Source: Monocercomonoides exilis PA203 (taxonomy: Eukaryota; Protista; Preaxostyla). Taken from it: DNA of 64,000 nt. The notes beneath the pieces are model-generated. The model did no database searches. It was not told where the DNA came from and saw nothing but the letters and a program-made list of their open reading frames with translations. Position numbers and translations under genes: made by a program. Positions 1-64,000 of this stretch are shown here, one piece after another. Location of the stretch: assembly GCA_001643675.2 (NCBI GenBank), contig LSRY02000004.1:930001-994000 (forward strand), read 5' to 3'. How positions within the stretch are numbered: position 1 is the first letter of the stretch; every line of letters starts with the position of its first letter.

Positions 1-687
1 AAAGAAAAAGAAGATTACAAAAATAAGTTGATATGAAATAAGAGAGAGAAAAACGAGGATCATATGAATAAATGAACAAAGAAAAATCAAAAAAGAGAAA
101 GAATAGAGGATATTGAATCAAAAATCAATTTCTTTCTGAAAAAATGGATAAAAGAAATTCCGCTGAAAAGAATTGCAGGAAAATATAGTTTTGAAGACTT
201 AGCAAAGGATTGATTCAATATTTTTGAATGAGACAAAAGCAATTATATACAGCTTAAGAACGGCTGGATTTATTTCAAGGTGTATCAATTTTTCTAATTT
301 TCATTTTTTTTAATTTCCATATTTTTACTGCAGGAGACAATGAATTTAGGTGAAGAAAACAAGGAAATTCTGGGTAAAATGAAACACTTTCATGAAGATG
401 CACAAAGATGAAAAAGGAGCTGAATGATTAAGGAATTTCATTCAAACGGAATAAGCGAGGAAAGTTTAATTTCAAAAATGTTGAAGAAAAAAGAGGAAAT
501 CTATTAAAGATGGCAGTTTTTTGGAATAAATATAAAAATTGAATGAATAAGAAAAATGGAAATAAAAGCAGAGAATTGGATTTTGAAAATGGAAGTGGAG
601 AAGGAAATGATAATTTTTGTTGTTTGGTTTGATAATGGGATATTAACTGAAATATGGGCTCATTAACCCATAATCTTCATTGAAACA

Positions 688-3600
688 ATGATTCTTTTAG
701 TTTTTCTTGTGTATTTATTCTCAGTTGTAAGTAGCAAAGAAAGAAATGACAAGCTGAAGAATGAGCATGATGTTTTCCATGCTCCTGAAATGGAGAAGAG
801 TGGAATTTTGGAGAGGGGAAGTGTTGTTCAAATGTTCTGCGAAATTCACAACTCATCAGCTGAATTAAGGGCGATGTTGCTTGAAAAGCCAGATAATTGT
901 GTGATGATTGAAATCAGAGCAGGATCATTGCTGCGGGTTGAGGGGAGTGTGTTAGCGAGAAAAAACGAGTGGAATGGTCATTATGTGAGAAATGGAGGGA
1001 CATGCTGGCTGATAAACACGTCTTTGGGAATTGAGAATGGTCAGGAATGTGGAAAGATGGGGAGCATGGTGGAGATGGAAGAGGGTGACTTGTCTTCGTT
1101 ATTTGTGAGAAATTGTGAGTTTGAGGATGTTGTGTTTTGTGGGAGCGGATGCAGTTTTCTTAGAGATGGCTCAGGAAGTTTTGAAGGAATCAAAAACTGT
1201 GTATTTGCGAATATCTCAAAGAAATTCATGGAAACGGATAAAATGCCGATTGAAAAAGTGTCGATGATGAAAATGGGTTCAATGGAAGATTGCCAAATTG
1301 AAAGATCGATGAATGTGCTGGAGGGAGAGATTGTGAGTGGAACAGAAGGATCTGGCTCTTTTTTATGCAACAATTGCACATTCCATTACAACGAAAGGGT
1401 GGATAGGAGAGTGAGAAATACAGAAAGAAATTCAACAACTCAAACACAGATATATAAGAATGCTGAATGGATTGGATGCAATGCTTCATGTGGTGGAGCA
1501 CTTTATGTGCATGACAATTCGAGTGCAATGCTGACAGTTGAGAATTCATCTTTTGTGAAATGCAATGCTACATCTACAAGAGGAGGAGGGATATTTGCTT
1601 TGAAAATTGCTGAATGCACCGTGAAGCATTCCACATTTGTTGAGTGTTATTGTGTTGCATCAACAAATTATGGAGGTGCGGGAGTTGAAATCGAAGGAAT
1701 ATCGATCCAAGAAATTGTTGAGAACTGCTCATTCAAAGATGGTTGGTCAGGAAATGATGCTGGAGGGCTTGGAATTTGGAGTTCAAAGACTTTGAAAACA
1801 AAAGATTGTGTTTTGAATTGTTTTTTCCAAAATTGTAGTGTGCATTGTTCAACGAATTCTGATGGTGGAGGTTTTATTAATTGGGATACAATTGACAGAA
1901 TTGCTTTGAGAAACTGCCTTTTTCAAGAGTGCTATTCAAATTGGAGAGGCGGAGCCGTAAGTGTAACCACAAATGGATATGATGGAAATCTTTTGTGGTT
2001 TTGCTTTTTCCACAATAACACAGCACCATATGGCAATGACATTTTTGTCTATGATAACGAAACAGCCACCCAAGTTGCTTTCTGTTATTCGACAAGAGCG
2101 GAAGGAGTGAGATATAATGCCAGTGGAACAGACAAAAGTGAATGGCTGCCGAATGAAGGAGGAAGAAGCAGATTTGTTTCTTCGAAAGATAGTCAAGAGA
2201 ATGCGAAAGACGCATTTAGCTGTGGATTGAATGAAAGTTATGCATGCCTTACAATCAGTCATTGCCTTTCCCAAATGATTGAGGGGTTTGTTGAGGAAAT
2301 CAAGGTACTTTCTGGAACAGTTGTGGAAGCCAAAGGAATTGATGTAGGGGAGAAAACAATAACTGTGAATGGAGTTTCTCCATCAGGCTCAGCCATTGAA
2401 ACACAATTCGAGGGAAATGGATTGAGTCTGTTTTGTGTTGGAACAGGAAAATTGGTTGTGAGCGATCTATCTGTGATTCACAATTCTTCATTTGAAAACA
2501 ACAGACAAAGCAGACTGGTTGAGGTTGAGGGAAGTGGGTTGATGGATGTGAAGAGAATGAATATATCGATGGATTCTGCTCATTCAGAAGAGAGGAGCAT
2601 TCAGAATTCGCTTATGAAACTTGAAGGGGGAGAGTTGAAGATGAAAGATGTATTTTGGGGGAAAACATTCAGCTCCACAAGTTTGACATTACTTTCTCGG
2701 GAGGCAGCAATTTCGTTGACTCTGGATAACTTAACATTCAGCAACATCGTGAGGATAACAGCAGGATCATCGCTGATGAGTGTGAGTGAAGGATCATATT
2801 CGATAGCTCTTGAAGGATGCACGATTGATGGTTGTGGGAATGAAGACTGTGATTTTGGAGGGGGAATGATGGCTGAAGTGGGAAATGTTTGCTCATTGAT
2901 GATGAATGGAGGTGTTGTTAAGAATTGTTATGCTTCGATCAATAAAGGGAAAGGAGGTGGAATTGGGCTGAAAGTGAGAGATATAAGTGCAGAGTTTCTT
3001 ATTTCATCAGCATTTGAAGGAAACAGGGCCAAATGGGGAAGTGATATTTTTGTTGATTCGATCGATCTGGAGTCAACTGCAACAAGTGAGAAGATCACTT
3101 CATTGACTGCTTCCTTGGAAACGAAGAGCAAGATACAAGGATATGAAAACGGAGATGAGTCGTTCCCAATTCCGCTGTGTATTTATTTGTGGAACAACTT
3201 TTCTGCGCCAGCGTTTGTTGGAGGAGGATCGTTGAGCCATGATTTTTCGAAGTGTGGATTTGAAGAGTTTCCATGTTCATCCATTTCTAAGGCAGTGTCA
3301 ATCCATTTTGAAGAGCAGAAAAAGAACATTGCTCTTCTTGAGCCATTTGTCTTTGAGGAAGAATTGGAGTTGACTTCGAATGAATGGAGCATTGTATCCA
3401 AAGAGAATGAAATGAAATGTGATGTCTCTGATCTGATACAAGGAACACAAAATGGATTGATAGAAATCTCAGTCGGTGCGTCGGTATCAGGCATCGTATT
3501 TTCATTGAAGAAATCGCTGATCTTTCATGAAAGTGTGTTTGAAGTTTATTCAGTGAAGCTCATTCTGAATGGATGTGGGATGGAAGGAGGGGCTGAGAGT

Positions 3601-6600
3601 ATTTCTACAGTGTTTGTGAAAGCTGTTGGAGGGGTTGTGGATGTGATAAAGTTTGGAACAAAGAATATGAAAATTGGAGATTCATCGTTTTTCATTGTTG
3701 AAGGGAATGGAGAGAGTGTGCCTTTGATGAATATGACTCATTGCGATTTTGGAGAAATCACATTTAACGATGGGTGTGTTGTTGAGTGCCACAATGGAAA
3801 TATCGAGAAGATAACGGGATGCACATTTTCATCGATTACTCGTTCGAAGGGAAGTGGAGGATGCATAAGTGTATTGAACAATGATGTTGGAAGTGATTAC
3901 AAAGTGAAAATAAATGACTGCACATTTGAAGGATGTTCTGTTGTTGGAGAGGAAGAAGAGATTGGAGGAGGTGCACTCTTTTGTGAGGAATCTTCGAAAA
4001 CAAATCTTTTGATAAATTTGTGTTCGTTTTATTGTTGCACAGCTCCATATGAAGGGGAAGGCATTGGATATGGAGGAGGAATAATGTTGAGCTTGCTGAG
4101 TGAATCGAGTGAGGCAGATTTTGAGATATCCTCGCCGACTTTTTCATCTGGCAAGCCAAACAATGCAAAATATGGAAAGGACTTGTTTATTTCATCTCCA
4201 TCGCTTACAAAAAGCGTTAAAAATGAAACTCTGCCTTTTGTGAAAGATAGATTGGAGATGCTGACAGAAGACTCTCTGATGGGATATGATGGAGAAAACA
4301 AAGAGTGTGCAATCCCGCTGATCTATTTCTGGAAATCTATTGAAACGAGCGTGCATATTGCAGAGAAAGGATATGATGTAGTTGTGTGTGGGTTGTTGGA
4401 GTATCCATGCGCTTCTGTTGATTATGGAATGAATAGGATAGGCAATTCATCAGTTGGACAGATCATAATTCATGGCGTTTGTAACGTGAGGAGCGAAATG
4501 AGTGTGAGTGGGATGAAGTTGGAAGGAACAAATCGGGAATCAGACAAAATCCAATTTGTTCAATCACTTGAAGGGAATGGGAATGCTGTTGTTGAATGCA
4601 AAGGGGTTGTTCAGTTCAATGAAGTTGGAATTCTGATCCCCAGTGCCTTTGACAACCAAGCAAGCATCCTCATCAAGGCAGGATCAAATGCAATCAAAAT
4701 GAGTGTTGCGTGCAGTTCGATTCACACAAGCGACAATGCTGAGGATGAATTGTCATTTGTGTTGATCAGTGCAGAAAAAGGAATTGTTGAGATTGAAAAG
4801 ACAAACATCGCAGGATTGTCATCGATGTGTGAGATCATGAGTGTATCAACAGATTGCGCGACAGCAATGAACAATGTGATATTTGAAGATATTTCATTGA
4901 GTGGGAAAAGTGCAATTGCGATGAGTGAAAGTGTAATTTCTGGAAGCAAAAATGATAATGAAGGAGAAATATGGAATATTCTTTTTAAGCAATGTTCGTT
5001 TGTGAATGTGAAGCACAGTGTGTCAAATAACCCTTCATTGCTTTGTTTTGATGTGCCGAATGAAGTGAGACTGAAAATGGATAATTCGACAATTGATAAA
5101 TGTGTATCGACAAGCTCGAATGAAGGAGGAGGAATATTTTTCCTCCACAATGAGAGGGGAAAGCTGGAAATGAACCACACGAATGTGACAGAATGTTACT
5201 GCTCGAACATTGGGAGAGGAGGAGGGATATTTTTGAAATCACAAAGTGTTGCACAGAAGGCGTTGCCATTTGTGCTATCGAACATCACATTCAAAGGGAA
5301 TGTTGCATCGAAAGGGAGAGATGTGTTTGTGAAGTGCACAGACCTTGACTCGCAGATAAGTGAATCACAGTTCCTGATAAACTTTGGGGAGCCATTTGTG
5401 AAGGATCTGGCGATCTGGGGATGCACAGCAGACAATTATGGGGATGAAGAGGATCTACTGGGGAGGGTATATGTGTTCAGGAGCGAATTCATATTTGTGT
5501 CATTGATTGTGGAGAACAGCAGCGACAGCAAAAATTGTGGGGAACTGAAGGGCACATGCTCATCACTGAATGTTGGGGTGAGCCACATCATCCCATCAGA
5601 TTATTCACAGCTGTATATTTGGAATGAGACAGCTTTGAGAGATTCTTGTTCTGCTCAAAAAGTGACAATCAAATCGATGGAATCTGGGCTGAGCGCAGAC
5701 ATTTCTGTTTGTGGAATGGACATTGGGAATGAGAGCATTATTTCAACATCAGAATCTGTTCGATTTGAGAGAGTGCAATTTGTCTTTGATGCGATGCAGA
5801 GTGTTGTCTGCTCGTGCCTGATGCTCCAATTGAATGGATCGCTCTTTCTGGATTCAGTCTCATTTGTGGAAAATAGTGAATCATCTGGAAATTCGATTGC
5901 CTTTCATGATTTTTCCATTCTGATTGTTGAAGATGGTGTTGTTGAGGCAGAGAAGTGCAGTGCATGGGGGTTTGTGCTGTCAAAGCCTGCATTTTGGATC
6001 CAGAAATCCGAAAGCGCTGTTTTTGAAGATCTGACGATTCATGAAATGCGTTGCACGGGATCCATGATCGAGTGTGGCCTTATTCAGAAAATAAGTGTTT
6101 CGAAGCTTGTGGCATCAAACATCACTCTGCAAAGTGAATGTGTGATTTCAACTGATAATGGTCCTTCATTGGCTTTCATATCGCTTCAACTCTCATCTTT
6201 TGAAAATATCAGCAGATCGACTTCTGGCCCTTGTATTACAAGTGTGTCTCATTCCACTTCCACGGTCGAAATGCACAACTGCTCATGCCACAAATGCACA
6301 TCAGGAACAAATAAAGGAAGCCTTATTTCTGCAATTTCAGTGAAAAATTTGTTGATCAACTCCTGCTTGTTTGAGGGATCTCTATTTGAAAATATCGATT
6401 TGAATAAATTCAGCAGTGAAATATGCAGATGGAATGGATCGCTTGTGGAGATGGTGAGCAGCACAGCAGCGATGAAAGACACCTCCTTTGCCAACTCGCC
6501 TGAGGGAGGCCTGTCTGTGTGTGGAGGGAGCACAACCATCGAGAAAGGAGAGTTTGCCAACAATAATCCATCAATCGAAGGATACCCATCAGCAAGAAGA

Positions 6601-8436
6601 AACATTGTGTGTGGCGATGCAGGATCGCTGGATGTGATGAGTTTGAAAGGCGGAGATGGGGTGCTGCCCAACACCTCGATGTGGATTCTGAATGAAGGGT
6701 GCACTGTGAGAGGGATGGCTGAAGAAAGAGAATCTGTTTTCTTTATTCCGCGGCTGGATGGTGTGGAGGCTGAAGACGATGGAGGCGAGACAACATTGAA
6801 GTTCCACGGATCGCTTCTCTTGCCGTGCAACCTGTGGTTCCAGATGGCAACCACCATTGGGTCAGCCTCGTCGATGGCAGCTCGCCAGTTCGAGGCAGAC
6901 GGGTTTGTGAGTGAGGGCGAGGCTGTGGGGGTGCTGCCATCAGGCGCCATCCGCTCTGCTCCAGAAGAGGCAGAAGTGTCTGTGTGCATTCTGTTTGGAA
7001 GAATAGACTCTCCTTCATCAACCGAATCGTTTGTTCTGAAGAATAGAAGCGAATCTGAACTAAAAGGAGATGGAAGAATTGTTGAGGGAGGAAAAGAAGG
7101 GAAATCATTTTGGCCGATTGTTGTTGTTGTTTTAGTTGTTGTTTTATTGTTTGTAATCATTGTTTCTGTGATATTGGCAGTCAGATGGAGAAAACAAAAG
7201 AGACGAACAGAAGAGCTGGAGGTGATTGTGGAAGACACAGTGAAGAAGGATCCAAAAGCATTTGAGATGGTGACGATGGAGATATCACCAGAGGAACAAT
7301 GGAGAAGAGCAGAGAGGGAAGCTGAGAAAAAGAATGAAGAGAGGATAAAGAAAAGGGTGTATGATACGAATATACAACATTCAGAGTCATCTGAACATCT
7401 TCTATCTGAGAGTGGCTCAACAGAATACATTTTGGGGAGAGATTCAGACAAGATTCCTCAATGGGCATTGGAGAAGGTTGATGATGAGGAAGAGACGAGG
7501 AAAAGAACGCCATCTCCATCCATTTCATCCACTTCAACCACGGACACTTCAGACACAGAATCCACTTTTGTTCGAGGGGAAGATCTATGCCCCACTACTT
7601 CATCGATGTCGAATCTGGTGGATGCAATGGCCTGTTCATCGCCTCACGAGAAATTGATTGTAGATTTGAGGGATTCATTGTTCATGCTGCTTCATGGAAG
7701 GAATGAGAAAAAAGAGATGGCAATTGGCACGCTTCAGGAGAGAGAATATACAGCTGTCCAAATCCTGTTCTGGGTGGCTAATCTTGCACTCCACTCCTTT
7801 GATGAAATGGACAACCCACTTCAATCTCTTGCCAATCTAAGTCCGCACATTGTTCTCTTCTCAGAGCATATGGTGATTTGCATTGTGATGCACTCAGACT
7901 TATTGTCTGATGATGACTCAGATTCATCATCCATCTCTTCGTCAACTGTTGTGACTTCTGCAAGTGATGATGAAAGTGACTCTCTTCCTTCTTCAGCCTT
8001 TGAGGATGAAGATGATTTCAAAAAAGAGTGTCTGAGGTGGAAGGCACCCGAGCTGCTGATCAACAAGAAGATGGGGGCAACAAAGGAATCTGTTGCCTTT
8101 TCGATCGGGATGATGCTGTGGGAGTGCTTGACGCTGAAGATCCCATTTGGGGAGTATGAGGCCGAGGTGGCGGGGCAGAAGATTATGAATGGAGAGAGGC
8201 CAAAAATCGAAGCAATCCAAAAACAAACGCTGAAAGCAATCATAAAAGGATGCATCGCAGGCGAAGCACCAGAGAGATATTCCTTGTCTGCACTGAAGCG
8301 CGAATTCATCCAGCTCTTTCCGCCAGGAGCTGTGATGCTCACAATATCTGATGCAGTGGATTATGACGAACCGTCCGTTCAAGATCAAACGCAATACAGG
8401 ACTGTCCCAGAAAGCCAAAGTATTACCAATCCCTGA
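688..8436 (+). CDS. Receptor-like surface protein: signal peptide, Cys-rich beta-helix (pectin-lyase/PMP-like) ectodomain, one TM helix, degenerate tyrosine-kinase-like C-terminal domain
   Basis: Intronless 2582-aa ORF. Hydrophobic N-terminus MILLVFLVYLFSVVSS; repeated GGA(L/I/V)/GGGI and FxxC motifs; TM FWPIVVVVLVVVLLFVIIVSVILAVRW; kinase C-lobe motifs RWKAPELL, FSIGMMLWECLTLKIPF, GERP. Confidence 0.85.
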   Translation: MILLVFLVYLFSVVSSKERNDKLKNEHDVFHAPEMEKSGILERGSVVQMFCEIHNSSAELRAMLLEKPDNCVMIEIRAGSLLRVEGSVLARKNEWNGHYVRNGGTCWLINTSLGIENGQECGKMGSMVEMEEGDLSSLFVRNCEFEDVVFCGSGCSFLRDGSGSFEGIKNCVFANISKKFMETDKMPIEKVSMMKMGSMEDCQIERSMNVLEGEIVSGTEGSGSFLCNNCTFHYNERVDRRVRNTERNSTTQTQIYKNAEWIGCNASCGGALYVHDNSSAMLTVENSSFVKCNATSTRGGGIFALKIAECTVKHSTFVECYCVASTNYGGAGVEIEGISIQEIVENCSFKDGWSGNDAGGLGIWSSKTLKTKDCVLNCFFQNCSVHCSTNSDGGGFINWDTIDRIALRNCLFQECYSNWRGGAVSVTTNGYDGNLLWFCFFHNNTAPYGNDIFVYDNETATQVAFCYSTRAEGVRYNASGTDKSEWLPNEGGRSRFVSSKDSQENAKDAFSCGLNESYACLTISHCLSQMIEGFVEEIKVLSGTVVEAKGIDVGEKTITVNGVSPSGSAIETQFEGNGLSLFCVGTGKLVVSDLSVIHNSSFENNRQSRLVEVEGSGLMDVKRMNISMDSAHSEERSIQNSLMKLEGGELKMKDVFWGKTFSSTSLTLLSREAAISLTLDNLTFSNIVRITAGSSLMSVSEGSYSIALEGCTIDGCGNEDCDFGGGMMAEVGNVCSLMMNGGVVKNCYASINKGKGGGIGLKVRDISAEFLISSAFEGNRAKWGSDIFVDSIDLESTATSEKITSLTASLETKSKIQGYENGDESFPIPLCIYLWNNFSAPAFVGGGSLSHDFSKCGFEEFPCSSISKAVSIHFEEQKKNIALLEPFVFEEELELTSNEWSIVSKENEMKCDVSDLIQGTQNGLIEISVGASVSGIVFSLKKSLIFHESVFEVYSVKLILNGCGMEGGAESISTVFVKAVGGVVDVIKFGTKNMKIGDSSFFIVEGNGESVPLMNMTHCDFGEITFNDGCVVECHNGNIEKITGCTFSSITRSKGSGGCISVLNNDVGSDYKVKINDCTFEGCSVVGEEEEIGGGALFCEESSKTNLLINLCSFYCCTAPYEGEGIGYGGGIMLSLLSESSEADFEISSPTFSSGKPNNAKYGKDLFISSPSLTKSVKNETLPFVKDRLEMLTEDSLMGYDGENKECAIPLIYFWKSIETSVHIAEKGYDVVVCGLLEYPCASVDYGMNRIGNSSVGQIIIHGVCNVRSEMSVSGMKLEGTNRESDKIQFVQSLEGNGNAVVECKGVVQFNEVGILIPSAFDNQASILIKAGSNAIKMSVACSSIHTSDNAEDELSFVLISAEKGIVEIEKTNIAGLSSMCEIMSVSTDCATAMNNVIFEDISLSGKSAIAMSESVISGSKNDNEGEIWNILFKQCSFVNVKHSVSNNPSLLCFDVPNEVRLKMDNSTIDKCVSTSSNEGGGIFFLHNERGKLEMNHTNVTECYCSNIGRGGGIFLKSQSVAQKALPFVLSNITFKGNVASKGRDVFVKCTDLDSQISESQFLINFGEPFVKDLAIWGCTADNYGDEEDLLGRVYVFRSEFIFVSLIVENSSDSKNCGELKGTCSSLNVGVSHIIPSDYSQLYIWNETALRDSCSAQKVTIKSMESGLSADISVCGMDIGNESIISTSESVRFERVQFVFDAMQSVVCSCLMLQLNGSLFLDSVSFVENSESSGNSIAFHDFSILIVEDGVVEAEKCSAWGFVLSKPAFWIQKSESAVFEDLTIHEMRCTGSMIECGLIQKISVSKLVASNITLQSECVISTDNGPSLAFISLQLSSFENISRSTSGPCITSVSHSTSTVEMHNCSCHKCTSGTNKGSLISAISVKNLLINSCLFEGSLFENIDLNKFSSEICRWNGSLVEMVSSTAAMKDTSFANSPEGGLSVCGGSTTIEKGEFANNNPSIEGYPSARRNIVCGDAGSLDVMSLKGGDGVLPNTSMWILNEGCTVRGMAEERESVFFIPRLDGVEAEDDGGETTLKFHGSLLLPCNLWFQMATTIGSASSMAARQFEADGFVSEGEAVGVLPSGAIRSAPEEAEVSVCILFGRIDSPSSTESFVLKNRSESELKGDGRIVEGGKEGKSFWPIVVVVLVVVLLFVIIVSVILAVRWRKQKRRTEELEVIVEDTVKKDPKAFEMVTMEISPEEQWRRAEREAEKKNEERIKKRVYDTNIQHSESSEHLLSESGSTEYILGRDSDKIPQWALEKVDDEEETRKRTPSPSISSTSTTDTSDTESTFVRGEDLCPTTSSMSNLVDAMACSSPHEKLIVDLRDSLFMLLHGRNEKKEMAIGTLQEREYTAVQILFWVANLALHSFDEMDNPLQSLANLSPHIVLFSEHMVICIVMHSDLLSDDDSDSSSISSSTVVTSASDDESDSLPSSAFEDEDDFKKECLRWKAPELLINKKMGATKESVAFSIGMMLWECLTLKIPFGEYEAEVAGQKIMNGERPKIEAIQKQTLKAIIKGCIAGEAPERYSLSALKREFIQLFPPGAVMLTISDAVDYDEPSVQDQTQYRTVPESQSITNP

Positions 8437-9779
8437 ATGGATACATGCACATATTCCAGAAAGTTGTGCACTTCTGATATCCTCACAGAATTGGCATCGC
8501 TGATGTGAATTATCGCAAAGGATGGTGCACGAAGCACGAAGCACGAAGGATGTTGAAGGCATTTTATTTCTTGCAAGATTTCCGTTTATCCTCTTATCGC
8601 AATTATGTGTTCTTCTTCTTTTGTTTTTTTAATATATTTTCATATCACAAGATTTTGTATTTGCCTTTTTCCGAAACACATAGTTCAGCATTGAATGGAC
8701 TGCAAATATGCAAAATCCCAGATTATTTCTCTTTTTCATTTGCATTCAAAACTTTAAAAATGTTCATCAACTGATGCCGCAATACTGCCAATAGGAAGAC
8801 GACTGCAATCATAAGAATAAATAATAAAGCAATACGTTTCATGTTGTAACAGTACGCACCGTCCAATGCAATTGTCTTTCCATCTCCATAAGAATGGCAT
8901 GATGCAGAATACAAATCCCCATTGCTGTTCGTTCGCTTGTCTGCTCCTTTGATCTAATTGCTTCAGAATACTCAATAATGCGGTAGTAAGAAAAAAACCT
9001 TCGAGATGGCCTCTTTGTGGAAGGCATTGCTATGCTTTCTCATCATCGAATAAAAAAGCTCAAACCCCAAAGGAGCACCAAATAAAGAGAAGCATGACGC
9101 AGAAATGCTCTGCACGGAAGAAGAAACAAAGTCCATTCTTTTTGCATTCAGCTGCACTTTCGAAACAATGGAGAAAAAAAATACTTGTTTCCATTTTGCA
9201 TAAACGTATTGCATTGCCATCTCCAGAAGCAAATCCATTGCCATTTAATAGATTTTCGTGCCCTCGCTCAAGAATCTCGAGAATTTCGCTTCCTTTTTTT
9301 TTCACATCTCAATAAATGTTTCCAGTAGCAGTCCTTATCCCTCACAATTCCTTCTTCTCCTATTGTCCATTCTTTCGCAAAATTTTAGTTCTCTCATGTT
9401 CCTGCTCACCTTTAGCCTCAAATAGCCTCAGGAATTCTTCTCTTCAGTCAAAACAAAATAAAACAAAATAAAGGTCTTTTCCTTTTTTTTGTTTTGCTTT
9501 GTTCACTGAAATGAAAGCTACCTGTAGATGCATTGGCAAATGTCAAAAAGTCATCATTTACGTGATAAAGGAGCTTATATTTCTTATCCGCTTGACAATT
9601 GAGAAGATGAAGATGAATCTGTAACAAGAATGTAAGTTAAATTTTTTGTGTTGAAAATGGAATTTTTAATTTGTTTCAATTTATTTTCGAAAATGTTATG
9701 AGACCAAAAAGGATGTCAATAATTAACTATGATCGAAATGAAATATAAATTTTTTATTTTTTTGATATTTTGATAAAAA

Positions 9780-12700
9780 TGGATACTCACATACGTTTTA
9801 AAGAAATGCAAATGACAGAAATTGAAGTTGAAAATACAGAATTGAAGAAACATATTATGGAGATTCAAGGTGACATCAATAAAGCCTCCTCTGAATTAAA
9901 ACAATTGAAAATGGATTTTGATGCTTGTTATTTTTCTGATTTTTTGATTTTTTATAATGAAATGTTTTTGAATTAAAATTAGAAAGATCTTGGAGAGATT
10001 GAATGCGAAAGGAAAAGATTGGAAGATGAACTTTGTTCTTTGAAAGAAGATGTTCGCCCAGCTCAATACGTTGGGAAAAGAATACGTGAACTGTATCGTT
10101 TATTTTTCCAAATACATTGATACGTTTTATTTTGCGATTATTTGAACCTCTCAAGGTACATCGAAATTAATTCTAAAAAAATTGAAAAATCTGACGAATT
10201 CGACGAACAGCGAGAACTTGATGAAATTAATAAGATGAACATACCAACTGTTATGGAGGCTTTTGGGTTTGCTTCATCTATTTTAAATTTAAGATATTTT
10301 TTTATTCACTTTTCTTCAAAAAATATTTCATAAATCGAAATTAATCTTGTCTGTAATCTTTTTTCTTCTTTGGTTTAAATGTAATATGTTTACACAGCCA
10401 AGAGCTGCATATTTTAAAATCGTTTCGAGATAACTATGAGACTTTAGTTGTTGCTGAAGCACTGAGAGAAAAAGAAAATGATACTAACTTAATTAGAAAA
10501 TTACAGGATGAAGTTAAAAAACTTGTATGTCAAAAATATTTATTCAATAATTGCATATTATTTACTGTCATCTTTGTGCAAAACTGTTCAATTTATGCAT
10601 GGATTTTTCTTTTCTTTTCTTTCTTTCTTTCTTTCTTTTTGTATTCATATTCATGTGTATCTTTTTTGGAAATGAATGTCCAAAATTAAATTAGAGGGAA
10701 CTTGTCACAAAAATGACACTTGAAAAATCAGAAGCACTCGATAAAGCAGACATTCCTAAAAGGATAGCTATTGACACTGCACACGTTACCATTGATGTGC
10801 TTAAAGAAGGTCTGCACCAAAGTATCAATAAACAAAATAAAAATAGAAGAATTGATATTCACAAAAAATTGATTTCTATCGTTGTTTTTTCTGACAATTT
10901 TGTTGAACGCAGATAATACGAGTTTGATTGAGCAATTACTTTCAATGAAGCAGGAATTGTGCAAAATTAGAGAGGCCATAAGCGAATCGGAAAAGACGAT
11001 TCACATACAGCAAATGAAGATGAGGCAAATTGGGCAATACGAGGCACGCACTTATTATTATCATTATTGTTTTCATTTTCGAAATTTTAATAATATTTGT
11101 GAATATGAACAATCTGGTCGATGTTATTATAAAATTTTTTCTTTCTTTCTTTCTTTCTTTAAATGTTACACCTTCTTACAGGCCCAACTGCACTCACAGA
11201 AAATGCAGCAAGCGCACCGAATCCAGCAGCTTCTTAACCATGTCAGCCAGCAACAGGCTGAACGGAGGCAGATTGAAGACTACATCGGAGAAGTGGAAGC
11301 TGAATGTGATAGATTTGAACGAGAGCTGGAGGAGATCAACGAAGCTGTTGATTCGATGAAGGCGGAGCAGCCGAGGCAGAAGATGAAGGAGGAGAATGCG
11401 CGCATCGGCGAAATGGAGGCGAAGCTGAAGGAGACAGACGAGAAGATGGCAAAGGCCAAAATTGAGCTGAGGAAGGCACAGCAAGCAGGGGAGATTGTGA
11501 TGAAAAAGAACAAAGAGATGAAGAACGAGTACGACAAGCTTTTTGAGTCAGCGACTGAAGCAAAGAAGCGGTTCTTGTCGGGACGAGACGATGACGACGA
11601 AGAAAGCGGACTAGCAAACGACAGAAAGAAAGGAAAAATGGCTGCAAGATCGCTTTCTTCTGCAGCTTCCTCTTCGTCTTCTTCTTCGTCAGCGAGAAGA
11701 GGGCTGAGATGGATGCGGACTGCAAAAGAGCGAGAAGCTCTTATAAAGCGTGTTGAGGCACGACTGAAGCGAGGCGAAGAGAAACGCGAGGAAGAGAAAA
11801 GAAGAAGGGAGAAGTTTGAAGGTATTTTTGCGTTTGGAAGAAACGAAAATGCAACTGATGCTGGATTGGACAAAAAACAAGGTGGAGAAGGAGAGAAAGA
11901 GGAAATAACGAAAGTTGGAGTTGGGAAAGGAAAAGAAAAGAAGGCGAAAACGGGGTTGGAAAAGGAAGGAGATGAAAAGGAAGAAGAGTTACCTGATGAA
12001 GGAAGGGTGTATGTGTCTGGGATTGTGAGTGAGATGCCTGCGACAGAGCGGGTGTACCAGCGGATTGTGGGGATGCAGAGGACGAAGATAAGAACACTGA
12101 CAGACGAAGTGAGGAGGCTGATGGCAGAGGAAAGGAGGAGTGTGATTGAGGAGGAGTCGCACAGAATGGAAAGGGCTCGCTACGAAACAGAGATCGCTGC
12201 ACTGAAAATGGACATGGTGTGTTGTTGAGAGGTTGTTAGATGGATGTGTTTTCAACATATTGCTTTCTATTTTTTTTAAAAAAAATCTTCATTGAAATGG
12301 GATTTTTCTTTTCTTTTCTTTTCTTTCTTTTATATATATATTTTTCAATTGCTTTCATAACAATAATTCCATGAACATTTGAATTCCTTTTCTTCGACAT
12401 ATCAGAAACGACAAGAAGAGATCAAAAAGCTCTCCACTCTTTTCACTTCTCCGTCTTTATCTTCAATTGCTGGCTCTGGACTCTCCTCATCTTCATCGTC
12501 TTCTATTCAATCATCATCGCTTTCATCAGCCTCATCATCATTGGCTTCTTCAGCAATGCCTTCTTCTTCCTCTTCGTCATCATCGTCCTTCTCTGCTTCT
12601 GCTGGTTCGCTTTCTCCATCTTCCCATCTTCTCCATCGCACAACTGACACAATAGAAAGATCATCTGTTCATCAGCGTGCACAGACAATTCCTCTTCAGG

Positions 12701-12954
12701 AACTTATTGCTCTGATTAAAAGGAATGACGAATTGGAAGAGTTGTATAAACAAATGAAGGTTTGAATAGTCTTTTTTCATTTCTCTTTCTCTTTCATTCT
12801 CACTTAAATTTTCATTGTCTATTCTTTTTTCTCTTTTCAGACAACACTTGCCGTGAATGAGACGATTACAGCTGCTTATGAGCGTCTTCTTTCCACTTCT
12901 TCTTCTTCTTCTTCTGTAACATCTTCGAGCACACCTTCACTTTCAGCAACTTGA
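9780..12954 (+). CDS. Multi-exon coiled-coil protein, uncharacterised (start approximate)
   Basis: Exons join in frame across AT-rich introns: MDTHIRFKEMQ.., KDLGEIECERKRLEDE.., YIEINSKK.., QELHILKSF.., RELVTKMTLEK.., DNTSLIEQLL.., AQLHSQK.., KRQEEIKK.., TTLAVNETITAAYERLLS..stop at 12954. Donors include gtatgt, gtgtgt (12217) and gtttga (12760). Heptad-like E/K/L/Q-rich sequence. Confidence 0.7.
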
Positions 12955-13525
12955 TTGTCATTTGTTGAATACTTCTTTCAATATTGTTTTTGCATTCTTA
13001 GAGATATGAATTGAAGAAAAATTCCATTGATAAGAATGATAGGAAAAGGATCATTTCGCAAGATGGAGTTGAATGGTGTTCTTTCATTGTTGTTTTCATT
13101 GAAAACCGTACCAAAAGAAAAGGAGGAAATATTGAAGTCAATATAACTAAGTATCTGAAACAACATTTGTGAAATCACAAGAGAAGAAAAGGCATAATTG
13201 AATATTTATGATCATTTGAAAGCAATTCAAATCATTTGGCTTTCCCTTCGGAACAGCGAATGTTGGCGCAAATTCAATGTCATGAAGGTTGCATCAATCG
13301 TCCAAAATGGAATCATTTTTATCATTTTCATGAGATATTGAGATTTCTTTTTGTGCTTTTCAAAGAAATTTTAAAATATTCTTGAATAAATCTTAAAATA
13401 TCACACACCCCCACAGAAGAGTGAACAATAATACAAAAAATTAATCTTGATTGCATTTTTTTGTATTCAAAAAGTTGGAAGAAAAGATAAAATATGGGCA
13501 TTCGTGATCAAATATTTTGTGAATC

Positions 13526-14679
13526 ATGTCTTCTGCAACTCCACAAGAACTTGAGCAAAAAGCAGACAAGAAAATGGGCGCTTGGTTCGGAAAGCAATCA
13601 GCTTACGATGAAGCTGGGGAGCTTTATTCCACTGCTGCAAACAAGTACAAGATTCAAAGAATGTTTGTGGAATCTGGAAAAGCTTTCGAAAAGGCTGCAA
13701 ACAGCTTCCAGAAATGCGGAAGGCCATCATTTGACGTTGCACAGCAATATTTGGAAGCAGCTAAAGTCTACAAATCAGTCAGCCACGAAGGTAAATTTTT
13801 TATTCTTTTCAATGTTTAATTATTATCCATTAATGAAATATAGATTACTTACGCTGCCAAGAAAAAGCCATTGCTATAGAAATTGAAGATTCACAAATTC
13901 GTCAAGCTGCACTTCACCTGAAACAAACTGCCGAGGCTTGTGAAGGAGCTGGAGATTTCGATAGAGCAATTGAGCATTACACTCGCTCATGCGATTTTTA
14001 TCAACTCGAAGATCAGAAAAGGTTTTTTCATTTGTTTTTGCTTAACTTCGTTGTTATTTTTTATTTGGCAAATAAATGAATGTTTAGTTCTGTCCAATCT
14101 TGCCAAACACAACTCGCAATCATTTACTCTTTGCACAAGAAAAATTATCAAAAAGCAACCGAACTTTTCGAGGCTCTTGGGGTTTGCTTTATTGAGCAAG
14201 CTAACTTGTTGCTAATCAATAACTTTTGATTTTTTTTCTGTGATTAAAAAATAAATATTTTCCTTTATAAAACAGCGAAGCTATTTGGAAACATCACTTA
14301 CACGCTTCAGTGCAAAGGAGTGCTGGTTCAAGGCGTGCATTTGCCGTTTGATGGCAAAGGACGGAGAAGCAGTGAGAGAAAAATTGAGGAGTTATGAAGA
14401 AGCCGATCCAAATTTGACCGGAACATTTGAGAAAACATTGATTGAAGTGTGTTGTGAATGATTTTTATATTTATAATAAAGCCACTTCTATTTTTCTTTC
14501 TTTTTAATTTTTTGTGAAATTAGTCACTTTGCGAAGCTGTTGACGAGGCAGACGAAGAGAAGTTCACTTCGGCCGTTGCAAATTATGACTCTGTGCATCG
14601 TCTCGATCCATGGAAGACACAAATGCTTCTTCGCATGAAAGAAGATCTCCATAAAGATGAGGAAAATCCTGATTTGTAA
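13526..14679 (+). CDS. NAPA: Alpha-soluble NSF attachment protein (alpha-SNAP/Sec17), 5 exons
   Basis: N-terminus AYDEAGELYSTAANKYK..GKAFEKAA; middle QAALHLKQTAE..RAIEHY; TRFSAKECWFKACIC; C-terminus ANYDSVHRLDPWKTQMLLRMK. These match the SNAP family consensus, and GT-AG introns restore the frame. Confidence 0.92.
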
Positions 14680-15048
14680 GAATTTGGAAAGGAAACGCTT
14701 CTTGTTTATTCCATTTAGTACAGTCAAGTTCTGTTATTATAGCAAATGCTTTTCATTTCAATATATTTTGAAATGTATTGACAAATCATGATTAATGATT
14801 TGTTTATTTTTGTTTTGAGGAAATACACGTCATTCTCACTTTGCAAGAATAAATTTAACGGATTTTCAATTGTTTTCTTACAAAAATAGAATAAGAATAA
14901 AATTTCCACAATTAAAATGAAGATTTGATTTTGAAGAAAATGCGAAATTTCCATAAGAGCTCGCTCCTTCTGTTTTGGGAAATGAAACTATTTCAAAGTG
15001 TTCAACAGGTGATTATTAGTGAAAATTGTTGACGAAAAAAGGAAATTT

Positions 15049-15049
<1 letters not shown>

Positions 15050-15102
<53 letters not shown>
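15050..15102. repeat. Poly-T homopolymer (~53 nt)
   Basis: Uninterrupted T run, seen directly. Confidence 0.9.
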
Positions 15103-15106
<4 letters not shown>

Positions 15107-15448
15107 CATAAATGTGAAGCTTATCTTTCAACTTTTTATATATTTTTTTTTATTAAATTGCTCACAATCATTGTTGTAATTGTTCATATTGAAAGATCAA
15201 AACTTTTAGAATTAAGCAATGAAATTTTTATTGTTTTAATTCCAAAATAAGATGGTTATGAATTCAAAGAAATTTGTAAAGAAATTTTTCCAAAAAAATT
15301 ATAAGGATCAAATTATTCATCAAAAATTGAAAATTTCGCAAATAACAAAAAAGCAAACACATAGAAATATATTCATCAAAACGAAAAAATTCAAAGAAAA
15401 ATGTATGAACGGAATTGTATACAAAAAACATAATCAATGAATATATAT

Positions 15449-18400
15449 TTAACTTGCGTGAAGTGGAGGAAGACAATGAGCATTTTGTTGAGGAGCTGTA
15501 CTTTCAGAAAAATACGCTTCTCTCTCCTTTTTGCCCAAAGCCTGCTTTGTGGAACTTGAATGAGTTCCTTTTTTTGAAAAGACAGTTGAAGAAGGAGTAG
15601 GAGAAATCTTTGTTCTTTTCGATGAGCTTGCTCTAAGAGTTTGCTTTCCAGCAATTTTGTGCTGCTCACTGAAAGGAGGAAGAGTAGAAGTTAGCTGAGA
15701 TTCAGTTTGGTAATCTGGATTTGAGAAGGCAGATGAAGAGGGAACAGAAATAGATTCAAAATTGTCGTTTTGGCGCTCAATCGAAAAAGTGTTGTCAAAC
15801 GATTGAAGAATCACTGAAGATCTTCGAGAAGATGAGCTTGACTGTGTTACATCCGTCTCGTGAATTGTGTGCAAAGTTTCTTGGCTTGTTGAGTGAATAT
15901 GCTTCATCAAACTTTTCAGTTCATATTCTTCTAGTTCTGGTGTGGTGTTGTAACTTGGAGTTTCTTTTTTCCTGTCATAATAATTGAAACTGGCTTCCTC
16001 ATATGATTCGGTCTTCTGACTGATACTTGGAAGACGAGTCGAACTTGACTCAGGAAATGAAGCCTGCTCCCTTTTGTGTGATTCTTTCAACAGTTTTTTC
16101 TGTCTTTCTTTGCTAGCAAACTTTCCATCCTTTTGATGATCCATTTTCTCTCCTTTTTCGTGAGTTAGTGTTCGTAATCGTGAGCGTGAATGTGTATTCG
16201 GCAGGCCAACTGAGGAATAAGTCACTTTCACCTGCTTCAGCAAAGCTTGAGAAACCTTGCTGGGTTTAACTGGAGATTGCCTGCGACTTCTCCTGTGAAG
16301 ATAATTTCTTGAAGGCGAAATTGAAGAAGAATGAGAAGAGGCTGTTGAAATAGAAGCATTGGAAGCTGTGAGTGAAGCAGTGGAAGAAGAAGCAGAAGAA
16401 AATGGAGATGAAAAAGGCTCTCCTGAAGAAGTTGCAAATGAAGAAGTTGACATGCTTTTTGGGGCAGATGAGATTGGACACTCAATAACTTGTGTGACAA
16501 GTTTCTCATCATCGTTATCTCCATTGTGGTCGTATGACTGAACAAAAGTGCTCAATTGATCAAAGTCATATACATCATCTAATTCGTTGCTTCTTTCATT
16601 TGAACTTTCATTTTCATTTTGTGGAAATTCATCACGAGTGGTATGTGTTTCTTCTTTGGGTGGAGCATCTTGTCTTGTTCTTCCTGCTGATCTGCTCAAA
16701 TTTTGACTCGAAGACAAGGAAGTATTTCGTACAAGTGTTTCATTGTGAGACTCTTCAAAGCCATCCGACGAGGTTCGAAATTCATTTCTTGAGTATTCTT
16801 CATTCTCCTTTCTCCTTTCTTCAGCAAAAGCATTTCTTTTCTTTCCGCTCGATCGAGTTTCACTGAACATCTCTTCTCTTTCTTCGCTTCTATTGCTTTG
16901 GTGCATCGTCCATCGTTTAACAGCTCCTTCAGCATCAATGCCATCTGCTTTCTCCAAACGCTCCAACGATTTCTGCGTCTCTCTCATCTTTCGTCTTCGC
17001 TCTCTTCTCTCTTTCAGCTTCTCTTCTTTAATCTCCTGCATCACACTGCTTAGAAGACAATGCTTGTCATTTGTTGAATCGTATGCGTCAAGCGCACTTG
17101 CCTCTGTTGCTGTTGTTCTTGTGCTCCATCCGGCTTCCAGACGAAGAATTCGCTCTTTCTCTTTCTTCTGCTGCATTTCTTTCTCCTTCTTTGCTTTCAA
17201 AACGCTGTTCTTTGTGCGTATTGGAGACTTTGTTTTGGGCTTTTTGAATTTCTTCTCGGCATTGATTTTTCTTTGTTCAGCTTCATCTTCTGATTCAAAT
17301 CTCAGCGATTTAAGCAATTCTGACGAACGAGCCGCAGAATTTCTGTTTGAGCTCATTCTTTCCTCCGTTTGTCTTGAATGTGAAATGACAGGTGAAGCAC
17401 AACGTTGAGGAGATGAAGACCGTGGAGGTGTGGTACCAGGAGATAAAATGGATTGTGATTGCTCGTCACTTTGAGGATGTTCAATTGGATTTTTCTGAAC
17501 TTTTGTTTTGTATCTTTTATCGAACTCATCACAACTATTTTCAGAAGCAGAATGAGAAAGAGGCAATGGAATTGAAGATGAGGTATTATGATGCTGAACA
17601 GACGAAGATGCCTCTGTTTCATTTGGTTGTGTTGTAAGAAGAGTTCTTCTTCCAACTGGCTTATTACCTTTTGTTTTACGCGGAAGACGCTTTTGAGGAG
17701 ATGCAAAGTCATTCGATAAAGGAGTCAACGAAACAGAAGAGTTACGTGTCAAAGTCGAAGAATTGCATTCCAAATTGGTAGGCTGTGAGTCACTAGTTAA
17801 ATCAACCCTTTTCGCAGAAGTATTTTCTGAATCGGGATTCGAGCTTTCAGCTGTGATATTGTCTGCTATCATGTCTATTTTCTGATCTTTTGGCTGTTCT
17901 TTTGGCTGACTTTTTGGTTGTTCTTTTATAATTTTCGGGGATAAAGTCAAATAACTTTCAAACTTTCCATTCTCATCTTGTAATTGTTTGCTAGCTTCTG
18001 TTCCATTATCGTGCATCTTTCTTCTGCTCGAATCTCTTTTTGCGACTCTTCTTTCAGAAATATCTTCAAAGTTGTTTGCTTGTTCTGTATTTCCTTCCCT
18101 ATTATTTCTTGCACTTTCTTTTTCTAGTTGCTTTAGCAGCTGCCTTTCTGTCTTTCGAATAAGACGCTCGGTTAGTCTGTCTGTTGCAGCCTCCAAACGC
18201 TCAAGTTCTTCGTTATCCAACTTGTGTGCACTGAAAATAGCATTTGGCGATGGGAATGATAAAAGTGACTGATCAGAAGCAGAAGAGGAAGAGGAAGCAG
18301 AAGAACCAGACGAAGAAGCAGTCTTTTTATACAGAGGAAGAGAAGGAACGGATGAAGTGGCTGAAGAGTGTGAAGTGCGTAAGATATTTGAAGTATCTGA

Positions 18401-21400
18401 AACATGAGATGTATTTGTGTGATCTGGTGATGTGATTTGTGGAGGTGCCGACGCAAATATCGAGGCTGACTTTACAAATGAAGACGATGAGGCAGATGAA
18501 GTGAGTGTCTTGTGAGGTGACTTGAGCGGAGGAAGACGATTTTTCGATCGGCGAGTTGAGTTCTGAGGTGAAAGAGAAACATACGACGAAGTGAGTGGAA
18601 TGTGAAGAGTGAATTGCTTTCCGAGAGGCGAAGTGAGAAGAAGAGGAGCCAAAGATACGGGATTTCCGATAGTGACTGAAGATTTTTGGTCATTTTCTGC
18701 AATGATTGGAACTGATTTGCTGTCAACTGGTTGAATAAGCCCATTTTGTTGAGTTAATTTTATTGGTGGAGCAATCACAATAGATTCCTTTACTCCTTTT
18801 GATGAATCAGCATTTGTGAATAATGTGCTGTTCAAAGGTGAGGGAGAAGGTATTGATTGTCTTTCCCCTTTCTTTTCTGAATGTTCCGTCACAATTTGTT
18901 TCAGTTTAACATTCAACGATTCAGAAGAAATTGTAACATTATCTGTTTTCTTGGCAGGCTCTTCAGTCTGCCTCTCATTTCCAATCACAACATCATCATT
19001 CATGAAGAATAGCGAAGATGACGATGAAGAATATCCTAAGTCATTGAATACTGAAACTTTTCTTTCTGTTTGCCTGAATGCTTCGATTTGTACTAAAACT
19101 GGAGATCCAACAACAATTGATGACTTAGCCTCATTTTCAATGGAATTAGGTGCTGGCAGATTATCAACAGTTGAATAAGCAACTGTAATGGGATTCATCT
19201 TAATTGCTGGTGGAACAGAAACCGATGACTTTTCAGCCTTTGAAGAATCAAGGTGTGTGAAGAAAGTTCTGTTCAAAAGCGGATGGGGCAATGATGGCGA
19301 AGCGGTTGCGTTTGACAAAGAAGATGAAGATGAAGGCATTGATGAAGGCAATGAAGAAGAGGAAGAAGAAGAAGCTGAGGTAGAAGAAGCTGAGGAGGAA
19401 GCTGAGGCTGAAGAAGAAACATCATTTACAGAAGAAACAAAAGTAGATCCTAAATCATTACCTGAAAGTTTGGGTTCATTTGAGGAACTTTCGCATGCTC
19501 TTGTTGGTTCAATGTTTCCTATGACAACATCATCATTCATGAAAAACAAAGACGACGCTGAAGATGAATAACTTTGTTCGTTAAAGCTCGAAGAATTCCT
19601 TTCTTTTGTAACAAATGCTTTCACTTCGATATAAATTGGTTCTCCGATTGTTACTGAAGATTTCACCTCGTTTTCAGTCACATTTGGCGTTGGTATACTG
19701 TCAACAGTGGAATAAGCCATTGTAATTGGATTCAATTTGATAGGAGGAGATATAATGATTGAAGATTTTTCACTTTTAGAGGCATCAAGATTGGTGAAAA
19801 AGGCTCTGTTTAAAAGAGGATGTGGGGGTGAGGGAAGTTTCATTTCTTCTGGGAATGATGAAGAGGAAGATGAAGAAAAAGCAGAAGAGGAAGAGGCAGA
19901 AGAAGGAGAAGAGGCAGCAGCAGATGAAGAAACAGATGAGGAAGCAGATGAAGATGCTAATGGTTCCAACGACGGAGCTTCGGATGTGGCCATTGAATTT
20001 AAGTCATCATCAGAAACGGTATTGTTTGATGGCATTTCAATAGGCGCAATTTCAGACAATGATTTCTCGTTCTTGTTTCCGATGACAACTTCATCGTTCA
20101 TAAAGAAAAGCGAAGAAGAGGATGATGAATAGGTAAGTTCATTGAAGTCTGATATGAATCTCTTTGGAATTTCAGAGAATTTCAATGAAATAAAATGAGG
20201 TGTGCCAACAATGACTGATGATTCGGCCGTTCTTTCGCTCAAAACAGGAACAGGAAGATTTTCCACTGATGAAAAAGCAAGTTTCAATGGATTGATCTTC
20301 AGAGAAGAAGGAAATGTGATGGAAGGTTTTTCTGCTTTTGTTGAATCTAAATTTGTGAAGAAAGCTCTATTTAAAAGAGGATGAGGTGGAGATTGCTTAA
20401 TACAAGAAGAGGGAGAAGAAGGTGAAATGGAAGAAGGAGGAGAAGAAGAACTAATTGAATATGGATCATTACATACAGATACATACGATGATGAAGTGGT
20501 TGAAGATGAGTTATGTCGAGACTCTAAGTGAGAAGATGAACGAGAAGGTAAATGTGAAGATTGTTTTTGAGCCGATGATGCTTCGCTGACTTTACTGATT
20601 TCCGAAGTGGAGATAGGCAAAGAAGAAAGTGAACTGTTTTCAGATGAATCTTCTTTGCTGCTTGATGAACTTTCATTTGCTTTTGAATTCACGTCAAAAT
20701 CTTCTTTTCCATTTGCTAAGTTACCATTCAGAAATTCCTCACTGAAAAATTTCTTGCCAGTTTTGTTCAAGAAAGATTCGGCTGCTTTCTCATTCAACAA
20801 AAGAGCACCTTTTTCATCTTCTTGTTTTGCTTCTGCTTCTGCTTTATCTTTTTGTTTCTCTGTTCCAATCACAACATCGTCATTCAAAAAGAACAGCGAA
20901 GAAGACGAAGAGGAGTAATTCAAATCATTGAAAATTGAGTGAATACGTGGTTTCTGTTCTTCACTTTGCTCAAAACACCTGCAGCTCTGTCCAATGACAA
21001 CAGAAGCCATTGCTTTACAGACTGTCACAGAAGGAACAGGAAGATCGCCAACATTTGAATAAGCCAATAGAAAAGGACTGATTAACATTGGGGCTGGAAT
21101 TACAACAGATGGTTTTTCTCCTTCTGAGCTATTCGGATTGGTGAAGAATTGCCTGTTGAGAAGAGGATGAGGAGGAGGTGGAATTTTTGATTGAGAAGGA
21201 AATGCGGTGTTGTATATCGAAGAAAGCATCAATGTTTGTGAAGCAGAGGCATCATTTGATTCGACAATGTGCATTTCTTTGTTTTCAGTCATTTCTTTTC
21301 CTGATGTTATTTTGTTGTCTGCACTTGAAGAATGTTCAATTGCTGATGCTGAGCAATTCAACGCAGAAGACAGTGAATCAGATGAATGTTGAAGAATTTC

Positions 21401-24400
21401 TGACTGCTTTGAAATAACTTCAATTTCTTTTTGTTCGTCTTCTGATTTTGGCTTTTCGATGCCAATGAAAGTTTCGTCGTTCATAAAGAAAAATGAAGAA
21501 TTTGAAGATGTCCAATATTGCTCATTATAACTTGTGAATTCTCTTTTCAAGGCTTCTTTTTGAGGAATTGCAATCAACAATGAAGAAGAGGAGGAAGCAG
21601 AAGAAGAAGAAGAAGAAGAAGAAGAAGAAGAAGAAGAAGAAGAAGAAGAAGAAGATAAAGAATTTTCTTTAACATCAGGCAAAGGAAGAATATCATCAAA
21701 TGAGTTGGCTAATGTGGATTCATTCTTATTAACTGGTTCTGCAATATCAATTAAAGATTTTTCTTCTTTCTGAAAATCATCATTAATGAAAAGTGCTCGA
21801 TCCAAAGGCTGAGTGGGTTCTGGTTGTTCTTCCTCTTTCTTTTCTGAAGGCTTCGACGAAGTGAGTGTAGCTTTCGCGTTCACTGATTCTGCAAGCATAG
21901 CATCACCATCTTCTTCTGTCTTGGCAGACTTTTTAGTCTGCCTCTCATTTCCAATCACAACATCGTCATTCATAAAGAACAAAGACGATGAAGAAGAAGA
22001 ATAGCTCAATTCATTAAATGAAGACACATTTCGTTCTTTCGATCCAAATGAGCTTAATTCAATGTCAATTGGAGTTCCAATGACAATCGATGATTTCGCA
22101 TCATTTTGTGAAATGTCAGGAGCTGGAATGTTATCAGCAACTGCATATGCCATTGTCAATGGATTCAATTTCATTGGCTGTGGAATCACAATTGACGGCT
22201 TTTCTGTCTTTGAGGCATCCATGTTGGTGAAAAAGACTCTGTTTAAGAGTGGGTGTGGTAATGACGGAACAATAGTAGGTGATGATGAAGATGAAGAAGA
22301 AGTAACAACAAATGAAGATGATTGAAGAGAAGAAGAGGAAGTGAAAGTGGAAGAAGAAGATGTTTTATGCAAAACTTGATCCAATTTAGCATCTTTTTTG
22401 TTATCAGAAGGTTGCAATTCTTCAATGCAGTTTTCTGAAGTCATTTTTGGTTCAACAGTTCCAATCACAACATCATCATTCAAAAAGAACAGAGATGATG
22501 ACGATGACAAATAGCCCAAGTCATTGAAGCACGATGCACTTCGTTCTGGTTTTCTCAATGAATTTGAGGATGATGATGGTGAGAAAGACAAAGAGGAAGC
22601 AGAAGCAGAAGTAGAAGAAGAATCAGAAGAGGAATCTGAAGCTGAAAATGGAGAAATTCCAGGCAAATGCGAATTACTAACAGTGCTTTTTTCTATCTCA
22701 GAAGCATGTGACTCACTTGCGACGCTTTCCGATTTTTCATCTTGTTTCATGTTTCCGATTGTTGTTTCATCATTCAAATAAAAAAGTGAAGAAGCAGAAG
22801 ATGAAAAATTCACATTGTTAAAAGCAGCTTCATTTCTCTCGGGTAATCGAAGTGTATCTAATTTTATTAGCAAAGGAGATCCAATGCTCACTGAAGACTT
22901 CAGTTCATTGTCTGAAACAGAAGGAATGGGGATATTATCAACATCAGCATTTGATAATGTCAATGGACTTGTTTTGAATGGAGAAGGAATAACAATTGAT
23001 GGCTTTTCGCCTTTAGCTGTTTCCAGATTGGTGAAAAATGTTCGGTTCAAAAGCGGATGAGGTCGTGATTGTGCTATTGTTGATATTGGAACAGAAGAAG
23101 GAGGAGCAGAAGCATCAGAAGATGGCGATTTCATTGAAGATGATGCAGATGATGAAGAAGAAACTATGTCTGAAATTGGTTCAATGGTAGCATTTGTAAT
23201 ATTTGTCTGTTTTTCCTTCAGATAGCTTTCTGAATAACTATTCGGCTTAATGTTTCCTGTTGTTTCTTCATCATTCAAGAAGAACAACGATGAAGCAGAA
23301 GATGAAAAGCCTAAATTGTTGAAAGCCGCCTCACTTCTTTGGTATAATTTTGTAGGCTGAATTTTAATTTCTATTGGATTGCCAACAAATACAGATGATT
23401 TAACGTCATTTTCTATCACATTTGGCACAGGAAGAGCATCAACAGAAGAATAAGCCAGTGTGAGTGGATTCCATTTCAAAGGAGAGGGAATCACAATCGC
23501 AGGTTTTTCAGCCTTTGAGGAATCAAAATTGGTGAAGATTGTTCTGTTTAAAAGAGGATGAGGCATTGAAGATGTTCTTTTCTTTTCGGAAACAGATGAT
23601 GATGCAGAAGAAGACGATGCGTTAATGTAATTGAAATTGGAAGAAGAGTTATCAAAAGTCTCTGATAAAGTTTTTGCGACTGAGCTTGTATTTGGTTTGC
23701 ATTCATTTTCATATCCAATTACAGTATCGTCATTAAAATAGAACAACGAAGAAGAAGCTGAAGTCCACGAAAGTTCATTGAAAGCAGTCAGATTCCTCTT
23801 TTCTGTTTGTGTCGAAGGAAGAGCAACGCTCACAGGCTTCCCAATAACGACTGAAGAATTTGTGTCTTTGAATTCTGTGTGAAGAGCGGGAAGTTCGCTT
23901 GCAGTTGAAAAAGCTAAATTTAAAGGATTCACAATAATACTTGGAGGAACAGTAATCGAAGATCTTACTTGTTCTTCCGAACCCATGGTTGAGAAGTGAT
24001 TGTCGTTCAGTAAAGGATGCTGTAAAGGGTTATTCGTGTTCGTTGATAAAGGGTTTCTTGGTTGTGTTGAAGCTTGTTCAATAGCCGGCAAATGTTTTCT
24101 TGAAACAGACAATTGGTTATTCAAGCTAATTGCATCGGGGGTGACTGAATTCACGCAATTAGGTATATGCGTGTGTATGCAATCTTCACTTGAATTTGAA
24201 GTGGCATCTCCGAAAACGGTTGGATCATTCACACAAAAAGATTCAAATGAAGATTCCCGAGATAGAAGGTTAAAGCTTGAAGATCTTTGTCCATTCTTTT
24301 TAAAATCACGTTCATAAGAAATTGAACTATTAACACTATTTGTGTTCGGGTTTTCATTTTCTGAAATTTTCTGGATGCTATCTTCTTCTTTAATGAGCCT

Positions 24401-24628
24401 TTTTCTATCATTCTCAGATTTCATTTTTCTCCTGCTAAACTTCGTTAAGCTTGCTTTTTCCGCAGTGATGATATCATGAATCAAATCTTCTTCGGAGCTA
24501 TGTTTGGAGACAATCCAATTTCTCTCGATATTTGAAGAAGATTCATTTGATAATGACTGAGTTGAAGAATTGATATCAATTTCATTGTTTGAAGCAAACA
24601 AAGGAAAACCGCAACTGGATGTTTGCAT
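15449..24628 (-). CDS. Giant (~3060 aa) Ser-rich protein with about 11 full or partial copies of an unrecognised ~105-aa repeat and a charged C-terminal region
   Basis: Single 9.2-kb ORF; first in-frame ATG at 24628 (MQTSSCG), whereas the ORF track starts at a TTG at 24697. Recurring unit PHPLLNRxFFTN...NPLTLAYS...KSSVxIGxP...FNELSYSSSSSSLFFMNDDVVIG. Confidence 0.85.
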   Translation of the reverse strand: MQTSSCGFPLFASNNEIDINSSTQSLSNESSSNIERNWIVSKHSSEEDLIHDIITAEKASLTKFSRRKMKSENDRKRLIKEEDSIQKISENENPNTNSVNSSISYERDFKKNGQRSSSFNLLSRESSFESFCVNDPTVFGDATSNSSEDCIHTHIPNCVNSVTPDAISLNNQLSVSRKHLPAIEQASTQPRNPLSTNTNNPLQHPLLNDNHFSTMGSEEQVRSSITVPPSIIVNPLNLAFSTASELPALHTEFKDTNSSVVIGKPVSVALPSTQTEKRNLTAFNELSWTSASSSLFYFNDDTVIGYENECKPNTSSVAKTLSETFDNSSSNFNYINASSSSASSSVSEKKRTSSMPHPLLNRTIFTNFDSSKAEKPAIVIPSPLKWNPLTLAYSSVDALPVPNVIENDVKSSVFVGNPIEIKIQPTKLYQRSEAAFNNLGFSSSASSLFFLNDEETTGNIKPNSYSESYLKEKQTNITNATIEPISDIVSSSSSASSSMKSPSSDASAPPSSVPISTIAQSRPHPLLNRTFFTNLETAKGEKPSIVIPSPFKTSPLTLSNADVDNIPIPSVSDNELKSSVSIGSPLLIKLDTLRLPERNEAAFNNVNFSSSASSLFYLNDETTIGNMKQDEKSESVASESHASEIEKSTVSNSHLPGISPFSASDSSSDSSSTSASASSLSFSPSSSSNSLRKPERSASCFNDLGYLSSSSSLFFLNDDVVIGTVEPKMTSENCIEELQPSDNKKDAKLDQVLHKTSSSSTFTSSSSLQSSSFVVTSSSSSSSPTIVPSLPHPLLNRVFFTNMDASKTEKPSIVIPQPMKLNPLTMAYAVADNIPAPDISQNDAKSSIVIGTPIDIELSSFGSKERNVSSFNELSYSSSSSSLFFMNDDVVIGNERQTKKSAKTEEDGDAMLAESVNAKATLTSSKPSEKKEEEQPEPTQPLDRALFINDDFQKEEKSLIDIAEPVNKNESTLANSFDDILPLPDVKENSLSSSSSSSSSSSSSSSSSSSASSSSSLLIAIPQKEALKREFTSYNEQYWTSSNSSFFFMNDETFIGIEKPKSEDEQKEIEVISKQSEILQHSSDSLSSALNCSASAIEHSSSADNKITSGKEMTENKEMHIVESNDASASQTLMLSSIYNTAFPSQSKIPPPPHPLLNRQFFTNPNSSEGEKPSVVIPAPMLISPFLLAYSNVGDLPVPSVTVCKAMASVVIGQSCRCFEQSEEQKPRIHSIFNDLNYSSSSSSLFFLNDDVVIGTEKQKDKAEAEAKQEDEKGALLLNEKAAESFLNKTGKKFFSEEFLNGNLANGKEDFDVNSKANESSSSSKEDSSENSSLSSLPISTSEISKVSEASSAQKQSSHLPSRSSSHLESRHNSSSTTSSSYVSVCNDPYSISSSSPPSSISPSSPSSCIKQSPPHPLLNRAFFTNLDSTKAEKPSITFPSSLKINPLKLAFSSVENLPVPVLSERTAESSVIVGTPHFISLKFSEIPKRFISDFNELTYSSSSSSLFFMNDEVVIGNKNEKSLSEIAPIEMPSNNTVSDDDLNSMATSEAPSLEPLASSSASSSVSSSAAASSPSSASSSSAFSSSSSSSFPEEMKLPSPPHPLLNRAFFTNLDASKSEKSSIIISPPIKLNPITMAYSTVDSIPTPNVTENEVKSSVTIGEPIYIEVKAFVTKERNSSSFNEQSYSSSASSLFFMNDDVVIGNIEPTRACESSSNEPKLSGNDLGSTFVSSVNDVSSSASASSSASSTSASSSSSSSLPSSMPSSSSSLSNATASPSLPHPLLNRTFFTHLDSSKAEKSSVSVPPAIKMNPITVAYSTVDNLPAPNSIENEAKSSIVVGSPVLVQIEAFRQTERKVSVFNDLGYSSSSSSLFFMNDDVVIGNERQTEEPAKKTDNVTISSESLNVKLKQIVTEHSEKKGERQSIPSPSPLNSTLFTNADSSKGVKESIVIAPPIKLTQQNGLIQPVDSKSVPIIAENDQKSSVTIGNPVSLAPLLLTSPLGKQFTLHIPLTSSYVSLSPQNSTRRSKNRLPPLKSPHKTLTSSASSSSFVKSASIFASAPPQITSPDHTNTSHVSDTSNILRTSHSSATSSVPSLPLYKKTASSSGSSASSSSSASDQSLLSFPSPNAIFSAHKLDNEELERLEAATDRLTERLIRKTERQLLKQLEKESARNNREGNTEQANNFEDISERRVAKRDSSRRKMHDNGTEASKQLQDENGKFESYLTLSPKIIKEQPKSQPKEQPKDQKIDMIADNITAESSNPDSENTSAKRVDLTSDSQPTNLECNSSTLTRNSSVSLTPLSNDFASPQKRLPRKTKGNKPVGRRTLLTTQPNETEASSSVQHHNTSSSIPLPLSHSASENSCDEFDKRYKTKVQKNPIEHPQSDEQSQSILSPGTTPPRSSSPQRCASPVISHSRQTEERMSSNRNSAARSSELLKSLRFESEDEAEQRKINAEKKFKKPKTKSPIRTKNSVLKAKKEKEMQQKKEKERILRLEAGWSTRTTATEASALDAYDSTNDKHCLLSSVMQEIKEEKLKERRERRRKMRETQKSLERLEKADGIDAEGAVKRWTMHQSNRSEEREEMFSETRSSGKKRNAFAEERRKENEEYSRNEFRTSSDGFEESHNETLVRNTSLSSSQNLSRSAGRTRQDAPPKEETHTTRDEFPQNENESSNERSNELDDVYDFDQLSTFVQSYDHNGDNDDEKLVTQVIECPISSAPKSMSTSSFATSSGEPFSSPFSSASSSTASLTASNASISTASSHSSSISPSRNYLHRRSRRQSPVKPSKVSQALLKQVKVTYSSVGLPNTHSRSRLRTLTHEKGEKMDHQKDGKFASKERQKKLLKESHKREQASFPESSSTRLPSISQKTESYEEASFNYYDRKKETPSYNTTPELEEYELKSLMKHIHSTSQETLHTIHETDVTQSSSSSRRSSVILQSFDNTFSIERQNDNFESISVPSSSAFSNPDYQTESQLTSTLPPFSEQHKIAGKQTLRASSSKRTKISPTPSSTVFSKKGTHSSSTKQALGKKEREAYFSESTAPQQNAHCLPPLHAS

Positions 24629-25573
24629 AGTTTGTTTTATGTTTTTTGATATCACTAATTTTCCGAATAAAAATTTACCAATACACCGAAAAGACAAATA
24701 CGAAAATATTATTGTATAATTGATAAATATAAATGTAAATAAATGAATCGATTAACACCACTCTACAATAAATATGTGTTTTTCAACCTTCTTATTTTTA
24801 ATGTGAGTTCTCTCGTTTGAATCCTTTTATCGCTCAAAAAAGCGAAATTGGAAAATTTGGGATTCTAGAAACAAAGTTCCAAAAGATATTGATATTAAAG
24901 AATTCACATATTTGCACAATAGCAATAACAAATATAAAACCTTACTAAATGTGTTAGATAAGCCAAGAAAGAAAAAGTTTGCGAACACATACCCAATATT
25001 GTTTTTGGTGGAATCATTTTTTATTGGTATGAATCATAATTGTGTTATCTGTCTCAAAAAAGTGAGTGCAGTTAATTTAAATAATAAAATTCATCTGGAA
25101 TCTAATTATTTGAATTCACAATTAAAAATTGATTAATCCTTCCTAAAAATCCTCAAATGGAAGAAATTCAACATAAAATGAAACCTCAAAACAATAAATA
25201 TATTTGAGGATTTGAAAAAATGAAAGAAGAAAAAAACAAAATAGAAAAGAAGAAGAAGAAGAAAAGAAGTTATTTCAGGTTTGAAATGAATCTGATTTAA
25301 CAATTGATCAGAATAAAGAAAACGTTCCTCAAGAAATGGACCTCTAAAATAAAATGAGAAAATAAGCAACAAACAAAAGAAGAAAAAGCAACACAATAAA
25401 TATAAATTATAATTCAATTATTTGCTATGAACTTTAACCTATAGAAAAAAATTTTTAAAAACAAAGAAAAGAAAAGAAATTCTAACGAAATTCAATATAA
25501 AAAAATAAATATTGTATTTTCAATTTGTTTAATGATAAGAAATAATAATATGAATAGTCAACTGTCAAAAGCC

Positions 25574-25974
25574 TTAATTTTTATGTCTTCGGGTGAAAAG
25601 ACTCAAAAATCCGTTTTTCGGCTTTGAAGGAGGAGGTGTGTTAGATCTGTTTTTGACACTGGGAGGAGGAAGGATGGCAATATGAGTGGAACGAGAGGGA
25701 GGAGAACGGGGTGGATAATCAGAAGAAGAAGAAGAAGAAGAAGAAGAAGAAGAAGAATGTCTTGAATAATCAGAAGAATGAGAAGAAGATGAAGAAGGAG
25801 AAGGAGATGTAGAATAATCTGTGTATTGAGTAGATTTTGCATTGAGCGGGTCAAAAGGTGTTGTTTCTGGATAAAACTGGAACTGTTGATACGAATTTGT
25901 GGCTTGTGAGTGTGAAGATGGATTCATATGATAAGGAGAAGAAGAGGGGAATGAAGAAGAAGAGGAGGAAGGAA

Positions 25975-26005
<31 letters not shown>

Positions 26006-29000
26006 AGGAAAAGAAGAGGAAGAAGATGATGATGATGTTTTGGGGGGAATAGAGGTGAAAAATGAGTTGATGTCTGTTATGATATCTTCAATCTCTTTAT
26101 CGTTTGACTCAGCAGGTATTTGATTGTGAGTGCGCTGCTTAGAAGAAGGAGAAGAAGAAGAAGATGGATCATTTGAAATGGATGGAAAAGAAGAGGAAGA
26201 AGAAGATGATGATGAAGACGAAGTATTTCGTCTTTCATCAGAAAATGGATGAATATCGCTTTCTTCGACAATGATGAAGTGATGACCCGAAGAAGAGAGT
26301 CTTGACGAAGGAGAAAGAGAACGAGACTGCTGGCGATACGGATAAACAGAAGAAGAGGAGGAAGAGGAAGAGGAAGAGGAGGAAGAAGGAGAAGGAGAGG
26401 AAGAAGAAGAAGAAGAAGGTGGAATGGAAGGAGGAGGTCTGTTTGGAGGAGGTTTGTTGCGAGGAATGGAAAGATGAGTGGGGAGAATGTAAGTTCGCTG
26501 TTGAGAGGGAGAAGGAGAAGAGGAAGAGGAAGATGATGATGATGATGATGATGAAGGATTAGCTGTGTCAACATCCAAAGGCTGATGTGGAGGAGGTGTT
26601 TGGAAAGGAAGATCGATGTGTGGCATGGAAAAAGAGGAAGGAGATGGAGACAAAGAAGATGAGGAAGAGGAAGAAGGGGAAGAAGGGGAAGAAGAAGAAG
26701 GCTGCTGAGAATCAAATCCATTATATTTATCTTCATCTTTATCTTTGTTATCCATTTCTTGTCTGTTCTCTGAAAAAGACGAAAGAGAACTCGAAGAATT
26801 TCCCTGTGGAATGCCAAATGCATCGTTATCCTTCAGAATCTTCGTCTGCGAGCTGAGAAGAGTCGAAGACTTATAAAATGAAGAGTTTGCAAACATCGAC
26901 GGCTCATCGTTGGAATATGAATGAGATGAAGAAGCAGAAGATGATGGTGGATGTTGTGTTGAACCTCCAAATGCATTCCTTTCTGTTCTATTCGCTCCTC
27001 CAAAACTTGAAGAACTTCCCCTTCCATTTCCTCCTCTCCCTCCCTTTCCTCTTCCATTCTTCCCTTCTCCCTCTCCTCCTCCTTCCTTCTCCTTCTCCTC
27101 CTCTTCCTCCTCCTCTATCTTCCCATTGATAAACATCGCTGCCTCCTCAAACGCCCTCGACTCCGTTCCCACGGGAAACACCTGAAGCGGATTGGCAAAC
27201 GAGTTGTCCAGCACCACTCCATCCAGAATGCTCTTTGCCTCTCTCAGCGCCTGCGCCGTGGCTGCTGCTGCCCTCCTTCTCACTCTGCTCGCACGGGACA
27301 TCCGGAGAAGCGTGTCAAATTGCTCCACACGATACATCGCCTCCACCAGCCGCTGCTGCATCTGCTGCTTGGTGCGGTCAACAAGCACGTATTTGATGCA
27401 TTTGGGAAGGAATATGGCGATTTCACGACGGATGATGGAGGAATAGTGGGAGACAAGAAGAGAAATGGCGATGGCTTTTTCTTCTTCCGTCAGAAGGAGG
27501 ATTGATCGAAGGGTTTGGAGATGGAGGGAAGAGGAGTAAGATGAAGGGGAGGCTGAAAGAAGAGAAGTTGATGAGGAGAGCGGTGAAGTGTTTGATGGTT
27601 GAAATTGAGATGAAGATGAAGGAATTGAAGAAGAAGAGGAGGAGGAAGAGGAGGAAGGAAAAGAGGAAGAAGAAGAAGAGGAAGAAGAAGAAGCAGCAGG
27701 TAAATTGTGTGTTGAAGGATGATTATGTGGAATTATGCTGTTATCTGCAACAGTCCTTAGTGAAGAAGTGGCTGCAGCAAACGCAGCAGGAGGCGGGGCC
27801 GTCTCTTGAATAACTGAACGATTTGAAGCTTCATTGCTCTTTTTCTTGTCTGTCAGTGTGTTTTCCTTTTCATCCTTCTTCGCTTTTGATTTCTTGTTTG
27901 CTTTTTTCGTGTCTTTCTCTTCTGAATCGCCAAATAATGACTCAAACGTCTCCTTCGGCTTGTTGTCTTTCTCGTCGCCTCTGTTCAGCGTCCTCCCTCT
28001 TTTCTCTGCTTCATGTGGTTGCTGAGGCTGTTGAGGCTGTGGTTGTGGCTGTAGTTGTGATCGAGTCTGCCTTTGTTGCATTTGTATATTTTGTTGCTTC
28101 ATGTTCAGCTGCTCCTTCTCATTCTGATTTCCCAATATCCCCTTCATATGCTCCTCCTGCCTGCTCTCTTCAATCTTCCTCAGAAACGGCTGCAAACACA
28201 CATCTGCATTGAACAGTGGGTTGTCTGTGTTCACCGCATCCATCTCTACATCAATCATCCCATTTACCACTCTTGTTGCCTCTTCCTCTGCCTCTTTTAA
28301 AAACAACAAGATTTCTTCAGTCAGCTTCTGCCGCAGCTGCGGAAACATCGCCAGCTTCTGCCTCATCCTCTGGCTTGACAGAATTCTCTTTGCCACTTTC
28401 TGGCAGACTTCCCCCGACTTCACGCACAACTCCACAAAAACTGGGCGGAAACGCGAAATGACGCGGGAGCAGAGGTTGCGGAAGACAAGTTCGGGCATAA
28501 AGATCGTTGGGGTGATGCCCTCCGCGTTCTGCATGGTGATCATAAGGGAAGACAATGAAGATGAAGAAGAAGAGGTTGAAGAAGATGATGAATATGGTGG
28601 ATGTGATGAATATGATCCATAGACTTGAACTGTTTCATCTGCTCTTGGCTCCAACGAAATGGAAGACACAGAATGGACAAGATGCTCATTGAAGAGATAG
28701 TTCAGCCTTGCTCCTCCACGAAGCAGCGAAATCGGCGCCTCGTGTGGCAACGACTGTGTCTTCCAGCCTTCACTTTTTAATTTCTCTTTCTCCTTCTCCT
28801 TTTCTTTCTCTTGTTCCTTCTCTCTTTGTATCTCATTCATCAGCTGTGATGCAGTGAGTGATGTTTCGAGTGCTCTTCTTTTCCTCCGCCTTCTTTTTTT
28901 CTTCCCTTCGCCAGCATTCCCCGTGCTGTCTAACATATCACTCAACGATGCAGTAGACTCGCCCAACATAAACACCTTGCTGCCAGCATTTGGATCAAGA

Positions 29001-30253
29001 CTCTCATTTTCAAATGCTTCATCGCTGCCATAATAATCGTATTCCTCCTCTTCCTCGTCTTCCCCTGCTCGCACCGTCCCTTCCAGTTCTGCGGTGTAGT
29101 CTGCACTGAACTCAGATATCACACTCAGCACAAACGCACCTTGCTGCCCTTTGAACCCCATCCTCAGACTTTCTCGCTCCATGCGCCTGCTTTGAATGAT
29201 GTGATCGTTTTGCTCAGAGTCTGCTCCGCTTTTCTTGGCTTCTTCAGCTTCTTTCTCTTCTTCTTCCTCCAAAACGCATTCTTTGTTCAGCCATTCCATG
29301 TTGTCACCAAATTTTCCGACTTCAAGAAGTTCCTCTGCTCGGCTTAAGTTATAATTAATCTTTTTCTTCACAACAGGAATCTGATCACAAATGCATTTCA
29401 TAAGTAATTTACTGAGTGTTTCTCCGAGAAATTGAGAGCCGCATTGCTTACAATAACGCCCATAAACTGGATGAGTAGAAAAAAACATGGCTTCGTCTGC
29501 AATTGAATCTTTCACCGTCTTTCCAGTATCTATGTCATGTTGAGAGCGAAGGCTGAGCCCAACATAACCAAGCCGAAGAGGAAGCAGACGATTTTCCAAA
29601 ACATCTGACATATCTGTTCCAATGTCAACGAGGTCAAGTTTTGTCACAACTCCTATAGTTCTATAACCTTGTGGATCATAAATTTTTGCAATTTTCAGAG
29701 CATCACTATTTGCGATATCAGAGTTTCCAGGTGAAATAGCCAAAATTATTGTGTTTTTCGGTTTTATTTGCTCTGTTATCATGTTTTCAATTTGTTGGCC
29801 GATATCTTGTGGTTGTCCTTTTAATGCAACTTTTGTCATTCCAGGAAGATCCACTAAAATTAAATTTGGAACACTGCATGAATGGATTGTTAAATAAATT
29901 GGAGTATGTGATATCCCCTTATTACTCCCAGCAATTCTATTCGTGTCATCCTGAATTTCTTTCCTAATCAAAGAAAAATCGGTAAAATGTTTCCCTTTCA
30001 AATGGCTGAATTCTCCCCATTCTGAATTTTCGGAAAGATTATCATCATGAACAAGAGTTAAAATAAGAGGCCTTCTTGTGACAATTCCTGTTCCCCTTGG
30101 AAGAAAATCTCTTTGTACAAGAGCCTCAATTACGCTACTTTTCCCGCTACTTTGAGATCCAACAACAACAATCTTAGGGAGTTCAACTGGTGGAGCCCTA
30201 ACTCTATTGAAAACTTCCATAAGTTTGCTCAGAGCTTGGACCAAAGAATCCAT
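25574..30253 (-). CDS. Dynamin-related GTPase (Vps1/Drp1-like GTPase, middle domain and GED) with low-complexity insertions and a Ser/Pro-rich tail
   Basis: G1 LPKIVVVGSQSSGKSSVIE; signature FLPRGTGIVTRRPL; G3 DLPG; G4 TKLD; middle-domain GGARLNYLF; GED-like LLVSHYSSIIRREIAIFLPKCIKYVLVD..ALREAKSIL. Confidence 0.93.
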
Positions 30254-30817
30254 TTGTATAAAGATTTATTCCCCAATAAATATTTTCTCTGAAAAAATAT
30301 AAAAATGGGCACTTAGGTTTATCATCAATTTCTTTTTATTGAGAGCCTCAAACATGAATTTGAAAGGTATAAATCATAATTCAAAAATGAAATGATTAAT
30401 TCTTCAAATAATATTTTTTTCCATTGCTTTTTTTTTGATTTAGTAAACGAAAATTCAAATAATATATTTGATAAATTGAGAATTCTATTTTTTGAAGACT
30501 ATCATAAATTAGATTCTTTCTTTTCATGATAAGAATTCTCTTTTTCGATAAAATTTTGAGAGAAAAGCTATTTATTTTCCATAAAAATATCAAATTTGAG
30601 AAATAAAATTTGATAAAAATTTAAAATAATAATTGGATTAATGATGTGGAATGAAAATTTAAAAATATACATAAAAATGGCTCAAAAAAAGTAAAATTCA
30701 AATTTGTAACTTATAAACATCTGATTTAAGAATGAAATGGATATATTATCAACAAAAAGAATATTTTGGAAATAAACGGAAGCGTTTAATAAAGATCATA
30801 AAAGTGTATTAACTCTC

Positions 30818-32344
30818 CTAAAACACAAATTGAATAAGCAGAAATCCAACAATGATGATGATGATCACGATTATAACGATATACAAGCATCTGTTACTTT
30901 GATTAGCCTGAATGAACAGAAAGAAGAATGCACAATTGTTTGAATAAATATATAATCATTAACGTAATAATCACGAATTATTAAATTTTTTAAAAAAAAA
31001 AGCAAAAATAAGTTAAAACACACAACAGACTGAACTTTATCTGCAGTTTTGTTCATCTGTTCAATCTTGCTGTTTGTCTTCGACATGTGGTCATCCAAGG
31101 AGTCAAGCATAACATCTTGCTTGTCCAATTCCTATTCAAAATTATAGATTTTTAAAAGAAAAATTGAAATTCAATTCTCAAATGGTTTTATAAATAAAAT
31201 ACACACATCTCCCATTGCAGTCGCAAGCTCTTTGAGCACAGAAATGTTGCCTTCAATCACTTCGAGATATTGGTCCTCCTAAGAATCATTAATTATTTGT
31301 TTCAATAATATATTCATAAAAAAGAAAAGAAATGTAAAAAGAAAGCATAAATGACTCAATAAATAGAAAAATCTCAGAAAATCTTCAAAAAAAATTTTTT
31401 TAATAGAAAGCTACATCGACTTCAAGTTTCTTCATTAACACACAATTTCTTCCTCTCTCTGGAGCAGCTGCTGCCATTGATCCTCATATGCACTTGGCTC
31501 TTGAGAAACTGCAGTAAAATTATTTGGATCAATATGAATTCCGCCCTTTGTGGATATAGAAGAAGATGATGAAGACGATGATGGCATTTGAGTCACTAAA
31601 ATCATTGAAAAAAAAAGTTTAAAGTGTGTGACATAAATTTGAAAGAATCATTGAAAAGACAATACTTTCAATGCCCCGCATAAGTTCTGATCGCGATGTA
31701 CTTGCCCCTTCTCCTGAACCTGCATCAAACAATTCTTGGCATATTTGATAAAAACTATAAAGAAATTAAGAAATAATTATTTTGAAAATATACTAAGATG
31801 CAAAAATGAAAGATACTCTCTTGCATTATCAAGTCCTGCCTGTTTCTGTGCCAGAAGTTTCTTCTTTTTTGGATCCTAAAGTTAAAAATTGAAACATCTG
31901 TTTACGAAAGCCATTAAGATCAAACCTTTGAATCGCCAAATTTTTTTTCTGTATTGCTAACATCCTTTTCAAGATACTTTAACATATCTTGGGCATCTGC
32001 TAAGTCTCTTCTGCATCTTGCGTTAAGTTGAATTGAATCAGCATTTTTGCCTTGCTTTGCAACTATTTTATCGCGTTGAATCAAGTCCTTTAAAGAATAA
32101 TTATTCAATATTAATAATACAGGTTTGCAAAAAACGATTTATAACTGAAAACCTCTCTAACGCGCGTTAGCAAAGAAAGAAGACGTTTCCTTTCAGTTCC
32201 AAATCGATCATTTCTTCTTTTTTCCAATTCTTCTGGGGAAAGACATTTTTCAACAACATAATTAAGGCGACGTTCCATGTTATCCAGTTCTCTTATCGCC
32301 TTTTTTAATTGCGCACTCCCTCCAGCAACACCGTTGGAAGACAT
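30818..32344 (-). CDS. Qc-SNARE, SYP7-like, multi-exon
   Basis: Spliced exons give a helical N-terminal domain (..SIQLNARCRRDLADAQDMLKYLEK..), a SNARE motif EDQYLEVIEGNISVLKELATAMGD-ELDKQDVMLDSLDDHMSKTNSKIEQMN with central Q, and a C-terminal TM CLYIVIIVIIIIIVGFLLIQFVF-stop. Confidence 0.8.
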
Positions 32345-32714
32345 CTTATTGATCAAATACTTTCCCTTAATAAAATATTATCTGTAATTTTGGAGAAAAT
32401 GAAACACTTTCATTTTCCAATAGTATTTCGAGCAATAGCAAACCCTATCGTTTCAGCTGTATGTTTGATTGTTAAAAATAGTTTTTATTTCAGTGTTTTT
32501 ACCAAAAATCATATTTAAGATAAAAAATTCATGATGATAAATAAATAAATTACAGCATTTTCGTTAAGCTAATGTAACATAGTTTCAAAATTGATGTTTA
32601 TTATTGGTCAATATGTATTGTGATTATAAGTGCATTGTTGTCAAGCTTTGTTTGGAGAAATACTTTTATTTTCCAAATAAAATGAATTATTCTTTCTCAA
32701 TCCTTTTTTAAGTT

Positions 32715-35700
32715 TCAAGCATTTTGAAAAGACAAAGGATTCAGCAGTGAAGCCGGAAGTGTGCCAGAAAACTGTTCATCCCTCAAAAATGGCATAAAAT
32801 CATCAAAAATTCCTCCACTTTCCTGTTCATCACTAAGATTGGTTTCATCATCAGACAATAAAGCACCAGTAGAATCTGAGTCACTCTCGTTCATAATTTT
32901 TGCTTCTCCTTTTTGTGATAAGTCGGATTGTGGTAATTTTGACTCATCTAACTGTAATAACTGTTTTTGCTTTTGCTGTTTGTGTATAAGCCTTCTTTCG
33001 TCTTTCTCTTCTGCCTCGTCATCTGAATTCTGTTCTATTGAATATGATCGGCTGTTGCTTTTCTGGTTATAATAAAGCAGAGGAGAATTCAACTGAGAAG
33101 TTGAAATGTTTGTATCTTTTTCTTTTTCTTCTTCTTCTTCTTGAACATTTTCGATTTTATTACATTCGAGAAGCAATGGACATATTTCGTTCCACTTCTT
33201 TTTCTCTTTTGCTTTTCTTAAACGTTCTTGCCTTTTCTCTCTTCGTAGTTTTCTTTTCATTTCCTGCCTTAATTCTCTTTCTTTTTCTTTTTCTTCTTTT
33301 TCTTCCATTTTTTTCTGTTTTTTCTCGAACTGTTGAGCCATTCGCAATCGTTTTGCTGTTATTCTCTCTTCCTTCCTTTCTTCTTTTTCTCTTTGTTTCT
33401 TCAGTTTCTCGTTGCATTTATTAACGCATATTTGATTAAGTAACGCTATAAGTGTTGATAAAACTATATCGCTATTCTCCTCTGTTGTATCACTATTCTT
33501 CAATAATAAAGCCTGAGAATCGTTATCTTTCTCAATTTCATCTTCAGAGAAAAGTCTTTCTTCTTTCTCCTCATTTTCTTCACCGCATGAGTATTCTTTG
33601 AAAATCTTTTCTTCTTCTTCTTCTTCTTCTTCCCTCTTAAGCGAAACCATTACGTTGTTTAGAAGATCTTCAGATCTCTTTTTAACTTCCTCATCATTGG
33701 CATCCTTCCAAACTATTTGCCACAGTGCTTCCGCAAAACGTGGAACAATTTCTTTTTTCTCTTCTTCACAAGTTCGCTCCGCATCAGATAAAAATATTTG
33801 TGGATGCCTATTTTTTAAAGAAAGAAGGCATTGTTGGAAAAGATTAGGCACAACAGTCGAAAGAAGAAGCCAACGAAGAGTTGTTGGTTGCGCATCTTGT
33901 GGAGTAGGCAAGTCCAAAGCTGTAGGCAAATATTCATTAAAGTCGGGAAAAGGAGAAAAAGGCGATGTTGTTGAATGCCTGGAGCTGTTTTGAGAAAATG
34001 ATTTCTCTGATGATTGAACAGTGAAAGAGGAAGAGTTTGTTTCGATTTTGTTTGGTTGAATCAAAACGTTAACAACCAAGACCAAATCCTGAAGTCCATT
34101 GCTCTGGTCAATCACACAACAATTAATTGATGAAGAAGATGAAAATGAAGATGAAGATGAAGGAGATGGAGACAAACGTTGTGTTGATTGATTAATCAAT
34201 GAAGACATATTTGCACTGTAGCTTGTTGGAAGAAAGGTTGAAGTGTTTGGTAAGGATGCACCATCCATTGAAAGATAAGTTTCAGAACAATTTGTTTCAA
34301 GCATTGTCAATTCTTCAAGTTCACTTTCTTTCAGTGGGAGAATTGTTTCGTCTCTTGAAATTGATTCTTTGTTGTTGACGTCTGATGAAACTGGTGAATA
34401 AGAAAACATTGACTGATTGTAAGCAGATTTTTTATTTGGCTTTGCGTTTGATGTTCGTTGCTGATATTTTGATGATGTGTTATCAAATATCTTTTGCCTC
34501 AGAGGAATGCACATGCCAAGAAAGGCTTCATGGCATCCAAGAAGAGTGTTGCTCAAAAACTTCTTCACTTCTTCGATTGTGGCATTTTCAACATAAACTC
34601 CACATTCATTACACAGAGAGGAAGTGCGTGTGAAATTAAGAATTGGTGAAATGAGAAGAGTGACAAGAGAAAGTGGTGTGAATGATGAAGAAAAGAAAGA
34701 TGAGATGCTACCCTTGCTAAATGTTTCAGAAGATGTCTTTGCTTCTTGTGGGTCAGACCGAGCTGCATATTGAAAAAGATTTATTCCATTTACATAAGGA
34801 AAAAAGAACAATTTCGCTTTTGTTTGTGATGAATCATCGAATGAAGAAGGCGATGTTGGAGAAATAGATGGAGATGGAGTCAAACTGCTATCGGATATTT
34901 TTGTTTCTACATTCAAAGCGTTCATCTCCTCTAAATCGAATTTTCCGGTCAGATGTTGTAACTTTTCATCCAAACTTTCTGAAAATGGAAAACAAAACGA
35001 ATCTGATGGTAGTTGTGTTGAATTTAGCGGTTCAGTAAAGTTATTTTCGACCGAATCAAGTTCTGAACTGAATGAAACGCAAGTACCGTCCCAATCATTA
35101 CTTCTCTTGCTATTTAAAATGATCCCTGCTTGAACAACAGATTTCCCAATACAGAATGTATTTTCCGAAGAAAGTGAAGATGATGCTGTAATTTTTCCAA
35201 TTTTTGAAGATGAGCTAAGAATTTCTTCAACATCAGAAGAGCTATATACAAAAACAAATGGATCGCTGCAAAATCCAACAACGTCTCCAGCTAACATATC
35301 GTCCAACTTTCTCTCTCCGATAAGAAAAGTTGCTGAAATATTGCCACAAAACAATGGAAATGAAGATTCACTTTCGCTTTCAAATAAAGTTGTCGTAACG
35401 CTTTGTTGAAAATAATCCGTTTCTTCTTTTTCTTCTCGTTGTAATTCAGTTTCGTCAAAAAATGCTTGACAATTGGTACAGAATTTTATTGTAACTTGAG
35501 GATTGCATACGGTTAGAATAGAAACGAAATCTGTAAGCTCTGAAGCAACAGATGAGATAATTTCTCCGGGAATTTCAAGATGCATTTTCCAACCGTTAAC
35601 ATTTGTCATGGGGCAAGCAGATTCGTGCTGTTCAATTGAAGTTTCATTGGTTTCTGCAATCATCCTTATCTGAAACTCTGTTATGATACCATTTTCTTTA

Positions 35701-36168
35701 AAATCGATAAAAGATCATGCAAAATTATTTGTAAAAAATTAGAATAAATGTATGTAAAATTTCAAAAATGAAAAAAAAAAACGAAAACCTGTTGTGACAA
35801 TGGATAAGTAACTTCCAATAGAATTCTGAGCAAATAGCAATGCATCCTTGATTTCTTCGCTTTTTATAATATATTTTTCTATGTTTAATGAATTCATAGC
35901 AAGACATGTTTCGCTCACTTTAAAACTATAAGGTATTTGGAAAAAAGCAAATCAAACATGAGATGGCAAGGATATGAGTGCTGCCTTTCCAAAGGACATC
36001 TCGTCCTTCAATATTCAAACGTATAATAGGAGTGTCTTCTGGTTCTGCTTTCGGGCACAACGCAATAGCAATTGATAAAAACTTGTGACAGAACTTTTAG
36101 GAAAAAATCTAAATGTTCAAGCATACTTCTTTAATTAAAGGTGAAATTTGGCGGCATTCCATACTCAT
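32715..36168 (-). CDS. Divergent topoisomerase VI B-like protein (MTOPVIB/TOPOVIBL-type Spo11 partner), 4 exons
   Basis: Exons 36168-36127, 36081-35958, 35917-35789 and 35695-32715 join in frame via GT-AG introns. The N-terminus follows the GHKL-fold pattern with degenerate ATP motifs. The transducer-like segment LFQQCLLSLKNRHPQIFLS..IVPRFAEALWQIV resembles MTOPVIB/TOPOVIBL. Confidence 0.7.
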
Positions 36169-37022
36169 CTTGGAATGGTACCAAGAATGATTAATGATAT
36201 AAAACTAAACAGCCAAACTCACAGAATATTCATTTTCCAGAATGAAAATATTTATTATGGTTAGAATTGAATTTGATTCGCAATAGAACTTTTGAACAAA
36301 ACGTTGAATTAGGATAGTACTTTAAAAAATGTTTGATTGATTAACCTTCATTTTCTCCAAATAATTTCTTGGATAATTTCAATCGTAGAAAATGTTATTG
36401 ATCACAAATTCAAACTACATAACTTCAGCAAAAGTTTTGGTGATGAAACAAATGGATGTGTAAAACGAATCAATGAGTAATTTAGAACAAATGAATAATC
36501 AAGATAATTTCAATATTTCAAATGTTATAAATTTTAAAATTAGTTGATGTTAAATTTTAAGCATCAGCATTCAAAGAAACTGATATTCAAAAAGAATTAG
36601 AGATCAATGTTATGACCTCTAAAAAAGGATATTCAAAAATTAATATCAAATGTTAAAACTATAGAAACACACAAATATCTGGATTTATCAAAAAAATACA
36701 CATGAAAGAAAAATAAAACATCCACGAAATCAATTTCACACAAAGAAACATGAAATGAATTCTAAAAAAGGAGATGCATTTCAATCGCTCCTTTCAAAAT
36801 AATATAATTCATTAAACAAATAAATAAAAGAAGAAGAAAAGGAATTTATACAAACATTAAAAGATTGGTCAACAAAAACAAAATCAACAAAAGAATAGAG
36901 AAGATTTTTTTAACCCAATAAAGTAAACTAATTTGGTAAAAAAAGATAAATTTTTAATAGCAAACTTAATAATCATTATATAACTGTAAATCACAAGTCA
37001 TTAATAAAAAAACAGTATTTCT

Positions 37023-38935
37023 TCAAGCTCTATGCTTATGATGCCTTTTATTCTTTTTCTGATTTTTCCCTCCTTTTGACTTTTTATTTGCAGCTAACTT
37101 CTTCATTTCTTCCATTTCTTCCAAGTTATTCGCATTCAAAGAGGGAGACGATGATGAAGAAGTTCCATCTTTTGTGCTATCTTCTACCATTGGCACACAT
37201 AACTCGTCAACCCACTCAAAATCTTCGTTTATCGTCGGAGTCGCCTCGCAAATATCTTCTGGTGGTTCTGAAAAGTCCAGCAAATCAACTTCCTCATCGC
37301 AGTCAATCAGCTCTTCCTTCCATTCTTTGGCTCTTTCTCTATTTTCTTCTTCGTTTTCTTCTTCTTTTAATTTGTCTAATAAATTGTTTGGCGCAAATCC
37401 AGGAAGCGTGCCTTGAGGACGTGTTGAGTTTGTTGGAATAATGCCGAAGGAAATCGTTCGAAATTGATTTGAAATGTTCTGTTTTGGAAGTGTTGGTTCA
37501 TCCAGAGACGATGAACAGGCATCTGATTTATTCTGAAGTGAAGTATCTTCTTCAAACGGTTGTTGTGAAGAAGATGAGGACAATGAAGATGTTGGAATTG
37601 ACGCGGGAATATTCGAAGGTGTTGGCTGGTATGGCAGCATCTCGACAGAAGTTGTTGATTGCTCGTTAAGTTTGAATGTGGATGAAGTAGGATAAAAAGG
37701 GATTGAAGATGGATTAAAAGGAGTGTTATCAGAAGAGGAAAATGAGAGCGATGGCGAAGAAGTAGAAAAAGAGGAAGACAATGGAATGAGGTCATCAAAG
37801 AGAAGAGAGTCGTCAACTTCAATATCATCGCTAACTGCTTTGAAAGAAGTGAATTTTGAGTCATCTAAGTTGTATTCGATTTCCACTCCTTCTTCTTCTG
37901 TGTTCTCGTCCTTCTTATTTGCGATAGCTTCTTCGGCTTCTGCAAGCTTCTGGGCTTTTAACTCTTTTCGTTTAATGTCTTGTAAGTTCTTTTGTTGATG
38001 AAATATATAAATTAAATAGTGAATACGAAAAAAAATTCTTTTTATAGTTAAGGCTTTTTTCAATTCAAACAAACCTCCTTTTCATTTCCCTTATCATCGA
38101 GCCCTCCAAGCTTCATTTTATCGAGAAGTTTTCTTCGCTTCACTTCCTCTTTGTACTTTTTTCTTTTCCTTATTCGGTATGCCTTGCATGCACATGCGCA
38201 CGCAACAACAAAGCTCGTTATTAACACAAATAGCATAAAAACAAAAAGCGTCATGAATGTAGCATATCCGTGTGGAGGCAACACAGAAAGAAAATCATCT
38301 ACAAAACTTGGATTTGTAGCTGCTAAATTATCTTTCAAATGGAAGCTCAGTGAATCGGAAGATGATGTCTGAGGTTGTGAAATGATTTCAGGAATAGAAA
38401 ATCGGAGTCTTGAGAAAACATATGCTGATTGAAGTGGGGAAGCACAACTTTTAATATTAGTTTGGTGTATCAATTCCTTTTGAATCGATTTACTGCTTTT
38501 GAGATTCGATAAGGAATCACATAAAAGAGAATTATAATTATCAATAGAATTGGAATGAAATGGTGTTTGATTAATGTTATGGCGTGAAAAGTTTTTGTAA
38601 ATCAAAAGTTTGTTATGTATAAATGATAATAACTCAAAAGCGAAGTGTGAAATGGAATTATTAATAGATGATAAAAATGAAATTTTTGAAATGAATAGAC
38701 GATTAATAGAAGTATGAGCTGGTGGATGGAGTTGAAAAGAAATTAATAAACTTGAATTTGGTGAATATTTATTTTCAAGATTGAACTCTTCATTAAAAAT
38801 TGGTTGTGTTAATTTTTCTGTTGATTCGTCTTCAAGAAGTTGGATGAACCTATTTTTCGTTGACAAAGAAAATGAAAAGCATTTTAGGAAAGCTATTATA
38901 AAAATGGTTGAAAAATGGAGCTTCAGTGTAAGCAT
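37023..38935 (-). CDS. Single-pass membrane protein (signal peptide, TM, acidic cytosolic tail), 2 exons
   Basis: Signal-like MLTLKLHFSTIFIIAFLKCFSFSLS; TM YATFMTLFVFMLFVLITSFVVACACAC followed by a basic stop-transfer stretch; intron 38074-37989 (gtttgt..aag) joins the two ORFs in frame. Confidence 0.7.
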
Positions 38936-39502
38936 TTCCAGTTAATTTTTCAACGAATGATCTGCCCCCATAATAAAATATGTTACATAAAGAACTCCAT
39001 CTAAAAAATTTTTTAATTTTTTTTTCTATCATCAATTATTATTTATTGTTGGTCCATTTTAAAATTTTTGCTTTTTGATCTTCGATATTCTCATTGTTCG
39101 TAATCGGACAATTTATTATTTTAACTTTCAATATTCGATCTCTTGCTTATTTTCCCTTGTTTTTCAAATATTCTCTTTTTTGTATTTTCTTTCATATCAT
39201 CTAGTGCTTAGTCTTTTATTATTTTCAATGCTTTGATTTTATCTCATGATCGAATTGTTTAAAAATGTTATTTCTCTCATATCATCTTCACTTTTGTTTC
39301 TTGCATTTTTGTTCCTTTCTTCCTTTCTTTTGCGTGACTCTCATCTTTTATATTCAAAAGCATCATAGCTATCATTTGCATTGCTAACTCTCTTTTCATA
39401 ACACTTTTCTCCGCTCAGCATGGCTTCTTCCTAAAAGCTTTTTCTGTAAATTCTTCTTTGATGTCGAAAATATCTTCTTCACTGCTTTGTCTTATATCAT
39501 TC

Positions 39503-42500
39503 TCATCCCTTTCCACTTTCTTCAGTTTCTTCTTTTGTTTCCTCTTTTGTTTCTTCTTTTGTTACTTCTTCATCGCAACCATTTACAATCCTGTGTGTCT
39601 CCAGAAGTGAGTTCGCTCTCCACAGCTCCTCCTCTGCTTCTCTCACCAGCTCTGCCACTTTCTCGTCCTCTGCCGCTTGTGTAATTGCTTGCTCTTTTGC
39701 TGCCTGTTCTCTGTCATGAATCCACTCCTCTCTCCAACATGCAACACACCCAAGTTCAATCAGCCCTAAGATTATCTGCTCTTCTTTTTTTGAAAGTTCA
39801 TTTGTTTTTTTCTCATCTTCGTCATCATTTTCTTCTTCTTCTTCCTTTTCGCTATTAAGATTTCCCTTTTCTTTCAAACTTCCCCTTCTTCCAATATTGG
39901 ATTCAATGACTTTCTCGCTCCTATCCTTGAAAATTCCGTTCTCCTTTTCTGCGCACAGAATCCCAATCTTCGGATCGAAAAATCCACTTCTTCTTCCTCC
40001 GTCTGGAAATCTCACTTCAAAATCCACACTGTTAACGAACATCTCAGCCGCTTTCCTCTCCATCTTTTTTCTTTCTAATTCTTCCTCTTCATCCAATTCA
40101 GTTTCTTCATCTGCTTCTTTTAGATGTGGCATGGCTTCTTGGCTTTCATCTCTTCCATGTTGTATCTTCTCTTTACTTCCTTTTCTCTTCCTCCTTTCAG
40201 AATTTCCGTGTCTCTTCTCCCATTCTTCAAGAATGCGAAGCGCCAGCTGTCTTCTCCTTGCCTCTTGTCGAAGTTGTGCTCCTGTTTCTGGCCAAACAAT
40301 ATGTGACACTGACATCCTCAGAGAATGAAGAGAAAATAAAGAGCATCGAACACTCAAAGCAAAGATGCATTGCCTTTCTCCTTCTCCTCCAACTTTTGAA
40401 GAAGAATCTTTAACATTTTTGGTTGAGAATATTCGATTAGTCATTCTCATTGATTCTTCAACTCTTCTCCAAATTCCTCCTTTGTTTTCTCTGATTCCTG
40501 ATTCATTCTTATAGATGCAACAAGGAAATAGCATTGGATCAACTCTTCCAACAGGCTGCACCATCCGACTTTCACGAAAAGTGGAGCTTTTATCTGAAAA
40601 GGAATTTGATGTCAAATAAGGTGGAGAGGGAACAAACAAAGTGAAATGGTCTTGAGATTGCTCCAAGTTCAACTTCAAAATAGATTCAACTGGAATTTGT
40701 GAGCTTGTGCATTCAATTGAAAATCTTCCTACTCCTTCATCCACTCTCTCAATTGGGAATATATTCTGTGTCAACTCTGCTCTATAAAACGTGTCAATGT
40801 TATTCTTGCTCTTTCTTTGATCCAGCAATGCAAATGATGCTACATCCAACGCCTCCTTTGTACTGCCTCCAACAATCGTCTTTGCTCCAGCACTGCTCTG
40901 CTCCAGCACAAACCGCTCAGGATGCAGTGCGAACATCTCTTGAAGCATCTCTTCTCTTCCTGCTTGCGTTCCCCTCCGCAAACGTTCTCTCTCTTTCAAT
41001 TGGCGTTGTTGCATCAAAACGTGCTCGATCATCCATTTTGCTACTCGCTGAAGCACATTGCTAGCTTCCAAAGTGTTTGTTATGGAACTGTTTTTAGACT
41101 TCAGTATCCATTCAGATGTTCGCGTTTGAGACATCAACTGTGTTGGAGTGGGTGTTTGCGTAACTGCTCGAGTTGGCATTGTTTCTTTATTTACCAATGA
41201 CACAGAATCAGATCTTTTTAAAGACTCTAAACTCACACTAGCACTTCTTTGTGGATGCTCATCCACTGAATTTCTGTAGTTTGGCGACAGAAATAACTCC
41301 TCTTCCCACAGCCTGTTAGGAATCAGTGGTATTTCAGAGCCTCGATATCGAAAGACGTTCCCTCCTTCGATTCTGAAAGATTGTTCTTTTTCTGTCAAAT
41401 CATATCTTTCTTTTCCGGTTTGCAGGCGCTCGTTTATTTGCGTTGGAGAAGCAGCCTCTGTTCCTTTCTCAATTTCAAAAACTTTCATTGGAGTGTACAT
41501 CTCCAAATCATACTCTGATGGATTCACCTCTCTTGTCATCCCAATCAAAGCTGCACTTCCAGTCGCTGAGAAAATACTTGAATTCCAATTTTTGGGGTTT
41601 TCCAATTGTGTGTTTTCTTTTTCCCGTCTTTTTTGTTTTAACTCGACACAATTCCCATTCCTTGCAAGTAAGCTGTAGGAAATTCCTTCGTCTCTCCCGA
41701 ATTCCCTCCAGTTATACTGTTGTAGAGGAAGTATTAGTTCACCTTCTATCTGACTGAATATGATCACTGGAACGCTCTGACCAGGAAGGCGCACTTTTCT
41801 GCCTCCAAATATGAAAGAGACATCTCTTTCTTTTCCATTTCCTCTTTTCTCCTCTCTGTCAGTATATATATCTGTCATACGGGAAGTCAGTTCACTCATA
41901 CTGAGTCGCCTTCCCCGTGCAGAAAATGTTCTTGTGGTTGCGAGTAATTCGTTTAATGGTAAGCAAGAGGGGTTTGTGAGCTTGCTTCCTGATAAATTTA
42001 ATGATGTGAATTCCTGTTGTTGAGAAGGTGAACGAGAAGAGGAAGTTGACAAAGAGGAAGATGGGAACGTTACGTGATGCGAATTTGAAGATGAAGAAGA
42101 ATGAAATCCAGTTGAAGCTGAATGTGCTTCAGAAAGGTCTCCAAATCGTTCCGTGGTGCTTGGCGACTCTTCAATATCATTTTCCCAAATGTCATGAGAA
42201 AGACGCGCCGGAGGGTCTGGTAACAATAAAGGGTCTGTTTCTCTCCGAAATATGCTCCTCATTCCAGCTCTTCTCAGCTGCTGATACTCTTCATTGCAGT
42301 CGCTCCATCGCACACATCCAGCGTGCTTCACACGAACACACATCACATCCTCCACGCATGCAACACCAAATTCCTCTTCTCTGTGACTTCTGTATCTGAA
42401 TTCATCTGCTCCTGAACTGAATGGGTGTGCAACCTTCATCCATTTATTTTGTTCAAGTAATCCAATGCAAATGAAATCCTCGCTTAGCCATGTTTGAGGA

Positions 42501-43578
42501 AATAGCATTCCTGAGAATATCAATTCATCCATATTTGGAGAATCAACCAACAATATAAGAAAAAAAAAATTTCAATAATAGGAATTTCGAATGGGGTTCC
42601 AAACGCAAAAAAAGAAAATCACAAACATTTCAGTATAATTTTAAAAAGTTCAAAAATTGTGTTCATAAAAGAGCGTGAAACACACCTCGAATAAGAAGAA
42701 GAGCAAGTTGTAAGGGATGAGTCCATCGAGGAGGGAAAAGTCCTATCCAATACCGTTGTACAACAATAGCATGACCCAATGGTGTATCATCAGCGGGTAC
42801 ATCCGAATGTGTCAATCTTAGTGAGCGTTTCTGAGTCGTAATTCCTGAGCCAACAGCTTCGACTCCAACACGAGGAACAACATATTCCACTTCAAAATAC
42901 CTCAATCCTGGTAGTACCCGTATTTCCGCTGTTCCGCAAAGACTTTTCAGGTGGAAGATTCCTGTTCCATCTATTAATGCAGCACCTGCTCCTTGTGTGA
43001 CATCTTCAATTCCTATAGGCCATAAAGATTCTTCAACTGCAATTCCGAAGAATAAATCTCCTTCGCACAAAGGTGAAAACTCGTCCACAACAAATGGTCG
43101 CTCAAAATACATGTTACGAAAAGATAAGACTCTTTAATGGCATTTGGTTTCAATGATTGCATCGTTTGAATTGGATAAAAAATTTAATAAAAATATGATG
43201 AATAAGGCGTAAGGGGGAAAAAACAAAAACAAATAATATGCAAAAATTGAAAAAATAAATATTGTTTGAATTCTCATTTTTGTATCAAATTCTTGTTGAT
43301 GCAAAATAAAAATAATGAAATTTTTTTTACAAAGAAAAAAAAAGTTGGAAAAACTTAAAACTTAATCCTCTCCAATACCTAGCAACGAGATCGGTTTCAG
43401 TATTGGCTAGACTCGCTGTGCTTATCTCTTCAACAGTACTTCGTCCTCCAATCGTTCGGCGAACTTTCATTTGGCTTCCAAGTGGACTCATGCTCACCAT
43501 CTCACCACTTTCCATCTCAACAACTACTGTACCTGTGTCGGTAATTATGCCTTTTGTCAGGCATCTCTCATTTTGCAT
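39503..43578 (-). CDS. C5orf34-like (DUF4524-type N-terminal domain) protein, 3 exons
   Basis: Spliced N-terminus ..VSMSPLGSQM..LVAR-VLSFRNMYFERPF..WP..LKSLCGTAEIRV..FEVEY..VQRYWIGLFPPRWTHPLQLAL parallels C5orf34 motifs as I recall them (LSPCGSEF, ALDFRN..PFL, CPEEWKYPLSLAL). Confidence 0.65.
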
Positions 43579-44064
43579 CGGCCGTCAAGTTAAAATTGAA
43601 AATAACTTTTCTTGAAATTAATTAAGGTTGCAAAAAATTTCGAGAAACGATAATTATTCACAGAAAAAATTGTTTAATGAATACCAAAAGGCAAAAGGAA
43701 TTAACTTTGTATATGATATATTTATTTCATTTTCTATTGTTATATGTGTTGTTTTAGAAAGATTGTTGTAATAATTATTTGTTCAGAAAATAATATTTTT
43801 GCACATATTGTTACATTTTTAAGTTAATCAATAATTAAGTATAAAATATACAATCTCAATGGTTTATAAATAAAAATCCCTCTATTAAATTGAATCTTTA
43901 CAACTGAAAAGTGATCCACAAATATGAAAAAGTTTCAAATTTGATATCTTCTTTCTTTAAACTTTTTCAATGAAATTAATCAAATTAAGACGTATAGCAC
44001 AATAAATAATTATGAAAATCTAAATTAAAAATCATCTTTAATTTCTCTCATCATTCATTAAATC

Positions 44065-45035
44065 AAACAAAAAAAATACTGTTATCCTCACAAAAATTTT
44101 TTGAAATACAGCTAATCTTCTTCCGTTTTCTTCGTTTTCCATAACATCAGTCTCAGATTCCACAAAATCTTCGTGATTCTTCTTCACGAATGTTTCTGTA
44201 ACTATCGCACTCATTTCATCCCCACCTAATCAAGATACAGACATCAAATACCAAAATGCCTCAATTCTTCGTTCATAAGCAGCAATATTCCACACAGTGC
44301 TTCAATTCAGCCATCTCTGAAGACTTCAAAGAAGTTCCCTTTGACCCTGCTCCACTTCTGGCTAACCCGAACAACTCTGTTGGATTGCATGAAATATGTT
44401 TGAATGCAATCTCAGATTGCGGAGTTATTGCAGATCCTTGAACAAACAAGTGAAAAGTGTTGAAGAAGTTACTTCGCAATGCAACTATGCATTCCTGTAT
44501 AGCATTGAAGAATGTCCTTTGATGGGAAATTTTGACAGTATGAAGCGTTGGATGAAGTTTTTGAAGGTTTAAATTGTGAAACTGGAAGAAACCGACCAGA
44601 CAGAGCTGAATGAAAAAGAAAAATAGAATCCATCAGACAGCAAAAATGGTGGTATCCAAGAAAAATCTACCACATTTCTTGCATTTTCAATTTTAGTCCA
44701 AAATGAAATTTATTAAATAGTTGATTTAAGCGTTAATATCATTTAAGGGGAAGCAACATTTCATATTCTTCGGCTTCAGCTCAACCGCCTAACAGCTTTA
44801 AAAACTTCACAATGAAAAAGAACAAAAGCGCCAATTGCTCTCTGCATTTACTTAATTGGCAGAAACTTTCGCACCATTTTTTTAGACAATTCAGACACAT
44901 TCCACATACTTGCAGTTGAGTGCATGTGTCTATGTTTCTGTTGTTGCTACAATTAGAAACTACGCACGCTGTGGTGGATGCCATTTCGAACATCTGTCAG
45001 TGACGCAACGCACACAAGCAAAATCTGGGGTTAAA
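44065..45035 (-). CDS. Probable small multi-exon hypothetical gene (boundaries uncertain)
   Basis: Exon-like open stretches (LCLVGFFQFHNL..ELKH; CGDEMSAIVTETFVKK..) are joinable through a gtgtgg..attag intron and are more GC-rich than the flanks. No family recognised. Confidence 0.35.
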
Positions 45036-45317
45036 GTGAAAATACTAAGTTTATTTTTGAATTATTAACTTCTCAAAATTCTATTTCATTTTTTTCTTTT
45101 TCATTTCATTCATATTCACTTCCTTTGTATTATTATCCACTAATTTTGAGTTTATTTTAATATATTCATGTAAATTTGTTGATTTTGTTGCGTTTCAAAT
45201 GAATTCGTAGTATAATTTAAAAAAAAAAGGAAAAACATTTTCGTTGAATTTTATAACGGGTGCTGATGTGCGATGTTGGGATATGATCAATTATTCTTCA
45301 ATAACCTTGTTTAACTG

Positions 45318-47214
45318 ATGGAAATTTCAAAACTTGCAAACCCTGAATTAGGCCTTCCTAATAGTACTTTTCTGCGTTCTCCATTAATGACCGATTCTTA
45401 TCAACTGTATGTACAGAATCAATTCTTTGTATCTGAAATATTTGTCTTTTTAGAACAATGTGCTACGCATATTGGAAGGGAGGAATTCATCTCAAAAAAG
45501 CATCATTTGAATTATTCTTCAGAAAATGCCCATTCCAAGGAGAATACACAATATTTGCTGGATTGAGTAATGTTTGACAAATAATAATATTTCCTTTTTT
45601 TGTAATTTATTTTGATTCTGAATGTCATTTGTGCAGGTACTTAAATTTTTGAATGGATTTCGATTCCAGGAATCCGATGTTGAATTTTTAAAGACAATCA
45701 TTCCACATGCAGAACCAGAGTTTTTCGATTTTGTTCGCTCAATTGATGCTTCTTTATTGACCGTTACAGCAATGAAAGAGGGAACGATGTGCTTTCCATC
45801 TGAACCACTTCTTCGTGTTGAGGGTCCACTTGCTGTTGCGCAGCTTGTGGAAACCACACTTCTAAATATTGTTGGATATCCGACATTGGTTGCAACAAAC
45901 GCTTCAAGAATAAGATTGGCAGCAGGAAAGGATAAATCATTACTTGAATTTGGTCTCCGCAGAGCCCAAGGTCCAGATGGAGGAATGTCAGCATCACTTT
46001 ATGCGGTTATGGGTGGTTTTGACAAAACATCAAATGTTTTGGCAGGGCAGTTGTATGGACTTCCTTTAAGCGGAACGCATGCGCACTCTTTTGTCATGTC
46101 ATTCAAAGGATTAGATGATGTGAAGAATGCTTTCTTAAAGAGAAATGCAACTGCGAGTTCGACAAGTTCAAGTGAAGAACTTGTTGATTTAAAAAAATTG
46201 GTTCTTGAAAAGAAAGCGCAATTGAAGATTGACGGTACGCAAGAAGGTGAGTTAGCAGCTTTCATATCATATGCTTCTTCCTTCCCGGATGCTTTTTGCG
46301 CGCTTGTTGATACATACAATACATTGAAGAGTGGAGTACTTAACTTTATTTGCGTGGCCATTGCACTTGTGGAGTGTGGATATCCAGCTGGATCAGTCAG
46401 ACTCGACAGCGGTGATTTGGCGTATCTCAGCAAAGAGGCAAAGAAGCTGTTTGCACGCTATGCAGAGATAAGTGGATGCGCTCCACTGAAATCTGCAAAA
46501 GTTGTTGCGTCAAACGATATCAATGAAACAACTCTTAATGCTCTTAACGAACAAAAGCACGAAATTGACATTTTTGGAATTGGAACGAATTTGGTATTGT
46601 TTTATAAGCTTTTATAATATCGTGTTACGTTTTTATTTATTTTTTCAATAATTATTCTATTTATACGTTTGAATCAATCCTTTGTTTCTATTCTTCTTGA
46701 AAAGGTGACTTGCCAAAGCCAACCATCTTTGGGATGCGTCTATAAATTAGTGTCACTTGAAGATTTCCCACGTATCAAGCTGAGTGACGAGGTGGCGAAA
46801 ACCACAATTCCTGGAAGAAAGATCGGCTACCGTTTGTTTGGTGCAGATGAGAAGCCTCTGCTTGATCTGTTGACGCAGGTGACAGGAGACGATGGAGCAC
46901 ACAAAGTGCCCAAAGCAGGAGAACGAGTTTTGTGCAGGCATCCATTTGAGGAGAGCAAGCGTTGCTTTGTTGTGCCATCTCATGTGGAATGCTTGCACGA
47001 ATTGGTGTGGGACCACGGAAAGTGCCCGCTGAAATCTCTGCCTTCTGTTGAAGAAATCAGAGCATTTGTTATGCGCCAGCTGGACAATACAAGATGCGAC
47101 TATTTGAGGCAGCACTGCCCAACCAAGTACAAAGTTTCTTTGGACGATGAGTTCTACACGATGATGCATCAGCTACTTCTTGAATGCACTCCAATTCCTG
47201 TTTTGGATATCTAA
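45318..47214 (+). CDS. NAPRT: Nicotinate phosphoribosyltransferase (NAD salvage), 4 exons
   Basis: [99 protein letters not shown]. Confidence 0.96.
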
Positions 47215-47836
47215 TTTTTGCTTTGTAAGTATTCATTCTGTAATATTTAAATTTCAGTTTTCTTTAAGGTGAGTATTCTTAGTAATCTTTGGATATATTT
47301 AAATGAATTGTAGTATCGAAATATGTCATGCTTGTTTCAAAAGTTTTTTTTTTTAATCTTTTTTTAATGTTAAATGTAGCGATTTGAAAAATCTGTGTGA
47401 TGTTTTATTTTCTGGTTCCTTTTTTTAATTATCTTGATGCTACAGGTATTATGTTATTCATTGGATTTTATAATAGAAATTCATTTGGAGAGATGAGAAA
47501 TATTTATGGAAGTTATTATTTCTTTTATTTCTCCTTCATTTTTTCCCAACTCATATCGCTTTTTTAAGCCCTCATATTTTGGGGGAAAACTGAAAAGCAT
47601 GAATATTTTTTATCAAGTTTGCTTTGCCCTGCTTAATATTTGAGATAGTAAAGGTACAGCTTCAATAATTATTTAGTGATTTCATGTTGAAAATGGTGCA
47701 TGAAATATCATCAAAAAATAAGATGGATCAAATGTTTCAATTTCCATATCTTTTGTGAAAGATTAAATATTGTTGTTCTTTTCTAATATTCTAAGAACAA
47801 AAGATAATTGTCAAAAAACAGGTTTTATGAAATAGA

Positions 47837-48524
47837 TATATAGTTAGTGTTAATAATGGTGGACACTTTCAATAACTGTGGACAGTTGCATTTTCTCAAC
47901 AACCATTTATAGTTTCTTTTTGACAATTAACCCAATTATTCCCTCAATTAATATGAACTTATAAGACATACAGAAATGAAGCAACTTGGGGCAAAATATT
48001 TAACTTCAAGCTTTTTCATTGAAAAATTATGCACTTTTCGTTGACTTTTTGCGAATAGAAAACATTATAAAAATAGTTCTATTTTTTGACATTCGTGAAA
48101 TGTTGGAAAACTTTATGTTTTAATTTCAACGATGCCTGTTTATGGATCTGAAAATCAGATTTATTTCAAAATCTGAGAAAGCGAAATAAAGTTATGAGCG
48201 AAGCAATTTTTTCTTGCTTTGTGCAAAAAAAGCTTGAAAGTCCGTATTTTCCCCCACTTACTCTACAGAATTTTGAAAAAAAAACATTTTTAATTTTCGT
48301 AGAAACTATATGAAATAAAAATCTCAAAATTTCTCCGAAAATTAAAAATGTTTTTTTCAAAATTCTGCAGAGTAAGTTGTATCATTTTTGTTTGACTTAT
48401 AAGTTAGCATTCATTGAAGGAATAATTGGGTTAATTGTCAAAAAGCAACTATAAACGGTTGTTGAGAAATTGCAACTGTCCACAGTTATTGAAAGTGTCC
48501 ACAATTATTAACACTAACTATATA
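47837..48524. mobile_element. Fold-back (palindromic) element with ~195-bp arms; left arm interrupted by a 268-bp insertion
   Basis: 47837-47987 plus 48260-48305 is the approximate reverse complement of 48330-48524 (tatatagttagtgttaataat..gtggacactttcaataactgtggacagttgca vs tgcaactgtccacagttattgaaagtgtccac..attattaacactaactatata). Both ends lie in TA repeats. Confidence 0.8.
47988..48255 (+). mobile_element. 268-bp MITE-like element, copy 1 (TIR GGGGCAAAATA / TATTTTCCCCC, 4-bp TSD ACTT)
   Basis: Imperfect 11-bp terminal inverted repeats. ACTT occurs at both 47984-47987 and 48256-48259, while the uninterrupted right arm of the host palindrome has the motif only once. Confidence 0.8.
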
Positions 48525-48675
48525 ATTTAAAACTTTCCAATTAAAAATGGATTTCCTCTGATTATTTTTATTCAACTTATTTCATTTATGATTCTGAATA
48601 AGCGACAAAATAAACTTTCATTCCTTTTGATGCTTGCAGTTGTCGGAATTTTTTTGTTAAGTTCCATTTGTTTGA

Positions 48676-48846
48676 TTTTTTGGTGGAAGAAATTTTTGAA
48701 AATTTTCTTCGAAATTTTATTCCGACTCACTAAATTTCACCACCATCAAAAAAAATGCTTGAATTTGTTATTATTTCCAAACTTGTGAAATTTCGTGAGT
48801 CGGATTATAAATTAAAAAAATTCAAAATTTTCTTGCACCAAAAAAA
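48676..48846. repeat. Imperfect inverted repeat (~62-65-bp arms, ~44-bp loop)
   Basis: tttttggtggaagaaa..tccgactcactaaatttcac pairs with gtgaaatttcgtgagtcgga..tttcttgcaccaaaaa. Confidence 0.8.
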
Positions 48847-48904
48847 AAAAAAATATTTTCTTAACAAAAGTTCCTATTGAATAAAAATTTCAACAATTAT
48901 CAAA

Positions 48905-49148
48905 TGGCTATTTTTTTTTTTGAAAAGTTCCTTTTGTTTTATTTTCCAATAGAATGAAAATGTCATATTTCGATCAATTTTCTGTTCCCACTCACCAAAT
49001 TTCGCTGTCATGAAAGTGAAATCATCGCGATGTTATTATTTTCATGACAGCGAAATTTGGTGAGTGGGAACAGAAAATTGATCGAAATATGAAATTTTCA
49101 TTCTATTGGAAAATAAAACAAAAGGAACTTTTCAAAAAAAATTAGCCA
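48905..49148. repeat. Near-perfect palindrome (~110-bp arms, ~24-nt centre containing CATCGCGATG)
   Basis: 48921-49015 and 49040-49134 are reverse complements with one visible mismatch; the outer ends are tggcta..tagcca. Confidence 0.9.
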
Positions 49149-49331
49149 AATAGTTTTTGTCTATATTTTCTAATTAGGTGTTTGTCACATATTTTGTGAT
49201 GTCAAGAAAAAATTTTTGATTACAACAATTTTTCACTTTCCTGATTTTCTTTTAACTCAGAAAAAGGTTCCACATTTATTTTTTTCATTATAAAATGTTT
49301 CCAGAAAATTAATAGAAATTTTTACTCGAAA

Positions 49332-49332
<1 letters not shown>

Positions 49333-49390
<58 letters not shown>
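49333..49390. repeat. Poly-A homopolymer (~58 nt)
   Basis: Uninterrupted A run, seen directly. Confidence 0.9.
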
Positions 49391-49392
<2 letters not shown>

Positions 49393-49477
49393 ATGCTCCA
49401 CGAAATAGAGAATGATTTCTAATATAATTACACAAATTAATTTCTGGTTATTGTTCATCAGAGGTGGATTACAAAAT

Positions 49478-49745
49478 AGGGGAAAATATGGGCATTCAAG
49501 CTTTTTATGCACAAAGCGTGAAAAAATTGTTTCGCACATAACCTAATTTCGCTTTCTCAGATTTCAAAATAAATTGGACTTTCATGTCTGAAAGCAAGAA
49601 TCATTAAAATCGAAACATAAATTATTGTGTCATTTCACGAATTTCAAAAAATGTTCCCATTTTTGTTGTGTTTTTTGTTCTCAAAAAGTCAATGAAAAGT
49701 GCATTATTTTTCAATGAAAATGCATGAAGCAAAATATTTTGCCCT
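49478..49745 (-). mobile_element. 268-bp MITE-like element, copy 2 (inverted relative to copy 1)
   Basis: Its reverse complement aligns along the whole length with 47988-48255 (gggcaaaatatttt, cattgaaaaa..atgcacttttc, aaatctgagaaagcgaaat, aaaagcttgaa, tattttcccc). Same length; flanks aaat/aagt. Confidence 0.8.
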
Positions 49746-50593
49746 AAGTGAGCACTGAAAAATGAAAATGTCTGTTTTTGACTTCTTCATTATTATTTCA
49801 GTTGAATCATTTACTTTTGAAAGTTATGACAAATTTTGTATTTGTGAACAAAATCATTTTTTTGTGACAAATAACATTTGAAAAGTCAACAATACGAAAA
49901 AAGGAATGATTTCAAATATTATCACAAAATTTTATATTTTCTTTGTCTCTGTGTGCTGAAGTGAAAACTGTTATATTGAACTTTATTATGAAAAACACTA
50001 TACTCCATTTGAAATCTTCCACATGAAGAAGATTATTTTTTTTTACAAAAAATTTTTTTTCTTTTGAAATTTGTTTTGAAATATGATAATTCTCATCTAT
50101 TTTTATTTTTCTTAATAAGATATTCAAGCTTTTTTTTTTTTTGAATAACAAAGTTTGAGAGTTTATAAGAAGATTGCTTTCAAGTTTGGTCAATCATCTA
50201 TTGGTTTTTTTTAAGAAACAAATTTATATTCACAGAGAAGAGAAAATATTAATGAGTCCAATTCGATGTTTATACACAATGATCAGGATTAAGAGAATTT
50301 GATTTCCATGTGACCATAATCGGTTTTAATAGAAGATCATATCTTTCTTTTTTTCGTTCAGCAACGAAAAAGGCCTCAAAGCAAGTACATTAGCATTTAA
50401 CTGCTTTCAATACAAACAATAATATTTCTCTCGCTTTATTTGTCAGTTTTATTTCAGGGCCTCGTCATCTTTCTTTCAGTTTGTCTTTTTTAATTTTCAG
50501 AGGTTAATATCTTTACTTGCGGTTTAAACATCTATTTTTTAAATATCCATTTCACTTGTAATTCAACAGTAATAAAAATATTGTGGCCAAAAC

Positions 50594-53157
50594 ATGGAGC
50601 CTCTTGTTGAAAATGCTCCACAAAATCCTCACTCTTCTCCCCCGACTCCACTCAAAAACCAGATAAATAAAGCAAAAGAGAAAATTCACGACATATCTCG
50701 TGACGACACACCTGCTTCGCAATTATCTTCTGATTCTGACGATGACAGCCTTGATTCATCATCTGAAACACTTTCATCAACCGATTCAGAAGATTCTGAC
50801 ACTGGAACAACAACATCTACAATTACAAACAGTTCGTTTTATTCTTCCCCCAGTGATGATGATTTTACAGAGAGTTCTGTGTCTCCTGCTGAGTCAGTCG
50901 ATCGTCAAAATAAAGCTTTGTTGTTTAACAGCCAACCGATAACAACTTCACGCAATACAACCGAGGCCTCAGAACCTGCTGATAAAATTTATGGAGTTGC
51001 TCCAAGCATTTATTTATCTCCTAATAGGATGCCCAATGAAAATAGCACACCAAAAATTGATTCTAATATACCACACTTTTCAGGGACGCCTCAAACTCCA
51101 CCTCAAATGATGACGTCCCCCCATACAAAATCTGATTTAACATTCCCTTCAAATGTTTCACTTCATACCGGAACTCTTGTTATCGGATCCCCTTCATCCA
51201 CAAGTTCAATGTCTTCATCATTTCAAAATTCAAGCCAACTTTCATCTCCTTTACCTTCATTTGCAGCAAACGGTGCATTTGGCTCGCCGTCAGTCAACAT
51301 CCTGCAGCAAATGAACTCTTCCGGTTCTTCTGCCGCGATCAACCAGCACTCCCCTTCTCACGCTCCAATGGTGCTGCCTCTACCGTCGCAGCACACCGTC
51401 TCTGAGATTGTGCTTCCCTCTCTCTCCACCACACCCACTGAGCATGCCCCGCTGTCTGCCTCACACTCAGCAATCCACTCACAGCCTCACACACCGTCTC
51501 ATTCTCCATCCCCAAGCTTCACATCTTCACCTTCGCCAACATTCACCTGCCCTTCGCTTTCTCCAACACCGCTCTCTTCCTCGCCCATCGCGTCTTCTTA
51601 CGCCTTCACTTCGCCAGAGCAGGCTTATCAGACATACAACACACAACCTCAACCTTACCCTTTCATGCTCTCCAACCCTTTTCAAGCAGCCAACTACTCA
51701 CCTATTTCCACCCTTCCCCCCGGTTTCTACCCTGTTCCTCTTCCTTCTTTCCCTCAAAACCAATTCCCCCTCCAACAAACAATGCCTTTTATTCCATACC
51801 AACCTGCATACCAACCTTTCACCTCTTCTCCCATCACTCAGCTGTATCCAATGCCCATCCAGTTCACTCAGGCTGGCCAGCCTCTCTACGCAACCTCAGC
51901 TGCCTCTGCTCCTTCTGCTGCTTCTCCTTCTTCATTCATTTCTTCTGTTTCTTCTTCTTCTTCCGCTTCTTCCGCTTCTTCTTCTTGTTCTTCTCCTTCT
52001 TCATTTGCTTCACCTGCCTTTCCTTCTCTTCCTTCTCCTCAGAATCTGCAGCCGTTCAGCCCTGAATCCCGGACACACCCACGTTTGTCTGAACATCTGC
52101 TGATTCTGCCGACTTCCCCCCAGCACAACACAGACTCCCCCAAGCACCACCAGCAAAGGAACCGCAAAAAGACCTCCCGCTTCACATACGTCCCTCAAAG
52201 CCACCATCGCGACGGAGAGGCTCAATCATCATCATCATCTGCATTGACTCCTGTTTCTTCTTCTGCTTCTCCTGCTTCATCATCATCGTCATCTTCTTCT
52301 CCTTCTGCTGTTTCTTCTTCTTCTTCTTCTGCCCCGTTCTCTCCAGCTGTCTCAGTCAGTGCGTCTCCACTGCATCTTGGTTCTTCTCTTCCGATGTCCC
52401 CTGCCTCTCCTTCCTCTTCTTCTTCCTCTGCGTCGCTTTCATGTAGAGGCAACTCTCTCTTTGGAGACACACAATCACCAGTTGTGCCATCGAATGCGTC
52501 GACACCTGGAAGTTCTTCTGGCTCTTCTAATTCATCCAAATCTTCTTCTTCTTCTGCCAATTCTTCTCATTCTTCTTCTTCTCATTCTTCTTCTTCTGTT
52601 TCTTCTTCATCTGTTCCTTCTTCCTCTTCCTCTTCTTCCTCCTCCTCTTCTTCTGCAGGCCCAGCTGCTGTTCCTGTGCCTTATATCAGCAACATTTCTG
52701 TGGCACAGCCAGCTCGCCGCAATGAAAGCACCCACACGTCACGAACTAAACCTCCCCTCAACTTCAACACTCTCTCGTCGCTTGCGCCTTCTTCACAGAC
52801 ATCTCACACAGCTGCCTCTTTCAGCTATAAGAATTCATCATCATCTTCCTCTTCTCTGCCTTCCTCTTCCTCTTCTTCTCCTTCAGTTATCACTTCCTCC
52901 TCCTCCTCCTCTCCTTCTTCTTCAAAATCATCCTCATCTCATTCTCCATCTCCATTCCCTTCCACATCCGTATCATCCTTATCATCCTCCTCCACACCAT
53001 CATTTCCTCCGTCTTCCTCTCCTCCCTCTGGAACACTCTCGCCTCTTTCCTTCTCTTCCGCTGCATCTCAACATCATCACAACAGCACTTTGGGAGGCAG
53101 TGAAAGAAATGAAGCAACTCATTCTTCATTAAATGCAACAGACAATCAAACACATAA

Positions 53158-53205
<48 letters not shown>

Positions 53206-53974
53206 TTCTTCTTCTTCTTCTTCTTCTTCTTCTTCTTCTTCTTCTTCTTCTTCTTCTTTTTCTTCCTCTCTTCATCAGCTCAGCAGTTCCTCGTCAGTCA
53301 GTTCTAATGGTTCTAATTCTCATTCTATCTCAGGATCTCAAAAGCTACCGAAAAAAGAAGCTAACAAAGCAACAGAAAAGAGCAGTAATACTCAAAATGT
53401 CCTACCAGTTCACTCGATTCTGGAGACAGCAGAAGCAAATGCTCATTCTTCGTTAAACAACACCAACACCAGCAGCATCATTAGCAGTAACAGCAGCAGT
53501 AACAGCAGTAGCATTAGCAGCAATAATAATAATAACAGCAACTCGAAAAAGACTTCTTCATCTTCTTCTCACTCATCCAAGAAATTGAGTGTGAACAGCG
53601 TGGAATTCAAGCCAACACACAGAAAAGTGGAGATCGTGTTTCAAAAGAAGCAAACAACAGGCAAAGATGAAGGAAAAGGAAGAGGAGAAGGAAAAGAAGG
53701 AAAAGAAGGAAAAGAAGGCAATAGAATCCAAACAGCATCACAACCATCTCAACAAAACAGTCAACAATTCCAAAACAGCAAAGTCATCCAACCAAAGTTC
53801 GCAAAACCGGAGCGTGTGAACACAAATCAGGTTGCTCAGCATCCAAAAAGGCATCTCAAACAACAAAAAGAAGAACAATCAGATTCAGCTACAACACCAG
53901 CAGCATCGTCAACATCAGTGTCACCATCGCCTTCTTCTTTGTCTTCTTCTTCCTCTTCCTCTTCTTCTTCTGCC

Positions 53975-54007
<33 letters not shown>

Positions 54008-56887
54008 TCTTCCTCTCCCTCCTCTTCCTCTTCTTCATACACCAACACTCCATCCGAGTTCAGTTCTCCTTCCTCTTCTGAATCATCCACAATGTTCCAG
54101 TCGCCTCAGAGCGAGCTTCTACCAGCCATTTCCAAATCTCCATCTGACTCTTCAACTTCAACTTCAATTTCTTCTGCTTCTTCTTCTTCTTCTGTTTTAT
54201 CTGCCTCCTCATTAGACTCCCCTCTTGTTCCAACACTTCTGAATTCTGTCACTCCATTCACCACTCCCTTTGCCACTCCATCAACATTTGCCTCATCCAC
54301 TGATGCTTCTTCTTCTGCTTCTACTTCTTCTTCTTCTGGTCCTTCTTCTGTTTCTGATTTGACCTCTGCCTCTCCCACACAATCTATCAGCTCATCGCTC
54401 TCTTCTGCCACTGAAACAGAGGTTAATTGCTCTTCTTCTTCCTCTTCCTCCTCTTCTTCTTCTGCTGTTTCTGGTGCTGATCCGATCATCCGGCCAAAGT
54501 CAACGCCTCTTTCGTGCTTCTCCAGCGAAGACAGCTTTGTTCTTCGGCATCTTCATTCATCTGTGGCGCCTTCATCAGTCGACGAGAACTATCTGTCAAA
54601 ACACACAAAGGCGTTTGCTTGCTCACCAGATGCTCGTTTCATTCTGCAGGAGGCGGAGTTTATGAGAGGAGGAAGTGAATCACCAGAGGGGAATGAAAGA
54701 ACAATGAGTAACAGTAATAACAATTGTAATTATCATCACAATTACAATAACAACAGCAACAACAATAACAGTGCATTTTCTCTCAACTCATCTCAGATGC
54801 TGTCTAAACATTCATCTTCCCACGATGACTGCAACACCACAGGCCATTTTATTGCCCATCCATCATCTGACGAGATCATCTCCTCTTCTCTTTCTCCTTC
54901 CTCTCCTTCTTCTTCTCTCATCCCTCGTTTGTCATTCTCTCAATCACGCATCGTCTCCCCACCAACAATCGCTGGCTTTTCTGCTGCTTCTTCTCCTTCC
55001 TCTCCTTTCGTCTTCTCCATCGGCTGCTCAAACAGCCCTGCCGACATCATCACACCTTCTCCTTCGTTTCCCCCTGCCTCGTTCGATTCTTCCTCATCGG
55101 TATTTCTGACTAAAAGGACGGATTCTTCAGAACACACACAAAAATTAGAGGGTTTTGATAGTGGCTCACAGAATTCGCTCTGCAAGACAGAGAGGCTGAC
55201 TGTACATGCGCTTTCAGACACGACTCTTCTGTCTTCTCTTTCCAAATCGTCTTTCCCTTTTAAATGCAAATCGGCTGATCTTCCTGAGCAGATAGAAAGT
55301 TCCTCTTTGTCTTCGGAGAATTCTTCTTCTGTCAAACAGCAGAGGAATTCACCTCATACGCAGTTTCAGACACAGCTTCAGTCACATTCACAATCACACT
55401 CACAGACACAGACACAACAACCACAAATGAATGTGTCGTTTCTGTTTCCTGATGTCGAAGTGAAACAGCCTGCGAAACAGTATTTGAATGCTTCTTGTAC
55501 GGAAAATGGCTCAATAAGGAGCAATGTTCAACAATCAGATTCTTTGGATCAACAAAATGTTGAGGCTAATAAACAGAATGAGGTTGGCGAGATTTCACTT
55601 CAAAAGCAAATGCAGCCATCAAATGAAACATTTCAATCGGATGTTCAGTTTTCTTCTTCTTCTTCTTCTTCTTCTTCTTCTTCTTCTTCTTCTTCTTCTT
55701 CTTCTTCTTCTTCTTCTTCTTCTTCTTCTTCTTCTTCTTCTTCTTCTTCTTCTTCTTCTTCTTCTTCTTCTTCTTCTTCTTCTTCATCTGAATCTATTTC
55801 TGAATCTTCTTCAAAGGCGTTCAGGCCTTTTATTTTTCCGAGTGATATTTCTCCGTCAGAAAATGACAAACCTACTTTTCCTCAAACTTCAGTGAAGACT
55901 TCTTCATCACAACATTCCTCTTCCTCTTCCTCTTCCTCTCCTTCATCTCCTTCATCTTCATTACCATCATCCTTTCCAATTTCAACAACATCCAAATCTT
56001 CTCCTTCACTACCTCTACCACCTTCATCATCATCGTCATCCTCTTCTTCTTCTTCTTCTTCTTCATCCACATCACCTTCATCCATTCATTCAGACACTTC
56101 GGCGATGAATGTTGGTTCACTCAGCTTTCACAACACCAAAACAAACAACAACAAACCAGCATCATCGGAACGATTCATCAAAACACCGGATCAATCTTCA
56201 GTTCATCTGTCTCCTGTTTTATCAGATTCTTCTTCTTCTTCTTCTTCTTCTTCTTCTTCTTCTTCTTCTTCTTCTTCTCATTCTTCATCTTCTTCTCTTC
56301 CTGAAGCTCTCAAAAAAACAGCGGAATTTCCACGTTCTTCCAATGCAGAGAAGCCAACCAGCCAAAAAGCTAAGCAAACAGAGCGACCTCCGCCGAAGCC
56401 GATACCATCCAATGCGAACACAAAGGAAACAGAACATTCAGCAAACAAAGCAAGTGGCAAAAGAAATGCTAATAAAAAAAGCAATTCAACAGCAACATCT
56501 TCGCTTTCACCAATTTCATTAAAGATTGAAGCTTCTGAGCTGTTAAAGGGAGAAAAAGAAAGCAAAAACGAGGAAAAAGCAATTTCTCCTCCATTTTTCG
56601 GTTTGGATCTGTCCATTTCATCGAATCAGACGTCAGTCACACAAAGAAATTCTCAAAGAAATAATCAGAAAAACAAAAAACAGAACAACCAGACAAAAGG
56701 GAAAAAGGGGAGAAAGAACAAAAATGAGGTTGAATTGCAGGCTCAGAAAAGTGTCATTGAAGGAGATGAGGTTAAAGCAGAAGAAGTTTTGTTTGATAAG
56801 AATAGCTCATCAACTGCAGATGCTTCATTTGAAGCAGGCGCTCTGCCTTCGAATGCTTCTCCTCAATTTACGTTATCTTCAACTTCT

Positions 56888-56920
<33 letters not shown>

Positions 56921-57673
56921 GCTTCCACTTCTGATTCAGCATCTTCATCTTTTGTTGTTTCAACTCTTCCTTCTTCAACACAAACAGCAAACACATCCAA
57001 CGAATCCGTCTTTTATCCAAAAGAAAACATAAGCAATATTTCTCTTATTGAAGAAGATGAGAAGCCAACTGTGTTAAGTACTTCTTTGTCTTCTCAGAAA
57101 TCACCTGATACTTTTGAAGCAGTGCAAACACAAGTGAACAAGAGGAAAAATAATTCAAACAGGAAAAAGCAGAATAATCGATATTCTTCATACAAAACAA
57201 ACCTTCACAACACTTCTTCTTCCTCCTCCTCCTATTCGTCTTCATCTTTACATTCACACAAGACTCGTCGGACATCATCCTCATCTCTCTCACGAAGCGA
57301 AGAACACAATGATGAAGAGAAGGAGAAAGAGAAGGAGAAGAAGAATGACACTGAAAATGACAATGACAATGACAATGACAATGACAATATCAATGACGAT
57401 GATTACATCGAAGATCATCATTCTCTTCATCATCAACCTCTTCCCGCGCAGAATCTTCGGATAAAATGGCAGCTGTTTGTGATTGTGCTGTCGATATTCA
57501 TTCTGATTCTGCTGCTGATTATCAGCCACGACGCACAGATGAAAGGGCTGGAGCCGCAGAGAAGAAGAGCGATGAGAAGTGGGAAAGGAGAAGGAGGGAG
57601 TGAAAGAGGGGGAGAAGGAGGGTTTTGGGAGAAAGTGAGCAGGATGGTGGATGAGTGGAAGGGGAGAGAGTGA
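50594..57673 (+). CDS. Giant intrinsically disordered Ser/Pro/Gln-rich protein with a PAM2 motif and a C-terminal TM anchor
   Basis: Intronless 2359-aa ORF; KKLSVNSVEFKP at 53579-53614; hydrophobic WQLFVIVLSIFILILLLII about 50 aa before the stop; no signal peptide. Confidence 0.75.
55652..55786 (+). repeat. Coding (TCT)n microsatellite, ~45 Ser codons
   Basis: Near-perfect tct array; similar arrays lie at 53159-53258 and, on the minus strand, ~21593-21655. Confidence 0.9.
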
Positions 57674-58700
57674 AGTTTGAGGAGAGGGAGATGGAGAGGG
57701 AGAGGGAAGGAGAAGGAGAAGGGGAAGAGAAGGAAGAGGAAGAGGCGATTGAGGAAGGAGGAAAAAGAAAGGAGGAGGAGGAAGAGGTGGAATTTGTGCT
57801 TATTTTATCTTGTGTCTTTCTATCCTTTTTGTTATTTTTTATATCCTTTTGCCTTTTTTTTCTTCAATTAATTCACTTTCTTATTTTTTTTGATACATTC
57901 TTTTGCGTTGTATTTTGTTAAGGAAATTTATTGAAAATAGAAAAAAAAAAAATAATTTTTCAAAAAATTAATCAGAAATCTTTGTTGATTGCAATCTTAT
58001 ACATCTTTTTATTTGGACAGGATTATTTCGTTGGCAAATCTTTTTTTTTTATCAGTTTATCTTATTTTTTTTCTTGTTGTCATAATCATATGTTTTTTAT
58101 TCGCCTGTATAATTTGCAAAATTTTGTCATTAACTTATTTCCTTTCCTTTTTTTTTATTTTTATTTTTAATTTAATTTTATTTTTTTGCGTTAGAATGTG
58201 CAATCAGCAGTTTCTGGAGTTTTATCGATATGTTTGTTGTTTTAACACTGAAATATCATTAAAAAAAAAAATAAAATAGAAATATCTATGAATAGTTTCT
58301 TCTTTCTTTTTTCATTTCTCCTTTTATTTTGAAAAGAAAAGAAGATGAACTTGAGAAAAGAAAGGAAAACAAAATGAAGAACATCATGAGGCTTGAACAT
58401 AAAAGAATCAGAAAAATAGAAAATTCAAATAAAATAAATAAAATAAAATAGAATAAAATAGAATATAATAAAGTTATAATACAACACAATCCAAAGTTAA
58501 TTGAAGAAAAGAAAGAAAGAAAAAATATATAAAAAATTTCGTAAAAAAAGAAAAGAAAAGAAAATATTATGACATTATCAGAATTACATTTAAACATACT
58601 CACAAATATTTTAACTTATTTGCATTGCTTTTATTTCTTTTCATCCAACAAAAACGCAATATATTCAATGAATAAACATGAAAAATATATAAAAGCGCTT

Positions 58701-58808
58701 TTAAGGATGAGGTGTTTCCAAAGGTTTTTGTGTCTGCACATTTTGAGACTTTGCTAAAGTTGATGCAGATGTTGGTGTTGAAAGAGAAGAAGAAGAAGAA
58801 GAAGAAGT

Positions 58809-58839
<31 letters not shown>

Positions 58840-61800
58840 AGAGAAGAAGAATTAGCATTAGAACCAGATTTAGGAGAAGTAGTAGCAGTAATAGAAGCAT
58901 TACAAGCAGAAGAAGAAACATTAGAAGAAGTATTAGAATTTATCTGCACAGGAGTAGCTATCACAGAAATTGAGCCTCGTGTTCCAGAAGCAGAAATAGA
59001 CGAAGGAGAAACAGCAGACGCTGCAGCAAGTGTGCTTGCAAGTGAACTGGTCTGCCCAAACACAGAAGTCAATGGCACATACTTCTTTGGAAGTGGAGGA
59101 GGAGTGAAAGAAGAAGAAAGAGAAGAGGAAGTAGAAGAAGCAGTAGCTGCACTCAGCATCTGTGTTAAGGTAGCAATGATTGCCCTGAGTTGATTGTTCT
59201 CGTTCTGCAGTTGCTCCACGTCTTCTGCATAACATCCCATTGTGTGTGCTAATGTCGTCAGTGTGTGTGCTGGATGCTCACTTGGCGGAGATAGAGAGGA
59301 AAGAGGAGTCGAAGAAGACACAGAAGTCACAGATGTCACAGAAGAAGAAGGAGAAAGAGAAGGAGAAGAAACAGATGGAAGAGTCGCGAGTGAGTTCTGA
59401 GGGCGCAGTGATAGTGGAGACGTGCTCTGTTTTCCCTTCCCCCTTTCCTTATCCTTATCCTTCTCCTCCTTTTCCTTTTGAGGTGTTCCATTTGGTGTAC
59501 CATAGGGAGTGCCTCGTGTGAGTGAATGCAGCTGTGCCGTGGTGAGGGACATAGAGCGAGGCACCTGCGAAGACTGGCTCTTGTTCAGAGAGGAATAACG
59601 AGAGGGAAGAGAATCGTGGTCGAAGTGAGGAGGAGAAGGAGAGATGGAAGAGGCGCCATAAGAGCGGCCGGTGGATGAGTCAGAGATCTCGAAGCGGCGG
59701 CGGGGTGAGGCAAGAGAAGAGCAGGAGTTAACGAGGGAAGAAGAGGAAGGAGAAAGAGAGGAAGAGGGAGAAGAAGAAGAAGAGGAGGAGGAGGAGGAAG
59801 ATTTGGGTGAGGTGTAGACAGGTGTGGAGCTTGTGGAAGCGCTTCTGTGCAGAACAGGCTGAGTCTTTGAGTTGCTGTTGCTGCATTTGTCTGCGTCACA
59901 CCAGCTGAACCTGCCAATTCTGTGAGTCTCAGTCGATGTTGACTCTGGAGAAGTACTCGAGGAAGAAGAAGATAATGACGATGATGAATAAGGTGTGTTT
60001 GATTTGCTTTGAATGAATCCTGATGAAGTTCTGCTAAGTGGCGTCTTCGGCGATGTTGGCTGATGATAATTCGGCAGCAATGAAGACGTCGATGGAGAAA
60101 TGGCCGAAATTGACGACGAAAGAGGCACATCATTTTTGGCCATTCGAGGCGGAAGAGGAGCAGAAGGCTGTGAGCTAAGTGAGTTATACTGAAGTGCAGA
60201 TGAATCGGAAGAATAGGATAAACGAGAAGGAATAGAAGTTGAAGCACGGTTATCAGCAGCAGAAGCATCTAACGAAGAAGAAAGAGGCGACAAGCGTGTG
60301 ACTGACTCAGAAGTAGCATGAGACTCCATCGATTTGAGAGAAGGAGAGGCAGCTGAAGCATGAATGGCCTGAAATGGATTGTGCTGCGTGGCATTTTGTG
60401 ACTCGCCCAACACTCCCATGGAATGAGAGTAAGCAGACATCTGTGTGGTTGCCTGGGGGTTTGGATACAGCGACGACGAGCTGATCTCGGGATTGCGTGT
60501 GGAAGAAGAGAGATAGAATGGAACAAGCCCCGGAGGAAGTGATTTGTCGGGATTTGAACTGGAATTAGAACTGTCGCCTGAACTAGAAGTGTTGCTTGTT
60601 TCGGCTGCTTCTTTGGATTTTGAAGCTTGATCAGCCAGCTTATCGGTTGAATCTCTAATTGTGAACTTTGAACTGCTTTTTGCCACTTCTTTGGCTGTCT
60701 TCTCATCTTCTTTTTCATTCGCATTCGCATTGGAAGTCTCATTTTCTGCTTCTGCTTCTTCTTCCTCTTCCTCCTCTTGTTCTTCCTCTTCCTCTTCCTC
60801 ATCTTCGTTCTCTTCTCGACACGACTGCTTCACATCGCTAAAGTCCCACCCCATCCCTGATCCGTGCTTCCCTTGCCTCTCAAAGTCTATCGATGAACTG
60901 CGCGAGTCGCTCACCCCAAGAACATGCTCTATTTCCAAACTGTCGCTTGAAGGGGCTGCTTTGATACCTTCACCAAAACCTCCCGCGCTCCCTTTTCCCG
61001 CATCGGATGCAGCTTCTGCGCCTTTCTGCTGCTCTTTCTCTGCTTTCATTGCCTGCCTCTTCTTCTTTCTGATCAGCACTCTTGACACATATTCCTCGAG
61101 AAAGCTGTCTGGCTTTGCTTGCTGAATGAACTTGTGCTTCAGCAGCGCCAGCGGAGTACTCCGCTTGTTTGGGTCCTTCTGAAGACACTGCGACACAAAG
61201 TCGTGAAAATGCCTGGAAAACGACTTTGAATTATTCGGATCGCGCTTGGCTTTGTTTTTCTTTTGACGGCGCGAAGGAGAAGTGTCGGAAGACGAGTCAG
61301 CACCAAAATCATTGCTTTCACTTGAATCAGACTCCGTATCGTCATCTCTGTCATTCTCTTTTCTTCTTTCATTCGCTCTTCCGTTTAGCGCATGCTCATA
61401 TTCCTCTAAAGTAGGTGGAGGGCGATTTAAAACCATAGTCAGCACTTTCATTGGAGGATATTGAGAAAGGGGAACAGAAGCAGTTGCAAGTTCAATAGCA
61501 GTTATTCCCAAGGACCACACATCAGCTTTCATATCATACCCTCCAACTGTTGATTCTATAACTTCAGGAGCCATCCAGCAAGGAGTTCCAACAAATGTGT
61601 CTCTTTTCCCAACTCTTTCTCCATGCTCTATAAGAAATCCACTAACTCCAAAGTCTCCAAGATATACTCCTCCCTTTCTATCAAGAAGAATATTGGCAGC
61701 CTTTAAGTCTCGATGCATTTGACCTTGATTGTGGAGGTATACAAGTGCTTGCAAAACCCCTTTCAGAATTGTTGCTATTGCATCTTCAGTGAACCCATGC

Positions 61801-62208
61801 TTGAAGGAAAGTTTCAAAAGATCAAGACATGAACCTTCAAGAAGAGGCATAACAATCCAAAGTGTTGTTTCATGAATAAATGAAATATATATCCCACATA
61901 TATTCGGGTGCTTTAACTGTGAAAGAATTTGAATCTCTTTCTAATCATTTGAAATAAAAAAGCAAAAACGGCAATTCAAAACCAACTCAACTCAAAATTT
62001 AAAAAATATAGCACACAAGAGAATCATATATATTTCCTGGAAGTTTCTCTAAGTCAAGAATTTTAACTGCAACCAGAGTATCCAAAGAAAGGCACATGGC
62101 CTTGTATACGGTTGCTGAAGCTCCTTTTCCAATCACTTCAATAAGGCTATACCTTTTTGCATTAGCAGGAAATGTTTGCTCGTCTGAATTTTCAATTTTT
62201 AAGGTCAT
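58701..62208 (-). CDS. STE20-family Ser/Thr kinase, OSR1/SPAK/Fray (GCK-VI)-like, 2 exons
   Basis: IGKGASATVYKA, VAVKILDLE, intron 62016-61941, KEIQILSQLKHPNI, HRDLKAANILL, GDFGVSG, TFVGTPCWMAPEV, GYDMKADVWSLGITAIELATA, YPPMKVLTMVLNRPPP. Confidence 0.92.
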
Positions 62209-62331
62209 TAACAGAAATAAAACCGATTAATAAATGTTTCCATGATCCTTCACCTTAATATATAAAATATTTCCATTTAAGAAAATAATAAAAGGACAGA
62301 TAAAAATAAATAATTAATATTTTTTCAGTAA

Positions 62332-64000
62332 ATGAGCAAAAAATGCAAAAATACAAATACTCTGAATAACTGCGAAGAATATGTTATTCACAAACGATTT
62401 TATCTTCCAGAAAAATCAGGTGAATTATTAGAAAGAACTTTTTTTTGCGATTCATGTTCTTCAACATTTACATTTAACATCCCGAATAACTTTAGGTATA
62501 ATTCGATTTTAAATGTGAAGTGCTCAAGTTTATTGTAATGCTTTTAGTTTTAATTCTGATCAATGCAAAATTCTATGCTTTTATCATAAGTTCTCAGATA
62601 TATTATTTACTCGCAGATTTAGCTGTAATATTTGCTTACCCAATGAAACTGGAAGAAAAGAGTACAAAGCAATCCCTCTTGATTATGCGGATTCTCCTCA
62701 TATTCTTGCTAACGAAGATATTGTTCATGTACCGTTTATTTATCTTTTAATGAATCAATCAAACAAAAGTTCTAATCAAGATCATGTGTTAATCGTAGCA
62801 AATACTTCTATTCTAGCTAATTTAGCAAAAGAAGCTATTTTAAATGAAATTCCAACAATGATAAGACCTTCTCACTTTTTTGCTGTGAGAGGATTGACAG
62901 ATTCAACAAAGGATCGACTAAACGCGTTACAGCTGGATATGTTAGAAAGAGGAGAATCTTTTTTGAAACAAAAAATGAATGAACAAAAAATGCCTGAATC
63001 AGATTCTTCAGAAGATATTGTTTTTGAACATAACGCATCAGAAGTTCGAGCAGAAGAACAAGAAATGACAGAAATCTCAAAGGAAGAAGAAGAAGAAATC
63101 AGAAAATTCATAGATTTTTTGGAACTTTGCAAATATGAAAGCGAATTGTTTCATGTAACATTATGCGTATGCTGCATCTATAATTATAAATGTTTACGGG
63201 ATGCCGCTGCCCTTGCAAATGCTGCAAGGGAAATTCTCGAACTTTGCAGGAATAAGATGGCAGATGAAGCTTGGATAAAAAGATTTTTGAATCAGAGAAA
63301 TAAGGATTTTTATGAAAAGGAAGATGCTTCAATTGCTGAAGAAGAAAAAGGAGAAAAAGGAGAAGATAAGAAAGATTGTATAAATGTCACATTATCCATT
63401 AAAGATCAAAACGAGAATGAGATTGGCAAAACCAAAGTTGAATCACATGAAGAAATGGAAAAGCAAAAAACATGCGCATCTATTGAAGATAATTGCTGCA
63501 ATGTGCTTTCGATGCCACAAGAAGACAAGGCAACTGACGAAAAACTTGATATTTTCAGTGAAGAGAAAGAAAACAATAATCTGATTGTAAAAGCAGAAAG
63601 TGGAAAAATTGATGAGCTCAAAGAAGGAGAAGAAAAAAAGATTGGAACAAGATCACAAGAAGATGTTGAATTAAAAGAAGAAACGCAAAAGAAGGAGAGA
63701 TTTGAGAAACGAAAAGAGAAGAAAGAAGAAAAAAAGAGAAGAAGATATGAGAGATATAATAAAACTCCCAGTCAAAACTCAAATTTTCTGAGAAAAGATG
63801 AGTTGGAATGGATTCAATTTGTTTTAAAAGAAATTGATTGGGAACAGAAAGTTAAAAATGTTGTTATATTGGAGGATCAACAAAGAATGTTTACAAAGGA
63901 GAAGGAGAATGTTAAAAGCGAAAATAATTCCAATGAAAGGACATATAGAGATGGATCAATTATTTCATTTGATGGAGAGGCAGATAAAATTCCAAGTACA
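62332..64000 (+). CDS. Hypothetical protein, truncated by the window end; N-terminal CxxC..CxxC followed by a Glu/Lys-rich region
   Basis: Exon 62332-62495, intron 62496-62616 (gtataa..cgcag), then a stop-free frame to 64000 (RFSCNICLPNETGRKEYKAIPLDYADSPHILANED...). It is absent from the ORF track because it has no stop inside the window. Confidence 0.75.

Follow-up and report, generated by a model that had tools for sequence, protein, structure and literature searches.

MONOS_4112, which is annotated in GenBank as an "uncharacterized protein" of Monocercomonoides exilis, is probably a new member of the TopoVIB-like family and, as judged from sequence, the best candidate for the missing Spo11 partner of this protist. 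M. exilis belongs to Preaxostyla and has no mitochondrion, and the B-like Spo11 partner is the component of the meiotic break machinery that is hardest to detect. We investigated a window of 64,000 nt (contig LSRY02000004.1, positions 930,001 to 994,000; assembly GCA_001643675.2), and all coordinates given here follow the numbering of this window. Profile comparisons show that the N-terminus of the protein is a degenerate GHKL-like domain of Top6B descent, with its ATP-binding motifs lost. Overall, we hold with moderate confidence that MONOS_4112 encodes the TopoVIB-like (TOPOVIBL/MTOPVIB-class) subunit of M. exilis. Its GHKL-like domain would be unable to bind or hydrolyze ATP; the protein may have a scaffolding role, in which it would bind MONOS_1248, the only Spo11, via a helical C-terminal module and aid assembly of the DNA-cutting Spo11 dimer with which meiotic recombination starts.

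Gene structure

The 982-aa ORF on the minus strand of the window was 100% identical to MONOS_4112. MONOS_4112 is a real gene, and it is single-copy, as a paralog search found no paralog in its own genome. The sequence-only reading had placed three small exons upstream of this ORF, giving the following structure:

36168-36127, minus strand: proposed exon 1, ATG plus 13 codons, beyond the GenBank model
36126-36082, minus strand: proposed intron 1, 45 nt, GTATGC..CACAAG, GC 0.31
36081-35958, minus strand: proposed exon 2, 41 codons plus 1 nt, beyond the GenBank model
35957-35918, minus strand: proposed intron 2, 40 nt, GTTTGA..TTTTAAAG, GC 0.25
35917-35789, minus strand: exon 3, containing the GenBank start codon (35897-35895)
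35788-35696, minus strand: intron 3, 93 nt, GC 0.17, in the GenBank model
35695-32715, minus strand: exon 4, the 982-aa long ORF including the stop codon

The in-frame GT-AG borders of this splice pattern are present in the sequence, and its third junction (intron 3) is already part of the GenBank model, the protein of which reads ..SIVTT followed by ENGII.. over the intron. The frame of exon 3 is open for 7 codons 5′ of the GenBank ATG, back to the acceptor of intron 2, and the GTG at 35918 is the tail of this AG acceptor. Intron 2 shares its 3′ octamer with the annotated intron 3, and in the M. exilis Spo11 gene, the homology-defined introns are 54 and 46 nt long, one of them opening with GTTTGA like intron 2. 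Intron 1 could also end, in frame, at an alternative acceptor at 36095-36094, which would add 4 codons.

The two exons beyond the GenBank model look coding. The ATG of exon 1 is the first in its open segment and is followed by GTATGC, the GC content of exon 2 is 0.41 (introns, 0.17-0.31; upstream sequence, 0.27), and codon log-odds were positive in the proposed frames only (exon 1, +2.3; exon 2, +3.6). [quoted passage not shown]

Top6B-like head domain

35852-35466, minus strand: Top6B-like second half of the GHKL domain, residues 16-113, split by intron 3

When residues 1-330 were compared with 18,950 NCBIfam families, Top6B models were the sole matches: NF003218 (E 5e-5) placed residues 16-113 on profile positions 118-216, and TIGR01052 (E 0.0031) and NF011438 (E 0.061) matched the same region. 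Independent Top6B profiles of our own, one of 7 archaeal and the other of 37 archaeal/Asgard sequences, gave 18.8 and 16.5 bits (P about 1e-7 to 2e-8) over ~95 residues nearly without gaps, and the three curated and two own models converged on one collinear alignment. None of 2000 shuffles reached the real Top6B score (shuffle maximum: 7.8 bits), the top Top6B score among 1653 control ORF segments was 5.5 bits, and hhalign against Top6B returned a probability of 41% (P 2.8e-4). The signal is modest (about 17-22 bits) and limited to ~95 residues of a protein of >1000 residues; at 22 bits vs a curated Top6B cut-off of 274 bits, MONOS_4112 scores far below the level of a canonical Top6B.

Profiles built in the same way from 6 MutL, 7 GyrB, and 2 Hsp90 sequences gave −2.0 bits, no alignment, and −1.6 bits, respectively, which bears out the earlier assignment of the head to Top6B rather than to these families. 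Protein-language-model neighbors of residues 1-130 belonged to the GHKL clan, with HATPase_c_3 at 0.91 (13 of 30 matches), followed by DNA_gyraseB and HSP90. We interpret residues 16-113 as a Top6B-derived GHKL-like domain of the kind that characterizes the TopoVIB-like class.

The proposed collinearity of the spliced protein with the Top6B fold held in part. Each exon was tested singly, and the collinearity was statistically real for the C-terminal GHKL half, marginal for exon 2, and absent for exon 1. Against the N-terminal half of the Top6B profile, 52 of 1000 shuffles matched the real score of exon 2, the best local match of which was the 'PIIRLNIE' strand at the position proposed from sequence inspection; exon 1 gave no similarity signal against the Top6B profile, and a three-frame scan of 35880-37100 for the N-terminal half of Top6B returned nothing above noise.

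The ATP motifs had been described as eroded, and those that can be checked are indeed lost. The residues ahead of position 28 include no glycine, so that the G2 box (GxxGxG) is absent, and the 'GT' strand of Top6B reads 'GW'. The suggested N-box and G1-box equivalents, which fall within proposed exon 2 and the first part of exon 3, are below detection. Judging from the G2 box and 'GT', the Bergerat ATP motifs appear degenerate, as they are in the GHKL-like class.

Regions downstream of the head

35465-34815, minus strand: Ser/acid-rich linker in the H2TH position, residues 114-330, 19% Ser, pLDDT about 25-35
34814-34455, minus strand: region previously called transducer-like, residues 331-450, with 'FFPYVNGINLF'
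33887-33591, minus strand: three successive predicted helices, residues 640-666, 676-699, and 705-738, AlphaFold2 model, pLDDT 33
33590-32718, minus strand: Glu/Lys-rich acidic C-terminal region, residues 739-1029, from composition

No profile match to H2TH or to any Top6B position past 216 was obtained with NCBIfam or our own HMMs, and a non-conserved linker appears to take its place, as in the TopoVIB-like class. Residues 331-450 gave no signal against Top6B profiles and PDB sequences. The transducer matches of 'FFPYVNGINLF' and 'LFQQCLL..VPRFAEALWQIV' to MTOPVIB/TOPOVIBL that had been suggested found no support, as residues 320-470 and 600-760 returned only noise (HMM, hhalign, and PDB sequences). 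The predicted helix region at residues 640-738 gave no sequence signal for a Spo11-binding module (hhalign and PDB sequences); it contains a 'WKDA' string at residues 699-702, and, set beside the '3H' and WKxY features (PMC9665070), these helices may represent a Spo11-binding three-helix module. AlphaFold2 single-sequence models had pLDDT values of 33.5 for residues 1-760 and 39 for residues 1-130 and were unusable.

With phmmer, the sole match of residues 1-760 among 1.84 billion representative proteins was MONOS_4112 itself, and its conservation is therefore not backed by any ortholog; a word-index protein search likewise recovered nothing beyond the query. With the E limit set to 10, Pfam models matched neither the ORF nor the exon pieces, and PDB sequence searches with the ORF and residues 1-130, 320-470, and 600-760 returned nothing or noise.

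Spo11 and Top6B genes in the genome

To our knowledge, M. exilis has no known sexual cycle. Its genome holds one Spo11 gene with TP6A_N and Toprim domains, MONOS_1248 (PMC8516963). No match to PF09239 (Topo-VIb_trans) was found in the genome, and the remaining NF003218 matches were MutL paralogs and generic HATPase_c genes; Spo11 is present without a canonical Top6B. In an inventory of metamonad DNA-processing genes, MONOS_1248 is listed as the Spo11 of M. exilis, and the Top6B and Top6BL entries are empty (PMC8516963, Supplementary Data 2). The TopoVIB-like candidate co-occurs with a Spo11 gene, as in other members of the class. The gene had also been put forward as evidence for meiosis. It contributes little in this respect, since meiotic genes, Spo11 among them, had been reported earlier for M. 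exilis (PMC8516963).

Alternative explanations and significance

The similarity to Top6B could have arisen by chance in a lineage-specific low-complexity orphan of unrelated origin. This would fit with the lack of homologs in the phmmer and word-index searches, the lack of a Pfam match or a foldable model, and the score of exon 4 alone in a six-frame whole-genome search (14.3 bits, E 0.3), and there is a selection effect in that the gene was picked in the sequence-only reading for its Top6B resemblance. However, the five Top6B models agree at the P values given above, the score lies far beyond the shuffled and real-ORF controls, and the alignment-free language-model search independently reaches the GHKL clan, all of which makes a chance resemblance highly unlikely. 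That the head derives from another GHKL family (MORC, MutL/MLH, Hsp90/sacsin, or GyrB) is extremely improbable: the language-model neighbors are labeled HATPase_c_3, DNA_gyraseB, and HSP90 rather than Topo-VIb, but Top6B proteins carry PF13589 and PF02518 themselves, no MutL, GyrB, or Hsp90 profile scores above zero whereas the Top6B profiles reach 16.5-18.8 bits, and there was no NCBIfam or Pfam match to those families, with MORC being covered via Pfam HATPase_c_3 only.

A different reading accepts the Top6B descent and regards MONOS_4112 as a pseudo-ATPase repurposed for some non-meiotic role and no longer working with Spo11; most of this long protein would be disordered, with its GHKL-like head a relic. 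The GHKL-like half-domain alone is detectable and the would-be Spo11-binding parts give no signal, as this reading would have it; in addition, RNA-derived contigs from one study, the four metatranscriptome runs of which are labeled 'synthetic metagenome', contain 21-36% of the words sampled from the gene, a hint that it is expressed in ordinary cultures. We consider it unlikely nonetheless, since Spo11 is retained in the genome, Top6B-derived proteins act with a Top6A/Spo11 subunit in every studied eukaryote (PMC9665070, PMC11302465), and detectable transducer similarity is normally lost in TopoVIB-like proteins (PMC9665070).

It is decidedly unlikely that a Top6B-derived pseudo-ATPase has been kept for a purpose other than classical meiosis in this amitochondriate protist without observed sex. 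If it were so, the protein could serve, for example, in a parasexual or ploidy-reduction cycle with Spo11-dependent breaks, or in a Spo11-independent chromatin role via its very long disordered and Glu/Lys-rich parts. The candidate would complete the predicted break-forming core in the model amitochondriate eukaryote. It also provides a Preaxostyla sequence for seeking orthologs in other metamonads and comes with a probable correction of the 5′ gene model. The result is incremental, as the family is known and meiotic genes of M. exilis have already been reported.

Comparison with known systems

The second GHKL half of archaeal and eukaryotic Top6B (NF003218, TIGR01052) is collinear with MONOS_4112; the aligned elements are the helix after the G2 box, the next strands, the 'hGT' strand, and the helix with the final strand 'nP.a.I.f'. 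Unlike Top6B, MONOS_4112 has no G2 box, has 'GW' for 'GT', lacks H2TH and a detectable PF09239 transducer, and has twice the length, including Ser-rich linkers and a tail rich in Glu/Lys. By description (PMC9665070), mouse TOPOVIBL and Arabidopsis MTOPVIB share with it a GHKL-like head that lacks Bergerat motifs, a non-conserved linker replacing H2TH, a helical region further on, a long C-terminal domain, and co-occurrence with Spo11, whereas a counterpart of their three-helix module and conserved tryptophan is only suggested in MONOS_4112, by the low-confidence model and 'WKDA'. A search with Asgard Top6B for eukaryotic TopoVIB/TOPOVIBL gave only Asgard proteins among the matches listed.

The topo VIB-like protein of Giardia intestinalis, which has a diverged GHKL-like fold without H2TH, was found by structural modeling and not by BLAST (Allen and Maxwell 2024, PMC11302465). 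By this description, it resembles MONOS_4112 in its metamonad origin, the strong divergence of its GHKL-like fold, and its lack of H2TH; kinship between the two, if any, is below sequence detection, because phmmer found no relative of residues 1-760 of MONOS_4112 among the 1.84 billion representatives. Yeast Rec102/Rec104 is the extreme case of a Spo11 partner with Top6B ancestry nearly invisible in sequence (PMC9665070): its two domains are split between separate proteins, of which Rec104 shows no recognizable GHKL trace. MONOS_4112, unlike Rec102/Rec104, has kept a measurable GHKL trace within one long polypeptide.

Results

Monocercomonoides exilis is an oxymonad noted for the absence of mitochondria. 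We placed the window on contig C36 (positions 930001–994000) of its 82-Mb, 101-contig assembly. The 982-aa ORF at 32715–35663 on the minus strand was 100% identical to MONOS_4112 (1029 aa; hereafter P0001, to which residue numbers refer), whose gene is single-copy in the genome. The pattern of small upstream exons proposed in the sequence-only reading was indeed present on the minus strand; intron 3 is already contained in P0001, leaving exons 1 and 2 as the sole additions.

Gene model of the candidate (window positions)
36168–36127, minus strand: exon 1, predicted, new relative to the GenBank model
36126–36082, minus strand: intron 1, 45 nt, GT-AG, predicted
36081–35958, minus strand: exon 2, predicted, new relative to the GenBank model
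35957–35918, minus strand: intron 2, 40 nt, GT-AG, begins GTTTGA, predicted
35917–35789, minus strand: exon 3, holds the GenBank start ATG at 35897
35788–35696, minus strand: intron 3, 93 nt, GT-AG, already in the GenBank protein
35695–32715, minus strand: exon 4, long ORF

Read on the minus strand, all introns have GT-AG borders and the reading frames join; intron 1 has an alternative in-frame acceptor at 36095–36094. The GC content was 0.41 in exon 2, 0.17–0.31 in the introns, and 0.27 in the upstream region; the published GC values of M. exilis are 41% (genes), 25% (introns), and 29% (intergenic DNA) (PMC6759080). Codon log-odds were above zero only in the proposed frames, weakly (exon 1, +2.3; exon 2, +3.6). 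Such short introns do occur in M. exilis: in its Spo11 gene (locus L001, contig C14), two introns placed by means of the conserved catalytic-tyrosine and TGKGYPD motifs measure 54 nt (L001:1446–1499) and 46 nt (L001:1828–1873), the latter starting with GTTTGA as does proposed intron 2. The splice-site hexamers of these two introns, GTATTT and GTTTGA, are useful minimal-intron examples for this genome. Based on GC content, codon log-odds, and the short-intron precedent, predicted exon 2 is likely real and predicted exon 1 possibly so. Additionally, a protein starting at the annotated ATG would carry a GHKL-like sandwich lacking its entire first half, which argues indirectly for upstream exons; these probably correct the GenBank gene model. 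The next ORF upstream (37023–38072, minus strand, 349 aa) is likewise rich in Ser and carries acidic and basic tails; its 854-bp distance from proposed exon 1 is near the published genome mean of 870 bp for intergenic length. Positions 33358–33401 are a Glu/Lys-rich coding stretch of exon 4.

A Pfam scan (E up to 10) and a PDB sequence search gave no match, and both a word-index protein search and an exhaustive phmmer search (residues 1–760 against 1.84 billion representatives) returned only the protein itself. In the NCBIfam scan of residues 1–330, three topoisomerase VI subunit B (Top6B) models were the only matches among 18,950 families: NF003218 (E 5e-5, 22 bits; residues 16–113 on profile positions 118–216 of 539), TIGR01052 (E 0.0031), and NF011438 (E 0.061). 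Two independent Top6B profiles, built from the Top6B genes of five archaeal genomes and from Asgard Top6B proteins, scored 18.8 and 16.5 bits against residues 1–130 (P 2.4e-8 and 1.1e-7), aligning about 95 residues almost without gaps, from the helix that follows the G2 box through the subsequent strands and the "hGT" strand to the last helix and strand. None of 2000 shuffles exceeded 7.8 bits, and across 1653 segments of ORFs at unrelated archaeal loci the score peaked at 5.5 bits. With a single-sequence query, hhalign gave Top6B a probability of 41% (P 2.8e-4).

A better match to another GHKL family such as MutL or Hsp90 would speak against a Top6B-like head, but profiles made by the same method scored −2.0 bits for MutL and −1.6 bits for Hsp90, and GyrB gave no alignment. 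An alignment-free language-model search with residues 1–130 placed GHKL-clan clusters on top, led by HATPase_c_3 (0.91; 13 of 30 hits), which Top6B proteins themselves also carry, followed by DNA_gyraseB and then HSP90.

The G2 box is gone, since P0001 has no glycine before residue 28, and the "GT" of the fourth motif is replaced by "GW". Neither H2TH nor any Top6B profile position beyond 216 was matched in P0001 by the NCBIfam or our own profiles; a Ser/acid-rich segment follows the Top6B-like domain. At 35067–35096 (residues 237–246), "DWDGTCVSFS" matched the Top6B "dWhGT" strand very weakly (0.8 bits), retaining the GT that the main alignment lost; it could be a chance match or a remnant left by internal duplication or insertion. 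The collinearity claimed for the upstream exons held only in part: exon 2 alone had its best local match on the first strand to follow the N-box helix, as proposed, but 52 of 1000 shuffles reached its score, and exon 1 alone gave no signal against the N-terminal half of the profile. For this reason, equating "EFLSIAIA" with the N box and "SETCLA" with the G1 box is plausible only as a putative assignment.

Elsewhere in the M. exilis genome, the Top6B model hit nothing but generic HATPase_c genes and two paralogs of MutL, in each case via the shared ATP-motif region, and Topo-VIb_trans had no match. Spo11 is encoded by one gene with TP6A_N and Toprim domains. A published metamonad inventory of DNA-processing genes likewise lists MONOS_1248 as Spo11 and has no entry for M. 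exilis under either "Top6B" or "Top6BL" (PMC8516963, Supplementary Data 2). Two long MutL-type genes, L006 (G000:C30:456238) and L007 (C30:284917), share a contig at a distance of about 170 kb. Their open frames span 1251 and 1240 aa, and both contain HATPase_c_3 and DNA_mis_repair at nearly identical domain scores; the pair looks like a mismatch-repair gene that was recently duplicated. A Thorarchaeota (Asgard) genome, G003, has three Top6B genes (L136, L137, and L138), one of them divergent (674 aa, 310 bits) and the other two scoring 543 and 477 bits.

Discussion

The head of the protein very probably represents a GHKL domain of Top6B that has decayed. Such a derivative of Top6B, lacking both the ATP motifs and H2TH and encoded alongside Spo11 but no canonical Top6B, would by definition be a TopoVIB-like protein. 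Residues 320–470 and 600–760, where transducer motifs had been proposed, produced no match above noise to either Top6B profiles or PDB sequences. Single-sequence AlphaFold2 models were of low confidence (pLDDT 33.5 and 39); within that limit, residues 14–109 form a helix, two strands, a strand, a helix, and a strand, consistent with the profile alignment, and three successive helices appear at 640–738, with "WKDA" at 699–702. TopoVIB-like proteins have a three-helix Spo11-binding module and a WKxY remnant (PMC9665070), and the modeled resemblance to these may serve as a lead only.

By analogy with other eukaryotes, the protein would bind Spo11 and act in meiotic break formation; we regard the full reading, a TopoVIB-like Spo11 partner in this process, as somewhat favored. 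Giardia reportedly has a topo VIB-like protein, recognized by structural modeling (PMC11302465), and the M. exilis gene would be a new member of this already known family.
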